From Promethearchaeota archaeon (GTDB lineage Archaea > Asgardarchaeota > Lokiarchaeia > Sigyniarchaeales > SOKP01), in contig JALGVJ010000020.1 in assembly GCA_029838195.1 (NCBI GenBank), forward strand, positions 1 through 64,000: a DNA stretch of 64,000 nucleotides, in the 5' to 3' direction. A program made the translations under genes and the position numbers. Every line of letters starts with the position of its first letter. Position 1 is the stretch's first letter. Below the pieces are notes generated by a model. It searched no databases and had not been told where the DNA came from. It worked only from the letters and a program-made list of their open reading frames with translations. Below are positions 1 through 64,000 of the stretch, in pieces.

Positions 1-191
1 AATTTTTAACCCCATTTTTAAATAAGATAAATTAGATAATGAAGGGATATGAAAAAAAAGAAGTTTTTAAAAGCTTGGAGGGATTAATCCTTCTCGTGCT
101 GATCTAGATATCCCTTTTTTTTCCAGAATAAAACTTTTTTTAACTTCTCATCTTTTTATCTTTAAAATAGAAAAAAAAATTTATTCCCAAA

Positions 192-419
192 ATGTCTCAA
201 TCTTCTTGGAAAGATCAAATAAAAAAACAATGGGGCCCACATAAGCACTGTCCTATTTGTGGGAAGGCCATGGCTCCAAGTAAAACGTTCTGTAGTCAAA
301 CATGCAAGGACAACTATTTGAATAAAGAAAAAAAACAAAAACGAATGGGGAGAATTCAATTAATTTTCCTCTTTAGTATGATGATCGTTATGTTTTTCCT
401 GTTATTCGTTTTTAGTTGA
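192..419 (+). CDS. DUF2116-family Zn-ribbon protein with C-terminal TM helix
   Basis: PHKHCPICG...FCSQTC motif followed by a basic patch and hydrophobic tail. Confidence 0.8.
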   Translation: MSQSSWKDQIKKQWGPHKHCPICGKAMAPSKTFCSQTCKDNYLNKEKKQKRMGRIQLIFLFSMMIVMFFLLFVFS

Positions 420-664
420 ATTTTTTTAATTTTAAACTCTTTTTTACGCCCCATTAACCATCTTTCTCTTTCTCTTAAAAATTTTAATTCTCTTACGAGA
501 ATTATTAAATAGCAAGCTCTTTTTTAAGTCCTTAAAATTGTTAATAATCTCATCAGCTTAATCTGAAAAAAAATTTTTTTTAGTTTGAAAATAAATCTAA
601 ACTTCAGCCAGAAAATATAAATATTCCGTTGTTTAATGATTTCTCTTAATTTTTAAAAAAAAAG

Positions 665-851
665 TGCAGGGAGTGGGATTTTCAAGGGATGCCGAATAGA
701 CTTATCTCTTTTGAACCCACGTACTCCTACGAGACCGGATGTCTCATCGTGGATTGCTCCAATCAACGGCTTGTTATTTGATTTGATCTTGAGTCCGGTT
801 TATTTTTTAATTAAATGTCCGGCACCGTTGACCAGGCTTGGTTATCCCTGC
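665..851 (-). tRNA. tRNA-Leu(CAA) with three BHB introns (32/33: 793-816; 37/38: 741-787; 59/60: 679-709)
   Basis: Removing the 24-, 47- and 31-nt segments gives GCAGGGATAACCAAGCCTGGTCAACGGTGCCGGACTCAAGATCCGGTCTCGTAGGAGTACGTGGGTTCAAATCCCACTCCCTGCA, a class II cloverleaf with anticodon CAA. Confidence 0.92.
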
Positions 852-1060
852 ATGGTTGAAACCGTGTTTGCTTGTTTAATATGGAAGTTTTCTGCATATT
901 CTCTTATTTTTATACACGTTCCAATAGAGTGGAATTAAGTTCAAGCAACCACGTGATTAAATAAAATGTTTTTTTTTTTAAAACTTTTTCGTAGCATTAA
1001 GGGTGGAGAGGGGTTAGATTTTAAAGAGATGGGCATGATACCACGTTCATGAAGGTTGAT

Positions 1061-1429
1061 TTACTTATCGGGATCATTTTCAATAGTTTTTAACATGTCA
1101 TTTAGAGCGTTCACGAGAGGTTTTACTATTTTTTCATCTTTTAATTTAGTTTTTAAGAATAAGAGGAGCAATGTAGGGGCTTTTAAAAAGGAAGAGCATT
1201 GTTCGCTAATAACTTTTCCCAATAGATCTCGACCCATTCCAAATAAGCCATAATTGGCGCTGGATGGCGGGAGCCCTTGGATGGTAGAAGGAAGGCTCAT
1301 ATAGACGCTTCCGATACCCATATCTCTTTCATTTGAAATTAATAGAAGATAGCTCTCGTGTAATTTAAAGAGCTTGAAATAATAAGGCTCCGTAAAAATT
1401 TCTCGTTTTTCATCGATTAATAATCTCAT
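1061..1429 (-). CDS. Putative proteasome assembly chaperone 3/4-like protein
   Basis: 122 aa; GIGSVYMSLP...SS..LFG...LLGKVISEQCS..LKAPTLLLL resembles the PAC3/PAC4 pattern (by eye). Confidence 0.5.
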   Translation of the reverse strand: MRLLIDEKREIFTEPYYFKLFKLHESYLLLISNERDMGIGSVYMSLPSTIQGLPPSSANYGLFGMGRDLLGKVISEQCSSFLKAPTLLLLFLKTKLKDEKIVKPLVNALNDMLKTIENDPDK

Positions 1430-1475
1430 TTTAAAATAAAAGGAGTAAGATTTTTTAATGAAATAAATAGATGAG

Positions 1476-2294
1476 TTAAAGTAATGCGGTTAATCCCGAT
1501 TCTTTAATGGCTTCTTCCGTATCATAATTTTTATGGACAATCAAGTACAAAGCTCTCACGAATTTAGTTGGATCTTTTGATTGAAACACGTTTCTCCCAT
1601 AGGCAACCCCCGCTCCTCCAACTTCAATGGATTGTCTCGTGATTTCCAGCACGTCCCTAATTCCCGCTTTTTCTCCTCCTGCGATGATAACGGGCGCCAT
1701 GCAACCTTTAACGACCTCCTTGAAGGAATCGGGATCTCCCGTCCAATTTGTTTTCACGATATCAGCTCCTAATTCTGCAGCCACACGAGCTGCAATCTTA
1801 ACCACCTCCACATCGTGCTCATCTTCAATGTTTTCTCCTCTTGGATACATCATAGCGATCAAGGGCATTCCAAATTCCCTGCATTCTCTTGAAACGCGTC
1901 CTAAGATTTCCAGCATTTCCGGGTCTGATTTCGTGCCAATATTAATGTGAAGAGATACGCCATCAGCGCCTAACTTAACAGCTTCTAATACCGTGTTGAT
2001 AAGAACTTTATAATTTGAGAGAGGGCTTAATGAGGTGGAACCAGAAAGATGGAGGATTAATCCGATATCCGGGCCATATCCTCTATGAGCATAGAGCGGG
2101 ATTCCAATGTGTCCTAAGACGGCATTAGCTCCGCCAAGAGCTATTTTATTTACCATTTCGCCCAAATTATTTTCAATCCCTTTTATTGGACCAACCGTCA
2201 ATCCATGATCCATCGGTACAATGATGGTTTTTTTAGTCTCGCGATTTACTATGCGTTCTAGGCGAATTTTTTTCCCTATATATCCACTTGTCAT
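1476..2294 (-). CDS. 2-amino-3,7-dideoxy-D-threo-hept-6-ulosonate synthase (class I DhnA-type aldolase)
   Basis: IVPMDHG, LILHLSGST, AMMYPRG, GADIVKT (Schiff-base Lys), GRNVFQ. Confidence 0.85.
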   Translation of the reverse strand: MTSGYIGKKIRLERIVNRETKKTIIVPMDHGLTVGPIKGIENNLGEMVNKIALGGANAVLGHIGIPLYAHRGYGPDIGLILHLSGSTSLSPLSNYKVLINTVLEAVKLGADGVSLHINIGTKSDPEMLEILGRVSRECREFGMPLIAMMYPRGENIEDEHDVEVVKIAARVAAELGADIVKTNWTGDPDSFKEVVKGCMAPVIIAGGEKAGIRDVLEITRQSIEVGGAGVAYGRNVFQSKDPTKFVRALYLIVHKNYDTEEAIKESGLTALL

Positions 2295-2394
2295 GATGCC
2301 AAAATATTAAAAATTATATATATTTTAGATCTATGCTTTATGCAAATTAAAATATCTCCTAAGAATTATATTTTATGATATTTTCCTTAGTGAA

Positions 2395-2631
2395 TTGAGT
2401 TTAATGGCGCTAAAAAAAGGAAAGAGGAGAAGAAAAGAGGAGGAGAGAAATTTCTTTTATTGTTACAATTGCGACCTTCAAATCATTGATTCAACTCAGC
2501 AAACATGCCCCAATTGCCAAGTTCTATTGAATCCTAATGATGCAATGAAGTGGAGAAGAAGTTTTTATTGTTTCCTCTGTACCTTGTGTGTGATACCGAT
2601 TCTCATTGCTGTCCTAATAACTTTTTTTTAA
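2395..2631 (+). CDS. Small Zn-finger membrane protein
   Basis: CYNC...CPNC plus a C-terminal hydrophobic helix. Confidence 0.6.
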   Translation: MSLMALKKGKRRRKEEERNFFYCYNCDLQIIDSTQQTCPNCQVLLNPNDAMKWRRSFYCFLCTLCVIPILIAVLITFF

Positions 2632-2677
2632 TGTCAAAAAAAGAGCTTCTTAATTATTTATTATCTTTAGGCCTAAT

Positions 2678-3760
2678 TTAAATGGGAAATAGCCCCGTAA
2701 AGGTTAAACCCGTATCTTCCGGGAAACCGCAAGCAAGGTTCATGCATTGAATGGCATTCCCCGCCGCGCCCTTTACTAAATTGTCTAAGGCACACAATAC
2801 AACAATTCGATTCATATGATCATCTAATTGAAACCCAACATCCGCATAATTGGTACCTATGATGGTTTTAGGATCGGGTAAGCGGAAAATTCCCGTTTTT
2901 TGGGTGATCAAGCGGAGAAAAGGTTCATTTTTAAATGCCGTCCGGTAAACTTTGAATATTTGTTTTTCCTCAATGGGGTTTTTCTCATCAAAAAAGACAT
3001 GAGACGTGGAAAGTATCCCTCTCACTAAATTTACACCATGAGCAGAAAATCCCACTTTAACGATTTGGTTTGAAGCCGAGCTTTCCTTTTTGACGGCCAT
3101 TAATTCTTGTTCGATTTCTGCCGTATGCCGGTGTCCCGTCATGGCATAGGGGCGAATGCTATTTGCACGAATTGGATGGTGAGTAGCCTCATTGAAAGTG
3201 GCGCCTGAACCAGAGGATCCTGTTTTGGAATCTATAATTATCGGATCCATCTTAATGAGATGTTCCCGAACCAAAGGATAAAGCGCATAAATAGCACTTG
3301 CAGCATGGCATCCCGCTACTGCGATCAAATTCGCCTTTTTTATTTCCTTTCGATGCAATTCAGGCAAACCATATACCGCTTCTTGTAAGAGGTAAGGACA
3401 TGCATGTTCTTTCTTATAATATTTTTTATATTGTTCCTTATCTTTAAGTCTAAAATCAGCACTCAAATCAATCACCTTTACTCCCACATCTAATAACTCC
3501 GGTACAAAATCTTGAGACACGCCATGGGGGACACCTAAAAAAACCAAGTCACACCTTTCTTTAATGGTCTTAACGGAAAACTCCTCAAATTTAATATCTA
3601 AAACATTCCTAAAATTAGGATATATTTGATGAAAATACTTCCCTATTAATTTTCGCGAGGTAATGTAATTCAAATTCACTTTCTCGTGTTGACTTAAAAT
3701 TCTGACGAGCTCGCCTCCTGCATACCCAGAGGCTGCGATTATTCCTACATTTTTTTCCAT
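2678..3760 (-). CDS. argC: N-acetyl-gamma-glutamyl-phosphate reductase (ArgC/LysY)
   Basis: AASGYAGGEL, DLSADFRL, YGLPEL, GHRHTAEIEQEL, DNLVKGAAG. Confidence 0.93.
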   Translation of the reverse strand: MEKNVGIIAASGYAGGELVRILSQHEKVNLNYITSRKLIGKYFHQIYPNFRNVLDIKFEEFSVKTIKERCDLVFLGVPHGVSQDFVPELLDVGVKVIDLSADFRLKDKEQYKKYYKKEHACPYLLQEAVYGLPELHRKEIKKANLIAVAGCHAASAIYALYPLVREHLIKMDPIIIDSKTGSSGSGATFNEATHHPIRANSIRPYAMTGHRHTAEIEQELMAVKKESSASNQIVKVGFSAHGVNLVRGILSTSHVFFDEKNPIEEKQIFKVYRTAFKNEPFLRLITQKTGIFRLPDPKTIIGTNYADVGFQLDDHMNRIVVLCALDNLVKGAAGNAIQCMNLACGFPEDTGLTFTGLFPI

Positions 3761-3930
3761 TAATATATCTCCTATTAAACTCCAAAAAAGAATCCATTCA
3801 ATTGAGGGTTACTTGTAAATAAATTTCTCAAGAATAAAAAATTAATTAGAATTAGAAATAAAATCGTTCAAAAATTCTTTATTTTTATCAATGAAAGGAG
3901 TAAAATAAAAAAGCACCTTCTATACTCCAT

Positions 3931-4545
3931 TCACACACCAAAAATTTCTCTTAACTCATTATATATTTTTGCTAACTCTGAAATGATCTGTGGGTCAAAA
4001 TTTTGAAGATAATACCGAATATATCCTGCTAATCCATCCTCTATCTTTATCCATTCTAAAAAAGATTCAATCTCCGCTCGCAACACAGGATCAACGCTAG
4101 GGCTAGAAGGACTCATGGCAGCGGTTCCTCCCTCCCCTGTCGTTCCTAATTGTACGCTATCATCCAAGTAAGGAGTTTTCGAACTTAAAGAAGCAAGGCA
4201 ACGTGCAGTCTCCGGATAGGCAGTACGCATGTCACCATCAGGTTGAACATAGGCGATGACCTTTCTTTCATCATCCTTAGCAGCCACGATGTGACCCATT
4301 CCCCTAATAGAAGTGGCTGTTAACCGTTCATCCGTCATTTGAAGAATAGAATACTTGACATTATTGATCATGATGAATTGGGCGTTTTGACCCGTCCAAC
4401 TTGAAATAACGCGATCGATGTCTTGGGAGATATCCCAATTATCAGTAGAATAAACGATATTGGATTTCCCTTCAATAACCGCTACAGCGATGATGGATGG
4501 TTCTGTTGCCATTAAATTTCGTACGGCAGTTTCATAATCGACCAT
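3931..4545 (-). CDS. Asgard profilin-like protein with C-terminal extension
   Basis: N-terminal ~125 aa (IIAVAVIEG..IVYSTDNWDIS, VKYSILQMTDERLTATSIRGMGHIVAAKD) matches Loki-type profilins. Confidence 0.75.
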   Translation of the reverse strand: MVDYETAVRNLMATEPSIIAVAVIEGKSNIVYSTDNWDISQDIDRVISSWTGQNAQFIMINNVKYSILQMTDERLTATSIRGMGHIVAAKDDERKVIAYVQPDGDMRTAYPETARCLASLSSKTPYLDDSVQLGTTGEGGTAAMSPSSPSVDPVLRAEIESFLEWIKIEDGLAGYIRYYLQNFDPQIISELAKIYNELREIFGV

Positions 4546-4628
4546 AGAACTGATCTCCTTTTAGCAAATGGGTTATAAAATTAATAGAGAAAGTTTTATT
4601 ATTATAAATATAATTATAATAAGAATAT

Positions 4629-5108
4629 TTAAAATTTTTCGATACGATCTTTCTGAGAATTTTTTTTCTTAATATTAATTCTACCAAATTTTACCTTATA
4701 TGAGAACGGTTTTTCTTTTTTGAATTCGTGAGGTTCGAGAATGGTTAATTCATTTTTAAAGAAAGCCCCATGAAACTCATCTTGATGTTCTAATTCATGA
4801 AGATGATTAAGAAGATCATGAAGATGTTTAAAATATTTTCCACAGATGGGGCAATTGAAGATTTCTTCTTCGAACAAGCGCAGGCGTTTAGGTCTTTTAA
4901 CGATGACTTTATATTTTGTATTACTCGGCTTTTGGGGTGCGAATCTACAATGATGTTTGATTAATTTTCCATAGGGAGGATATTCAAAGAACACCTTGCT
5001 ACCATGCGTGCATTCCCAATATAGAACATCTGCTCCGCACTGTCGGCAAGATGTTTTAAAAGAGCGGAGATAACAATGTTTTCCATGTGTTTTAGAATAA
5101 TGTCGCAT
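4629..5108 (-). CDS. Hypothetical multi-Zn-finger protein (C2H2-like)
   Basis: CRQC...CTH...HHC and CPIC-x12-H..H. Confidence 0.65.
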   Translation of the reverse strand: MRHYSKTHGKHCYLRSFKTSCRQCGADVLYWECTHGSKVFFEYPPYGKLIKHHCRFAPQKPSNTKYKVIVKRPKRLRLFEEEIFNCPICGKYFKHLHDLLNHLHELEHQDEFHGAFFKNELTILEPHEFKKEKPFSYKVKFGRINIKKKNSQKDRIEKF

Positions 5109-5277
5109 TATAGAAAAGTAAGAAAGGAACGTATTAATAATTTTTGATCTCTTATGGTATAAGAAAAAATTTTATTCATATTTTAATAATGGACAAATCT
5201 TCATGACGAAAACATTTAAAAGCGTGAAAATAATTATTGAAATTAAGAAACCATATTTTTGAAGGGTTGATGTTTGG

Positions 5278-6189
5278 ATGTTTGATGAAGACTCAAATTC
5301 ATGTCCCGAATGCGGTAATATCAGTCTAATCTTGGAGGAGAATCGGGGTGAATTGGTTTGTAATGGATGCGGATTAGTTATCAAGCAAAGACTCATTGAT
5401 AATGGTCCCGAATGGCGAGCATTCTCTCCAGAAGAAACGAATTCAAGAACACGAGTAGGTGCTCCAACCACCTTGACCTTACATGATAAAGGACTCAGTA
5501 CCATGATTGGATGGAAAAATAACGATTTAAAAAAGCTAACTCCTCAGATGAAAGCACAAATCTTTCGCCTTCGAAAGTGGAATATTCGAACTAAAATAAA
5601 TAAATCGTTGGAAAGAAACCTTTCTCAAGCATTAAACGAATTGGATCGATTATCTTCTCAATTAGACTTACCTAAAGATATTAAAGAATCGGCAGCTCAC
5701 ATTTATAGAAAAATGGCTAATAAAAATTTAATTCGAGGACGTTCCATAGAAGCCATGCTGGTTGCGTCCATCTACCTCTCTTGCAGAATTAATAAAGTTC
5801 CAAAAACATTGGATGATCTTTCCTCGTTTGCTTCTGTTGACAAAAAGAAAATTGCCCGATGCTATAGATTAATTTTAACGGAATTAAAAATCAATTTACA
5901 CGTGTCCTCTCCAATTAAATTTATTCCCCGCTTTTGTGCGGAATTAAAATTATCCGGTAAAACGCAAAATAGAGCTGCCAACATCTTGAATTTAGCAAAA
6001 AAGCACCAATTAATGACGGGAAAAGCTCCGATGGGTCTTGCGGGAGCAGCACTTTACGTAGCAGCCATTCAAGAAGGAGAAAGGAGAACGCAAAAGGAGA
6101 TTTCATTGGCCGCCGGAGTAACAGAGGCTACTATTCGAAATCGGTATAAAGAATTAGTCAGTCATTTAGGATTTGAAATTAACACGTAA
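5278..6189 (+). CDS. tfb: Transcription initiation factor IIB
   Basis: CPEC...CNGC Zn ribbon, GPEWRAF, LHDKGLST, two cyclin repeats, TEATIRNRYKEL. Confidence 0.97.
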   Translation: MFDEDSNSCPECGNISLILEENRGELVCNGCGLVIKQRLIDNGPEWRAFSPEETNSRTRVGAPTTLTLHDKGLSTMIGWKNNDLKKLTPQMKAQIFRLRKWNIRTKINKSLERNLSQALNELDRLSSQLDLPKDIKESAAHIYRKMANKNLIRGRSIEAMLVASIYLSCRINKVPKTLDDLSSFASVDKKKIARCYRLILTELKINLHVSSPIKFIPRFCAELKLSGKTQNRAANILNLAKKHQLMTGKAPMGLAGAALYVAAIQEGERRTQKEISLAAGVTEATIRNRYKELVSHLGFEINT

Positions 6190-6205
6190 AAATAAGAAAT
6201 TATCA

Positions 6206-6355
6206 TTATCGAACTTTAATTCTCTTTATAATATCGGGTCGTTTCTTGTATAGAATTCGAAAACCACAATGGCTACACTTGATACCTGGAAGAGCATTAA
6301 GTTCTTTCTTTGTAACTTCTTTTCCACAGCTTTTTCTCGCGCAAACGTAATTCAT
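6206..6355 (-). CDS. rpoP: RNA polymerase subunit P (Rpo12); missed by the ORF track
   Basis: Manual translation MNYVCARKSCGKEVTKKELNALPGIKCSHCGFRILYKKRPDIIKRIKVR (49 aa). Confidence 0.9.
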   Translation of the reverse strand: MNYVCARKSCGKEVTKKELNALPGIKCSHCGFRILYKKRPDIIKRIKVR

Positions 6356-6529
6356 ATTATATGAAACGTCACATAATTTAAAAATTTTACCTTTCGGAAG
6401 GGTGCTTCTTTCTAATAAGATTTTTCTCGCTTATCAGAGTTCCAATTCCTTCATGAAATAGAAATAGCTCTCTCATGACCAATAAAAAGTTTGATTTTTC
6501 ATGAATTTTAAAAGAAAAAAAGAAAAGAA

Positions 6530-7345
6530 TTAAATATATAAAGATTTGCGTTTTTCTTCAGCAGTATCTATGAATTGAAAGGATTCAAGATCTTTTTCTA
6601 ATTTATTTTTCTTACTTTCTAAATTTTTAGACATCTCATCAATATTTTCCATGGAATAATGTTTAATGGGAAGATTAAAAGATTGTTGAAGGATTTCCAA
6701 TAAAGCCATGGAAGCTTTTAAATCCGTAATATCTTCATTAATCATGGCAATATTATCCGTTTCCGCTAATAGAACCAAGCCATCAATGTTAAATCGTGCT
6801 TTTGCTAAAGTAGGAATGAGCCCGTTCGCCCCGATGATCACTCCTTTTTGTAATTTTTCAAATTTATTTTTTTTTAGATATGATTCCAACAATTCTTTAC
6901 TGGTGCTGGTGATATAAATTTTAGGTAAGCGGGTATTGAGTGCTTGTTTGTTGACGGGATATGCCCCTAATGCCACGACTAATTTTACACCAAACTGATG
7001 AAGACATTTGGCAAGGAAATTGGAAATCTTATAAATACCTTTTGGCGTTAGAGATTGAGCATCTGACGTGATCAAGATGAGATCACGTTTTTTCTCATTA
7101 TCTTTCCATAACAATATTTCTGCTTTAGGAGCCGATAAGATACTATCATCGACAATCGCTCCGGCAGGATATTCATCAAAAATGATATCTATGTAATTCT
7201 TAGCTTCCAATTGTCCTATTAGAGAATCTATTGCAAACTTACCTACATCTGCTATGCCCGGGCACCCTAAAAAAGCAATTGGATAAACTAAGTCGTGTTG
7301 GGAACAATCTAAGTGTTTTATAATTTGTATTCCAGAATCATCCAT
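6530..7345 (-). CDS. PAC2-family proteasome assembly chaperone (PbaA/B-like)
   Basis: GCPGIADVGKFA, DAQ, VVALGAY, GVIIGANGLI, LLAET; C-terminal HbYX (LYI). Confidence 0.85.
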   Translation of the reverse strand: MDDSGIQIIKHLDCSQHDLVYPIAFLGCPGIADVGKFAIDSLIGQLEAKNYIDIIFDEYPAGAIVDDSILSAPKAEILLWKDNEKKRDLILITSDAQSLTPKGIYKISNFLAKCLHQFGVKLVVALGAYPVNKQALNTRLPKIYITSTSKELLESYLKKNKFEKLQKGVIIGANGLIPTLAKARFNIDGLVLLAETDNIAMINEDITDLKASMALLEILQQSFNLPIKHYSMENIDEMSKNLESKKNKLEKDLESFQFIDTAEEKRKSLYI

Positions 7346-7625
7346 GAACTAAACCAAAATTTTTAATTACTTATTAATGAAGATTAAAACATTTTTTTAG
7401 TTCTTATATTCGTGTATTATCCAAATAGAGTGAAGGTTTACTGGTTTATACATATCGTATTATTATTAAGATAATATAAAAAAAAACTCTGGTTTTAGAT
7501 CAAAATGATTAGAATTTATTTGGATCGAGAGTTCTATTTACTTGTATCCTAATTAAAAAACTTTTCTTGCCTTCTATTCAGTTCGAACTTAAGGAGAATT
7601 AAGAAGAAAGCACAAGAGAACCATC

Positions 7626-8276
7626 ATGTTAAAAAATAATCTAGATTTTTTAGCGCTCTTATCCGGAGGATTTGATAGCCCTATTGCTTCCTATCTCATG
7701 ATAAGAAATGGATTTACCCCTAATTTCATCACGTTCCTTATTTCGGAAAGTAAACTAAATGAATTTAAGGAAAAAATTCTTGTTATCGTAAATACGTTGA
7801 TGAAATATTCAAAACATGCCGGACGAGTTTTTTTCATCAAGCATGCGGAGCACTTGAGGGAAGTCCAGAAAAAATGCGATAGAAAGCTAACTTGCATTTT
7901 ATGCAAGCGATTAATGCTCAGGAAAGCCATAAAATTAGCTCAAAAACGGAGCCTGGGAAATATCATTGTCACGGGAGACATTTTGGGAGAACAAGCAAGC
8001 CAAACACTGGATAATCTCTATAGTTATAATGATTTAATCCAGAATTTCATTCTATTAAGACCTTTAATTTCTTGGGATAAGTTAGATGTCATGACGTTAA
8101 GTCAAAAAATAGGCATTTATGAATATTGTGCTCAAAAAATCGGTTCTTGCGGTTTTAACCCCAAATATCCTGAAACTCATGCGAAACGGCACGATATAAA
8201 TAATGCAGAAAAAAACTTGAATATACAAGATATCATTCATGACGCCTTGGATTCGATGGAAATAATAAAACTTTAG
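7626..8276 (+). CDS. thiI: ThiI-like tRNA sulfurtransferase, PP-loop domain only
   Basis: LLSGGFDSPIA, CILCKRLM, VTGDILGEQASQTLDNL, LRPL; no THUMP domain. Confidence 0.75.
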   Translation: MLKNNLDFLALLSGGFDSPIASYLMIRNGFTPNFITFLISESKLNEFKEKILVIVNTLMKYSKHAGRVFFIKHAEHLREVQKKCDRKLTCILCKRLMLRKAIKLAQKRSLGNIIVTGDILGEQASQTLDNLYSYNDLIQNFILLRPLISWDKLDVMTLSQKIGIYEYCAQKIGSCGFNPKYPETHAKRHDINNAEKNLNIQDIIHDALDSMEIIKL

Positions 8277-8692
8277 TCTAATATTAATTTGATATCTTCT
8301 AAAATTTTCGTGAAATCCTCATCCTCAAGCTCGCATGTATCGAATTTGTGTAAAGTTGAGGAAATTTTCTGAGCTAATAAATGTTTACAATAGACTTCTC
8401 CTTCATGATGGAGGACTCTATTAAAAAAATCATAACAACTACAATACAGGTCCGGATAAATCAAATAGAGATGCTTTTTACCCATGGCTATCCAGATTAC
8501 TCTATTAGAGGGTTTGAATATATATTTTGTAATTCCTCGCTGGATGATTTCCATTATCCTCTCTGAAGTAATGGAAAAATGTTCTTCCAAGAAATCTAAA
8601 AAATCGGAATCTAGTTTTTGCTTTTCTTTTAAATCTCCAAATTTTTTTTCTAATAAATCCACATTTTTCGATGATTGGCCATCATGTTCCAT
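8273..8692 (-). CDS. SWIM Zn-finger protein
   Basis: YCSCYDF...YCKHLLA. Confidence 0.85.
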   Translation of the reverse strand: MEHDGQSSKNVDLLEKKFGDLKEKQKLDSDFLDFLEEHFSITSERIMEIIQRGITKYIFKPSNRVIWIAMGKKHLYLIYPDLYCSCYDFFNRVLHHEGEVYCKHLLAQKISSTLHKFDTCELEDEDFTKILEDIKLILD

Positions 8693-8899
8693 GGAATAAA
8701 TTTACCCCCTATAAGAAAATTATAGTATTAATAAAAGTTAAAATTAATCGTAAAAAACACGATAAAAAATTTAATTTTGTTTAATTGTATTATTTAATGA
8801 ATGAATCCTTTTTAAATCCAACCGTGAATTCGATAAACCCTTCCTTTTCCATTTTACGGAAAAGATTAGAACTTTTCATTCCTTTTTTAAACAACGACC

Positions 8900-10240
8900 T
8901 TGTTGATATATATCATGAATAACAAAATGCTTGAAAATCATAGAATTTTGAAACACTTGTTATTTTTTCCAACCAGATACTTTCCTTCAATATCTGGTGC
9001 TGAATTTTACATGCAACGCATGGCAGAAATCTTTAAACAAGCTCATGCCCTTGAGGTGGACGTCTTAACTTCAAATGCCGTTGATTTCAAAGCTTTACGG
9101 GAACCCACCGGAAAGACCATAACGGAACAGAACAAGTATTTTTTCAAGGTAAATGGAGTTCCAATTACCCGATTTAAAATTGAATATAACAAGACATTTG
9201 AAGATAAAATAAAGGAACTTCGCCAATTCTCAAGTTATCGCTCTTTAGAGATAGAGGACCATCAAATAAGCAAATTTCTAAAGAATGGGCCTTATTTACC
9301 TTTTAATTCCCTTGTAGAACGGATAGGAGATGCTAAACCCGATCTCCTTCATGCTACCTTTTTTCCTTATTTCAATCTAATTCTCGCCCTCATGCTTGGA
9401 AATGAATTTGGTGTTCCAACCACATGCACTCCATTTTTTCATTTTTCTAATCCGAGATATTTAGATGAAGACTTGCTTACTTTACTCAAAAAATTTGATC
9501 TTTTAATTGCATGTACTCATCTTGAAAAAAAAAAGCTAATTTCCCTTCTTAGTATTCCTCAAATGAAAATCAAGGTAATTTCCATGGGCGTAGATCATCA
9601 TTATTTTTCATCAAGTGATTCTAACTTGTCAACATTCCAATTTAAAAAAAAGTATATTAAAAATAAAAAAAAAGTAAAAAAATCGTTCATGGTCTTGTTT
9701 TGCGGGTATAAAAACCATGAGAAAGGTGCAATTTCCATTCTTCACGCCATTCCCTCTATTCTGAAACAAGAGAAAAACGTTTATTTCGTGTTTATCGGCC
9801 CCTCAACCACTGCTTTTAACCGAGAACTTGCGAAATTGAAAATAAATTCCGATGTAAAGGTGATTAATTTTACTCCTGATAATTTAACGGGCTATTATGA
9901 TAAAAAAAAAATTGCCGCCTTCAAAGAATGCGATGTGTACGTGATGCCTAGTAGAAGTGATGCCTTCGGAATTGCATTTTTGGAAGCATGGGCTTCTAAA
10001 AAACCCGTTATTGGTGCTAATATAGGCGCAACTCCAGAAGTGATCAAGGAAAATGTTGATGGTCTCTTGGTTAGATTTGATGATCCTAAAGATATAGCAG
10101 AAAAAATCCTCTTTTTATTAAAAAAGAAACGATTACGGAAGAAAATGGGCATCAAAGGATTTGATAAAGTAAAAAAATATTATACATGGGACATTATAGC
10201 TAAAAAAACCCTTGATGCTTATAGGACACTAATTTCATAA
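8900..10240 (+). CDS. GT4-family glycosyltransferase
   Basis: FP..SGAE, KG, PSRSDAFGIAFLEAWASKKPVIG. Confidence 0.9.
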   Translation: MLIYIMNNKMLENHRILKHLLFFPTRYFPSISGAEFYMQRMAEIFKQAHALEVDVLTSNAVDFKALREPTGKTITEQNKYFFKVNGVPITRFKIEYNKTFEDKIKELRQFSSYRSLEIEDHQISKFLKNGPYLPFNSLVERIGDAKPDLLHATFFPYFNLILALMLGNEFGVPTTCTPFFHFSNPRYLDEDLLTLLKKFDLLIACTHLEKKKLISLLSIPQMKIKVISMGVDHHYFSSSDSNLSTFQFKKKYIKNKKKVKKSFMVLFCGYKNHEKGAISILHAIPSILKQEKNVYFVFIGPSTTAFNRELAKLKINSDVKVINFTPDNLTGYYDKKKIAAFKECDVYVMPSRSDAFGIAFLEAWASKKPVIGANIGATPEVIKENVDGLLVRFDDPKDIAEKILFLLKKKRLRKKMGIKGFDKVKKYYTWDIIAKKTLDAYRTLIS

Positions 10241-10257
10241 ATAAATTAAAGAACATC

Positions 10258-11487
10258 ATGAAAACTCTTGCCGGGAATCCCTATCTCGTGGAAAAAGAAG
10301 GAAATGTGTTCATTGAGTCCGTATCAATTCATGAAATTTTAGAGGAATTTAAACCCCCCTTGTTCATTTTTCTTGAAAATAAAATTCGAGATAACGTTAA
10401 AATATTTAAAGAGGTTTTTACCTCCCATTTTGAGAATAGCGAATTTTTTTATTCCTTTAAAGCAAATTTTCTTCCTGAAATATGTACAATCATTCACTCG
10501 GAACACGTGGGAGCGGAAATAATTGGAGAATTAGAGCTCTCTCTTGCGTTAAAATTAGGCTTTTCCCCCAGCGATATCCTTTTAGGTGGGCCTTATTTGC
10601 CAGATTCTTTAATTTCAAGAGCAATTTCTCTTGGCGTGAAAGAAATTATCGTCCATGATCTTAAAGATTTGAAAAAGATTAATGCTATTGCTCAGCAACA
10701 AGGGCGCGTTCAAGATACATGTATAAGGGTCCATTCAACTAAATATGGGAGTAAATTAGGAATTGAATTAACTCAAAATGCATGTAAAGAGTTACAAGAA
10801 GTCAAGAATAAATTTCAAAACATTCAACTTAAAACCTTGTTATCTCATTTAACTACTCAGATGAATAATATAAATCAATATCGTCAAAACCTCGGAGCCT
10901 TAATTAGCAGTATAAGAAAATTGAATAAAATGGACGTAAAACTTAAAAACTTGAATTTTGGAGGGGGATTTCCCGAGGCTACCGTGATGAAGAGAAATCA
11001 ATTGGAGAAAATTGCATCTTTCATGGAACATGCCCTCCATGAAATGGATCTTGAGGTAGAGCGCGTGTATTTCGAACCTGGAAGATATTTCGTAGGGGAT
11101 GCCGGCATTCTTATCGCTGAAATCATAAAAGTAATGGATGATCGTACCATTTTTATAAATGTTGGAAATCACATCTGCCCTAAATTTGCTAAAGGATCCT
11201 ATCGGTTCTATAATCTTTCTCGCATTAAAGCACCTCACAAGTTTAAAACCTCCATTAATGGTATCGTGCCTACAGATCAAGATATATTGGCAAAAGATTA
11301 TTTTTTCACGAAAGAACTTAAGGAAGGAGATAAGGTTTTAATAACGAATGTAGGCGCGTATACTCTCACCTTCTCTAATCGCTTTCCTTATTCTTTACCT
11401 CTTATTCTCTCGCTTAATAAGACAAGGATCAAAAAGATTTTTGATCCTATAAATAACAAGGATTTCTCCTTACAACATTGGATCTAA
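10258..11487 (+). CDS. Fold-type III PLP decarboxylase (LysA-like, divergent)
   Basis: YSFKAN, SKLGI, FGGGFP, FEPGRY, NVGAY. Confidence 0.8.
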   Translation: MKTLAGNPYLVEKEGNVFIESVSIHEILEEFKPPLFIFLENKIRDNVKIFKEVFTSHFENSEFFYSFKANFLPEICTIIHSEHVGAEIIGELELSLALKLGFSPSDILLGGPYLPDSLISRAISLGVKEIIVHDLKDLKKINAIAQQQGRVQDTCIRVHSTKYGSKLGIELTQNACKELQEVKNKFQNIQLKTLLSHLTTQMNNINQYRQNLGALISSIRKLNKMDVKLKNLNFGGGFPEATVMKRNQLEKIASFMEHALHEMDLEVERVYFEPGRYFVGDAGILIAEIIKVMDDRTIFINVGNHICPKFAKGSYRFYNLSRIKAPHKFKTSINGIVPTDQDILAKDYFFTKELKEGDKVLITNVGAYTLTFSNRFPYSLPLILSLNKTRIKKIFDPINNKDFSLQHWI

Positions 11488-11583
11488 TTAAAATAAATAA
11501 CATGCGGATATTATAAACGTTCTAATTTTTAAAAATTATATTTCAAGCAAGTATTAAACAAAGTTATGAGATTTTAGTTTAAA

Positions 11584-12690
11584 ATGGAAAGAATTATCAA
11601 CAACGCAAGAAACAGAGAGAAACCTCCGCATGTTAGACAAAACATGTATCAAGCAAATATTAAAATTATCGGATGTGGGGGTGCTGGCAATAATACGATA
11701 GATCGTCTCATGAAAATTGGAATTCGAGGAGCAAAGTGTATTGCTATAAATACGGATAATCAACACTTGCAACATGTAAAAGCGGATGAAAAACTATTAA
11801 TTGGAGAGGGGTTGACCAGAGGATTAGGAGCTGGGGGTAATCCTGAAATTGGACGAGCAGCAGCGGAAGAATCACGTGAAAAATTGATGAAATTATTACG
11901 AGATTCTGATTTGGTTTTCATCACTTGCGGCGAGGGAGGAGGAACAGGCACCGGAAGTGCTCCCATCGTGGCAGAAATTGCGAAATATGAAGGAGCTATC
12001 GTGGTTGGAGTCGTGACTCTGCCTTTTGAAACAGAAATTGGACGCCAAAAAATTGCTCAGATTGGATTAAATGAATTGAAAAAATATGCTGACACGCTAG
12101 TCGTAATTGATAATAATCGATTATTGGAAATTGCCCCAGACCTGCCCATTTTAGAGGCGTTTAGCGTTGCCGATGAGGTGTTAGCTACGATGGTAAAAGG
12201 AATTACTGAAACCATTTCCTTACCATCTCTCATCAATTTAGACTTTGCTGATGTCAGGACTATTTTGAGCACGGGAGGTGTTGCCATCGTGGGACTCGGA
12301 GAATCAAGTTCTAGTGAAAATCGAGTGGAAGAGGCCATAAATGATGCGTTGAGCTCTCCTTTACTGGATGTGGAAATTGATGGTGCAAAAGGTGCATTAA
12401 TTCATGTTTGTGGAGGAAATGATATGACCTTAACAGAGGCGAATTCTATTGCGAAAAAAATTTGCGAAAAAATGGCGGTTAATGATTCTATGGTAATATG
12501 GGGGGCTCGCGTTTCGGAAGAATTTAATGGATTTCTTCGAATCATGCTCTTAATTACCGGAATTAAATCTCCACAAGTATTTGGAAGAGAACGCACCAGT
12601 TCTGAATGTATTCAATTTCCTGATAAAAAAATCGAAAAACTTTCCCTATCAGATGAAATATTTGATATAAATGAAATTTCTCATGAATGA
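11584..12690 (+). CDS. ftsZ: Cell division protein FtsZ
   Basis: GCGGAGNN, GLGAGGNP, GGGTGTG, INLDFADV. Confidence 0.97.
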   Translation: MERIINNARNREKPPHVRQNMYQANIKIIGCGGAGNNTIDRLMKIGIRGAKCIAINTDNQHLQHVKADEKLLIGEGLTRGLGAGGNPEIGRAAAEESREKLMKLLRDSDLVFITCGEGGGTGTGSAPIVAEIAKYEGAIVVGVVTLPFETEIGRQKIAQIGLNELKKYADTLVVIDNNRLLEIAPDLPILEAFSVADEVLATMVKGITETISLPSLINLDFADVRTILSTGGVAIVGLGESSSSENRVEEAINDALSSPLLDVEIDGAKGALIHVCGGNDMTLTEANSIAKKICEKMAVNDSMVIWGARVSEEFNGFLRIMLLITGIKSPQVFGRERTSSECIQFPDKKIEKLSLSDEIFDINEISHE

Positions 12691-12803
12691 AGCCTTGCTA
12701 TTATTTTAGCAATTCCCAGGGATTTATTAATTATAAGCCCCTATTTTAAACTAAAAAGAGAGAAACGTGCTGCTAGAATTTATTTTTTTAAAAAACCACG
12801 GTT

Positions 12804-13361
12804 TCAAAATTCGGGTTTGTATAATTTGCGAAATTCTTCTTTTTTCTTTTCGTTATATTTATTTTCTAAGAACTTATATACCACGTGGTGAGGCATTCCA
12901 TTAATCAACATGCTAACCGCTTTTCTTGCGACTTGTAAGCTTTCATAATCTCCTATAATCGCAACTGTTTTGCCATACACGGAGACAAAGGAATCCGTAA
13001 ACCGTTCTATTGCTTTACGCATTTCCCCATTTTTTCCAATAATTCGTCCTTTAATTCTCTTGATCTTTTTTTCTGATTTTCCCAATATGTTAACCAAATT
13101 AAAAATATCCAGATCATAATTTTCCTCCATTAATTTCATGGCTTTTTTCGGATTAAATCCCCTATTAATAGCAGTAATGATCTTTTGAGCAATCAAAACA
13201 TTTAAAGGTTCATAATTCTCGTGTTCTAAGTCCGGAGAAATATTCACCTTTCCATCCTTGCTGGAAATATCAATTTTCACACCCAAAGCTTGCTCGATCT
13301 CCCTTTTAATCTCTCCATTCTTACCGATTACCACAGCAATGCGCGATTTTGAAACTTTCAT
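12804..13361 (-). CDS. KH-domain pre-rRNA processing protein (Dim2/Pno1)
   Basis: Two GxxG KH motifs (IGKNG), AINRGF, GMPHHVVY. Confidence 0.92.
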   Translation of the reverse strand: MKVSKSRIAVVIGKNGEIKREIEQALGVKIDISSKDGKVNISPDLEHENYEPLNVLIAQKIITAINRGFNPKKAMKLMEENYDLDIFNLVNILGKSEKKIKRIKGRIIGKNGEMRKAIERFTDSFVSVYGKTVAIIGDYESLQVARKAVSMLINGMPHHVVYKFLENKYNEKKKEEFRKLYKPEF

Positions 13362-13412
13362 GATTTCATAATTAATAATGTTTTATCCTTAAAGAAATTG
13401 TATTTGTCCTTT

Positions 13413-14237
13413 TCACGCCATCGTGATGACTTCTTGATAAAAGACGGCCGGATCTGGAGTTATGACGTCTATTTTTTTAAAATAATTAAAGATATTTTTA
13501 ATATCCCTTACTAAAAAAACTTCAGCTTTCGGATGATGAATAGAAATTGCTTGAGAAATGTCAATGACATGAGGTTTTTGATTATGGTATAAAATATTAA
13601 ATTCAGAAAGATCACCATGAACTAATCCCGCTTTTTGATATAATTTTTTAATAAAATACAATATTTCTTCAAATATTTCTTCTTTATTGACGGGATTTTC
13701 AATATCTTTTAATTTTGGAGCAGGTGTTTCTCCAAAACCGATATATTCCATAATCAAAATGTTGTTCTTCACGTGATAGGGTTCAGGTACTCTTAATTTC
13801 ACTTTAAAGGCCCGCTTGAGGTTCTTATATTCTTTTTGTGCCCATAAAAAAATTATTTTGGAAACATTGCTCGGAACATGCTTAAATCTCGGATCTCCAA
13901 TAATGTAATTTCGCATCCATTTTGAAGTATTACTATCGATTTTATAAATTTTTATTGCGGCAAGTTTTCCGCTCTCATGAGTTCCTAAATATACATTCGC
14001 CTCCTTACCGGCCGAGATTATTCCTTCAATATTTCTAAGCACGCCTTTTGAAAGAAGCTTGTTTAATTGAAAAATCGTGCGCTCATCAAACACTGATTCC
14101 ACCGCCGCTCGCTTTCGCGACTGATCCGTCCTCTTCATTCGCCGCTTATCAATCCATTTTTTCTCTAAAAGATCAATTTTTTTTGTCAACTGCTTATTTA
14201 TCTCCTGATTAAACTCCTCCTCGTCCTCGTGTCTCAT
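13413..14237 (-). CDS. rio1: RIO1 serine/threonine kinase
   Basis: SAGKEANVY, AIKIY, VHGDLSEFNIL, IDISQ. Confidence 0.95.
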   Translation of the reverse strand: MRHEDEEEFNQEINKQLTKKIDLLEKKWIDKRRMKRTDQSRKRAAVESVFDERTIFQLNKLLSKGVLRNIEGIISAGKEANVYLGTHESGKLAAIKIYKIDSNTSKWMRNYIIGDPRFKHVPSNVSKIIFLWAQKEYKNLKRAFKVKLRVPEPYHVKNNILIMEYIGFGETPAPKLKDIENPVNKEEIFEEILYFIKKLYQKAGLVHGDLSEFNILYHNQKPHVIDISQAISIHHPKAEVFLVRDIKNIFNYFKKIDVITPDPAVFYQEVITMA

Positions 14238-15169
14238 GATGAGCTCTCCGCATGTCTAATAATGTTATATTTCAATTTGAAAAAATCTTCAAAATTTTTT
14301 ACTAGTTTCATTCCTGCCTTGTTCCTTAAAACAATTATTTTTTTTGAGATATTAACTACTACATACTCGTCCGTTCTATCGATAATTACTATGTCTCCCT
14401 TTTGGATGGGGAGGAATTTAAGCAAACTCGTAAGGCGATATAAATTCTTCCCCTTTTGAATATCCCTTCCCACTAATTTTTTTGACCTCTTTAAAAGAAA
14501 ATGATACTGATTCTTTAAAAAAGAGATAATGTGGTTCATCAATTCATTGGAACTTAAATATAGATTGACTCCTCGTTCCTTATCTTCCATTTTAACAATG
14601 TATTGACCATGATCTTGTTTAAATTGTTTCTCTACAAACTGTTGAACTTGATTAATGACCTTGCTCAAAAAAGGAAAATAAGAGGCATCATCCACCCGTA
14701 GTTGAAGTATTGATTTATAATACATGCCACTTCTTAATTTTGTACAATTCTCACACAGATCGTGATGGATTCTCACTCTTAATCGCTCCACGTGTCTCAT
14801 CATTTTATTCGTTTTCAAAGATCCTGCGATTTCAAATTCCAATGAATCAATTCTCTTTTTTGAATTATATTTTATACTATTTTCATCCAAAATAATGTTA
14901 AATTCAAGTCCTTGCTTTTTTACTAGTGATTTTAAAAGATAATCAAATATAGCCTCCTTAATGATGGAGATGAGATCATTTTCAGAGGACGGGTTCCATT
15001 CTTCATGCCTCGCATGATTACCACAGTCCATACAAACCTTTAAATTAAAATTACTGGGAAGCGTGAATAGGGGATGTTCTTTTAAATAGCACTCTAAACA
15101 CGTACTAAAATGGGGTGAAGTATCATCCAAATCCGCACCGCAAATTGAGCAAAATCTTCTCCTTGGCAT
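14234..15169 (-). CDS. NMD3-related large-subunit maturation factor
   Basis: Four CxxC pairs and the YYKSILQLR motif; lies in the RIO1/Dim2/DUF424 cluster. Confidence 0.88.
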   Translation of the reverse strand: MPRRRFCSICGADLDDTSPHFSTCLECYLKEHPLFTLPSNFNLKVCMDCGNHARHEEWNPSSENDLISIIKEAIFDYLLKSLVKKQGLEFNIILDENSIKYNSKKRIDSLEFEIAGSLKTNKMMRHVERLRVRIHHDLCENCTKLRSGMYYKSILQLRVDDASYFPFLSKVINQVQQFVEKQFKQDHGQYIVKMEDKERGVNLYLSSNELMNHIISFLKNQYHFLLKRSKKLVGRDIQKGKNLYRLTSLLKFLPIQKGDIVIIDRTDEYVVVNISKKIIVLRNKAGMKLVKNFEDFFKLKYNIIRHAESSS

Positions 15170-15180
15170 GTTCCCTCGTT

Positions 15181-15501
15181 TTAAAAAATCATTTTCATTG
15201 CCATGGGAACTCCATTTATTACTCGAACACCTTCTCTTGAAATTATTTTATGTTCAATAGCTTGTTGTATGACATTTTCTCCCACGATGTTAAAAAATGA
15301 AGCATTTTTAAGAATTTCAATGGCTTCTTTCATGGTCATCAACTCGCCCCCAAAAAATGAAGAAGAAATTTCTATTTTCAAGGTGCCTTCAATGAAAATT
15401 TGATCCAATAAATTTTCATCACAGCACGCTACGGTTTCAATCTCATTCCTATAATGGATTTTAATGTAAACTTTCATGAAAAGTGTTTTACTTTTTACCA
15501 A
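15181..15501 (-). CDS. DUF424 family protein
   Basis: VACCDENLL, FFGG, NIVGENVI, INGVP. Confidence 0.88.
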   Translation of the reverse strand: MVKSKTLFMKVYIKIHYRNEIETVACCDENLLDQIFIEGTLKIEISSSFFGGELMTMKEAIEILKNASFFNIVGENVIQQAIEHKIISREGVRVINGVPMAMKMIF

Positions 15502-15520
15502 TATATATTAGGATCGATCA

Positions 15521-15940
15521 TTAACTCTCAGTAATTTCCGCTCGATTTCCGCATGCCGTGCAGGTTAAATATTGTTTCTTTCCTTCTTTTGAAAGGAGCG
15601 TATCGGGCCGGTTGCAAATCTTGCAAAGAACATAAGTTTTCGTGTAATCTTCTAATAATCTATTTAACACCTCAGGCTTGTATTTCCCCTTCATGAACAG
15701 CATTTGCCCTCGAATTTCTCCCATAGTCCCTACCTTTTTTAAAAAAACACCTAAAAAATGTCTCTCATTTCTGTTTAACACGTTAATTATCTTGCTAAAA
15801 TTCGTAATAAACGTGTTTTTCCCTTCATATCGCAATTCCACCTTGGGAATCTCAAATCTATCCATCCTCTTCACGTTTTCAGGCACTTCATCATACGCTT
15901 TCTCTAAAAGCTTCTCATAATCGTATATATCCATGGTCAT
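15521..15940 (-). CDS. eif2b: Translation initiation factor aIF-2 beta
   Basis: YEKLLEKAY, RFEIP, TFITNF, YVLCKICNRPDT...CTACG; start reassigned to ATG at 15940 or 15934. Confidence 0.93.
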   Translation of the reverse strand: MTMDIYDYEKLLEKAYDEVPENVKRMDRFEIPKVELRYEGKNTFITNFSKIINVLNRNERHFLGVFLKKVGTMGEIRGQMLFMKGKYKPEVLNRLLEDYTKTYVLCKICNRPDTLLSKEGKKQYLTCTACGNRAEITES

Positions 15941-16134
15941 TCCCGTAAATTTATACTTTCCTTGATTGTATAAAGTATTATAATGAAAAAAGATTTTCGT
16001 ATTAAAATATAAAAATTCCACGGTTTTTCCTAATCTCCAAATCACCTAACTCTCCATTAACAAGGATTCCACAACACCAAACTTCAAGAAGGAAAGGATT
16101 CGCCTACCATTCAAAATCATCCAAGTGTTAAATT

Positions 16135-16923
16135 TTAAAATGATTCAAAAAGATCCTTTTTTGTTTGATAAATAACGCCCTTGATCTCTAAATCTTGAAC
16201 GTGTTTTCTTAATTCATTTTCTGGTATATCAAAAATCTCCAATAGCTCATCAAAATGGATACCCTCTCCCTCTTCCGTCGATTTCTTAATAATTTTGATA
16301 AGTCCATGTTGTATATCTTCTTCCTCCTTATCGCCCTCGCTCTCTTCCCCTCCCTCTTCGAATAACTCATCCATGTTTAATTCGCTTGTCTTTCCCTCTT
16401 CCTCTCCGGCAAATACTTCTTCCAGCTCCTCAGCCTTGGGAATCTCAAAAACCTCTCCTGTTTTCAACCTCTTCACGATCTCCGCATCTCTTAACAAGAC
16501 TTTATTCGGATTCTCCACCTTTCTAATGAAATCGGGACGAATGGAGATAAACCCCTGATAATTTTGAATAATCCCGACAACATCCACAATATTGCCAATT
16601 TGAAACTCGTCATACTCCTCTGGATTCACCCGCCATGCATTCGCTCGAATCCTCCCCGTTCCATCTTCTAATTCAAACACGATATTGTGCGTACCCATTG
16701 TCATGCCCTCTCCAACCTCATCTTCCGTCTCCTTCCGAAGAATTTCCCTCTTATCATGTATTGTAGCCATAATACGGACCCTTTTCACCAAACCAAAAAT
16801 GGTATATAACGCATTTTTTTCTGCACTGAATGTCCCCTCCAAGAGATGCTGTATCCAACACGTTACCGCCGGAAATCTTTTAAACACTTGCGATTCATTC
16901 ATCATATCTCTAAAATCTATCAC
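16135..16923 (-). CDS. RPA32/RPA2-like ssDNA-binding protein (OB fold, acidic linker, winged helix)
   Basis: RVRIMAT, FELEDGTGRI, IVDVVG; C-terminal GIHFDEL...LEIKGVIYQ. Confidence 0.8.
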   Translation of the reverse strand: MIDFRDMMNESQVFKRFPAVTCWIQHLLEGTFSAEKNALYTIFGLVKRVRIMATIHDKREILRKETEDEVGEGMTMGTHNIVFELEDGTGRIRANAWRVNPEEYDEFQIGNIVDVVGIIQNYQGFISIRPDFIRKVENPNKVLLRDAEIVKRLKTGEVFEIPKAEELEEVFAGEEEGKTSELNMDELFEEGGEESEGDKEEEDIQHGLIKIIKKSTEEGEGIHFDELLEIFDIPENELRKHVQDLEIKGVIYQTKKDLFESF

Positions 16924-17039
16924 GTGTAAATAATTTTAACTCCCTTTCTATTAATCAGTAATTAAACATAAATAGATTTTTTTAAAAAAATAGCGCCGCT
17001 CGGACTTAATATCGTCACATATTAATTAAAAAATAAGAA

Positions 17040-17118
17040 TGGTAGCGGGGCGTCGATTTGAACGACGGATCTCAGGGTTATGAGCCCTGCGGCATAAACC
17101 AGGCTAGCCCACCCCGCT
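17040..17118 (-). tRNA. Initiator tRNA-Met(CAT), CCA encoded
   Basis: AGCGGGG acceptor (A1-U72), GGG/CCC anticodon stem, CTCATAA loop. Confidence 0.95.
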
Positions 17119-17319
17119 ATGACTCGAAACGTGCGGATGAGATAAGAAACAATTGATGTTTTTATAATTTCACTCCGCTTGATTATTATTACTAGATAAA
17201 TTATGATCCTATAAAATTAATCTTGGAAAATAAATTTTTTGGGAACGAGTAAAACAAAAGGGGTATTAGATTAAAGGGAAAAACTTTATAGATAATAGAA
17301 GTTTTTTTCCAATATTAAG

Positions 17320-18915
17320 ATGATTTTTAGCGACTTTTTAACTGGATTTATATTAAATCCTTGGTTCGTATTATCGTTAATATTTTGGTTAATCATGGGG
17401 ATATTGGCGTATTCTTTGAGGAAGAAAAAAGACGTCATGTATGTTTTTTTCCCTTTATTAGCCATGATTAAGACAAGAAAGTTAAATAAGTTCATTAAAC
17501 GGCTTTCAAGGAGGTTTCCGAGATTCTGGCGCGTGTTTTGGACGGTTGGGATATTCGTGAGTTTTGGTTTCATGATATTTGCGTATTATTTTTTTATCGT
17601 GAATTTAATCAATTTAATTTTGAATCCTTCGATTGAGAATGTGGTCACGCCTTTAATTCCTGGCGTGACAATTGGATTACCAGTTTTTGCCTATTTAATA
17701 ATTCCTTTATTATTCATCATGACGACTCATGAGCTTGCGCATGGAATCGCTGCGAGTTCTGATGGTGTGGAGATTAAATCGACGGGGATATTAGGGGCAG
17801 GGCTTTTTTATTTAATTGGTTTTGGTGCTTTTGTAGAAGTGGACGAGCGAGAATTGAATTCGACCAAATATTCAAGAGGCACGCGCTTGCGGATTGCGAG
17901 TGCGGGAGCGTTCATCAATGCATTGACCATCTTATTAGCGATAATATTGATGACGTCCTTTCCATTAATGATCGATCCCTTTTACGGCAAGCAAGTGACA
18001 CAAGTAGAACATGTATTAACGCCTGAAGAGGGGGGTTATAATTACGGTAATATTTCCGTGGGCGATGTTATCGTGGCATTAAAAAAGAAAGGCTCTGCTG
18101 GTGATTTTGTGTATTTGGATGGGGAAAATGGCATTACACTTAATTATATTCTTGGAAATAATCATGAGGCAATTAAATTTTCGGTTGGCGATGAGGTAAT
18201 CTTAAAGATTTACATTCCGAGTGAAGATCTATTTTGTGAAAAGGAGATCATCTTGGGACCGTTATATGACGAAAATAATAAGATCGTTGGGGTGTTTATA
18301 GGGATTCAAACGAGTCCATATTACATGCCTTTAAATTTCTTGGCAAAAATATTCACGGGAAAGTGGCCTATTTTTTTGTTCACGGAATTCGTATGGTTAT
18401 GGGTAATTGCATTTAGCGTGACCATTTTTAATTTAGTAGGGCTTCCCGTTTTTGATGGTGATCGCATGATAAAAGAGATTATGAAATGGTTCATTGGAAG
18501 CAAATATGAGGGGATAAAAAAGAAAAAAGATCAATTATCATATAGTAAGGACTCAAAATTTTATTATCTATCTGAAACACGCGTATCGGAAATTGAGTAC
18601 GTGAAGATTTTCCTTTCTTCGAAGGGGCTGAAAAAAAACCAATATTCAGATGCCTTGATCTTGAATGAAAATTATTACCGGTTGGTTGATATAATCGGAG
18701 ATGGATTTAAGAGTGCCTTGGAATTGACCTTGCCGGAAACGGCTTCCATAGAGGAAAATGCTCTAATGGAAGTGGGATATACATATTGGCACGATGAGAA
18801 TAAAGGAAAGCGGCAAATTATCCTAAATGCGATTAGATTTATCACGTTATTTCTTATAATAGGAAATTTTCTTCTCTCTTATCTTAAATTCGGTATGATT
18901 ACCTTTTGGATTTGA
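17320..18915 (+). CDS. Site-2 protease (M50) membrane metalloprotease
   Basis: HELAH, GAFVEVDE, RIASAG, NLVGLPVFDG; multiple TM helices. Confidence 0.92.
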   Translation: MIFSDFLTGFILNPWFVLSLIFWLIMGILAYSLRKKKDVMYVFFPLLAMIKTRKLNKFIKRLSRRFPRFWRVFWTVGIFVSFGFMIFAYYFFIVNLINLILNPSIENVVTPLIPGVTIGLPVFAYLIIPLLFIMTTHELAHGIAASSDGVEIKSTGILGAGLFYLIGFGAFVEVDERELNSTKYSRGTRLRIASAGAFINALTILLAIILMTSFPLMIDPFYGKQVTQVEHVLTPEEGGYNYGNISVGDVIVALKKKGSAGDFVYLDGENGITLNYILGNNHEAIKFSVGDEVILKIYIPSEDLFCEKEIILGPLYDENNKIVGVFIGIQTSPYYMPLNFLAKIFTGKWPIFLFTEFVWLWVIAFSVTIFNLVGLPVFDGDRMIKEIMKWFIGSKYEGIKKKKDQLSYSKDSKFYYLSETRVSEIEYVKIFLSSKGLKKNQYSDALILNENYYRLVDIIGDGFKSALELTLPETASIEENALMEVGYTYWHDENKGKRQIILNAIRFITLFLIIGNFLLSYLKFGMITFWI

Positions 18916-18965
18916 GTTAAATTTAATAATCCTTTTAATTTTAATTTAAATACCACCACGCTTGC

Positions 18966-19979
18966 GTGATCATCATCGCTTTTAATCAACCCTTTTTTAT
19001 TGATGGAACGTGTATTCGTTGTAGTAAAAACACTAAAGTCGTGAATATAAGATACGCTGGAATCTCCTTATGCGACCGATGTTTTGAAGAATACATTGAA
19101 CGGAAAATATACAAGACTATTTCCAAGTATAAACTAATTTCTGTAAAAGATCGCGTGGTCGTGGCTCTTTCCGGAGGAAAAGATTCCCTTTCCTTGTTGT
19201 ATAACTTGATTAAATATCAAGAAAGACGATATCGACCGGAACCCTTGATTGCTCTCACGATTAACGAAGGAATTGGGAATTATAGAGAAAAGGGCATTAA
19301 ATTCGCCGAAAAAATGTGTAAGGCCCATGGAATCGAGCACGTGATTGTTAGTTTTAAAGAAAAAGTGGGAATGAGTTTAGATGAAATCGTTCATCTTAAG
19401 AAACAATCGGCCCGTTATAAATATGCGTGTAACTACTGTGCTCTCCTCAAGCGAAGAATATTGAATGAAGAGGCGAAACGCTTAAATGCGGACGTGATCG
19501 CTAAAGGACATAATCTCACGGATATTGCCGAAACTTTTCTAATGAATATCTTGTTCAAACGAATACACCTCATCGGAAGCCAGTATCCTTTTAAAATGAC
19601 AGAAAATCGCATGCAAGCATATTTCGTTAAAAAAATTTGGCCTTTAATGGAAATTCCCGAAGATGAGATTTATGTTTATGCTCTCATTAAAAAATTTCCC
19701 TTTTTGGACGAATTATGTCCTAACCGAGTAAAAGAACCCATCGTGAGAAAAAGGGTATTTCATTTCATTCAAGATTTTAAAAAATTTAGCCCTGAAATAG
19801 AATTTAACTTGTACCAAGGATTTCTTCAATTATCAAAATTGCTCCATAAAACGACACCTTTAATGCCATATTCCCATTGTAGTCAATGTGGATATCCCGT
19901 TAAAAAGGAAAAATTATGTAGTTATTGTAATTTTTTAAAGGAATTGGAGGAATCGTCTCAAGAACGAGAAAAACCTTAA
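18966..19979 (+). CDS. tRNA 2-thiolation protein (NcsA/Ctu1/TtuA family)
   Basis: SGGKDS PP-loop, CNYC, GHNLTD, N- and C-terminal Zn fingers. Confidence 0.9.
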   Translation: MIIIAFNQPFFIDGTCIRCSKNTKVVNIRYAGISLCDRCFEEYIERKIYKTISKYKLISVKDRVVVALSGGKDSLSLLYNLIKYQERRYRPEPLIALTINEGIGNYREKGIKFAEKMCKAHGIEHVIVSFKEKVGMSLDEIVHLKKQSARYKYACNYCALLKRRILNEEAKRLNADVIAKGHNLTDIAETFLMNILFKRIHLIGSQYPFKMTENRMQAYFVKKIWPLMEIPEDEIYVYALIKKFPFLDELCPNRVKEPIVRKRVFHFIQDFKKFSPEIEFNLYQGFLQLSKLLHKTTPLMPYSHCSQCGYPVKKEKLCSYCNFLKELEESSQEREKP

Positions 19980-20968
19980 GAAAGAAGATATTTACTAAAT
20001 TCCCTTAATTGCTCTGGCGTCCGTATCTCCTCTTTAAAGAGAGGAACCTCAATGATCTTCCTTCCTAATTTCTCATGAAATATTTCCCTAATTTTTTTCA
20101 AATTTTTTTGCTGCATGGCTCTTCGAGATCGGCAGAAATCGCACAAATCCTCCGTGTTTTCGTACACTTGATTCACCACGATACAAGAGGAAGGAATCCT
20201 ATATTTTAACAATTCATTAATTAATCGACCGGTCTCTGCGATGGCCATCTCCTCGGGAATCATGACAATCACGAAATTATTGATAGTAGGATCCATTAAA
20301 TCTTCACGGGCATTTAAAATGATGCGGTTCATTTTTTCTAAAAATTCCAAGGTGTTGTCTTTTTTCTTTTCCTCTTTAGAAAAAATGTTCTTAAACACAC
20401 CAAAAATATTCCCAACTTTCACCCTCCATCGTAGTAATTTACCTATCCATCCTGAAAGTGTTTCCGGTAAACTGAGAAATCGCAAGGTATGCCCCGTTGG
20501 AGCCGTATCAAAAATCACTAAATCATAATCATGCTCAGTTTCTATAAATTCTAATACTTTTGCGAACGCTAATGCCTCATCGATCCCCGGCGGGCTCATA
20601 TTGGCTAAATCCTGAAGATCCCCCATATCTCCCATTAAGGAATTATCTTGCATGAAGTCCGGCAACCCAATTTCCTTTAAAGGGTTGAATTGAGTAAACT
20701 TTTGGAAATCAGCAATTTTCTCTCGTGGGTTAATCTCTAACGCAGTTAAATTCGGAATGCCTTCTATTTTAGTTGGAACTCCCGGAGCAAGCTCTACTCC
20801 CAATGAATCTCCAAGAGAATGGGCAGGGTCCGTACTAATGATTAATGTCTTTCTCCCGTGTTCTGCAGCCCATATAGCAGAAGAAGCCGAGCAGGTGGTT
20901 TTTCCAACACCTCCTTTGCCCCCAAACATTATCATTCTTAAATTTAATAATAAATCTTTTAATTCCAT
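19976..20968 (-). CDS. GET3/TRC40/ArsA-family ATPase
   Basis: GGKGGVGKTT, STDPAHSL, PGIDEA, DTAPTGHTLRFL, CDFC. Confidence 0.93.
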   Translation of the reverse strand: MELKDLLLNLRMIMFGGKGGVGKTTCSASSAIWAAEHGRKTLIISTDPAHSLGDSLGVELAPGVPTKIEGIPNLTALEINPREKIADFQKFTQFNPLKEIGLPDFMQDNSLMGDMGDLQDLANMSPPGIDEALAFAKVLEFIETEHDYDLVIFDTAPTGHTLRFLSLPETLSGWIGKLLRWRVKVGNIFGVFKNIFSKEEKKKDNTLEFLEKMNRIILNAREDLMDPTINNFVIVMIPEEMAIAETGRLINELLKYRIPSSCIVVNQVYENTEDLCDFCRSRRAMQQKNLKKIREIFHEKLGRKIIEVPLFKEEIRTPEQLREFSKYLLS

Positions 20969-21080
20969 CTTTTTACCTTTTTATCAAGGGTTGTATTTAA
21001 TGCTTAAAAACTCAAATTTTTTCTAGTGCTTCAAGGTGATTAAAATTCTAAGAATAAAAAATAAAACGTGGCAATATTTC

Positions 21081-22361
21081 TTAAAAGTCAATTTTAAAAC
21101 GAAGGATGGCAACAATTCCTCCAAAAGTCCGAATTAATGTTTCGCCTTCTTCGGTTTCCGAAGAAATTATCTCGACGGTAGTTCCTAAGGATTCAGCTAT
21201 TTCTCCTAAATGCTCGATAAGGGTTTTTTTATCCATAATTCCAAAAGAATTTGAACTACATTTTGGACAAATAGTATCTTGAGTTTCTGATTCAAATGCA
21301 GGTAAGTCTTTTTCCTTTATTATTTTAGTTACCTTATATCCGCAATTTCCGCATTCTAAATCGTAAATATACTCATTTAAATGTTCCGAAAGAATGAGCG
21401 TATCCACGGCACCCATTTCAAGCGCTTTTTTAACTTCCTTGATGCCATAAGCCACTAAGCCGGTATCATTGGAAAGCTCTTTTAAGAATCGTTGCATTAC
21501 TTGCTTTTCTTGGATATATTTTACATCTTCCATTTTATCTTTTACTTTTTCGATTAAAGCACGAATACCTTCAGCACCACCATATCCAATATCTACTACA
21601 TCTAAAATCTTATCTTTTAACCTGTAATCCAAGGAATCATCAGCTACAAATTTCTCTTTAGAAGGTCCAGGCCCACCAATGAAAATGCCTTTTAAATTTT
21701 CCATGTTTAGAAAAATTTCATTTATTGAATGGGAAATCCTGCGATAAAATCGTTTTTCTCCCTCTTCCATTAAGCGCTCAAATCGTCTTTGAGATTGCCC
21801 TCCTGCGCGATGTTTACTATGAATTCCTGAGGTGAATTCCCGAACTACTTCTATTTTGTTTCCTGAAATATATCCGACTGCGGCTTCCTGCCTTCCAATT
21901 ACCACTAAGCCATAAGTTTCCTTAGGAGCAAGCATTTCCTCTAAAGGCCATAATAAAAATTCGCTGGCACAGTGATACCGAAAGGTGGTAACTTTATCGG
22001 GAGGATCAATAATGTATAATTCATTTCTTTCCGTTCCTGGTGTATTATTTTGAGGGATTGCCCCCGAAAACATGACTAATCCATTTTCCGGAAGTTCTTT
22101 TATGTTTCTTAATTGGCCTAAAAGAGTACTGATGCTATCTAATACATTTTTCCTCGTTAATTTGGATTTTATATTGGAGGATTCAGAAATCTCATTCTTC
22201 AAATAATTCGTGACATCGGAAATTTTTCTCTCAGGAGGAATGTATAAAGAAATAAGCTCCGTATGAAATCCTTTCTTATCCTTCAAATATTCAAGTAATT
22301 TCTTGGTCTTGTAAATCTTTAATTTATTTTGTTTCGCTTTTTCCGTTATACTCATTTCCAT
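21081..22361 (-). CDS. prf1: Peptide chain release factor aRF1
   Basis: NIKS, YHC, GGQSQRRF, FGGIVAILRF. Confidence 0.97.
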   Translation of the reverse strand: MEMSITEKAKQNKLKIYKTKKLLEYLKDKKGFHTELISLYIPPERKISDVTNYLKNEISESSNIKSKLTRKNVLDSISTLLGQLRNIKELPENGLVMFSGAIPQNNTPGTERNELYIIDPPDKVTTFRYHCASEFLLWPLEEMLAPKETYGLVVIGRQEAAVGYISGNKIEVVREFTSGIHSKHRAGGQSQRRFERLMEEGEKRFYRRISHSINEIFLNMENLKGIFIGGPGPSKEKFVADDSLDYRLKDKILDVVDIGYGGAEGIRALIEKVKDKMEDVKYIQEKQVMQRFLKELSNDTGLVAYGIKEVKKALEMGAVDTLILSEHLNEYIYDLECGNCGYKVTKIIKEKDLPAFESETQDTICPKCSSNSFGIMDKKTLIEHLGEIAESLGTTVEIISSETEEGETLIRTFGGIVAILRFKIDF

Positions 22362-22449
22362 CTACAAGTTCAAAAAAAATCCAAAAGATTAATAGTTTTT
22401 CATTATTTTTTCTAAATAATCATTTACAACCGGTTTGGGATAGCATCTC

Positions 22450-23247
22450 ATGTCTCAAGAAAACGGAAATAACAGTACCATTCCGCGCTCTCATCCACGC
22501 TATCTTAGCCTTAAATATCGACATAAAATCATTGAAGGGATGAAAAATCTCGTGGTTGCCGAAGCCGGACTCATCGCTCATGGCCGGGGGGAGGCATTTG
22601 ATTATATTCTGGGCGAGAGGACCAACGAAATTGCCAGGGAAGCCATTAAAGCCGCCTCAGCATTATTGCTATTGGCCAAAAAGCCCGTTATTAGCGTGAA
22701 TGGAAATACTGCCGCACTTGTTCCTAAAGAAATTGTTGAGCTTTCCAAGATTTTGAAAGCACCCTTGGAAATTAACTTATTTTACAAGAAAAAAGGTAGG
22801 ATAGAAGCCATTAAAAAAGTCTTAGAAGAGGCAGGAGCCCTTGACATTCGCGGAATCCACGAGGAAAAACTCGTGGAAATTGAAGGATTAGACAGCAACA
22901 GGAGATTAGTAGAATCCATCAAGGATGCGGATGTTGTCATGGTCCCCTTAGAAGACGGTGATAGAACGGAAGCGTTAAAAAAATTAGGGAAAAAAATCAT
23001 AGCCATCGATTTAAATCCCTTGAGCAGAACCGCTTTATGGGCAGATATTACCATCGTGGATAATATTGTAAGAGCCATTCCACTCATGAATACTCTGATT
23101 CAAAAGTTAAAAAATAGCACTAAAAGCGAATTGGAAGAAATTGTTCGCCGGTTTGACAACAAAAAATGCATTCAAGCCTCCTTAGAACTCATTAAGAACT
23201 ACTTGGATGTCCAAAAAGAAAAAGCTTTTAAAAACGTGAAAATTTAA
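22450..23247 (+). CDS. Archaeal phosphopantothenate synthetase
   Basis: GLIAHGRGEAFDY, SVNGN, VPLEDGDR, IDLNPLSRT. Confidence 0.93.
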   Translation: MSQENGNNSTIPRSHPRYLSLKYRHKIIEGMKNLVVAEAGLIAHGRGEAFDYILGERTNEIAREAIKAASALLLLAKKPVISVNGNTAALVPKEIVELSKILKAPLEINLFYKKKGRIEAIKKVLEEAGALDIRGIHEEKLVEIEGLDSNRRLVESIKDADVVMVPLEDGDRTEALKKLGKKIIAIDLNPLSRTALWADITIVDNIVRAIPLMNTLIQKLKNSTKSELEEIVRRFDNKKCIQASLELIKNYLDVQKEKAFKNVKI

Positions 23248-23325
23248 ATCACTTTGTATTTAAAAAACCTTAAAAGGTCTATCTTTATATCTTATATATT
23301 CAAGACGAGTAAAAAACACCTTTTA

Positions 23326-23865
23326 ATGAATAAAAAAATAGGAATTGATAAAAACGTGGTAAACAATTCTCAGCCCCTTGCCCATCTCAATAACCTCTAT
23401 TCCATAAGAAGATGCACGGTTCATGATTTGGAGGGGGTCATTGCTGTCAATGAAAGGGAACTGCCCGAAGATTATCCCTATTTCTTTTATAAGAACATCT
23501 TGGATAACTTCGGCGATGCCTTCCTTGTCGCCGTTTCACCCTCTAATGAAATAATTGGTTATATCATGTGGCGAGTGGAAAAAACGCCTTCTTTAAATAG
23601 CTTGCGCCTAATTCACAAGGGACACTTGGTCTCCATCGCCGTAGATTCCCATCATAGAAGAAAAGGAATCGCCACGGCTTTATTGACTTATTCCATGCCC
23701 ATCATTAAAAAATATAATATATGCGAGTATGTTCTGGAAGTGCGCGTTTCTAATCAACCCGCCATAAATCTCTATAAAAAATTTAATTTCCAAGTACACT
23801 CCATAAAAAAGTGTTATTATCGCGATGGAGAAAACGCCTATTACATGATCAAAAAGGTCAGTTGA
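23326..23865 (+). CDS. Ard1/RimI-type N-acetyltransferase
   Basis: LPEDY, GHLVSIAV, RRKGIA, LEVRVSN, YYRDGENAY; start placed at the internal ATG. Confidence 0.9.
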   Translation: MNKKIGIDKNVVNNSQPLAHLNNLYSIRRCTVHDLEGVIAVNERELPEDYPYFFYKNILDNFGDAFLVAVSPSNEIIGYIMWRVEKTPSLNSLRLIHKGHLVSIAVDSHHRRKGIATALLTYSMPIIKKYNICEYVLEVRVSNQPAINLYKKFNFQVHSIKKCYYRDGENAYYMIKKVS

Positions 23866-23867
23866 GC

Positions 23868-24854
23868 CTACACGCTCATAGAACGCTCTAAACCTTTAAT
23901 TAATGCCGTTAACATCGCATTTATCGGGGCATTCATTCCCAACTTTTCTGCAATCTCCACGATTTTCCCATTAATGAAATCGATCTCAGTTTTCTTCCCC
24001 TTTAACACGTCTTGTAACATGGAATTTTGATTTCTTGCCGTTTTTCTTGCCACTTCTATCATGGCTGCCACGTGATCTTTATCTTCCACGGAAAATCCTC
24101 CCTTTTTCGCCATCATCACGGCTTCTTTCACGCTTTCTTCCATTAAACGCCTCACGGGAATCACCTCCAACATCTCTCCATTTCGCAACCGCGTTAATGC
24201 CCCAATCGCATTAATCCCAATATTCACGAATATCTTTTCCCAGCACTCTTTTTGAATATCCTCCACTATAATGGTCTCAAATTCCGCCGATTCAAAAATC
24301 TCTTTTAACGTCCTCAATTGTTCCCTCTCTTTATTGCCACGGCTCTGAAAAGGAAATCCAATTTTCGTGATCCCCCTGCCAGTATGGACTACGGTCCCCC
24401 ATTTTATCAAATTTGCACCCTCCGTCGTTAGAGCTCTAATTATTTTACCCTCATCACAATACGTTTTCACCCGCTCCTCATTCCCAACTCCATTCTGCAA
24501 GATGACCAAAGCTTCACATGATTTAACCAATTCCTTGTATTCCCTCATGGCTGCATCTATCGCATGAGCTTTCGTCGTGAGAAAAAGAAAATCAAAAGTA
24601 CTTGGAATTTCCCCGCTCCTCGCTTTCTCAAAATATTCCATTGACGTGAATGCTTTTACCTCAGGACAAATTAATCTCTCATCCCCTTTTACCACGATTA
24701 ATCCCTCTCGTGAAATCGCCTCCACGTGCCCCTCTCGACCAAATAACACCACACGTGTCCGATATTTCTCCGAAGAAATCAAGGACAGGCAACCCCCAAA
24801 TAAGCTTCCAATGCTCCCGGCACCAATGAATCCAAATGTAAGTGCTCGCACCAT
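23868..24854 (-). CDS. panE: Ketopantoate reductase
   Basis: GAGSIG, LQNGVG, WEKIFVN..IN, SMLQD, TEIDFING. Confidence 0.92.
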   Translation of the reverse strand: MVRALTFGFIGAGSIGSLFGGCLSLISSEKYRTRVVLFGREGHVEAISREGLIVVKGDERLICPEVKAFTSMEYFEKARSGEIPSTFDFLFLTTKAHAIDAAMREYKELVKSCEALVILQNGVGNEERVKTYCDEGKIIRALTTEGANLIKWGTVVHTGRGITKIGFPFQSRGNKEREQLRTLKEIFESAEFETIIVEDIQKECWEKIFVNIGINAIGALTRLRNGEMLEVIPVRRLMEESVKEAVMMAKKGGFSVEDKDHVAAMIEVARKTARNQNSMLQDVLKGKKTEIDFINGKIVEIAEKLGMNAPINAMLTALIKGLERSMSV

Positions 24855-24918
24855 TTAATTGCCTTCCATTCTTCTTTTCTTACTTTTTTTCAATAATTTT
24901 TAAATGAATATTAATTCC

Positions 24919-25794
24919 TTAAAAAAATTTATCTAAGGTTGTTTGCCCTTGAGCTACCTCTCCCGACTTTTTCCTCAAATCCAAAATTGAAACCTTTTCC
25001 GGCTCCTTTCTCGGCTGAATATTTAGCTCCCTCATCATCATAAGGGCATTTTTCGCCGCATATCCAGAAAAATGGTTGTTAAAATATATTCCCACGTTCT
25101 CCACCTTTTCAATAACATTCTTCAATTCCCCCGCCCAATGTTTTATCTCTTCTTCCTTAAATAAGTAATCAAACCAAATCCGCTTCCCATAGCCGTGAAA
25201 TCGAATGTAAAAAAATTCAGGCGTGGTAACGTCCATGCATGGAGGCAATAACGGCTCTACCACGTTACAATATGTCACCTCCACATCTCTTAGATAATTG
25301 AATACTTCCTCTTCCATCCATGACTCATGCCGAAATTCCACCACCAAATGATACCCTTTCTCCTTCCACTCTTCCGGCCATGCCTCTATAAACTCCTTTA
25401 AATTCGAAAAATGCTCTTCCCTCTTAAAAGAAGGCGGCAACTGTATTAAAAAAGCCCAAATCTTCCTCGCCTCGATCATGGGCGACATCACCTCCAAAAA
25501 CCGATCTAATTCAAATTGACACCCCGCATGCTCCAATTTCTGCTCGTGCGTGATGACACGAGGAAGCTTCGCAGAAAACATGAAATCCAGCGGCGTCTTT
25601 CTCACCCAATTCTCCACGACACGACGCAAGGGCACGTGATAAAACGTGGTATTGATCTCGCTCGTATGAAAAATCTCGGAATAATACAACAAAAATTGCT
25701 CCTTTTTTATCACGCGCGGATAAAATGGCCCCACCCACTCATCATACCCCCATCCCGATGTACCTATAAGTATCCTTCTCGCCATTTTCCTCAC
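24919..25794 (-). CDS. DUF72 family protein with C-terminal PIP-box
   Basis: IGTSGWGY..W.G.FYP, EINTTFY, LIQLPPSF, EFRH.SW, YIRFHG, YFNN; ends QTTLDKFF. Confidence 0.9.
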   Translation of the reverse strand: MRKMARRILIGTSGWGYDEWVGPFYPRVIKKEQFLLYYSEIFHTSEINTTFYHVPLRRVVENWVRKTPLDFMFSAKLPRVITHEQKLEHAGCQFELDRFLEVMSPMIEARKIWAFLIQLPPSFKREEHFSNLKEFIEAWPEEWKEKGYHLVVEFRHESWMEEEVFNYLRDVEVTYCNVVEPLLPPCMDVTTPEFFYIRFHGYGKRIWFDYLFKEEEIKHWAGELKNVIEKVENVGIYFNNHFSGYAAKNALMMMRELNIQPRKEPEKVSILDLRKKSGEVAQGQTTLDKFF

Positions 25795-26030
25795 CTTCTC
25801 ACACCCCTTAATGCTTCTTCCCTTAAAAAACTTTGATTAAAAAACTAAAATTTTGAGAAATAAAACCATCCCTCTAAAAAAAATAAAAAATATTTATTCC
25901 TTCCCAGTCTCCTCCATGACCCCCCCTTTTTCCTTTTTCCGCCTTCACCCCTCCCTTTCATGTCACCGAAAAATATTTATTTCTCTAATGATTTATTTGT
26001 CTTGTCGATGATATTTAATTCATTCCTAAA

Positions 26031-26045
26031 AATGACTTTTATATC
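26031..26045 (+). promoter_or_regulatory. Probable TATA box of the 23S rRNA transcription unit
   Basis: TTTATAT at 26038-26044, just before the switch from AT-rich DNA to a structured leader. Confidence 0.5.
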
Positions 26046-26345
26046 ATCGCAAATTATTGGTAAGAAAAATGCCTCATCCCACGGATGATGCAGTGCCAAT
26101 AATTGGTACGGGCCTCGTGGAAGTACATCGGACCGGAACCTATAAAATACCTCCGCCCGATGCTACGGGAAACGAGTGCTTGAAACGACTGCCGTACCGC
26201 TCCTCATTAGTCGCTTCAAGAACTCCCGTGCCAAGCACGACCACCGTGCTCATAGGAACTCCTTCCCCACGCAAGCGTGATTCTCAATCATATCACCACG
26301 TTGCAACCCCTTGCAACTCAACACGATACCCTTACACGTAATGCG

Positions 26346-26368
26346 CCCTCAAACGAGCACTCTGAACC
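26346..26368 (+). other. 5' strand of the pre-23S BHB processing stem (pairs with 29719-29741)
   Basis: CCCTCAAAC-GAGC-ACT-CTGAACC pairs with GGTTCAG-GCTT-AGG-GTTTGAGGG, a canonical BHB. Confidence 0.9.
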
Positions 26369-26380
26369 TTTCCCTGAGTA

Positions 26381-29704
<3,324 letters not shown>

Positions 29705-30146
29705 GAAACGGGCTTGTTGGTTCAGGCTTAGGGTTTGAGGGATTAGAGAGGCAAGAAGAGGCGTGTAAGGAAAAAGCATGAGGTGTAAGAAGAGTGAGGT
29801 GTGAGGTGGTTAGAGGGGTTGAGAATGGGAGCGGAGGCGTGTGGTGTATAAGGAGGAGTTCCGATGGGCATGATGGAGTTTTATTTTTTTCATTTATTGT
29901 TATTTTTAAGATATTGAGAGATAAGGCGATTCGGGGAAGGCAAATTCAAATTTATTTTAAATGGATTGAAATGACCAGATTCATGACGTTAGAGGAGAAT
30001 ATAGTTTAGTTGTTCTTTCTATTATTGGAGAGGAGAATAAGGGAAATTGTTAAGAGTAGAAGATAAAAAAAAAAAAAGGAAGATTGTATCATGCGATGAG
30101 CTTGAAGTCTAACAAGAGATTGGTGAGAAAATTAGCCAAATTTCTG

Positions 30147-31082
30147 TTAATCTTCCAGTAATCCGAATTGTACAAATATATCATTTTTTGCTTTATCTAT
30201 TGATGCGATTGTTTTTCTAATGTTATTAAGTGAATCTGTATTTTGTTTTTCAGCTTTTCTCAGGAGTTGGATAATGGCATTAAAATTATTTTCTACGGTA
30301 TTTTTGATATCTTCCAGCTGGTCAACGACTTTACTAATCTTGACGGAGGCGTGTTGTCGTTCTATCAAGAATAAAGTGCTCAAGAGACCGCTGGTATTGA
30401 CAGGGATGACCTTGCTTGTTTGAAGGGATTTAATGATCTCATTGTTCAGGGAAAGATAAATATAGTCGGGTATGAACATCAAGGCAAAATTCATTGTTCC
30501 CGCGCTAGGATTGATATATCGGGCAACTTCAGGGATTCTATTGAGAACGCGTTGGTTAATTTTCTTTCTTTCTTCTTTGGATAAAAACAATAATTCTCCT
30601 TCCTCCACATTTTTTTCAGGTAATAGTTCTTCACTGATTGAAAATTTTGAATCTAAAGGAAGAATCAAGTTATCTGGGGGCATGAAAATAGCGAAATCGA
30701 CTCTTCCCATGCCTCCCGGAAGGGGATATTGTTCTTTCCATAATTCTTCTGGAAAATTAGTGAGGATTGTTCTTACGATTCCTTCACCTAGCGTTCCTTT
30801 TGCGCTGGGTTTCATTAATAAGGTATCATAGAATTTTTGAAACCCTTCTCTTAAATTTTCACCAATGGACCTAATAGAATCGATTTGATTAAACAAGCTA
30901 TTACTTAAGGTTTGGATGGTGGAAACAGTTCCATCGAGGCGATTAGAGGTGTCTGAGATTTTATTAACGTGTTGGAATTTCTTTTGTAAAAGAATATAAA
31001 TGATAAAAGCGAGTACTATGATTATCACGATGGAACTCAGAAAAAATCCTGCAATCAATTCTCCCATTTTAAATTCACTCAT
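30147..31082 (-). CDS. rmuC: RmuC-family protein
   Basis: N-terminal TM and coiled coil, KGTLGE, EQY, RVDFAI, LPLDSKF, FALMFIP. Confidence 0.85.
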   Translation of the reverse strand: MSEFKMGELIAGFFLSSIVIIIVLAFIIYILLQKKFQHVNKISDTSNRLDGTVSTIQTLSNSLFNQIDSIRSIGENLREGFQKFYDTLLMKPSAKGTLGEGIVRTILTNFPEELWKEQYPLPGGMGRVDFAIFMPPDNLILPLDSKFSISEELLPEKNVEEGELLFLSKEERKKINQRVLNRIPEVARYINPSAGTMNFALMFIPDYIYLSLNNEIIKSLQTSKVIPVNTSGLLSTLFLIERQHASVKISKVVDQLEDIKNTVENNFNAIIQLLRKAEKQNTDSLNNIRKTIASIDKAKNDIFVQFGLLED

Positions 31083-31824
31083 TAACTTGATTTTTTGAAT
31101 AAAGAATTTTATCTCTTTTTTTAAAATAAAAGGATCTAATTAATGATTACATTTTTATTCTTTTTAAATTTTAATTTTTAAATCATACTAAAGGAACTAT
31201 TATTTATATAAGCAAGGAATCTAATAAATCCCCGAGATGTGATCATCATTCCCACGGGGTTGAGGCCATGATCGCATTAGATCTCCCATAATCAAGAACT
31301 TTTTTAAAAAATCACTCTTCTCAGATCATTTATTCCAATTTAAGGGGAAAAATTGAAACCTTTCTCAAAAAACAATAATTACCCCAAAATATTTGCAATC
31401 ATTAAATTATTACTCATCGGTTTTTATTATTATTTTCATTGTAAGGCGAGTGCACGTACATTTCCTCTTTAGTGATACCAAAATAGACTGCACCCCTTGT
31501 TCTCTTTCCCAAAACGTGAAAAAAGAGTTATTTTTGTCCATTATATATATTAAAACCTTTATCATAATTAAATGATGTAAACAATAAACCCACATGATAG
31601 TGTAATGATAAAGGCGTGTAATCCTTTTTTTACTTATTACATTCCCGTCTCTACCCCTCCTTGAAAAATAAAGTTCGATATTAATATAAAAGGAAAAACC
31701 TTTAGTTTTTATGAATTTCAAAACTCATCAAAAGAAGATTTTGAGAATTTGTGTAGGAAACTGAAAATGTGGATAGGAAAAAAAATATGATACAGAACTT
31801 TTTCCTATTTCCGTCAGTTTCCCA

Positions 31825-32091
31825 ATGCTAAAAAGCCTTTACGAGGTGGAAGAACTCCTCGCAAAGGAAGTTTTTAAGAAAAAAATCGTGAGAAGATTCT
31901 TAAGCTGCGATTCCGCCTCTATTAATTATATCCTCTCCAGGGAATACATGAGGTACTTAGAGGAGGAAAATTTAGCTCCTCTCTATGATAAAAACGCTTT
32001 GGAAACCATTCCTTGGGAAGAAATTAACTTCAATTTTATCGTACAATCATTTTCGGATGATTCAAGAAGAATACCAATTTATAAAGAATAA
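31825..32091 (+). CDS. Hypothetical protein
   Basis: 88-aa ORF with natural composition; family not recognised. Confidence 0.6.
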   Translation: MLKSLYEVEELLAKEVFKKKIVRRFLSCDSASINYILSREYMRYLEEENLAPLYDKNALETIPWEEINFNFIVQSFSDDSRRIPIYKE

Positions 32092-32182
32092 AAAAATTTT
32101 AATCTTGTTTAAAAAACCCCCCAAGCATTTCATTTTAAAGTTCTTGAAAATGCTGGGGATTTAAGAGTGAAAAACTCATGAT

Positions 32183-32869
32183 TCACGTTCCAATTTCATT
32201 CAAGATTTGACGTAGCACGAGATTAAAATTAAGGGTTTCGGGGAGACCTTGATAAAATTCGCTTACTTTCACGATATTCAAGATGGCAATATTTCCTCCA
32301 TTGAAATAGACTTTCCTAACGTCGCTGGCTTGTAATCCCCCCGCAACGCCGATGAGCGTGTCGAATTTGGAGCGGATTTTATTAATATCCTTGTAACGGA
32401 TGATGATGCGTGGATTAGCTTCTTCATCTCGTCCTTTATGAATGATGACGACGTTAGGGGGTTGTTTTAAACGCATTAATTTCTTGAGGGGATTATCGAC
32501 GCCCAGCATATCAATCATGGAATACAACCCGTACCGCATGCAAGAGGAAATGAATTGGTCTAAGGTTTCCGTGGGGGCGGTCCCGAGAGCTGTTACTCCA
32601 TTTGCCCTTGCGTGATATGCAAAAGAAACTTCTTCTTTAGCTCCATCCATTATCTTGAGGTCTGCTACGAGGAATCCACTCCAATAACGCCGTAAATAGT
32701 GTAAGCCTTGAATGCCTTCTCTTTTTATGAAAGGGGTGCCTGCTTCTATAATGATGCGAACATCCCTCGGCAACTGAGGAAGGATTCGTGAGGCTTCCAT
32801 GAGGGTGTGATTAAAGGCTAATTGAACATATCGTCGCGAGAAGGTTAACGTGCTAGGCATCATCATCAC
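32183..32869 (-). CDS. 3-hexulose-6-phosphate synthase-like (OMPDC/HUMPS family)
   Basis: IEAGTPFIK.EG, VADLKIMDG, GVAGGL. Confidence 0.8.
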   Translation of the reverse strand: MMMMPSTLTFSRRYVQLAFNHTLMEASRILPQLPRDVRIIIEAGTPFIKREGIQGLHYLRRYWSGFLVADLKIMDGAKEEVSFAYHARANGVTALGTAPTETLDQFISSCMRYGLYSMIDMLGVDNPLKKLMRLKQPPNVVIIHKGRDEEANPRIIIRYKDINKIRSKFDTLIGVAGGLQASDVRKVYFNGGNIAILNIVKVSEFYQGLPETLNFNLVLRQILNEIGT

Positions 32870-32874
32870 TCAAT

Positions 32875-33642
32875 TTATCGTTTTTCAAAAATCTTTTCCA
32901 AGTTAGAGGGCAATAGAATGACGATTTTTTCGGAAGGATCTTGGGAAATATCTCGTATGGTCTGGAGAGTTCGAAGCAATAACGCCCCCGGGTCTTTCGA
33001 GAGCGTTGCTGCTGCATTGTAGAGATTTTCTGCTGCGTTCAATTCTCCTTCGGAAGCAATGATTGCAGCCCTCTTTTCTCGCTCTGCTTCAGCCTGTTTA
33101 GCCATGGCTCGTTTCATTTCTGCTGGTAATTCTATCTCTTGTATCTTTATGCTGATAATGTCAATTCCCCATTCATTGGTTTCCGAATCCACGATTTCTC
33201 GAATGGAAGAGGCAATACGTTCTCGTTCGGTCAAAACACTATCTAATTCCATGTTTCCGATGACATCTCGCAAGGCCGCTTGAGTATATTGTCTCACGGC
33301 GTAGGTATAATTTTCAATTTTTATGACAGCATCTTCCGGTCTTACGACTTTAAAATATACCACGGTATTGGCGATTACAGGAATATTATCTTTTGTAATG
33401 ACCTCTTGGCGCGGAATATCTTCCGTCATGATTCTTAAATCTACTTTTTTAGCGGATTCGACCCAAGGAAGGATGAACACCACGCCGGGGCCAATAGTTC
33501 TATGATATTTTCCTAATCGAAAAATGATCAATCGTTCGTATTCCACTACGATTTTGAGACCCGATAAAATCCAAATGAGCAAAATAAAGCCCATGATTCC
33601 TCCAAAAATTAAACTAATAAACACTCCTATTTGATAGATCAT
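32875..33642 (-). CDS. SPFH/stomatin (slipin) family membrane protein
   Basis: EYER.IIFRLG, VDLR, QEVITKDN, RAMAKQAEAEREKRA. Confidence 0.95.
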   Translation of the reverse strand: MIYQIGVFISLIFGGIMGFILLIWILSGLKIVVEYERLIIFRLGKYHRTIGPGVVFILPWVESAKKVDLRIMTEDIPRQEVITKDNIPVIANTVVYFKVVRPEDAVIKIENYTYAVRQYTQAALRDVIGNMELDSVLTERERIASSIREIVDSETNEWGIDIISIKIQEIELPAEMKRAMAKQAEAEREKRAAIIASEGELNAAENLYNAAATLSKDPGALLLRTLQTIRDISQDPSEKIVILLPSNLEKIFEKR

Positions 33643-34017
33643 CTTTTTATCCCATTTATTTTATTTTAATTATTTTAATTTATTTTTTGGATGCTCCAAA
33701 AAATTTTACGTGTTTAGAATTTATTATATAAAAGGAAAGATATATTCTTATTTTTAATTCTTCATTTCATCTCGATCGAGCAAAGACCCATGGAGCTCAT
33801 TCCCGATAGTTTAGGCTCATGAATATTAGGAACTCTTCAATTAGGTTCCAAATTTTTTAAGTACAATTCATTACATCGCACCTTCTAAATAGCATCCTAT
33901 TGGCATGCCCATTCATGGTACCCTAAGCTAGCGTGAAAGAAGGAAGGAATTACGTGGATTTTTTAATCTTTTTCTCGAATGCATTCATTGACCAAGCATT
34001 TTTAATGGTGATATAAA

Positions 34018-34236
34018 ATGTTAGAATCTTCCTCGTTAAACAAAAAAAGGAAAAAAAGAATGATTAAAAATGCCCGATGGATTGAATATGATGATGATTA
34101 TACGAAAGAGCTTTGTCCTAATTGCTTTCAAGCTCTACAAGAGAACCATAATGTTCTTTTTTCAAAAGGATGGTTGAACAAAAAGGAATTCATCCAATGC
34201 GAAAATTGCGGGTATGTCATGTGTAGAAAACCATGA
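34018..34236 (+). CDS. Small Zn-ribbon protein
   Basis: CPNC...CENCG; GGTGA SD-like motif upstream. Confidence 0.6.
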   Translation: MLESSSLNKKRKKRMIKNARWIEYDDDYTKELCPNCFQALQENHNVLFSKGWLNKKEFIQCENCGYVMCRKP

Positions 34237-34311
34237 AATTTTGCGTGGAACCGGCTATAAAGGTGCATCTAGTCCCTCATCTCCACATCATGGATCAAGA
34301 TGCCATGATAT

Positions 34312-34833
34312 TCATTTTCTATGAAAGTATTTAATTTCCGCATGAATGGTGGTACCAATCGTTAAAAGGGCGTAAGAAGTTGGCTCTCCAAACGTTCCCT
34401 CCTCCACGTATCCTTTTCCCGGATTTACTATTAAGATTCCATTTTTCGTTGTTATTTTAGCTTCATGAGTGTGTCCATAAAGGATTATATCAGGATTCAT
34501 TTTCTTCAATTTGAACAATACTCTTTTTTCCGTAGATTTCAAATCTCCTCCCTCAACTGGATGCGTGAAGCAGATCTTTTTTCTACGGATGGTTAGTTCA
34601 TTTATAGGAGGAAGACGCTCTCGAATGCTGAGCGGATCAGCATTTCCATGTACTCCTAAAAAATGATTTTTTTTCTCATTAGAAAGGAGAGAGACCAAGA
34701 ACGGAGAGATATAATCTCCCACGTGAACCACCCAATCGGCCCTTTTTATTGCTCTCATCATTTCCAAGGGCAAGGGTTCACATGCTCGCAAGTGAGTATC
34801 TCCCATGACGATGATATTTATTTCAGGAGACAT
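34312..34833 (-). CDS. YfcE/Vps29-like metallophosphoesterase
   Basis: GDTH, HVGD, HGNAD, YGHTH, NPG. Confidence 0.9.
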   Translation of the reverse strand: MSPEINIIVMGDTHLRACEPLPLEMMRAIKRADWVVHVGDYISPFLVSLLSNEKKNHFLGVHGNADPLSIRERLPPINELTIRRKKICFTHPVEGGDLKSTEKRVLFKLKKMNPDIILYGHTHEAKITTKNGILIVNPGKGYVEEGTFGEPTSYALLTIGTTIHAEIKYFHRK

Positions 34834-34974
34834 GACGTTAAAACGGCTCTTTGAGTTTAATACAATGTTGCTTGAATTGCAACAAAATTCTATAAGAATA
34901 AAATAACGTGAAAAAATTAAAATAAAGCGGTAAAAGTTTTTGGAATTGGAAAGTGGAGTTAAAAAAAAGCCTCA

Positions 34975-36003
34975 TTATTCGACCTTAACCACCCAACCAT
35001 ATTTATCTTCTTTTTCTAATCTTTGGATGCCCGTGAGGAGATCATATAATTTCACCGTGATTTCTCCCGGTTCTCTGTTATTAAACACGCGTTTTTTCTC
35101 ATTAAGCGTGATGGATGCAATAGGCGTGATGACCGCAGCAGTTCCCGTACAGAACGCCTCCGTACATCGATCCTCAAACACCTCTTCGTAAGAAATATCG
35201 CGCTCTTCGATGTCCATGCCAAGTTCTCTGGACGCCAATTCTAAAACAGATTTTCTCGTTATACCCGGCAGAATCGTGCCCGTTAACTTAGGTGTGGCTA
35301 ACTTCCCATCAATCACGGCAAAAAAATTTGCCGTGCCCACTTCATCAATGTATCTTTTATGAACTGCATCTAAATAAATGATTTGAGCAAACCCTTTCTC
35401 CTTTGTCTCCTTGGCAGGCTTCATCGTGCCCGCATAATTACAACACGTTTTAGCATATCCCGTGCCACCGGGGGCAGCTCTCGTATATTTTAAAGAGATC
35501 TCTAAATCAATGCCTTTAAATCCTTCGGGAAAATAGGGTCCCACCGGAACTGTAAAAATAATTAATTTATACTCCTTAGCGGGTGCCACCCCCAAAATGG
35601 GACCATTTCCAATAATGATCGGACGGATGTATAATGCACCCCCACTATCAGCTGGCGGCACGTATTGCTTATTCGCTTTTACCACTTGTTTAACGGCCTC
35701 TATGAACGTCTCCTCATCATATGATGGAATTAACATTCGCTCTGCACTTTCATTTAATCTCTTCGCATTCTCTCCGGGTCGAAATAAAACAATTTCCCCA
35801 TCCTTAGTTTTTAAGGCTTTCATGCCTTCAAAAATCCCTTGCCCATAATTTAATATGCAAGCCCCAGGAGAAATCTCAAAAGAACCAAAAGGAACTAATT
35901 TCCCTTCACTCCACGTCCCTTCTTTATAATCCACCACGTACATGGTCTCCGTTTCAATGAACTCAAACCCCAGATTATAAAAGTCAATATCTTCTGCTTT
36001 CAT
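34975..36003 (-). CDS. ilvE: Branched-chain amino acid aminotransferase
   Basis: NYGQGIFEGMKA, LYIRP, AK...NYA, ILPGITRKS, CTGTAAVITP. Confidence 0.95.
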   Translation of the reverse strand: MKAEDIDFYNLGFEFIETETMYVVDYKEGTWSEGKLVPFGSFEISPGACILNYGQGIFEGMKALKTKDGEIVLFRPGENAKRLNESAERMLIPSYDEETFIEAVKQVVKANKQYVPPADSGGALYIRPIIIGNGPILGVAPAKEYKLIIFTVPVGPYFPEGFKGIDLEISLKYTRAAPGGTGYAKTCCNYAGTMKPAKETKEKGFAQIIYLDAVHKRYIDEVGTANFFAVIDGKLATPKLTGTILPGITRKSVLELASRELGMDIEERDISYEEVFEDRCTEAFCTGTAAVITPIASITLNEKKRVFNNREPGEITVKLYDLLTGIQRLEKEDKYGWVVKVE

Positions 36004-36359
36004 TTTTCATGCTTTCCTTTTCTTTTTTAAAATGAAAATGAAACGATTGTAAAAAAATTTTTTTTAATTCAGGGAATTATTCTTAGCTTCTCCCATTTCT
36101 GAAAACCAAATTCTCCCACGACTCGCCTCTTAAAATGTCCAAAAACACCCTTCAAATAAAGCGTGACTTTCATTTTCATAAAATCATAAACTTATTATGA
36201 AATAACATGTATAATTACCATGATTCTCATGATTCACCATGACCCCTCAATGCCCATTGATAATATCTGGCCTTTCGATAATACCCATCAATTCACCAGC
36301 ACGAAAATGGAAAGGAACCAGAACTTTAAATATTGCACTGAATTGGCATTAAAAACCGA

Positions 36360-36435
36360 GCCAGAGTAGCTTAGCCTGGTTGAGCGTCAGCCTGCAGAGT
36401 TGATGACGGGAGTTCGAATCTCTCCTCTGGCTCCA
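36360..36435 (+). tRNA. tRNA-Cys(GCA), CCA encoded
   Basis: GCCAGAG/CTCTGGC acceptor, U73, CTGCAGA anticodon loop. Confidence 0.93.
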
Positions 36436-36674
36436 CTAATTATTCTATAAAAAATCTCACCCACCTCTAGATTATCTCACGGTAGATCAATTTTTAAGGC
36501 GATATAAATAGGATAGTGATTAATGATTTTTTTTACCGATTCTCCAAAAATGAATCTTCGATGCGATATAAATAAAATTAAATTACATAAATATTATTAT
36601 AATATTAAAAACGTACCATGAAATGATTGAATGGTGCTTTTGGATATAAAAAATAATTAATTCGAGAACATATC

Positions 36675-38417
36675 ATGGTTGAGGAATACGATTTTCTCTT
36701 TAAATGCATAGTCGTGGGCGATGGAGGCGTCGGAAAGACTGCACTAACAATAAGATTTTCCCAAGGATTTTTTGCTGAAGATTATAAAATGACTATTGGT
36801 GTTGATTTTAAGGTTAAAACAATTTCGGTATACGATCCAAATGGAAATCCGATTCGAGCTAAATTACAAATATGGGATACCGGCGGTCAAGAACGATTTG
36901 CGTCTATTCGTCCGATGTATTACCGAGGGGCATTAGGGGCCTTATTAATTTTTGATTTGACGTCCTATGAAAGTTTTGAGCACTTGCCAAGATGGATCGA
37001 AGAAATTCGGGCAAATACGAGTACTGAGATTCCTTTATTATTAGTAGGAAATAAAAGTGATTTGGAGGAATCAAGAGCGGTAAGTCCGGAAGAAATTAAT
37101 GAATTTACCCAAAAATTTAACTTGTTTTACATGGAAACTTCTGCAAAAACAGGAGCTGGGGTTGGAGATTGTTTTTATATCTTAGCATGCCTCATGATTG
37201 GTCAAGGCGTTCCCGAAAAATTAATTGCAGATAATACCGTCTTCAAACCGGGAGAAATTACAACCGTAGCGGCACCAAGAATACCGGAAGCCGACCTTTC
37301 CTACGCAGAGCCTTCTTTTGAGGAAGAATTTCAAGAAGAATCTCTTGTTCCAACTCCCGAAAAATTTGATGAATCTCCCTCTCTTGAGAACGAATCATTA
37401 GTTCCAGAACCTTTTCAAGAAATACCTTCTGAACCCCCCCTTTCTAACATGGAGGCAGAACCAAGCAATTCCCCGCCTGCTCCTCCTTCTATGGACGAAT
37501 CTACCCCGACTTTTACTAAAGCTCCTACTGAATCAATAATGCCTACTTCTTCACTTACACCTCCCCCTACCCTTCCATCTCCGGAATCAAAGATTGAACC
37601 CTATAAGGAAAGTCTTGCTCCAGCAGCATCTGGCTTAAAAGAAACAAGTGATTTTACACCCCTTCCTACTCTTCCAAAAACTTCAGAAGGAGAAAAATAT
37701 AAACCAAAAGTCATTCCATTTTCCCCTAAAACACCTACTCCCGTACCACCTCCTAAAGATTTCGTGAGACCCGTGGTAGAAGAGTCTCCGATGGAGGAAT
37801 CCAAAGAAAGGACTCCTTTTATTATACCTCCTTCTAAAAAAACAGAAGAAACACCTTCTTCCTCGTTGCCATTCATGAACAGGTCCGTACCTGTCGCAGA
37901 AGCTCCTTCTGAATCGAAAGAGAGAGAATCTCCCTTAGAATTCGCTTCATCAAAAGAAATTTCAAAAAAAGAAAAGAAAAAAAAGGCCAAGAAGAAAAAG
38001 AAAGAAGGAAAGGAGAAAAAAATGAAAGAAGAAATCCCAGAAAAGCCAGTGTTCTTTGATGCTATTGAAAGCACCATCAAACAAAAAGAAGTCCGAAAAC
38101 CTGATCTTTCAAAACCAAAAAGCTCACTATTCGAAACCTTGACTCAAAAATCCGAAAGCCCCATTCCAGAAAAACCATCCTTCTTTCAGGAAATTTCACG
38201 ACAAGCCACTACTCCGAAAAAAGAATTTAAATTAGAAGTCATACCTTCTCCGGAAGAACCGGGATTAACTCCTCCCCCAAGCCCGGCATCATCCTTTCCT
38301 TCCATGCAAGAAAGAAGAGAAAAACAACCGGAGGATATAGTAATTTGTAGCAATTGCGGTGCTATTCTATCAAGAGATTACATGTATTGCAATAAGTGTG
38401 GAAGTAAGTTAGGGTAA
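36675..38417 (+). CDS. Rab-like small GTPase with long Pro/Glu/Ser-rich tail and C-terminal Zn ribbon
   Basis: G1 GDGGVGKT, G3 WDTGGQE, G4 NKSD, G5 ETSAK; ends CSNC-x10-CNKC. Confidence 0.92.
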   Translation: MVEEYDFLFKCIVVGDGGVGKTALTIRFSQGFFAEDYKMTIGVDFKVKTISVYDPNGNPIRAKLQIWDTGGQERFASIRPMYYRGALGALLIFDLTSYESFEHLPRWIEEIRANTSTEIPLLLVGNKSDLEESRAVSPEEINEFTQKFNLFYMETSAKTGAGVGDCFYILACLMIGQGVPEKLIADNTVFKPGEITTVAAPRIPEADLSYAEPSFEEEFQEESLVPTPEKFDESPSLENESLVPEPFQEIPSEPPLSNMEAEPSNSPPAPPSMDESTPTFTKAPTESIMPTSSLTPPPTLPSPESKIEPYKESLAPAASGLKETSDFTPLPTLPKTSEGEKYKPKVIPFSPKTPTPVPPPKDFVRPVVEESPMEESKERTPFIIPPSKKTEETPSSSLPFMNRSVPVAEAPSESKERESPLEFASSKEISKKEKKKKAKKKKKEGKEKKMKEEIPEKPVFFDAIESTIKQKEVRKPDLSKPKSSLFETLTQKSESPIPEKPSFFQEISRQATTPKKEFKLEVIPSPEEPGLTPPPSPASSFPSMQERREKQPEDIVICSNCGAILSRDYMYCNKCGSKLG

Positions 38418-38611
38418 TTTCTTCTTTAAAAGCATTAGTTTTTTCTAACTAAACCAAGTCTACCATTGTAATTATTAATATTTTCTTTTTTCAATAGCTT
38501 CTTTTCAATAGGAAGAAAAACATTCTTTTTTATTAAAATAAATTTATTTTTAGAACACGTGAATAAGGAGATCATGAATTAAAGTTTCTATTTAACAAAA
38601 TTTCAAAAAGA

Positions 38612-39289
38612 TTAGCCTTGTTTAAATCCGCAAATGGGGCATATGGACAACATTTTATTAATTTTTGAATTGCAATTCGGGCAGATTTTTAGCCCCAACT
38701 CTCCTTTTACTTTTGGTTTTGGAAATGATGAGTCCTCGCTCTCTGGTTTTTGAAAAAAAAGATCTCCTCGTAGAATGTCATTTTTGGCAAGTGTTGCCGG
38801 TGGTGATGCCGTAGTGGAGAATGGGGGAGATGGGGCTGATTTGCTGTCTGCTTCTCCTACCGTGTAGTAAAAATATTTATTATCGTTATTCTCGATTATT
38901 TTTTCTCCCGTTGATAGATGTACTTCAATGTAATAAATAATTACGGCTCCTAAGGGAACATCGGGTATCTCAGCGAGGTAATAATCTTCTTTGTTCAGCA
39001 TGACTACTTGGTACCACGACTTTCCTTGATCCACGCTGAAAATTAATTGTACTTTTTCAATAGAGGGCTCAAACTCTTCTTCCGAAATTTTTGCGATGAT
39101 TTTAATGTTCTTTTTAGGGATTTGTTTTTTCTTTTTCTCCTCTTCTAACAATGCCTCATCCCAAGGAGTATGGCAATAGGGGCAGCTAGTAAACCAATTA
39201 GGATATTCTTTTTGACACTTTGAACAGGTTTTGGTATAATAGCGAGCTGTTTTGATGCCCAAATCTCTCTTTTTCTTCTCTTTTACCAT
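38612..39289 (-). CDS. Double Zn-ribbon protein with central beta-rich domain
   Basis: CSKC..CPYC at the N-terminus and CPNC..CPIC at the C-terminus. Confidence 0.75.
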   Translation of the reverse strand: MVKEKKKRDLGIKTARYYTKTCSKCQKEYPNWFTSCPYCHTPWDEALLEEEKKKKQIPKKNIKIIAKISEEEFEPSIEKVQLIFSVDQGKSWYQVVMLNKEDYYLAEIPDVPLGAVIIYYIEVHLSTGEKIIENNDNKYFYYTVGEADSKSAPSPPFSTTASPPATLAKNDILRGDLFFQKPESEDSSFPKPKVKGELGLKICPNCNSKINKMLSICPICGFKQG

Positions 39290-39390
39290 GAATGATTCGG
39301 TGGCTTTACGATAAATAGTTATAAAATATTTAAGAAACTTAACTCTTAAATATTTATTAGTCCATGAGAAATTAAAGTTTTTGGAACATC

Positions 39391-39999
39391 ATGAAGGTCG
39401 ATCGAGAACACGTGAAAGCGATTTTAGAAGCCATTCATCTATTATTGGAACTCAAGGTGCTCATCAGGAATAATGTACCCAATTATGAATTTGATGATAA
39501 AGAGGCAAGAACCTTTTCCAAATTAATTTCTTCTCTACAAGAACTTCTTGAACCGCTTTTTCTGGCATATGGACGATTTGAAAATATGGAAAAAGAAAGA
39601 GAGGAAGCAAAGAAGGAGATTATCTTGAATCTGGAGGATTTCAAAACCACCCCAAATCTCATTCTCATCTCTTCAAACGCCGTGAAAAAAAAATTGAAGA
39701 AAATGGGGGTGGATCCCCGAAAATTAATTGCAACCGGAGGACCTTTCTTTTTTGAGGATTATAAAAAGATTAATCCGTCACTCACTCCTCAAGCGATCAA
39801 GAGCATTGAAAAAAAATGTCAAAACTTGATTAATCAACTAAAAAGGGAAAAATGGAAAAATAAAGATTTGATTTTCATTCAAGAAGAAAACAATCCCACG
39901 GACGCCTTAATTTTGGAAAGAATTCACGATATTTCTACTCTCATTGGAAAGGAAGTAAAAGTAATCAAGATAAAATCTTGGTCCTTACTTGATCAATGA
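39391..39999 (+). CDS. DUF2100-like protein
   Basis: KKKLKKMGVDPRKLIATGGP...DYKKINP. Confidence 0.7.
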   Translation: MKVDREHVKAILEAIHLLLELKVLIRNNVPNYEFDDKEARTFSKLISSLQELLEPLFLAYGRFENMEKEREEAKKEIILNLEDFKTTPNLILISSNAVKKKLKKMGVDPRKLIATGGPFFFEDYKKINPSLTPQAIKSIEKKCQNLINQLKREKWKNKDLIFIQEENNPTDALILERIHDISTLIGKEVKVIKIKSWSLLDQ

Positions 40000-40139
40000 A
40001 TAATAGAAAGATATCTTCTCATTCCTCTAAAAATTCTCTTTTATAAAATATTATTTAGATTCAAATGTTTTATTGATCCCTAATCTTTCCTAAAGTTATT
40101 ATAAAAAATGGTATTTGTTGAAAAAGCCGTAGATTTCGT

Positions 40140-40454
40140 TCAAATGAATCGATTTTTGTCTCTTTTATCATATTTTTTAATCACGTTGTTTAAATATGCC
40201 GTTAAATCGATTTTATAATGGTTAGCAAGACATATAATGGAAAACATTAAATCCGCTAATTCCTCTCCCAAAGAAGATGGGACTTCCGAGGCTTTTTTTG
40301 GCTTGAAACCTTCTAGATGATTAATTTCCCGAGCAATCTCTCCTAGTTCCTCCATGATTGACACAACCATGGAGAGAGGCGGCCAATATCCTCCATGGGA
40401 CGCGATCCACTCATCAATTTTCGCTTGAAATTCTTTTAGGGTTTTACAATTCAT
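40140..40454 (-). CDS. MazG-like nucleotide pyrophosphohydrolase
   Basis: YWPPL, EELGEIAREIN, EELAD, RDKNRF. Confidence 0.92.
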   Translation of the reverse strand: MNCKTLKEFQAKIDEWIASHGGYWPPLSMVVSIMEELGEIAREINHLEGFKPKKASEVPSSLGEELADLMFSIICLANHYKIDLTAYLNNVIKKYDKRDKNRFI

Positions 40455-40648
40455 TACATGTTAGTAAAAGGGTAAAATAAAATTATACCTAATGATTTTT
40501 GCTCCTCAAGAGGAGAGAGCCACTCAAGGACACCAATCTCCATGAAATTATTAATTCTCGTTTAATCATGATGATATTCTCAATATATTTATTGTAAAAA
40601 TGCCGACTTAAAAATGAAAAATCTTGGGAGAAATACATCGACTAAAGA

Positions 40649-41005
40649 TTAAAATTGATACACGGCCACCGTAAAAATCGCGAAAAGGCAAAAAATAAAT
40701 TCTCCTAGGATCCAATCTAAAAATAATTGACGGATAGCGAAAATATTGTTTTTCATTTTTGTTTCCAATCCAAAACATAAAGCACTGGACGTGCCCGTGA
40801 AAATGATGAATGAAAAAGAGATGGCATCCAATTTAAGTTCAATGAGCTCTAAAGCTGCATCAAAAAGCCCCCATGTGCCTAAAATGACTCCTACAATAAT
40901 TAAAAAAAACCATCCTGCAATCCGGACAATTTTTATTAAAGGAGGCTCCTCTTCTTCCACGTGTTTTTTTCGTGGTCTAAGTTTTTTTTTCTTTACTTTT
41001 GACAT
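40649..41005 (-). CDS. Hypothetical 3-TM membrane protein
   Basis: Basic N-terminus and three hydrophobic segments. Confidence 0.65.
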   Translation of the reverse strand: MSKVKKKKLRPRKKHVEEEEPPLIKIVRIAGWFFLIIVGVILGTWGLFDAALELIELKLDAISFSFIIFTGTSSALCFGLETKMKNNIFAIRQLFLDWILGEFIFCLFAIFTVAVYQF

Positions 41006-41258
41006 TTTTACAGCAATCTCCCATGTGAGTAATTAGAATATAAAAATTGAGCAGAAAACCGCTTGAATTTTTAACTTTTAACGCGAATTAATGTTATAAA
41101 ATATAACCTATAAATTTTTTTGATTTTACGAGTTTCTAATAAATAATGGGATACTTTTTATTTATATATCAGCGTGTTTATTAAATTTAAATATCTGAAA
41201 GTTTATTATATTATTAAAGAAGAATCTCAAAAAAAAGTTAGGAAAAGGTTAAACCTAG

Positions 41259-42467
41259 TTGACAACCATAAAAGATAAGAAAAAAAAAGAGGAAAGTAAA
41301 GACGAGGAATACTTGATCACCTATACTCGACACTTGGAAAAGCGATTAAGAAACTTGGAAACGGAAAAACAATTATTAGATGCTGAACGCCTACGATTAG
41401 AACAAGAATTGCATAGCTTGAGAAATGAAATAGATAGATTAAGAGAGCCCCCCTTAGTAACTGCCACGGTAATCGATGTTCTCGATGATGATGGAAGAGC
41501 CATCGTTAAAAGTTCCACCGGACCTAGTTTTGTGGTAAATACTAGCAGGAAAGTGAGAAATGAAAAACTTGACCCCGGCATGAGGGTGGCTTTAAATCAA
41601 AGAACCTTTGCCATCATGGAAGTGCTGCCCATGAAATTAGATCCCTTAGTAAAAGGAATGGAGCTCATCGATTCCGTACCAAATGTTTCTTACAATGATG
41701 TCGGAGGACTGGATGAACAATTACAAGAAGTCAGGGAAACTGTCGAACTACCCTTGAAACGACCTGATTTGTTTAAAAATATTGGAATTGAGCCTCCGAA
41801 AGGTGTTCTCTTACATGGTCCACCTGGTACGGGAAAAACCTTAGTCGCTAAAGCGGTTGCTCATGAAACCGATGCAACCTTCATTAGAATCATTGGCTCC
41901 GAATTAGTGCAAAAGTTCATCGGAGAAGGCGCACGTTTGGTTCGTGAAGTGTTTAATTTAGCAAAACAAAAAGCACCGACCATCCTTTTCATTGATGAAT
42001 TGGATGCCATCGGTTCTCAGCGGTTGCAAATTGCAACTTCGGGAGATCGAGAGGTTCAAAGAACCCTCATGCAACTGCTAAGTGAATTAGACGGCTTTGA
42101 ACAGCGGGGAGATGTAAAAATTATTGGCGCCACTAACCGAATTGATATTTTAGATCCTGCTTTATTAAGGCCTGGAAGATTTGACCGCATCATCGAATTT
42201 CCCATTCCTTCTGAAGAAGGACGAGAAGCGATCTTTAAAATTCATATGAGAAACTTGCGCATTGATGAGCGTGTAGATGTTAAAAAATTAGTAAGTCTTA
42301 CGGAAGGGGCAACGGGAGCCGATATTAAAGCTATCTGCGTCGAAGCGGGAATGTTTGCGATTCGAAAAGAAGCACAAGTTATTACTTTTGAAGACTTTGT
42401 TGACGCAGTGAATAAAGTCATGAAAAAAGCACGAGAAACACCTTTAGATTCAAAATTATATTCCTAA
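41259..42467 (+). CDS. pan: Proteasome-activating nucleotidase
   Basis: Coiled coil and [24 protein letters not shown]-terminal HbYX (LYS). Confidence 0.97.
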
Positions 42468-42541
42468 ATATTCTTTTTCTTGTTGGTTTTTTTCCAAATC
42501 TTTTATATTATCACTAACTACTCCATGTAAGAGGGTATATC

Positions 42542-43027
42542 ATGGATTCCAATCATGTCCTTAATCTACGCAAGATTAAAGCAATTGCCGATTATCAATT
42601 TGGCCCCGTAATATCTAATCTCTTGTTGGATGATATGAAAAAGATTGAAATTGAACTATCAAAAAACACCAATAAAATTCGACATGTATTTTATGATGGA
42701 GAATTGTTTTTAAATTTACGCCCTCGAAATGGACTTTTTACCCTAACATTCCTTGCGGCCCAAAAAATAATCTATAATGTTCCTCCTCCTCGATTAAGAG
42801 TAGTCGTTCAAAACAATATCTCGAAATTCATTCAAAAAGGAAGAAACGTGTTTTGCAAGCATGTTGTCAATTTAGATACCACCTTGAGACCTCGTGATGA
42901 AACCATCGTGGTGAACGAAAATGATGAATTATTAGCTCTTGGAAGACTCAAACTGCCTATAACACACGTACTCTGGTTTAAACGAGGCATTGCCGTAGAT
43001 GTAAGAAAAGGAATTCTTTCAAGCTAA
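42542..43027 (+). CDS. PUA-domain protein (archaeosine TGT C-terminal-like)
   Basis: IADYQFG, GRNVFCKHV, LRPRDE, AVDVRKG. Confidence 0.88.
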   Translation: MDSNHVLNLRKIKAIADYQFGPVISNLLLDDMKKIEIELSKNTNKIRHVFYDGELFLNLRPRNGLFTLTFLAAQKIIYNVPPPRLRVVVQNNISKFIQKGRNVFCKHVVNLDTTLRPRDETIVVNENDELLALGRLKLPITHVLWFKRGIAVDVRKGILSS

Positions 43028-43088
43028 AAAAATTATATTCTTTAATTACTTTTATTCATTCAAGAATAATTATAAAATGGTGTAGATA

Positions 43089-43574
43089 ATGGTTAAATTA
43101 CCAAAAGAAATGCAAAAAAAAGAAAAAGCCCGACCAAGAAGACCTCAAAAAGTAGTGAAAAGAGAGGGTACCTCACAATTTAGTTCCAGACAAATGAGGC
43201 GTAAAATGAAACAACAAGGCATCGATCTGGAACAAATTGAAGCAGAACGAGTGATTATTGAACAACCGCATCAAACCTTAGTAATTGAAGAACCCGAAAT
43301 TGTATTGATGAAACAAGGGGGACAAGAAATTTATCAAATTATTGGGAATGCTGAACCAATGGAACCCGAGCAGGTCATTCCCTTACAAAAGGAAGAAGGG
43401 CTGGAAAGCAAGGGATCCCCAGAAGAAACCGAACTCAAACCCACCATTACAGAAGAAGATATCATGCTGGTAGCAGCTCAATCCAAGGTAGATAAAAAAG
43501 AAGCGGAAGCGGCTTTAATTGAAACGAATGGCGATATTGCAAAAGCGATTCTTCTTTTAAAAAATAGAATCTAA
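43089..43574 (+). CDS. nac: Nascent polypeptide-associated complex protein
   Basis: RQMRRKMKQQGI, YQIIG, UBA-like EEDIMLVA...GDIAKAILLL. Confidence 0.93.
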   Translation: MVKLPKEMQKKEKARPRRPQKVVKREGTSQFSSRQMRRKMKQQGIDLEQIEAERVIIEQPHQTLVIEEPEIVLMKQGGQEIYQIIGNAEPMEPEQVIPLQKEEGLESKGSPEETELKPTITEEDIMLVAAQSKVDKKEAEAALIETNGDIAKAILLLKNRI

Positions 43575-43647
43575 CTATAATAATAATTTATAATAAGAAT
43601 ATCTTTATTTAGTTTAATTCAAAAAAATAATTCCGATATTAATATTA

Positions 43648-44178
43648 ATGCCTTCAAAAAAATCATCTTACCATGAGGAATGTCCTGTCTGTGGTGGCTT
43701 GATTTGGGGAAAAGGTCAAAAAGTATTGGTAGAAGGAATAAAAATCACTATATGCCAAAATTGTGCTGAGAAAGCTAAGAAAATCATAAATACTCCCCGA
43801 ACAGTGCCATCAAGACCTCCTGTCAAGCCCAAAACAATCGTTAAAACAAAACCTCGATCCCGTAGCAGTCCACCTCCTGATGAACCCTCTATTGAAATCG
43901 TTTCGGATTTTGCCAAGAAAATCCATCACGCTCGCATGAAAAAAAATCTCAGTCAAGACAAGCTCGCTCAACAAATTCAAGAAAAAGTTTCTTTAATCCG
44001 TAGAATCGAAGCAGGAAAAATAGAGCCACCTCTAAAGATCGCAGGAAAATTAGAAAAAGTCTTGGGTATCAAGTTAATGAGAGAAACCACGGAAACGCCC
44101 GTTGATTATCGAAAATTCTTGAAAAAATCTAAAGGCACTAGCTTGGGAGATATCGCATTTATTAAGAAAAAAAAATAA
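43648..44178 (+). CDS. mbf1: Multiprotein bridging factor aMBF1
   Basis: N-terminal Zn ribbon, Cro-type HTH, TSLGD tail. Confidence 0.92.
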   Translation: MPSKKSSYHEECPVCGGLIWGKGQKVLVEGIKITICQNCAEKAKKIINTPRTVPSRPPVKPKTIVKTKPRSRSSPPPDEPSIEIVSDFAKKIHHARMKKNLSQDKLAQQIQEKVSLIRRIEAGKIEPPLKIAGKLEKVLGIKLMRETTETPVDYRKFLKKSKGTSLGDIAFIKKKK

Positions 44179-44180
44179 AC

Positions 44181-44807
44181 TCATGACTCATTAATTTTTA
44201 TTTCCGTTTTCTCACAGACTAGAATGCGTTTCTTTAAAAATTCTATGATATCTTTATTATCTTGCGCTTCTAAAATACCGCCGCATTCGGGACATCTAAA
44301 ATTGAGCTCATATGCATCATCAAAATTATATTTGATGGTTTTATCTTCGCATTGATTGCAAATGAAAAAATAATTGTTTTCCTCAAAATAAAGCCTATCC
44401 CGTAATTTCATTTCCATTAATTTCTTTTTTTCTTCCAAAATTTCTTCTAATCGGTCAAATTCGTGCCACCAAAAATAGATAAACCACTCCGGAACTCACG
44501 CGAAACACGCAAGCTTTCCCGTAGATTTATCACGAATTCGCCGAAATTGAGCCAATTTTTCTCCGTATAAAGTATATAACGTTTTTCGAACGGTATTTAA
44601 CTTAAGAATCTCATCTTCTTCTTCCGGTTCGAATTTCACTTCTTTCCCGCTTTTTAAAATTCGTTCCTTGATATTTTCCGTGATGTCCTCGTCGGTAATG
44701 TCTTTCCCTTCCGAATTAATCAATTCTAAACCCACTTCAATGGCCACATCTCCACCAATTATGTACAAAAAAGATTCTAAATATTTGTTTAATTGTTTAA
44801 TTGCAAT
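44181..44807 (-). CDS. tfe: Transcription factor E alpha, interrupted by a 30-nt in-frame insertion containing TGA
   Basis: The two track ORFs share one frame: TDEDI..KLNTVRKTLY..RIRDKSTG[KLACFA*VPE]WFIYFW...FFICNQC..FDDAYELNFRCPECGG.L; start probably ATT at 44807. Confidence 0.9.
44487..44516 (-). other. Candidate BHB-type mRNA intron in tfe
   Basis: Hairpin AGCTTGCG/CGTGAGTT flanked by BHB-like elements; removal restores S-T-G-W-F. Confidence 0.7.
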
Positions 44808-44917
44808 AAACCCCTTTTTTATCTTCTTTTATTAACCTAATATAAGGTAGCAAACAAAAATTAAGTTTACTTTTTCTAAAAAAAATAAAGCATGAGGCTA
44901 ATTTTAAAAATAAAAAT

Positions 44918-45694
44918 CTATACAATGATAGAATATTGTTTTTTCAAGGTGGTTCCATTTACCTCGAGAACTCTCTCCAATGTTCCTTTTCTTATAGCCC
45001 TAATCCGCAAGAATCTGGAATTTTTCACGTTTTTAGGAATCTCTATTTCGGTAATGGAATAATTATTGGAAAGAAGAATTGTTTTCCATTTTTCTGGTAA
45101 ATCCGATGCAAAATCTGACAAGGCCAATTTAATGATTGTTGCCATGTTCTCCGTGGTATTGGCAAGAACTCCCGTGCAAAAATCTACCTTTGAATTCACG
45201 TCCTCCTCCATTGGTTGTTTTCTCGACGGTTGAGGAAGTCTTTTTTTCGTGATAACTCGATGATTTGAATCATGTTTAAAACTCAATAGTAAATAGCCAT
45301 GCGTTCTTAATTGCTCAATGATTTCTAATAATTTTTGTTTCTCCAACTCATCGGAAATCTCTGCTTTATAATTTTCTGCTTTTCCCTTGGATTTCTTTAG
45401 AGCCCAATTTAACCCTAATTCTTTTAGCAAGGGATTGATATCTTGACCCGTGTATAATACCCCTGTTATCTTGATGGACCCCGCAGGAATGGAAGATACC
45501 ACGATTTCTTGAATGAGATCTTCATAATCAAAACTCCCTTTCAAGGTTATCTTTGACCTCGTTTGAGTGATTTTCAACGCTGGACCTGAAAATTTACCCC
45601 GCGAATATCGATAAAAATGCCGATGAACATTCATGTGGTTCTTTGCTGGCTCCTCCAACTGAGGTGTTCTAATTATTTGTTCTAAAAAATGCAT
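44918..45694 (-). CDS. Hypothetical archaeal protein
   Basis: 258-aa ORF upstream of tfe; HRHFYRYSRG.F.GP motif; function not recognised. Confidence 0.75.
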   Translation of the reverse strand: MHFLEQIIRTPQLEEPAKNHMNVHRHFYRYSRGKFSGPALKITQTRSKITLKGSFDYEDLIQEIVVSSIPAGSIKITGVLYTGQDINPLLKELGLNWALKKSKGKAENYKAEISDELEKQKLLEIIEQLRTHGYLLLSFKHDSNHRVITKKRLPQPSRKQPMEEDVNSKVDFCTGVLANTTENMATIIKLALSDFASDLPEKWKTILLSNNYSITEIEIPKNVKNSRFLRIRAIRKGTLERVLEVNGTTLKKQYSIIV

Positions 45695-45861
45695 CTTTTT
45701 CCAGCCTCAAAGTCTATTATGTTGGTAAGATCATGGATTCAATAAGGAATCATTTCTAATAATATTAATGAAAAAATTAAATATGAGTTCTTAATTTTTA
45801 TTATTCAGTGAATATGGAAAGTATAACGTCCCTTTTTTACGTAGATTTGCTCCTAAGCCTT

Positions 45862-46089
45862 ATGCAACAAGAACACAAATTCAAGAAATTAGCAGAATTA
45901 CCCTCTCTCGTCTTATGGATATTAGCGTGGATTTTTCTCGCCTTAGGCGTTTTTTTCTTCATCATATTAGCATTATATACTAAATACGGCAGAGAAACCT
46001 CAATAAAATTATCTATCATTACCATCTCAATTGGCTCAATTTTTCTAGGCTTTTCCTTGCATTTCTTGTTATTGAATTTTGGCATTTAA
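45862..46089 (+). CDS. Small 2-TM membrane protein
   Basis: Two hydrophobic helices; start placed at the ATG of MQQEHKF. Confidence 0.6.
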   Translation: MQQEHKFKKLAELPSLVLWILAWIFLALGVFFFIILALYTKYGRETSIKLSIITISIGSIFLGFSLHFLLLNFGI

Positions 46090-46312
46090 AGCAAAAATTA
46101 TTAAGCTCTTGACAAGGATTAATCATTAGGACATTGGTATCCTTTCGCTCTTGTTTATTGGATGGATTTTACGTTTCCTTTTATCGTTGACGTATTATTA
46201 TCTCCGCGTTATAATTCATGAAAACAAACGAGTAATAAATTATTTAGTAAAATTTTTAATATTTATCTTTCATGATCTATAACATTACACTCTAATAAAG
46301 TGAAACCATCTC

Positions 46313-46753
46313 ATGTTATTTCAAGTATTTTCTACTGTAATTACCATCTTAGCCATCATTATTGCCATCGTAATCTTGACATTGGTCATCTATGCAATTG
46401 TCACTGTATTAGAATCGAAAGCAAAAGCTCACGATAAACGTTTAATGATCTTCCTTTTGGCCGTTATCACCGTTTTGCTTTTACCCATCATCCTAGCGGC
46501 TATCGGATTAATTCTAGGCGCCATTGGAAATCTCTTTGCCGGTATAAGAAACCTAATCGATGGAGGCGGTGTTAATTTCGTCGTTAGGCTCGTCCCCATC
46601 TTGGGATTCCTCATCCTTCTAGTGTTCACGAAATATTTGATCGACCTGCCGTGGGATAGTGCAACGTGGATTTCGCTTCTCCTATTGTTTATCATGTACA
46701 TCCTCTTTTCCATAGTCCCCGAAACTTATACAATTCTTGGTTTTGGGTTATGA
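46313..46753 (+). CDS. Hypothetical 4-TM membrane protein
   Basis: Four hydrophobic segments. Confidence 0.7.
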   Translation: MLFQVFSTVITILAIIIAIVILTLVIYAIVTVLESKAKAHDKRLMIFLLAVITVLLLPIILAAIGLILGAIGNLFAGIRNLIDGGGVNFVVRLVPILGFLILLVFTKYLIDLPWDSATWISLLLLFIMYILFSIVPETYTILGFGL

Positions 46754-46895
46754 TCTTAAATAAACTTTTTTTTTTAATTTATTTTTAATTTATTAAAATC
46801 TAAAGATAATTCTGAGAACCCTATTAACTCTAAATGAGTTCAAAAAAAATTAAAAAGCGAGAAAAAATTAAGAAAATGATTATTTTAATCTTACT

Positions 46896-49800
46896 CTAAA
46901 TTACTTCCTTCAGTTGAAGCCGGGGAGCCAATCCCAAGCTCATCATTTCTTGAAGCAATAATTTGAATGCATAAGAGCACACAACTTTCGAAATGACCGT
47001 TCCTTCTCCACAGATCGGACAATATCGTTTATCTCTGTTTCGGTCATATACGGCTAATAATCCACATTTTTCACACACCAATATAACCGAACTATCTGAT
47101 TCATCTAACAAGCGTTCCTTCAATAATAAAGCAGATCCATGTCCTACCAAGCAATCTCGTTCCATTTCTCCAAACCTGAGACCACCTTCTCTTGCACGAC
47201 CCTCCGTGGGTTGTCTGGTAAGTATCTGAACGGGCCCTCTTGCTCTCGCGTGCACCTTGTCCGCAACCAAGTGATACAGTTTTTGATAATAAATAGGAGC
47301 ACAATAAATACCCACTTCATACTTTTCTCCCGTAATACCATTATACATGACTTCTCTTCCATTAAATTCGAATCCCGCATTTAACAATTCTTCTTGTAAT
47401 TTTGTAATATCCTTCCACTCAAAGGCAGTAGCATTTCCTAATTCTCCCGTGGTACAAGCAATTTTTCCGCTTATACCTTCAAATAATTGACCCAGAGTCA
47501 TGCGGGATGGCATGGCATGCGGATTCACAATAATGTCCGGAATCACTCCTGAGGCGGTAAACGGCATGTCAATTTCGGGCTGAATTAAACCCAGAACTCC
47601 CTTTTGTCCGTGACGGGAAGAAAATTTATCTCCTAATTCGGGAATTCTCAAATCGCGAACTTTAATTTTTACTAATTTATTTCCATCGACCGTTTCTGAA
47701 ATGATAATCGTATCCACGATGCCTTTCTCATTATGACGCATGATTTTCGAGGTTTCTCGACGATTCGGCTGCATTAATTCAAATTCTTCGTAAGATTTTA
47801 TGAAACGAGGGGGAGAAGTTCTTCCTATGAGCACGTCTCCTCCATCTACTTTAGTCTCCGGTTCAATTATTCCATCTTCTTCAGATAATAATCTATAAGA
47901 CTCGGCAGATTTGAAGCCACGCACGCCTCGCTCGGGAATCTCAAATTTATCTACCTCGCCTCCCGGATATTTTCTCTCTTCAGCATCATACGTCCTGAAA
48001 AAATGGGAGCGTGCAAGCCCTCGCTCAATAGAGGCCTTATTAATCACGATGGCATCTTCAATATTAAATCCTTCAAAACTCATCATTGCAACGATAAAAT
48101 TTTGCCCTGCTGGACGCTTATTTAAGCCAATTATTTCCATGGGACTGGTAATTACTAAGGGTTGCTGAGGATAATGCAAAGTATGCCCCCGCGTGTCTAA
48201 TCGCAAGTGCATGTTAGCGGAAAATAATCCTAAGGCCTGCTTTACCATTCCTGCTTCGTATGTATTTCGAGGAGATTGATTATGCTCGGGAAATGGAATG
48301 ATCGAAGCACAGATTCCCAAAATAGCTGCTGGCGAGATTTCCATGTGCGTGTGCTCGCTAGTGATATCTTCTTCAAACATGGCAATAAAAGCATTTTCTT
48401 CTTCTTCTGCATCTAAATATTCAATGATTCCTTTTCGAATTAAATCGGACCACACATATTTTCCTTGTGCTAGCTTTTCGATATCTTCTTTCGTAATCTG
48501 CAGTTGTTTATTCTTCACGATAAAGAGCGGTCTCGTAGCCCTGCCCTCATCACAGTTTATTTGAATCTCTTTTGAATCGTTATAAAACCCAATATTCACG
48601 TATTGACCAATCTCTCCCTTCCGACGCTTTTCTCTCAGTTGACGAATTAATTGATTGTGTTGTAAATGCACGCCAACCAATTTTCCATTCAAAAAGACTT
48701 TAACTTTTTCCCCTTGAATGTTTTTCACTTCATTAATTGGAATGACACCTAAGTCGAATAAAATATTTTCAATGATCCGCTCATCTTCGCCTACCGAAAT
48801 GATGGCTGTTAATCCCAAATTCTTAACAAGCCCACAATTCGGCCCTTCTGGCGTTTCGGCCGGGCATATTTTTCCCCATTGAGTGGGATGTAGGTCGCGC
48901 GCTTCAAAATGAGGTTGACTTCGACTTAATGGAGAAATCACCCTCCTTAAGTGACTTAACGCTCCTACATGATTGGTTCTATTTAATAATTGAGATACAC
49001 CCGCTTTTCCTCCAACCCAATTTCCTGTTGCCAAGGCATGGCGGATCCTCTCGGTAATAACGTCTGCCCGAACTGCGGTCTTGATGTTAGGGGCTCTTCC
49101 TCGAACTGCCGTTCTTTCTAATTGATATTTAATATCTTTTACCAAATTCAAAAAAGCAACTCTAAATAGAGAAGTAAAGAGCTCACCCGCCAATTTTAAT
49201 CTTTTATTCGCATAATGGTCTTTATCATCCGGTTCTCTCAGCCCCAACGCAAGTTCCATTACCTTCTGAGCCATTTGGCCTAAATAATAGGCTTTTTTAA
49301 TTCGGTCTTCTTCGGAATTTCCAATGTGCGGTAATAAATACCTGTCTAATACTTGTAAAGCCCGTCTGATACGATAATCCTTGGTCTGCCCTATCGCAAC
49401 GCGCTTTCCGATATAATCTAAAGCATTTTGCTGTGATTTTTCAGGATCTCGAAGAACTTGAATCTCAGAGGCTACATCCACCACCGGGATTAATTCCCTT
49501 TGAATTTCTTCATTTTCTGAAATAGCTTCAAAAATTTCACGATCGGAATGCAAGCCTAAGGCTCGCATGAGGATCGCCAAGGGAACTTTTCCGGGAACCG
49601 AAGGAAAAGAGACGCGTAAATTTCCATCCTTTTTCCTCTCAATCGTGACGGGTGCTCTAAATCCGCTTCTTGTGGAAAAGACCTTCGCTTGGTGCGTTGC
49701 ACTGGAACTCCTGCTTGCCTCCTCTGCCAAAATCCTGTTGGGTGCTAAATCCTCCTGAGTTACTAAAACTCGCTCCGTACCATTAATGATAAAATATCCC

Positions 49801-50258
49801 CCGGGATCCAGCGGATCCTCTCCCCGATTAATCAATTCTTGTTCAGATAATTTCTCTAAAGGACATCGACAGCTTTTCAACATGATAGGAAGCTTACCAA
49901 TATAAATCTCTAAAGTTTCCTCATGCTCTTCCCTCTGCGTTCTCTCATCAATAACTACAGGCGTCATTTCTAAGGTGATATCCGCTGCATATGATAATTC
50001 CCGAATTCGCGCTTCAATGGGCGTGATCTCCATGGTCGCACCGTCTGCTTCGCGTACCTTTGGCGTGCCCACCTTGATTTTTCCAAATTTTATCTTGAAA
50101 CCAGGAATGTCAGGAACCACTTCTCCGGATTCATCGACAATTTTTTGCATTTCATGTTCAATGAAATGGTTATAACTATCTAAATGTTGCCTGACAAGTC
50201 CTTTTTCATCAAAAAGAGCTTTAATTATTGTCCATTTATCTTCATTCGATAAAATCAT
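46896..50258 (-). CDS. rpoB: RNA polymerase subunit B (unsplit Rpo2)
   Basis: GGYFIINGTERV, ETPEGPNCGLVKN, GDKFSSRHGQKG, GGLRFGEMERD. Confidence 0.99.
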   Translation of the reverse strand: MILSNEDKWTIIKALFDEKGLVRQHLDSYNHFIEHEMQKIVDESGEVVPDIPGFKIKFGKIKVGTPKVREADGATMEITPIEARIRELSYAADITLEMTPVVIDERTQREEHEETLEIYIGKLPIMLKSCRCPLEKLSEQELINRGEDPLDPGGYFIINGTERVLVTQEDLAPNRILAEEASRSSSATHQAKVFSTRSGFRAPVTIERKKDGNLRVSFPSVPGKVPLAILMRALGLHSDREIFEAISENEEIQRELIPVVDVASEIQVLRDPEKSQQNALDYIGKRVAIGQTKDYRIRRALQVLDRYLLPHIGNSEEDRIKKAYYLGQMAQKVMELALGLREPDDKDHYANKRLKLAGELFTSLFRVAFLNLVKDIKYQLERTAVRGRAPNIKTAVRADVITERIRHALATGNWVGGKAGVSQLLNRTNHVGALSHLRRVISPLSRSQPHFEARDLHPTQWGKICPAETPEGPNCGLVKNLGLTAIISVGEDERIIENILFDLGVIPINEVKNIQGEKVKVFLNGKLVGVHLQHNQLIRQLREKRRKGEIGQYVNIGFYNDSKEIQINCDEGRATRPLFIVKNKQLQITKEDIEKLAQGKYVWSDLIRKGIIEYLDAEEEENAFIAMFEEDITSEHTHMEISPAAILGICASIIPFPEHNQSPRNTYEAGMVKQALGLFSANMHLRLDTRGHTLHYPQQPLVITSPMEIIGLNKRPAGQNFIVAMMSFEGFNIEDAIVINKASIERGLARSHFFRTYDAEERKYPGGEVDKFEIPERGVRGFKSAESYRLLSEEDGIIEPETKVDGGDVLIGRTSPPRFIKSYEEFELMQPNRRETSKIMRHNEKGIVDTIIISETVDGNKLVKIKVRDLRIPELGDKFSSRHGQKGVLGLIQPEIDMPFTASGVIPDIIVNPHAMPSRMTLGQLFEGISGKIACTTGELGNATAFEWKDITKLQEELLNAGFEFNGREVMYNGITGEKYEVGIYCAPIYYQKLYHLVADKVHARARGPVQILTRQPTEGRAREGGLRFGEMERDCLVGHGSALLLKERLLDESDSSVILVCEKCGLLAVYDRNRDKRYCPICGEGTVISKVVCSYAFKLLLQEMMSLGLAPRLQLKEVI

Positions 50259-50454
50259 GGGGAATAAGAGTTATAGAATTAGAATCAATATTAAGTATAA
50301 TAACATGACCTCTCTAAAATATTTTACTCTTTTAAAGAAAACGGGGATAATAAGAATGCGCTTAAGTCTAATCTTAAAATATAGGTCATGTAAGAATTGA
50401 GGAAGTTTTTCCGCTTTATTGATAAGGATGAATTAATTATTAAAACTACGAGTT

Positions 50455-50712
50455 TTATCCCCTTTCTCTCTTCACGTATCTATAGTAATACACTTGGGAT
50501 ACCGTGGTAGAAGAGGGACGTATTATTTTTACCACATCTTTTTCTTTTGCTCCAATCGCTATGGCCACCGGATCTTTTTCATACATCTGCGGTAAATCCT
50601 TGAGTTGAATCTTGTATTTATCTAATAGTTCTTGAGTCTCTTCCTTGGTCAAGATCACGTGATGAGGTACGAGAAAATGCCGTAAAACATCAATTTTTTT
50701 TTTCTTTGTCAC
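50455..50712 (-). CDS. rpoH: RNA polymerase subunit H (Rpo5)
   Basis: HFLVPHHVIL, LP...DPVA, KIIRPS, YYRYV. Confidence 0.95.
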   Translation of the reverse strand: MTKKKKIDVLRHFLVPHHVILTKEETQELLDKYKIQLKDLPQMYEKDPVAIAIGAKEKDVVKIIRPSSTTVSQVYYYRYVKRERG

Positions 50713-50810
50713 AGAAAACTCCTCTCTCTTCGCGAGTTAAAGAAGTAAAAGTTTCCTCGTAAAAAAATTTTACTTCTATGGTTTTGAACGAGTCGTATTC
50801 TTTTATGGTC

Positions 50811-51443
50811 TCATCTAAAAATGCATTTAAACACCCAATATCCACTCCTCTTGCACAATATTTCAACCTCACCCTCTTTATAGAACTCTCGTAAATATTT
50901 ATGAATATAAGGAGCTCCCATTTTCTTCCTCATTATAAATTGAAAGATTCCCTCATGCCTTAAATAATGAGGAACGCGCTCACATAAGCTCAAAAATTCT
51001 TTCCTCCCTTTCCGCTGGGGTGGATTCATGTAAATTCCATCAAATTTAATGGATTTATCTTTAAGACCATCAAAATAATTTCCCTCTAACACGATCAATC
51101 GCTTTCGATCGTCAGGAAAATTCAGCTTGATGTTTTCTTTCACGCACCAAATGGCTCGCTTATTTATATCCACGAAATAAATCGTACTTTCCGGGGATTC
51201 ACGTGCCAGCACCATGCCAATAGGACCATATCCACATCCTAAATCCAATAAAATAGATGGTTCTTGAGGTATGTCCGCATGTTCTATCAAAACTTTTGTT
51301 CCTAAATCCAGCTTTTTATATGAAAAAACGCCGGGCAAGGTTTTAAATGCATACAAGTGTTTCCGTAAGCTCACGGAAAAAAGATGAACTTTTATCTTCC
51401 CACCAGGCTCCCTTGAAAAATAGTGCGAATTTTCCTCTTTCAT
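50811..51443 (-). CDS. RsmC/MTS-like class I SAM methyltransferase
   Basis: HYFS, PGVFS...DLGT, LDLGCGYGPIG, NPP. Confidence 0.9.
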   Translation of the reverse strand: MKEENSHYFSREPGGKIKVHLFSVSLRKHLYAFKTLPGVFSYKKLDLGTKVLIEHADIPQEPSILLDLGCGYGPIGMVLARESPESTIYFVDINKRAIWCVKENIKLNFPDDRKRLIVLEGNYFDGLKDKSIKFDGIYMNPPQRKGRKEFLSLCERVPHYLRHEGIFQFIMRKKMGAPYIHKYLREFYKEGEVEILCKRSGYWVFKCIFR

Positions 51444-51452
51444 GACAAGCCA

Positions 51453-52478
51453 TCAACCTTTCTTGCTCCAAGAGGGATATATATTGCGTTCCATGAATAC
51501 TCTATCCGTTTCCGCCATGAGGCCCGATTTTGCCTTCAACATTTTAAACGCATCCTGTTTAGCAACAGCAAATCCAATTAATTCTTTTTTTAATGTCATG
51601 AGAGCCACCCGCATGTTTGGCTTAATCCGCGCATCAATATAACAAATGCCCGCCGCAGCAAGATCTGCTCCGTGACAAATAGCATCCACTGCAGTATCCC
51701 TCACGTAAATCTTTGGAACATGCTCTACCATCTTTTCCATGGGCATGATAAATCTCTTGAGATAATAATCATCTTCCTCCTCCTCATGAATTGTCCACGC
51801 ATCCTTTAAATCCTGTAATGTAATTAAATTCTCCTCCTCTTTAAACGGGCCTACTCGCGTTCTTCTCAATTCTAACATGTGCGCTCCTGAACATGACGCC
51901 TCTCCGATATCATGACATAACTTCCGCATGTACGTCCCTGCTTCACATCCCACACGAAATAAAGCCCGATGGCCTTCCACTTCCATCACCTCTGCATAAT
52001 AAATCTCTCGAATTCTCAATCTCCTAGAAACTGATGACTTCAAGGGGGGACGTTGATAAATCTTTCCCGTAAAAACTTGAAATAACTTCTCTATTCTTTT
52101 TCTTGATTGCGGTATATGAAAATGTATTACTCCTACATATTCCTTGCCCGCTGTCAACAACGCCGACACCGCACGCGTGGCCTTTCCCAACGCACAAGGA
52201 AGTACCCCCGTGACTCGAGGATCTAACGTCCCACCATGCCCAGCACGCGAAATATTCAAGATTTTCTTCACCCACGAGACCACTTCATGACTCGTCGGAC
52301 CACTCGGCTTATCTAAATTTATAACCCCCCGTTCCAATAACACCTCCACGGATCTATCTTCCGGATGACACCCGTACTCGGGACTCGTAGTATCTTGAGA
52401 TTTCACCAAGAGCTCCTCGGGCTCATCTGCCGGTAATTTATAAACGGTACGTCCCCTAGACATGAATTTAACACGCAA
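51453..52478 (-). CDS. cbf5: H/ACA RNA-guided pseudouridine synthase Cbf5
   Basis: LDKPSGPTSHEV, GHGGTLDP, QRPP, GTYMRKLC, PUA domain. Confidence 0.96.
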   Translation of the reverse strand: MRVKFMSRGRTVYKLPADEPEELLVKSQDTTSPEYGCHPEDRSVEVLLERGVINLDKPSGPTSHEVVSWVKKILNISRAGHGGTLDPRVTGVLPCALGKATRAVSALLTAGKEYVGVIHFHIPQSRKRIEKLFQVFTGKIYQRPPLKSSVSRRLRIREIYYAEVMEVEGHRALFRVGCEAGTYMRKLCHDIGEASCSGAHMLELRRTRVGPFKEEENLITLQDLKDAWTIHEEEEDDYYLKRFIMPMEKMVEHVPKIYVRDTAVDAICHGADLAAAGICYIDARIKPNMRVALMTLKKELIGFAVAKQDAFKMLKAKSGLMAETDRVFMERNIYPSWSKKG

Positions 52479-52543
52479 CCTACTTTAATTAATTAGCAAT
52501 CGATTACGCTCCTCGCTCAACAAGAAAAATCTTAAAATAATAA

Positions 52544-52647
52544 CGGGCTATGGGGGAATCCCATCAAATTCCGTAGTGGAATCTGAAATTGAACCCCCGA
52601 CCGTCAGGTTAAAAGCCTGCTGCGCTACCTGCCTGCGCCAATAGCCC
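52544..52647 (-). tRNA. tRNA-Lys(TTT) with a 30-nt T-loop intron (59/60; 52558-52587)
   Basis: CTTTTAA anticodon loop; TTCA-AT^T-TCAGATTCC...GGAATTTGA-TGGG-AT^T BHB. Confidence 0.93.
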
Positions 52648-52752
52648 TTGTTAACCAATTCAATAGCCTTAAGAAATATTTCACTTTTAAATTTATGATA
52701 AATTAAATCATTACTAATATAAAACTTTTACCATGCGCATTAACGCGGTGCT

Positions 52753-53811
52753 CTATTGAGCATCATGGCTTTCTTTCTTGGACAAGTGTAAAAAACCCCG
52801 ATATTTCAACTCTTCCCGGCGCTGTTCTTTTAGGATGTATATTTTTTCCTCAGATATGACTTTTCCGATCTCGTACAATGTTCCTCCTTGGAGCTGAATT
52901 TCATAACGTGCTTGTTCAAGCTTCTGGGGTGGAATAGTAAAAATATGGACGAATTCTTCTCCCGCATTAAAGATTAACTCCATTAAAGAACTCTGAAATT
53001 CCGTGGAATAACGTAGCGCTTCTTCATGAATTAAGTTCTCATCAAAATAAAGTTCAAAACCCGTGCTGGGATTAGATTTCATTAAATCAAGGAGCGATTT
53101 AGCAAGACCATCGGAGGAGTCAATGCTCGCGGAAACTAATCCCTTATTTCCCAAGATCAAAGCTTCCCGTCCCAAAATTTTGGGTTCCAATACCGCTCGA
53201 ACTGAATTCTCATATTCTTCATGCTCATCAATATTAAAATTTCTCTTTAATAGAATATCAAATCCAACACCAGTTAACCCAAATTTGCCGTTGGCAACCA
53301 CGACATCATCCACCGCCATTCCCTTACGATAAATGATGGATTTTTTCGATTGGATGCCGTATACGGTAGGATTGATGATGGTATCTTCCGTTTCGTTAAC
53401 GTCCCCCCCTATATATGTGATATTCCAAGCCCTGCAAGCTTCCAAAATGCCTTCAAATAATTGCCTGAATTCCTCTAACCGCATGGAAGGCCTCATACCC
53501 AAAGAAATGAGAATGGCTCGTGGAAATACGCCCTTAACAACGAGATCGCTAATGTTCATGATGACTGCTTTCCATCCCATTTGATACCAAGTCATTTGAG
53601 GAGGAGCGTCCGTCTTGGATACAAACATATCTGAATTTAACACCAACTGAGGCTCTTCAATCTCTTCTTTTCCTAAAAGCTCATCTAACGCCTGATAAAA
53701 ACAGTCATCTCGCACGAGCCCTTGGCCTAATTTTTTTAACATCATGCGCTCGATGAGGTCAATAAGCCCATTTTCCCCTACATCCTCCACCAACCCATCT
53801 CCTCCTTCCAT
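52753..53811 (-). CDS. thiL: Thiamine-monophosphate kinase
   Basis: GE..LI, DDC, GWKAVIMNISDL, GGD, DSSDGL, GEEF. Confidence 0.9.
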   Translation of the reverse strand: MEGGDGLVEDVGENGLIDLIERMMLKKLGQGLVRDDCFYQALDELLGKEEIEEPQLVLNSDMFVSKTDAPPQMTWYQMGWKAVIMNISDLVVKGVFPRAILISLGMRPSMRLEEFRQLFEGILEACRAWNITYIGGDVNETEDTIINPTVYGIQSKKSIIYRKGMAVDDVVVANGKFGLTGVGFDILLKRNFNIDEHEEYENSVRAVLEPKILGREALILGNKGLVSASIDSSDGLAKSLLDLMKSNPSTGFELYFDENLIHEEALRYSTEFQSSLMELIFNAGEEFVHIFTIPPQKLEQARYEIQLQGGTLYEIGKVISEEKIYILKEQRREELKYRGFLHLSKKESHDAQ

Positions 53812-53956
53812 TTTTTCGCTTCTCCTTCTCTTTTTAATTCAATCCTTTTAATATGAATGCAATAATAAGCTTTAATTTTTATAAATCAAAAAAAGGAGTT
53901 CATGTGTCTAAAAGTTTTAATGATCGCCCTTGATACCCGAAAAACCAAAAAAATAA

Positions 53957-54029
53957 AGCCCTTGGGGGGATTTGAACCCCCGGCTATTTGATTACGAGTC
54001 AAACACTCTACCAGCTGAGTTACAAGGGC
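53957..54029 (-). tRNA. tRNA-Thr(CGT)
   Basis: GCCCTTG/CAAGGGC acceptor, CTCGTAA loop, intronless. Confidence 0.94.
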
Positions 54030-54306
54030 ATGGAATATATTGATTTCTCTTATTCACCAAATAATCTTTTATTTCTTTTTATTATATTCTTGAGTTCAAA
54101 CCGCATTTTCAATGATGATAATATAAATATAAATAATATTAAAAAAATTAAAAATTTTACAGCCATAAAATTTACTTCAAGTGATTTTGATAATGCTGGA
54201 AAGAAACATCAAAACGAGGACAATATACTACAAGCGGTTCCCATAAAAAGTAAGGTCAGAACGACTAATATTACAGGGATATCGTGACTTGTAATTAATT
54301 CGTTCT

Positions 54307-55341
54307 CTAAATTTCTTCTGCGATCACGTATTTTTTTATTATCTGTAGCGCTAGCATTTTAAACGCATCATTAATATTTGCTCCTGTTAAGGCTGACGTC
54401 TCAATATAGGATATGCCCAGTTTTTTTGCCAAATCCTCTCCTTGTTCTTGGGAAACTTCTCTTTGATCTTCCAGATCGATTTTATTGCCCACTAGAATTA
54501 AGGAAATGGATTCAGAAGCAGGTTTGATCTCGCCGTACCATTGTTCGATCTCGTCGAAGGTTTCTTTTCGAGTCACATCGAATACTAAAATGCCCGCCTC
54601 AGCGTTCGCAAGGTATTTCTGACGCACGCGAGCGAATTGAGCTTGGCCCGCGAGGTCCCAAATTACAAAGCGTACCTTAGAATCGAGCCCTTCAAATTCA
54701 CATTCTTTTTTCATGATGGAGGTTCCTATAGTACTCTTATATTCGCTCTGAAACGTATTTTCGACAAATCTATGGACTATAGAAGTCTTTCCCACCCCTC
54801 CGGCGCCGCCTAAAATCAATTTATATGCATATTCTCCCGATTTGATTTTTAATTTTTGCAGTGTATCCATTTTTCTGTCTATGCGCGCTTGTTCTTCTGT
54901 TGTAATGATCTTAGGAATGACTGGAGAGACAGGCCTTCCATCTAATATGCGAACGATTTTTTCCGCAGCAATATACGCATAAGGAAACACGGGATCCACA
55001 CCCGCAATCGATTTTAAGACCGTGATGAAAATAGCGTCGGGTCCCGCTTCGCAAAATATTAAGCGATAATTTTCCGTATCAAACGTGCCTGTACCAAAAG
55101 CCCCAGAAGAAAATTCAGCATTAATTCGTTTTAAAACGGGTTCAACTATAGAACTCACACCTCCGATTACCTCTTCATCGATTTTTACTTGCTCGGAGGA
55201 AGTAGAGCTCGTTAGCGCATCCATGACGAGCCCATCTCTATTGACCACAATGGCGGCGATTAAATCATCACCTATGGAGTGAGCATACCATTTTAATAAC
55301 GCTTGAAGCTTTTTTCTATCAATGGGCATTTCTAATATCAT
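54307..55341 (-). CDS. Roadblock/LC7 domain fused to a Rab-like small GTPase
   Basis: N-terminal LIAAIVVNRDGLVM roadblock pattern; GAGGVGKT, WDLAGQ, NKID, ETSA. Confidence 0.88.
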   Translation of the reverse strand: MILEMPIDRKKLQALLKWYAHSIGDDLIAAIVVNRDGLVMDALTSSTSSEQVKIDEEVIGGVSSIVEPVLKRINAEFSSGAFGTGTFDTENYRLIFCEAGPDAIFITVLKSIAGVDPVFPYAYIAAEKIVRILDGRPVSPVIPKIITTEEQARIDRKMDTLQKLKIKSGEYAYKLILGGAGGVGKTSIVHRFVENTFQSEYKSTIGTSIMKKECEFEGLDSKVRFVIWDLAGQAQFARVRQKYLANAEAGILVFDVTRKETFDEIEQWYGEIKPASESISLILVGNKIDLEDQREVSQEQGEDLAKKLGISYIETSALTGANINDAFKMLALQIIKKYVIAEEI

Positions 55342-55631
55342 GCCTCGATATTCATTATTCTTAAATTCTTCATATCTTAAATTACATCATGCAATTTCAA
55401 AAATAAAAATTTATTTAATTCTTGAAGAGAGAATTTTAAAAAAAAAAGAGGTAACACGTGAGATCTTGAGGGTGATTTGTAAAATTTTTTTCTAAAAAAT
55501 CAAGGAAAAACACATTTTTAATATTTTCCTCTTTTAAGACATTTTTTTTCTCTAAAATTGTATCTATGAATAATAATAATAATGATGTTCGAAAGTAAGA
55601 TATAAATAATCCGAGAAGGCTAAGGGGGGAA

Positions 55632-55747
55632 TGCAGGAGGTGGGATGTTCATTGAGCATCTCTTTGATAGCTCAAATTTGAACCCACGAAGACCTATGTC
55701 ACTAGAGCCTCAGTCTAGCGCCGTAGACCAGGCTTGGCAACTCCTGC
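55632..55747 (-). tRNA. tRNA-Leu(GAG) with a 31-nt T-loop intron (59/60; 55646-55676)
   Basis: CTGAGGC loop, long variable arm; TTCA-AA^T-TTGAGC...GCTCAA-TGAA-CA^T BHB. Confidence 0.93.
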
Positions 55748-55945
55748 GAAGTTTTCCTCAGCCATATTGTTTTTTATGATGAGAATTTAACACTAATCAC
55801 TTTTCATGCAATCAATTCAAGGCACTCATGCATGAATTGGCATGAAACTGCTACACCATTTATTATAATGGTTGAAATTTTATATACCTTAAATTTTTTA
55901 TTTTAGAAGGTAGTAAAAAATTTAGAGGGGAGGGGACTAATTAGG

Positions 55946-58900
55946 TTAGAAGAAGTCCGATAATTTTTGTTGTTTTAATTTAGGATTATTTGTCAAGCTT
56001 TTCACGTATTCTTCGATCAATTCCATGCGTTGGAGGGTATATTTATCGAGGTGAAAGGTTTCGCACAGTTTTTTAGCTCTTGGAATGTATTTTTCGATCC
56101 CTCCCCGATTAACGGTTAAGATGATACGTCCATTGCATTTCAAGCATTTCCCTCCATTGGAAAGAGGAGGTCTGCGATAAGAGGTATTGCATTTAACGCA
56201 ACGAAATCCTTGAACAGCAAATTTTCTTAAATTTCCGAGGATATCCGGGGTAAAATGAGATGCAAGAATTTTTTCGGCAACATTTTTTTCATCCACGGCG
56301 CGAATGATTTTTGCGAGGTGCATTTGAGCTTCAATTTTTTCTTCCATGCTTTCGTGAGTTTTATAGGAGGAAACAAGGGCACCAGCATTGATATTCGAAG
56401 TCGGGATGTTGTATCTTATATTTTCATATTGATCGGGCGTGCCCAAGCGGCTTTTTACAAGGTTCATCATGTTTTCAACCTCCGACGGGGAGGGATAATG
56501 GAGGGTAGCTTCATAAAATTCTAAGGGATATCTGGTAAGCGTGTCAATGTTATGAGCTTCCACGTCGATTTCGTTAGGATCAAGAAGAGACGAAATGACT
56601 AAGGTTGCATCCATTCTGCCCCCAATCTTGCTGGGCAAATAATAACGAGAAAAGTTCAAGAGGGGATCGAGCAAGAGCATCACGCCATCTTCGTCGCCGT
56701 CGCAATTTTTAGTAATGATATTTTCATTAATTAAAACCGTGTGAAACTTATCGGCATTTAAGGAATAGACAAAATAGTTATTTGATTTAACTTGTTCAAT
56801 CTTTTTAATTCGTAATATTTTATGATTTTGAAAAATCCTTTCAGGAATTGTTTTTTTAGTTTTAAGAATCATTTCTAAGGCTTTAGTTTTTCTCAAGGAG
56901 ATAAAGCCGATTTGTTCTTTAAATTTTAACACGTTTTTGCCACTAATTTTTAACTTATATTCAATAATATCAAGTTTTTTTTCTTGACTTGAAAGTCCTC
57001 CAAAAATCCCATATCTCAAGAGCAAGGTGTCCAAATCATGGATTAATTTCCTACTAAATGTGGAGCAAACAACGGTCTTGCGGCAAATATCTATGGCTCC
57101 ACCTCCGCTGAAATAAGCAGCTAATAAATATTTAATTTTCTCTTTTGGAATTTTAAAAAGAAAGGGAGGAAAATGTTTTTCTCGAGCATTATTTTTTAAT
57201 TTTAAGATATCTTTGAAAAAATGATAAATGACTCGATTTGAAATAGTGATCTTATTATCATTCACGTAGAGATTAAATCCTTTACCAAACGAAGAAAAAG
57301 CGGATTTTAAGATATCTTGCTTTAAATCTTCCTCGCTCACAATAAAGTCAACTTGATACCCCTTTGGTGTTTTTCTGACATATCCCTCAGCGATATAGTA
57401 CCCGATAAGTTTCATTAACGAGTCATCATCCGGAACATATCTATTAACCATCGCATGGTCACGTTTAAATCCCAGTTTACAATTCGGAACATTATCAACA
57501 GATAAATCGTGCATTTCTAATAATCTTAATAAAATATTAAAAGGAATAGAATCTTTCTTTGAGTAATATTTATTCAAAGTTTTCTTGTTTAAATTTAGTC
57601 TTTCTGCCGTTTCCTTGAGGCCTAATTTATCAATGAGAGATTTTGTAAAATCTTTAATTTCACTAACCATTAAATCTTTCCAGATGTCTTTGAATTCATT
57701 CCGATTAAATTCTTTAATAAGATCATGAAACTCAACATCTATAATTTCAAATTCCAAGGTAGGCAATAAGAAAGCATCGGATTTCTCGACTTGAAATGCT
57801 TTTTTTTCTACTAATTTTCCATTAGAGTAGACGAGAACCGGATGATCCAGGGTTGTTTCAAATTCGCGTCCTGTTTCTAATTTAAAATGGATTAATTGAT
57901 TTGAGTACGGAATTTTCATGACCTCATTGATGGATGTCTTCTGAATTTTCCCCGAATTAGCATCATATGAATACACTTGGATGTTTTTAATGGGTGTTTT
58001 TTTGATGATTGCTTGTTTCTCATAAATTTCATCCTCAAAAAAATCCTCATATAGCTTTTTCAATTCTAGTTTTTTAACTGTTCCCTCGTCATCTATCAAA
58101 ACGCTCGTGTTTCCTGGAAAACAATTTCTTCGCTTCGCACCGTGCCAAAACGGATGAGCATAAATGGAGCGGGCGGGAGTAAATCCAATAATCCTTCCGA
58201 TGATGCCGGCACTCGTGTGAGGCGCCAAACCCACGACCAAATGCCCTATTAAATCTTGTCTTTTAGAAACGTTGTAATATCGTTTTATTTTGTAGAAATA
58301 TTCTAATTCATCATCTAAAAAGTTAGCAACTTTGACCAAGTAATCAGCGCAATCTTCCGAGAGGATCACGTCTTGAACTTTAAGTTCCACGATTTGATTC
58401 TCATTTTCGAGGGGCATGCCATCTTGATCCACGTCGTATCCTAACTCTTTTAATTTTGCCACGGAAATACCTATTTCTTTCGGCTTAAAATGAGTCAAGG
58501 GAATATCGGTGGCATCGTATCGGATTTCAGCCGTTTTATATACCAATACATCATTTTTGGCTCTTAAAATTCCCTTTTCTAAGGGTTCAGGGATTTTAAA
58601 TTTATTTGTTAATCCATATATTCCCTTTACGTTCGGAGGTAAGGACACATTTAGGTGCTTTAAGATGGATTGCACGTGATTTTTAATGTTAAATGCTGCC
58701 GGGCTTGAGAAACTCAAGATTCCTCCGCAAACGTCGCAAGTATCTTCATCTATCGGAAAATATTTCTTGCAGCGTTCGCAAATCTTTTGGAGCTCGGCAT
58801 GCTGACCGCATTTCGGACAAGAATTAAAAATAGTAATAATATTACATTTCGGGCATTTTTTTCTGCAAACATCAATCTTTATTTTTTCAAATTCAAGAGC

Positions 58901-60805
58901 TTTTTCCAATTTTCTTGAATTTCCAACCTTATCACTTAAAGGAAAAAGAGCATGGACGCCTTTCATGCTCTTACGCTCAGATTTTTCTGGGCGGCCCATT
59001 CTCGTCCCCATGAAGTAAGGGGCTTTATTTCTTATTTTGATGGAGGATAATTGGTAAAAAAGATCAAATACATCTTTTGGATCATTTAATTGGATTTCTT
59101 CTTTCTTTTCTAAATTAAAGATTGTCGTATAAATGGTCGTCATGGCTTTGCTGAAAATGATTTTATCGTCTTTTAATCGATGAAGAATGAATGCTTTTTC
59201 TAATATTTTCTTAATGTGAGAAGTATTTTTAATTATTAACATGCCGTCAGAATATCCCTCCAACAATGTACTCCTTAGTAAAAGAACTTCTTCCACTGAC
59301 ACGTTTCCCCAAAAATCCAAATAAGCGGGGTGTAAGGGAATGTCTAATGTTTTTGACAAGGATATCGCTTCTTCTGAGGTGGGAATATTATTAAAGGGAT
59401 CTTTAATGAACTTTTGAAAATTAGAATCTTCTATGTTTTTATCCTTTAGAGCTTTCTCCAAGTCCAACGCCCACCATTCTTCCACGTACCCCGATGGAAT
59501 TAAAATATGATTGTTTTCGGCAAATTCTCCAAAGCCAAATAAAATATCACCTAAAAACAATATTTCTTCAATTTTAGGAAAGATTTTTTTAGCTTTTTCA
59601 TGAGAAGTTATTTTAATTACATCTCCATTTTTCAATTTTACTATGGGGGGCTCAATGGAATCCACCGGGCAAATGCTCGTGCTCTTGCCTGGGCGTTCCG
59701 TTCTTAATTGCGTTCCGATGGCTATGAAATCATCCAATATCGCCATGGTCGCAGGATGAATGCCTCCTGCCGCCAATCCCGTGTTGCGGGAACGACCATA
59801 TCGTATTCTATGTCCTCCCGTTACTGATGGATGAGCAAATACCGGACGCCCCGCAATGATATCTTTTATATATTTTGAATTAGGAGATATTTTCTCCTGA
59901 TTGGTAGCGAATGTACTAGCATTATCCTCGTTCAAATCCTCTCGCTTGCTCTCTTCCGCAGCGATTTTTCTTAATTCCCCTAACCATTCCCATCCTTCTA
60001 TATTCATTTCTCGTGCTATCTTCAATAATTTAGGAGCTTTTAACAAAATTCCATCATTCAGCACCAAGCATGCTCCTCCACGCACGTTGTTAGTTTCTAT
60101 GCGTGGTAAATCCCTAAATGCAGATACTTCTTCCTTTTCAGTAGGATCTCCATTAATTTCCACGGGAAGCGATTTTACGGCAAATCGTATTTCTTTATTG
60201 GAAGAAGGATATTGTAAATGAACTAATCGGTCATAAAGTTTAATTTCTTCCACAAATCTTCCTATTTCCCCTTCCATAGCTTCATATCTGGGGATGCTTG
60301 ATTTTTTACGTACATAATCTGCAATTAAAACGCATAGAGCAGCAGTAGTTCCACCAGCAGCCCTAATGGGCCCAGAAAAGTATAAGGATAAATATTTATT
60401 ACCAAATTGGTCTGTTTTAATCAATATTTTGGAAATCCCTTCAAGCGGGGCGCTTACAACACCCATCGTTTTTATTGCTAATCCCGCACGGATGGCGCGC
60501 TCTACTCGTTCTTCTAATGATTCAATATTTCCAATTTTTTTTTCTAAAATATCAGATACCACTTGAAATACGATCTGATCTTCTGTATAATTTTGCTTTT
60601 TTAATTCCCGAATTACGTTCGCAACCCCGGCTGGACCCACTAATTTTTCTACTCTTCCAGCTAAATCTCTCGCTTGAGGAGATTCCACGAATAATTCCGG
60701 GTCTAATCCTTTCTTTCGAGCTCGCTCCGCTACTTGATAACAAGAATTAATTTCTTCTTGCAAGGCATTAAAATATTGCTCCATTCTTTTAGACATATCT
60801 TTCAA
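55946..60805 (-). CDS. polC: DNA polymerase D large subunit DP2, intein-containing
   Basis: GPIRAAGGT, RYGRSRNTG, RMGRPEK, KRRN|CDGDED, C-terminal PIP-box QQKLSDFF. Confidence 0.98.
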   Translation of the reverse strand: MKDMSKRMEQYFNALQEEINSCYQVAERARKKGLDPELFVESPQARDLAGRVEKLVGPAGVANVIRELKKQNYTEDQIVFQVVSDILEKKIGNIESLEERVERAIRAGLAIKTMGVVSAPLEGISKILIKTDQFGNKYLSLYFSGPIRAAGGTTAALCVLIADYVRKKSSIPRYEAMEGEIGRFVEEIKLYDRLVHLQYPSSNKEIRFAVKSLPVEINGDPTEKEEVSAFRDLPRIETNNVRGGACLVLNDGILLKAPKLLKIAREMNIEGWEWLGELRKIAAEESKREDLNEDNASTFATNQEKISPNSKYIKDIIAGRPVFAHPSVTGGHRIRYGRSRNTGLAAGGIHPATMAILDDFIAIGTQLRTERPGKSTSICPVDSIEPPIVKLKNGDVIKITSHEKAKKIFPKIEEILFLGDILFGFGEFAENNHILIPSGYVEEWWALDLEKALKDKNIEDSNFQKFIKDPFNNIPTSEEAISLSKTLDIPLHPAYLDFWGNVSVEEVLLLRSTLLEGYSDGMLIIKNTSHIKKILEKAFILHRLKDDKIIFSKAMTTIYTTIFNLEKKEEIQLNDPKDVFDLFYQLSSIKIRNKAPYFMGTRMGRPEKSERKSMKGVHALFPLSDKVGNSRKLEKALEFEKIKIDVCRKKCPKCNIITIFNSCPKCGQHAELQKICERCKKYFPIDEDTCDVCGGILSFSSPAAFNIKNHVQSILKHLNVSLPPNVKGIYGLTNKFKIPEPLEKGILRAKNDVLVYKTAEIRYDATDIPLTHFKPKEIGISVAKLKELGYDVDQDGMPLENENQIVELKVQDVILSEDCADYLVKVANFLDDELEYFYKIKRYYNVSKRQDLIGHLVVGLAPHTSAGIIGRIIGFTPARSIYAHPFWHGAKRRNCFPGNTSVLIDDEGTVKKLELKKLYEDFFEDEIYEKQAIIKKTPIKNIQVYSYDANSGKIQKTSINEVMKIPYSNQLIHFKLETGREFETTLDHPVLVYSNGKLVEKKAFQVEKSDAFLLPTLEFEIIDVEFHDLIKEFNRNEFKDIWKDLMVSEIKDFTKSLIDKLGLKETAERLNLNKKTLNKYYSKKDSIPFNILLRLLEMHDLSVDNVPNCKLGFKRDHAMVNRYVPDDDSLMKLIGYYIAEGYVRKTPKGYQVDFIVSEEDLKQDILKSAFSSFGKGFNLYVNDNKITISNRVIYHFFKDILKLKNNAREKHFPPFLFKIPKEKIKYLLAAYFSGGGAIDICRKTVVCSTFSRKLIHDLDTLLLRYGIFGGLSSQEKKLDIIEYKLKISGKNVLKFKEQIGFISLRKTKALEMILKTKKTIPERIFQNHKILRIKKIEQVKSNNYFVYSLNADKFHTVLINENIITKNCDGDEDGVMLLLDPLLNFSRYYLPSKIGGRMDATLVISSLLDPNEIDVEAHNIDTLTRYPLEFYEATLHYPSPSEVENMMNLVKSRLGTPDQYENIRYNIPTSNINAGALVSSYKTHESMEEKIEAQMHLAKIIRAVDEKNVAEKILASHFTPDILGNLRKFAVQGFRCVKCNTSYRRPPLSNGGKCLKCNGRIILTVNRGGIEKYIPRAKKLCETFHLDKYTLQRMELIEEYVKSLTNNPKLKQQKLSDFF
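56705..58123 (-). mobile_element. 473-aa intein with LAGLIDADG endonuclease domain in DP2
   Basis: Begins CFPGNT, block B TTLDHPV, LIGYYIAEG and LLAAYFSGGG, ends ITKN|C; splits the RRN-CDGDED motif. Confidence 0.95.
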
Positions 60806-61080
60806 GACCGGGCAACTCCTTCCTTTTCTTAATCTTCGACTTTCTTTTCCATCTCATGTTATATCTTAATATGCTCGAGATTTAAATTAAATGAAATTAT
60901 TAATCGAATAATCTCAATTAAATTATTTTAACAACGGGAGAATGATGATTTTTCTTAAAACTTAAAAAAACTATTGACCCCTTCTCATTTAAAGGAAGGA
61001 AGGACTTATTCTTACTTTAATAATAACAATTTAATTTTCTCCCTCAATAATTATCATTGTTCCGTATTGAAGGGTAAAAG

Positions 61081-62886
61081 ATGAGCTCTAAACACGATAA
61101 AGTTAAAAAATTCATTATAAATACGTTTATAAATTCCGGGATTAATATTTCCCCGGAGGTTTTAGAAATTTTCCAAGATATGGAGAATATCGAAACACAT
61201 ATTACCAATATCATCCGAAACGTGAGTTTTTTACCTCAATTCAGGAGCCACTTGACGCCTGAGATATTGAAGAAACTTGAGATTCATGAGATTCAAACTA
61301 TATTAAAAAGAAAATTTACCGAAAATGTCATCACTTCAGAATCCCATGAACTCGAATTAGAGGAGCAAAAAGCAGAACACGTTTCAACCGAATTAAAAGA
61401 AGATAAAAATGAGAATATAAAAGAAACTTCTCCCGCTACGACAATTAATTCATCATATCCGGGGATAAAACCAATAAATTTGGATGAAATCTCTTTCGAT
61501 ACACCCTCTTCAGCAAGAGAAGAATTAATATCCAAGAAAAAGATACTAAAACAAGCACCCCTTACGGGAAACAGCCTCTCTACTTTTGCGTTTAAACCCA
61601 TTGCAAGAGACTATCCTCCCGTGTATGAGATCCTGAAAGATCCCACAGGAAAACTCCATACCAGCGGAGAATACAAAGATTTCTATGAACTTACCTTAGA
61701 TAAATTTAATTCTCTTCGAAAGTTAATGAGAAAAAGACCTGATGTTTCTTCTACAATTAATATAAAAAATCTTGTTCGATCAAAAAATAAAGTTGAAGTT
61801 TCGATAATTGGTTTAATAAATGAAATTAGAACGACAAAAAATGGAAATTACTTAGTAACGCTCGAAGATTTATCGGGATCTATAAAAGTATTAATAAAAA
61901 AAGAGCAGGAAAACTTAGAAACAACTAAATTAGTAGAAAGGATGTTAGAAGATCAATTAATCTACGTGAAAGGCATGTATGCTCCTGATAAATCCAATAA
62001 TAAGGGCTTGGTTTATGCAAATAACGTTTTAAAAATCGATGTCCCTTTAGATGCTCAACAACATCGCTCACAAGATCCCCTCTCGGTAGCATTAATCTCT
62101 GATACCCATATTGGAAGCAGGGAGTTCGAAGAAAAATTATGGAAAAGATTCGTGAAAATTCTAAATGGAAATGTCCCAAACAAAGGTTTAAGAGAAAAAA
62201 TAGGGAAAATCAAATATTTAATTATTAATGGAGATTTAGTGGATGGAATTGGCGTTTATCCCGATCAAAAAGGTGATTTAATCATTTCTGACATTCATGA
62301 ACAATATAAAGTAGCAGCAGAATTTCTCTCTCAAATCCCCTCCTACATTAAAATTTTTTATAGCTCGGGAAATCACGAACCCGTGAGAAATGCTATTCCA
62401 AGACCTGCAGTTCCTAAAAAATATTGCAAGGAATTATTAGATATTGGGGTTGAACCCCTTGGAAATCCTTCCTATATTCAAACCCATGGCGTGATTACCC
62501 TTATTTTTCATGGAGATAGCTTGCTTGATATGAGCTTATTAGTTCCCGGATTGGAAAATAATAATCCTATAGAATCCATGAAAGAATTACTCATTTGCAG
62601 GCATTTAGCACCCGTCTATGGAAAAAAAACGCAGATTGCGCCCGTCAAAAAGGATTGGTTAATAATCGATACCGTTCCGGATATCTTTCACACGGGACAC
62701 TTACACATTAATGGATATGGTAAATATAGAAACGTATCATTAATTAATTCCGGATGCTTTCAATCCCAAACAGATTACATGAGAAGCATGGGCATCCATC
62801 CTACTGAAGGGAAAGTCCCTATCATGGAATTGGACACGTTTCAATACTTGGAATTAAATTTAAATGAAGAAAATTACTTCCTCTAA
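61081..62886 (+). CDS. polB: DNA polymerase D small subunit DP1
   Basis: OB fold (LEDLSG), SDTHIGS, GDLVDGIGVYP, GNHE, FHG, RHLAPVYG, HTGHLH, NSGCFQ. Confidence 0.96.
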   Translation: MSSKHDKVKKFIINTFINSGINISPEVLEIFQDMENIETHITNIIRNVSFLPQFRSHLTPEILKKLEIHEIQTILKRKFTENVITSESHELELEEQKAEHVSTELKEDKNENIKETSPATTINSSYPGIKPINLDEISFDTPSSAREELISKKKILKQAPLTGNSLSTFAFKPIARDYPPVYEILKDPTGKLHTSGEYKDFYELTLDKFNSLRKLMRKRPDVSSTINIKNLVRSKNKVEVSIIGLINEIRTTKNGNYLVTLEDLSGSIKVLIKKEQENLETTKLVERMLEDQLIYVKGMYAPDKSNNKGLVYANNVLKIDVPLDAQQHRSQDPLSVALISDTHIGSREFEEKLWKRFVKILNGNVPNKGLREKIGKIKYLIINGDLVDGIGVYPDQKGDLIISDIHEQYKVAAEFLSQIPSYIKIFYSSGNHEPVRNAIPRPAVPKKYCKELLDIGVEPLGNPSYIQTHGVITLIFHGDSLLDMSLLVPGLENNNPIESMKELLICRHLAPVYGKKTQIAPVKKDWLIIDTVPDIFHTGHLHINGYGKYRNVSLINSGCFQSQTDYMRSMGIHPTEGKVPIMELDTFQYLELNLNEENYFL

Positions 62887-63054
62887 ATAACCCCTCTCAT
62901 GTTCAATTAATTTCGTATCTCATAAATTTCTTTAAATTTTCCCATCCTTTAATCCGCAAGAGTAAAATAAAATTTTAAGAAAAACGATAAATTTCATTTC
63001 TTGAAGTATAAAAAATTACACATGTTTTATATACTAATCATGGTAAATGAGTAG

Positions 63055-63744
63055 ATGATAATCATGAATTTAGAAATTCCACGGAAGAGTGCCACTGACC
63101 TCTGGTTATATGTCTGGAAAATTATTGATGTACCCTCCATTTCGCCTTCGGATTTGATATTTACTCTTTCTTTTGAACTCTTTCTCTTTCCGCCGAAAGA
63201 TGCTAAAACTTTTATAGATAAATCCTTGGAGAAAAAATTGCTAATCCGAAAAAATAATCAATTAAGCTTGTCTGCTTCTTTAAGAAAACAATTTGAGAGG
63301 TGGCAAATTGAAAATAAAAAGAAAATTGAAAATTATAAGGAATTAAAAAAAGAAGTAATTTTTAAGGGAGCAAAAGAAACGGCCGCAAGAAAGCCGGAAT
63401 TCAATACTCTTTTAAAAGCGTTTCTGGAGCGGGGTACTATTAATAGGGCCGCGTCCATTTCCGCTGATTCATTTGAAATTTCCATGTTTGATAAAAATAA
63501 AGGTATAATTAAAGCATGGGTGGCAGGTTCAAAAGAAACACCTTATCTGATTGAGATTCATACAAATCAAAAAATTTTGAAGCATGACTGCCACGATTTC
63601 CAAACGCGTCGGGCTCTTAATAAAAAATTCTGCAAGCACCTTGCAAAATTATTCCTTATCTTAAAAGAAAAAAATGAAGAAGATTCGTTATATTTTTTAA
63701 CTCAAATGAGCGATGGTATTGATGAATGGGATTTTACCGCTTAA
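63055..63744 (+). CDS. DUF2240-like N-terminal domain plus SWIM-like Zn finger
   Basis: LIFTLSFEL.LFPP.DAK.FI; HDCHDF...KKFCKHL. Confidence 0.7.
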   Translation: MIIMNLEIPRKSATDLWLYVWKIIDVPSISPSDLIFTLSFELFLFPPKDAKTFIDKSLEKKLLIRKNNQLSLSASLRKQFERWQIENKKKIENYKELKKEVIFKGAKETAARKPEFNTLLKAFLERGTINRAASISADSFEISMFDKNKGIIKAWVAGSKETPYLIEIHTNQKILKHDCHDFQTRRALNKKFCKHLAKLFLILKEKNEEDSLYFLTQMSDGIDEWDFTA

Positions 63745-64000
63745 TATAATTTCTTGAATACGGCACCATTTATCTTTACCTTATCTTTTTGCAGGCTTAA
63801 TGGGCGATAATTCAACAATTCCGCAATACTCTCTTCTTTAGATAAGATTCGCTCGAGCATGTCTAGTCCCATGGAAAGGGTTATAATTTTAGTCCTCCCA
63901 TAGTATCCCCGTGATTTAATTCGAGCACATATTAATCCTGCTAAAGTCAATTCATTTATATAATCGCTAATCCTTCGCTCAGTTAATTTACGTTTTTTTG
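63741..64000 (-). CDS. cdc6: Cdc6/Orc1 initiator, 3' end (winged helix); partial at the window edge
   Basis: Frame is open to the edge: KLTERRISDYINELTLAGLICARIKSRGYYGRTKII. Confidence 0.85.
   Translation of the reverse strand, partial: KKRKLTERRISDYINELTLAGLICARIKSRGYYGRTKIITLSMGLDMLERILSKEESIAELLNYRPLSLQKDKVKINGAVFKKLY

What the first reader, a model, noticed from the sequence alone, without database searches (positions are those of the whole stretch)
44478..44531. Candidate BHB-spliced mRNA intron in the basal transcription factor TFE
Seen: the two TFE half-ORFs are in one frame, separated by exactly 10 extra codons (KLACFA*VPE) that include a TGA. They sit inside the conserved winged-helix motif RDKSTG-WFIY. 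The insert folds into a hairpin (AGCUUGCG/CGUGAGUU) and the flanking exons can pair (GAUAAAUC/GGUUUAUC). One BHB register (central ACGG/CCGG with one A.G mismatch, bulges GA^A and AG^U) excises 30 nt (44487-44516) and gives ACG-GGA-TGG, an intact ~198-aa TFE. A second, tidier register (CGGG/UCCG, bulges AA^A and GA^G) would excise 28 nt and frameshift, so the exact junction is uncertain. Established: the archaeal splicing endonuclease EndA cuts BHB motifs, and the well-documented archaeal mRNA intron is in crenarchaeal cbf5. Inference: this intron-rich Asgard-like genome splices the mRNA of a core transcription factor through the tRNA pathway. That would parallel eukaryotic non-spliceosomal HAC1/XBP1 splicing and could be regulatory.
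Basis: partly seen in the sequence, partly recalled or inferred. Interest (0 to 1): 0.95.

Follow-up and report, generated by a model that had tools for sequence, protein, structure and literature searches.

The report
tRNA-type mini-intron splitting the TFE gene
A 30-base insert that breaks the only gene for the basal transcription factor TFE in this Asgard archaeon is almost certainly an intron cut out of the mRNA by the tRNA-splicing enzymes, a kind of splicing the papers I could search report for only one other archaeal protein gene.

Summary
The tfe gene (minus strand) carries exactly 30 extra bases (44487-44516) with an in-frame TGA, between RDKSTG and WFIYFWW.

The insert is real and selected:
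- I found it at the same site in 19 records from separate assemblies, giving 13 distinct sequences.
- It comes in two lengths, 30 and 31 nt. The 31-nt form shifts the frame.
- Both exons are under strong purifying selection (dN/dS 0.04-0.13), and this genome has no second tfe copy.
- The hairpin, and a helix between the last exon-1 codons and the 3' end of the insert, are kept by compensatory changes. The Thr third base pairs with intron base 26 as G-C 6, A-U 4, G-U 2, and is never unpaired.
- The genome encodes three EndA-domain proteins and RtcB.
- tRNAs in the same window carry 30-31-nt introns.

Selenocysteine, read-through, a split gene and a pseudogene are excluded. Codon-matched ribosome hopping is very unlikely.

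Only cuts at GGA^...^UGG (or one base upstream at both sites) restore TGW in all 13 variants. The tidier canonical register removes 28 nt and cannot be productive.

No RNA evidence exists. This scan has already noted similar mRNA introns in other genes of this genome and in other Asgard genomes. I class it as a new member of a known kind (the cbf5-type intron).

The parts
44517..44828 (-). tfe exon 1 (winged-helix half, ends ...RIRDKSTG). The frame is open from 44828. The start codon is uncertain: ATT at 44801-44799 aligns with the ATG of the same-genus relative, and the first canonical start is TTG at 44768.
   Evidence: Pfam TFIIE_alpha; NF004910 positions 37-84; PDB TFE 6xjf, 6pln.
44487..44516 (-). 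30-nt BHB-type intron (mRNA: AAGCUUGCGUGUUUCGCGUGAGUUCCGGAG). Removing it joins GGA to UGG.
44181..44486 (-). tfe exon 2 (WFIYFWW..., zinc ribbon CxxC...CxxC, stop TGA at 44183-44181).
   Evidence: NF004910 positions 85-179; dN/dS 0.06-0.11.
44523..44531 (-). 5' strand of the exon-exon outer helix (GAUAAAUCU, codons D-K-S).
   Evidence: The Ser third base is C or U in all 13 intron-bearing variants, against 2 of 30 distinct intronless contexts that fit TCY-ACR-GGA.
44478..44485 (-). 3' strand of the outer helix (GGUUUAUC, codons W-F-I).
44519..44522 (-). Exon strand of the central helix in the productive register (ACGG, end of the Thr codon and start of the Gly codon).
   Evidence: C-G 12/12; Thr third base with intron base 26 G-C 6, A-U 4, G-U 2; G-C 11/12; outermost A.G 11, A-U 1.
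44489..44492 (-). Intron strand of the central helix (CCGG, intron bases 25-28).
44516..44518 (-). 5' bulge G-A-A. The inferred cut lies after the second base, between 44517 and 44516.
   Evidence: Inferred from frame restoration in all 13 variants. The cut rule was checked on tRNA-Gln and on two tRNAs of this window.
44486..44488 (-). 3' bulge A-G-U. The inferred cut lies between 44487 and 44486. In the 31-nt class this bulge is C-A-A-U.
44493..44515 (-). Inner intron hairpin (intron bases 2-24: 9 bp and a 3-5-nt loop).
   Evidence: 93.5% of cells paired, and 4 of 9 pairs show changes on both sides.
44496..44498 (-). In-frame TGA inside the intron (intron bases 19-21).
   Evidence: All variants tabulated carry an in-frame stop: TGA 3, TAA 7, TAG 2.

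Best explanation
The 30 nt at 44487-44516 are a bulge-helix-bulge (BHB) intron in the tfe pre-mRNA. The last codons of exon 1 (..UCU ACG GGA) pair with the 3' end of the intron (CCGG). The intron interior forms a 9-bp hairpin. The exons pair with each other (GAUAAAUC/GGUUUAUC). The archaeal splicing endonuclease EndA, probably hetero-oligomeric here, cuts in the two bulges. RtcB then joins GGA to UGG, giving a roughly 196-aa TFE with the invariant wing RDKSTGWFIY. Unspliced mRNA ends at the intron's stop codon.

Shown: the insert is exactly surplus, conserved in position, kept as an RNA structure by compensatory changes, and sits in a selected single-copy gene. The enzymes are encoded, and introns of the same size occur in this genome's tRNAs.

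Inferred: the cleavage and ligation themselves, and the cut positions. GGA^A...G^UGG is most likely; GG^A...A^G UGG is not excluded and gives the same protein.
For: 1. Exactly surplus. The TFE profile NF004910 runs 37-84 in exon 1 and 85-179 in exon 2. All intronless relatives read RDKSTGWFIY.

2. Recurrence. There are 13 distinct intron variants in 19 records at the same site, including species representatives G000, G001, G068 and G069.

3. Structure under selection. On 12 aligned variants, 88-92% of cells are paired, against 20-47% when the partners are slid. No shuffle of 500 reaches the observed covariation score. The exon-intron pair is G-C 6, A-U 4, G-U 2. Between the window and L041 the exons differ at dS about 0.45. 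The intron differs at 2 of 30 bases, and both changes preserve pairs.

4. The gene is functional. dN/dS is 0.04-0.13 in both exons, including exon 2 downstream of the frameshifting 31-nt form. G000 has one copy only.

5. Exact excision is required. The 30- and 31-nt classes both give TGW only when the whole insert is removed.

6. Exon codons are constrained. TCY-ACR-GGA occurs in 13 of 13 intron-bearing variants, against 2 of 30 distinct intronless contexts.

7. Machinery. The genome has two full-length EndA paralogues, one short EndA-domain ORF, and RtcB. Asgard EndA is reported as (alpha-beta)2 with the L1 loop that goes with broad specificity (PMC5829648).

8. Same-size introns in the same window. 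tRNA-Leu(GAG) has a 31-nt and tRNA-Lys(UUU) a 30-nt T-loop intron, which become valid tRNAs after canonical BHB excision. Further mRNA introns occur in rnhB, elp3 and moxR of this genome. The rnhB one has the same relaxed type of central helix, C.A plus 3 G-C.

9. cbf5 pre-mRNA introns also frequently use relaxed motifs with hetero-oligomeric EndA (PMC2738675).
Against: - No RNA read, circular intron or peptide shows the splice.
- The thermodynamically best, fully canonical BHB (central CGGG/UCCG, bulges AAA and GAG) predicts a 28-nt excision and a frameshift. It is 1.6-2.2 kcal/mol more stable than the productive register in 10 of the 12 variants, 0.3 in L052, and less stable in L051.
- The productive register has an A.G mismatch as the outermost central pair in 11 of 12 variants, and needs a 4-nt 3' bulge in the 31-nt class.
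- L051 has a second mismatch (G.A) in the central helix.
- Support for the productive register over the canonical one rests on few events: pair 2-24 changes A-U to G-C in one lineage pair, and A10-28 becomes A-U once.
Confidence: 0.85

Rival explanations
1. EndA cuts the canonical, more stable BHB (AA^A and GA^G). This removes 28 nt, so most or all spliced mRNA is frameshifted. The gene is then either being inactivated, or needs a further recoding step, or only a minor fraction is productive.
For: The minimum-free-energy fold is the canonical motif. It is more stable in 11 of 12 variants and reaches 97.9% paired cells in its central helix.
Against: A 28-nt excision leaves 2 extra bases in the 30-nt class and 3 in the 31-nt class, so no single rule fits both. 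In L048/L049 it would create GGA-UAA. Exon 2 is under strong purifying selection in the WFIY frame. No slippery site fits a -1 or +2 shift at GGAAGUGG (read directly from the sequence).
Confidence: 0.06
2. The ribosome bypasses the insert (hopping, as in phage T4 gene 60), or reads through it with UGA recoded, for example as selenocysteine. ARAGORN predicts a tRNA-Sec in this genome, and the insert reads CFA-UGA.
For: ARAGORN predicts tRNA-SeC at C3:36948-37040. A hairpin lies next to a GGA codon, and GGA recurs near the 3' end in the 30-nt class.
Against: The stops are TGA, TAA or TAG depending on the lineage. The 31-nt class shifts the frame, so read-through cannot work. Seven of 10 insert codons change amino acid between the window and G001, while the RNA pairs are kept. 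The Cys of CxxU is not conserved. Landing on the downstream GGA would be out of frame, and the 31-nt class has GGC there.
Confidence: 0.03
3. The gene is a pseudogene, or a split gene whose two halves are made as separate polypeptides.
For: Gene callers annotate two ORFs of 83-97 and 75-85 aa.
Against: dN/dS is 0.04-0.13 in both halves across lineages with dS up to saturation. G000 has a single copy. There is no ATG, GTG or TTG between the intron stop and the invariant WFIYFWWHEF, which nevertheless evolves only synonymously. The break would fall inside the wing hairpin of the winged helix.
Confidence: 0.04
4. The insert is an assembly or sequencing artefact.
For: The genome is a metagenome-assembled genome with 94 contigs and 7.9% estimated contamination.
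Against: The same insert, with lineage-specific substitutions, appears in 19 records from different samples and pipelines.
Confidence: 0.01

Closest known systems
BHB intron in the cbf5 pre-mRNA of Crenarchaeota (Aeropyrum, Sulfolobales, Desulfurococcales; Watanabe 2002, Yoshinari 2006, Yokobori 2009 = PMC2738675)
   Same: A short intron inside a protein-coding gene. It is flanked by a bulge-helix-bulge motif that is often relaxed. It occurs in organisms with hetero-oligomeric EndA. Presence and absence vary between close relatives, which points to gain and precise loss. The intron breaks the reading frame.
   Different: The host gene is the basal transcription factor TFE, not a pseudouridine synthase. 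The lineage is Asgard (Promethearchaeota), not Crenarchaeota. The size is fixed at 30-31 nt. A competing canonical register would be out of frame. Splicing is demonstrated for cbf5 but not here. Here it is one of several such introns in one genome.
Archaeal tRNA introns at non-canonical positions, including the heavily interrupted tRNA genes of Asgard archaea (bioRxiv 10.64898/2026.10.13.758758)
   Same: The motif logic is the same, and so is the 30-31-nt size, as in the T-loop introns of tRNA-Lys(UUU) and tRNA-Leu(GAG) in this window. The presumed enzymes are the same.
   Different: The host is an mRNA. The exons must satisfy both the codons and the helix. The excised length must keep the reading frame.
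HAC1/XBP1 unconventional mRNA splicing in eukaryotes
   Same: Non-spliceosomal removal of a short intron from an mRNA for a transcription factor. Cleavage occurs in RNA stem-loops, followed by ligation by a tRNA ligase (RtcB in metazoa).
   Different: The endonuclease there is Ire1, not the tRNA-splicing endonuclease. The motif is two 7-nt loops, not a BHB. That event is a regulated stress switch, and no regulation is shown here. (From my own knowledge, not tested here.)

Membership tests
Archaeal BHB (EndA-type) intron | Two 3-nt bulges on opposite strands, each 3' of its strand of a 4-bp central helix | tested here: inconclusive
   A fully canonical motif exists (CGGG/UCCG, bulges AAA and GAG), but it is out of frame. 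The frame-restoring register has 3 Watson-Crick or wobble pairs plus A.G (A-U in L052) and bulges GAA and AGU. It needs a 4-nt 3' bulge in the 31-nt class. This is the relaxed class accepted for broad-specificity EndA.
Archaeal BHB (EndA-type) intron | Flanking helices: exon-exon (h) and intron-intron (h') | tested here: met
   Outer helix: 8 pairs, 87.5% of cells paired. Inner hairpin: 9 pairs, 93.5% paired, 4 pairs with changes on both sides.
Archaeal BHB (EndA-type) intron | Exon-intron central helix kept by covariation | tested here: met
   Thr codon third base with intron base 26: G-C 6, A-U 4, G-U 2, none unpaired.
Archaeal BHB (EndA-type) intron | Excision restores the functional product | tested here: met
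   Removing the whole 30- or 31-nt insert gives RDKSTGWFIY in all 13 variants. The TFE profile positions 84 and 85 abut at the junction.
Archaeal BHB (EndA-type) intron | Host encodes the splicing endonuclease and RtcB ligase | tested here: met
   PF01974 hits on C1 (202 aa), C8 (199 aa) and C53 (106 aa). RtcB on C23 at 553 bits.
Archaeal BHB (EndA-type) intron | Cleavage by EndA and a spliced junction or circular intron seen in RNA | not testable with these tools
   No transcript data are held. No spliced or intronless copy above 73% identity exists in the protein collection.
Transcription factor E (TFE / TFIIE-alpha) | N-terminal winged helix followed by a zinc ribbon, matching the TFE models | tested here: met
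   Pfam TFIIE_alpha scores 23.1 bits against a cut-off of 22.9 on exon 1, and zinc-ribbon families match exon 2. NF004910 and TIGR00373 match both halves contiguously. The halves score 37.5 and 84.5 bits, each below the 180-bit whole-protein cut-off. PDB TFE chains 6xjf, 6pln and 6kf4 match.
Selenoprotein (UGA = Sec) | Conserved in-frame UGA with a conserved coding context | tested here: not met
   The stop is TAA or TAG in 9 of the 12 tabulated variants. The 31-nt class shifts the frame. The insert codons are not conserved.

The most novel reading that the evidence does not exclude
The two competing BHB registers act as a switch. EndA cutting the more stable canonical fold yields a 28-nt, frameshifted dead-end product, and cutting the slipped fold yields productive TFE mRNA. 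The level of a basal transcription initiation factor would then be set after transcription by the tRNA-splicing machinery, for example by EndA subunit composition, temperature or RNA-binding factors. More broadly, tfe would be one of many mini-introns that make EndA/RtcB mRNA splicing a routine step of gene expression in this Asgard lineage.
Probability: 0.12. Interest if true: 0.92.

Novelty: new member of a known kind. Interest (0 to 1): 0.78.

Why it matters
In the papers I could search, protein-coding genes interrupted by tRNA-type introns are documented in Archaea only for cbf5 of Crenarchaeota. Here the interrupted gene is the single copy of a core transcription initiation factor, in the archaeal group closest to eukaryotes. 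The comparative evidence (13 variants, covariation across the exon-intron boundary, two length classes) is about as strong as sequence alone can give. It means that TFE production depends on EndA and RtcB in these organisms.

Taken with the other mRNA introns of this genome, it suggests that splicing of mRNAs by proteins is common in some Asgard archaea. That bears on how intron-containing genes and their handling arose before the spliceosome.

It also has a practical consequence. Gene callers split or truncate such genes: tfe is annotated as two hypothetical ORFs in public genomes.

The tfe case is also a natural test of how EndA chooses between two overlapping BHB registers.

Tried and rejected
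1. A blind genome-wide scan for BHB motifs whose excision merges two open frames gave thousands of hits with no enrichment near 30 nt. It also missed true cases with weak outer helices, such as elp3. I did not use it.

2. I looked for a spliced or intronless copy of this genus's tfe among longer proteins. None exceeded 73% identity, so there is no transcript-derived evidence either way.

3. L054 (protein P0055) looked like a second intron type. It is a short contig in which unrelated sequence follows RDK. I set it aside as a likely chimera or rearrangement.

4. Selenocysteine or read-through, T4-type hopping, a split gene, a pseudogene and an artefact were each considered and rejected. The reasons are under the rival explanations.

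5. A strict canonical (28-nt) junction, and a mixed model in which the 31-nt class gives TGKW, are rejected by the 30-nt class frame and by the UAA it would create in L048/L049.

6. Cuts one base upstream at both sites (GG^A...^R-UGG) give the same protein and could not be excluded. No BHB drawing supports them well.

7. ARAGORN's own intron calls were too imprecise to serve as benchmarks. I used tRNA-Gln and my own splice-then-ARAGORN test instead.

Full report
**What is there.** The gene lies on the minus strand. Translating 44768-44181 gives one frame with a single stop...RIRDKSTG KLACFA* VPE WFIYFWWHEFDR.... The ten extra codons are 44487-44516. Exon 1 matches Pfam TFIIE_alpha, and exon 2 matches zinc-ribbon families. 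The NCBIfam TFE equivalog NF004910 aligns exon 1 to profile positions 37-84 and exon 2 to 85-179. The insert is therefore exactly surplus, and nothing is missing. PDB TFE chains match up to ...RDxxTG at the exon-1 end. G000, the window's own genome (96.6% complete), has no second tfe copy.

**Is it real and recurrent.** Among 60 relatives, only the same-genus genome G001 has a split frame. It carries a 30-nt insert with a TGA at the same site.

Searching for short TFE fragments in the 5.8-billion protein collection, and fetching their contigs, brought many more. A census of 135 species of the family found 4 of 127 matched genomes split: G000, G001, G068 and G069.

In all there are 19 records and 13 distinct intron sequences, from NCBI genomes, JGI, ENA and Logan assemblies. 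That excludes an assembly artefact. Hundreds of intronless TFEs read RDKSTGWFIY.

**Two length classes.**
- Seven variants have 30 nt: the window, L041/42, L002/35, L050, L051, L052 and L053.
- Six have 31 nt, with an extra C after intron base 28: L043/44 (= G068), L045, L055, L046/47, L048/49 and G069.

The 31-nt form shifts the frame. The 12 variants tabulated each carry an in-frame stop, but of different kinds: TGA 3, TAA 7, TAG 2.

Between the window and G001, 7 of 10 insert codons change amino acid. Between the window and L041, the only two insert changes fall at second codon positions, while the flanking exon changes are all synonymous. The insert is therefore not coding sequence. Selenocysteine or read-through is excluded, even though ARAGORN predicts a tRNA-Sec elsewhere in the genome.

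**The gene is alive.** Pairwise dN/dS is 0.04-0.13 in exon 1 and also in exon 2, at dS of 0.3 up to saturation. This includes pairs within the frameshifting 31-nt class. No canonical start codon lies between the intron stop and the invariant WFIYFWWHEF, which changes only synonymously. So exon 2 is translated as a continuation of exon 1. A pseudogene or a two-polypeptide split gene does not fit.

**The RNA structure is selected.** On an alignment of 12 variants (A1), I counted pairs for both registers.
- 88-92% of cells are paired, against 20-47% when the 3' partners are slid by 1-3 columns.
- No shuffle of 500 reaches the observed percentage paired, covariation score or number of doubly changed cells.
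- The most telling pair joins the third base of the Thr codon in exon 1 to intron base 26: G-C in 6 variants, A-U in 4, G-U in 2, never unpaired. An exon-intron helix of this kind is the hallmark of a BHB central helix.
- The inner hairpin has 4 of 9 pairs with changes on both sides.
- The exon codons next to the intron are restricted to TCY-ACR-GGA in all 13 intron-bearing variants, against 2 of 30 distinct intronless contexts.
- Between the window and L041, exon dS is about 0.45. The intron differs at only 2 of 30 bases, and both changes preserve pairs.

**Which junction.** I checked the EndA rule on this genome's own tRNAs: each bulge lies 3' of its central-helix strand, and the cut comes after the second bulge base.
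- In tRNA-Gln, the bulges are 36-37-i1 and i(n-1)-i(n)-38.
- Two T-loop introns in this window become valid tRNAs after canonical excision: tRNA-Leu(GAG), 31 nt at 55646-55676, and tRNA-Lys(UUU), 30 nt at 52558-52587.

Applied to tfe, the most stable fold is fully canonical: central CGGG/UCCG, bulges AAA and GAG. It predicts a 28-nt excision.
- In the 30-nt class this leaves two extra bases.
- In the 31-nt class it would leave three (TGKW). In L048/L049 those three bases are UAA, although that gene is under purifying selection.

The only cut pair that restores TGW in all 13 variants is GGA^...^UGG, or the same pair shifted one base upstream, which gives GGR-UGG.
- central helix A.G, C-G, R-Y, G-C;
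- 5' bulge G-A-N;
- inner helix starting at intron bases 2-24;
- 3' bulge A-R-U, or C-A-A-U in the 31-nt class.

Two substitutions favour this register. Pair 2-24 changes from A-U to G-C in L050/L051. The A.G becomes A-U in L052. The evidence on register is suggestive, not conclusive. The nearest-neighbour model puts this register 1.6-2.2 kcal/mol above the canonical one.

A relaxed central helix with an outermost mismatch also occurs in the rnhB mRNA intron of this genome (C.A plus three G-C). The elp3 and moxR introns are canonical. The cbf5 literature states that pre-mRNA introns often use relaxed motifs with hetero-oligomeric EndA.

**Machinery.** G000 encodes two full-length EndA paralogues (202 and 199 aa, each with N- and C-terminal domains), a third 106-aa ORF with only the C-terminal domain, and RtcB. 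This fits the (alpha-beta)2 enzyme with the L1 loop reported for Asgard archaea, which goes with broad substrate specificity (PMC5829648).

**Distribution and history.** In a TFE tree with a poorly resolved backbone, the window, L041 and L035 form one clade. The 31-nt class forms another that corresponds to genus g6. There the intronless L016 (G024) nests beside L055 (99/87 support) and uses different Ser and Thr codons (AGC ACT) at the junction. This points to precise loss after a shared gain. Among species representatives, genus g1 has the intron in 2 of 2 and genus g6 in 2 of 9.

**Comparison with what is known.** The papers I could search report archaeal BHB introns in protein-coding genes only for cbf5. 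For Asgard archaea they report only heavily interrupted tRNA genes. Earlier notes of this scan list BHB-like introns in other genes of this genome (dnaG, a 2-oxoacid:ferredoxin oxidoreductase subunit, FprA, an E2 enzyme, MoxR, Elp3, RNase HII) and in regulators of other Asgard genomes. I re-derived three of them from the sequence. The tfe intron is therefore a new member of the cbf5 kind. It is notable for its host gene, its lineage, the strength of the comparative support, and the unresolved competition between two registers.

**Limits.** No RNA or protein data were available. The cut sites are inferred from frame restoration across variants. Related sequences are not independent, so the shuffle statistics overstate significance. 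The register preference rests on few substitutions.

Noticed in passing
window 44769-44828 (minus strand): The tfe frame is open and homologous to TFE N-termini upstream of the first canonical start (TTG at 44768), but has no ATG, GTG or TTG there. ATT at 44801-44799 aligns with the ATG of the same-genus relative. L041/L042, L005, L050 and L053 also have ATT at that position. This suggests an AUU (or AUA) start codon for tfe in several lineages.
   Followed up: partly
window 55646-55676 and 52558-52587 (minus strand): tRNA-Leu(GAG) and tRNA-Lys(UUU) carry 31- and 30-nt introns in the T-loop (junction at tRNA positions 71 and 60 of the spliced gene), with canonical BHB motifs that use the exonic UUCA. 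ARAGORN finds these tRNAs only after in-silico splicing.
   Followed up: yes
G000 C23 (minus strand, rnhB and elp3) and C72 (minus strand, moxR): Three further protein-coding genes of this genome carry 30-31-nt BHB-type inserts. Excising them restores DEAGRGS (RNase HII; relaxed central helix, C.A plus 3 G-C), an Elp3 motif (canonical) and the Walker A GGGKTT of a MoxR ATPase (canonical).
   Followed up: partly
window 26381-29704 (plus strand): The 23S rRNA match spans 3324 nt against a 2987-position model, so about 340 extra bases (introns or expansion segments) lie somewhere inside.
   Followed up: no
L016 (G024), against L055, L043 and L046: An intronless tfe nests inside the clade of 31-nt intron carriers and uses AGC ACT instead of TCC ACR next to the junction. 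This looks like precise intron loss with release, or replacement, of the exon codons that form the BHB.
   Followed up: partly
Intron bases 19-21 in the tfe intron alignment A1: The in-frame stop sits at the same intron position (U-R-A, seventh codon) in 10 of the 12 variants tabulated, across both length classes. It lies inside the 3' arm of the hairpin. It may be selected to end translation of unspliced mRNA.
   Followed up: no
G000 C53:22042-22209 (L058:1495-1812, minus strand): A third, short (106 aa) ORF has only the EndA C-terminal domain (29.4 bits), beside two full-length EndA paralogues on C1 and C8. It may be an extra structural subunit.
   Followed up: partly
G000 C3:36948-37040: ARAGORN predicts a tRNA-Sec (anticodon tca). 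A second, intron-containing prediction lies at C38:47437-47529.
   Followed up: no
L054 (ENA ERZ23495098 scaffold, 852 nt): A tfe N-terminal half runs into unrelated sequence right after RDK, with a duplicated AGGGATAAA. It may be a chimeric contig or a rearrangement at the same hotspot.
   Followed up: partly
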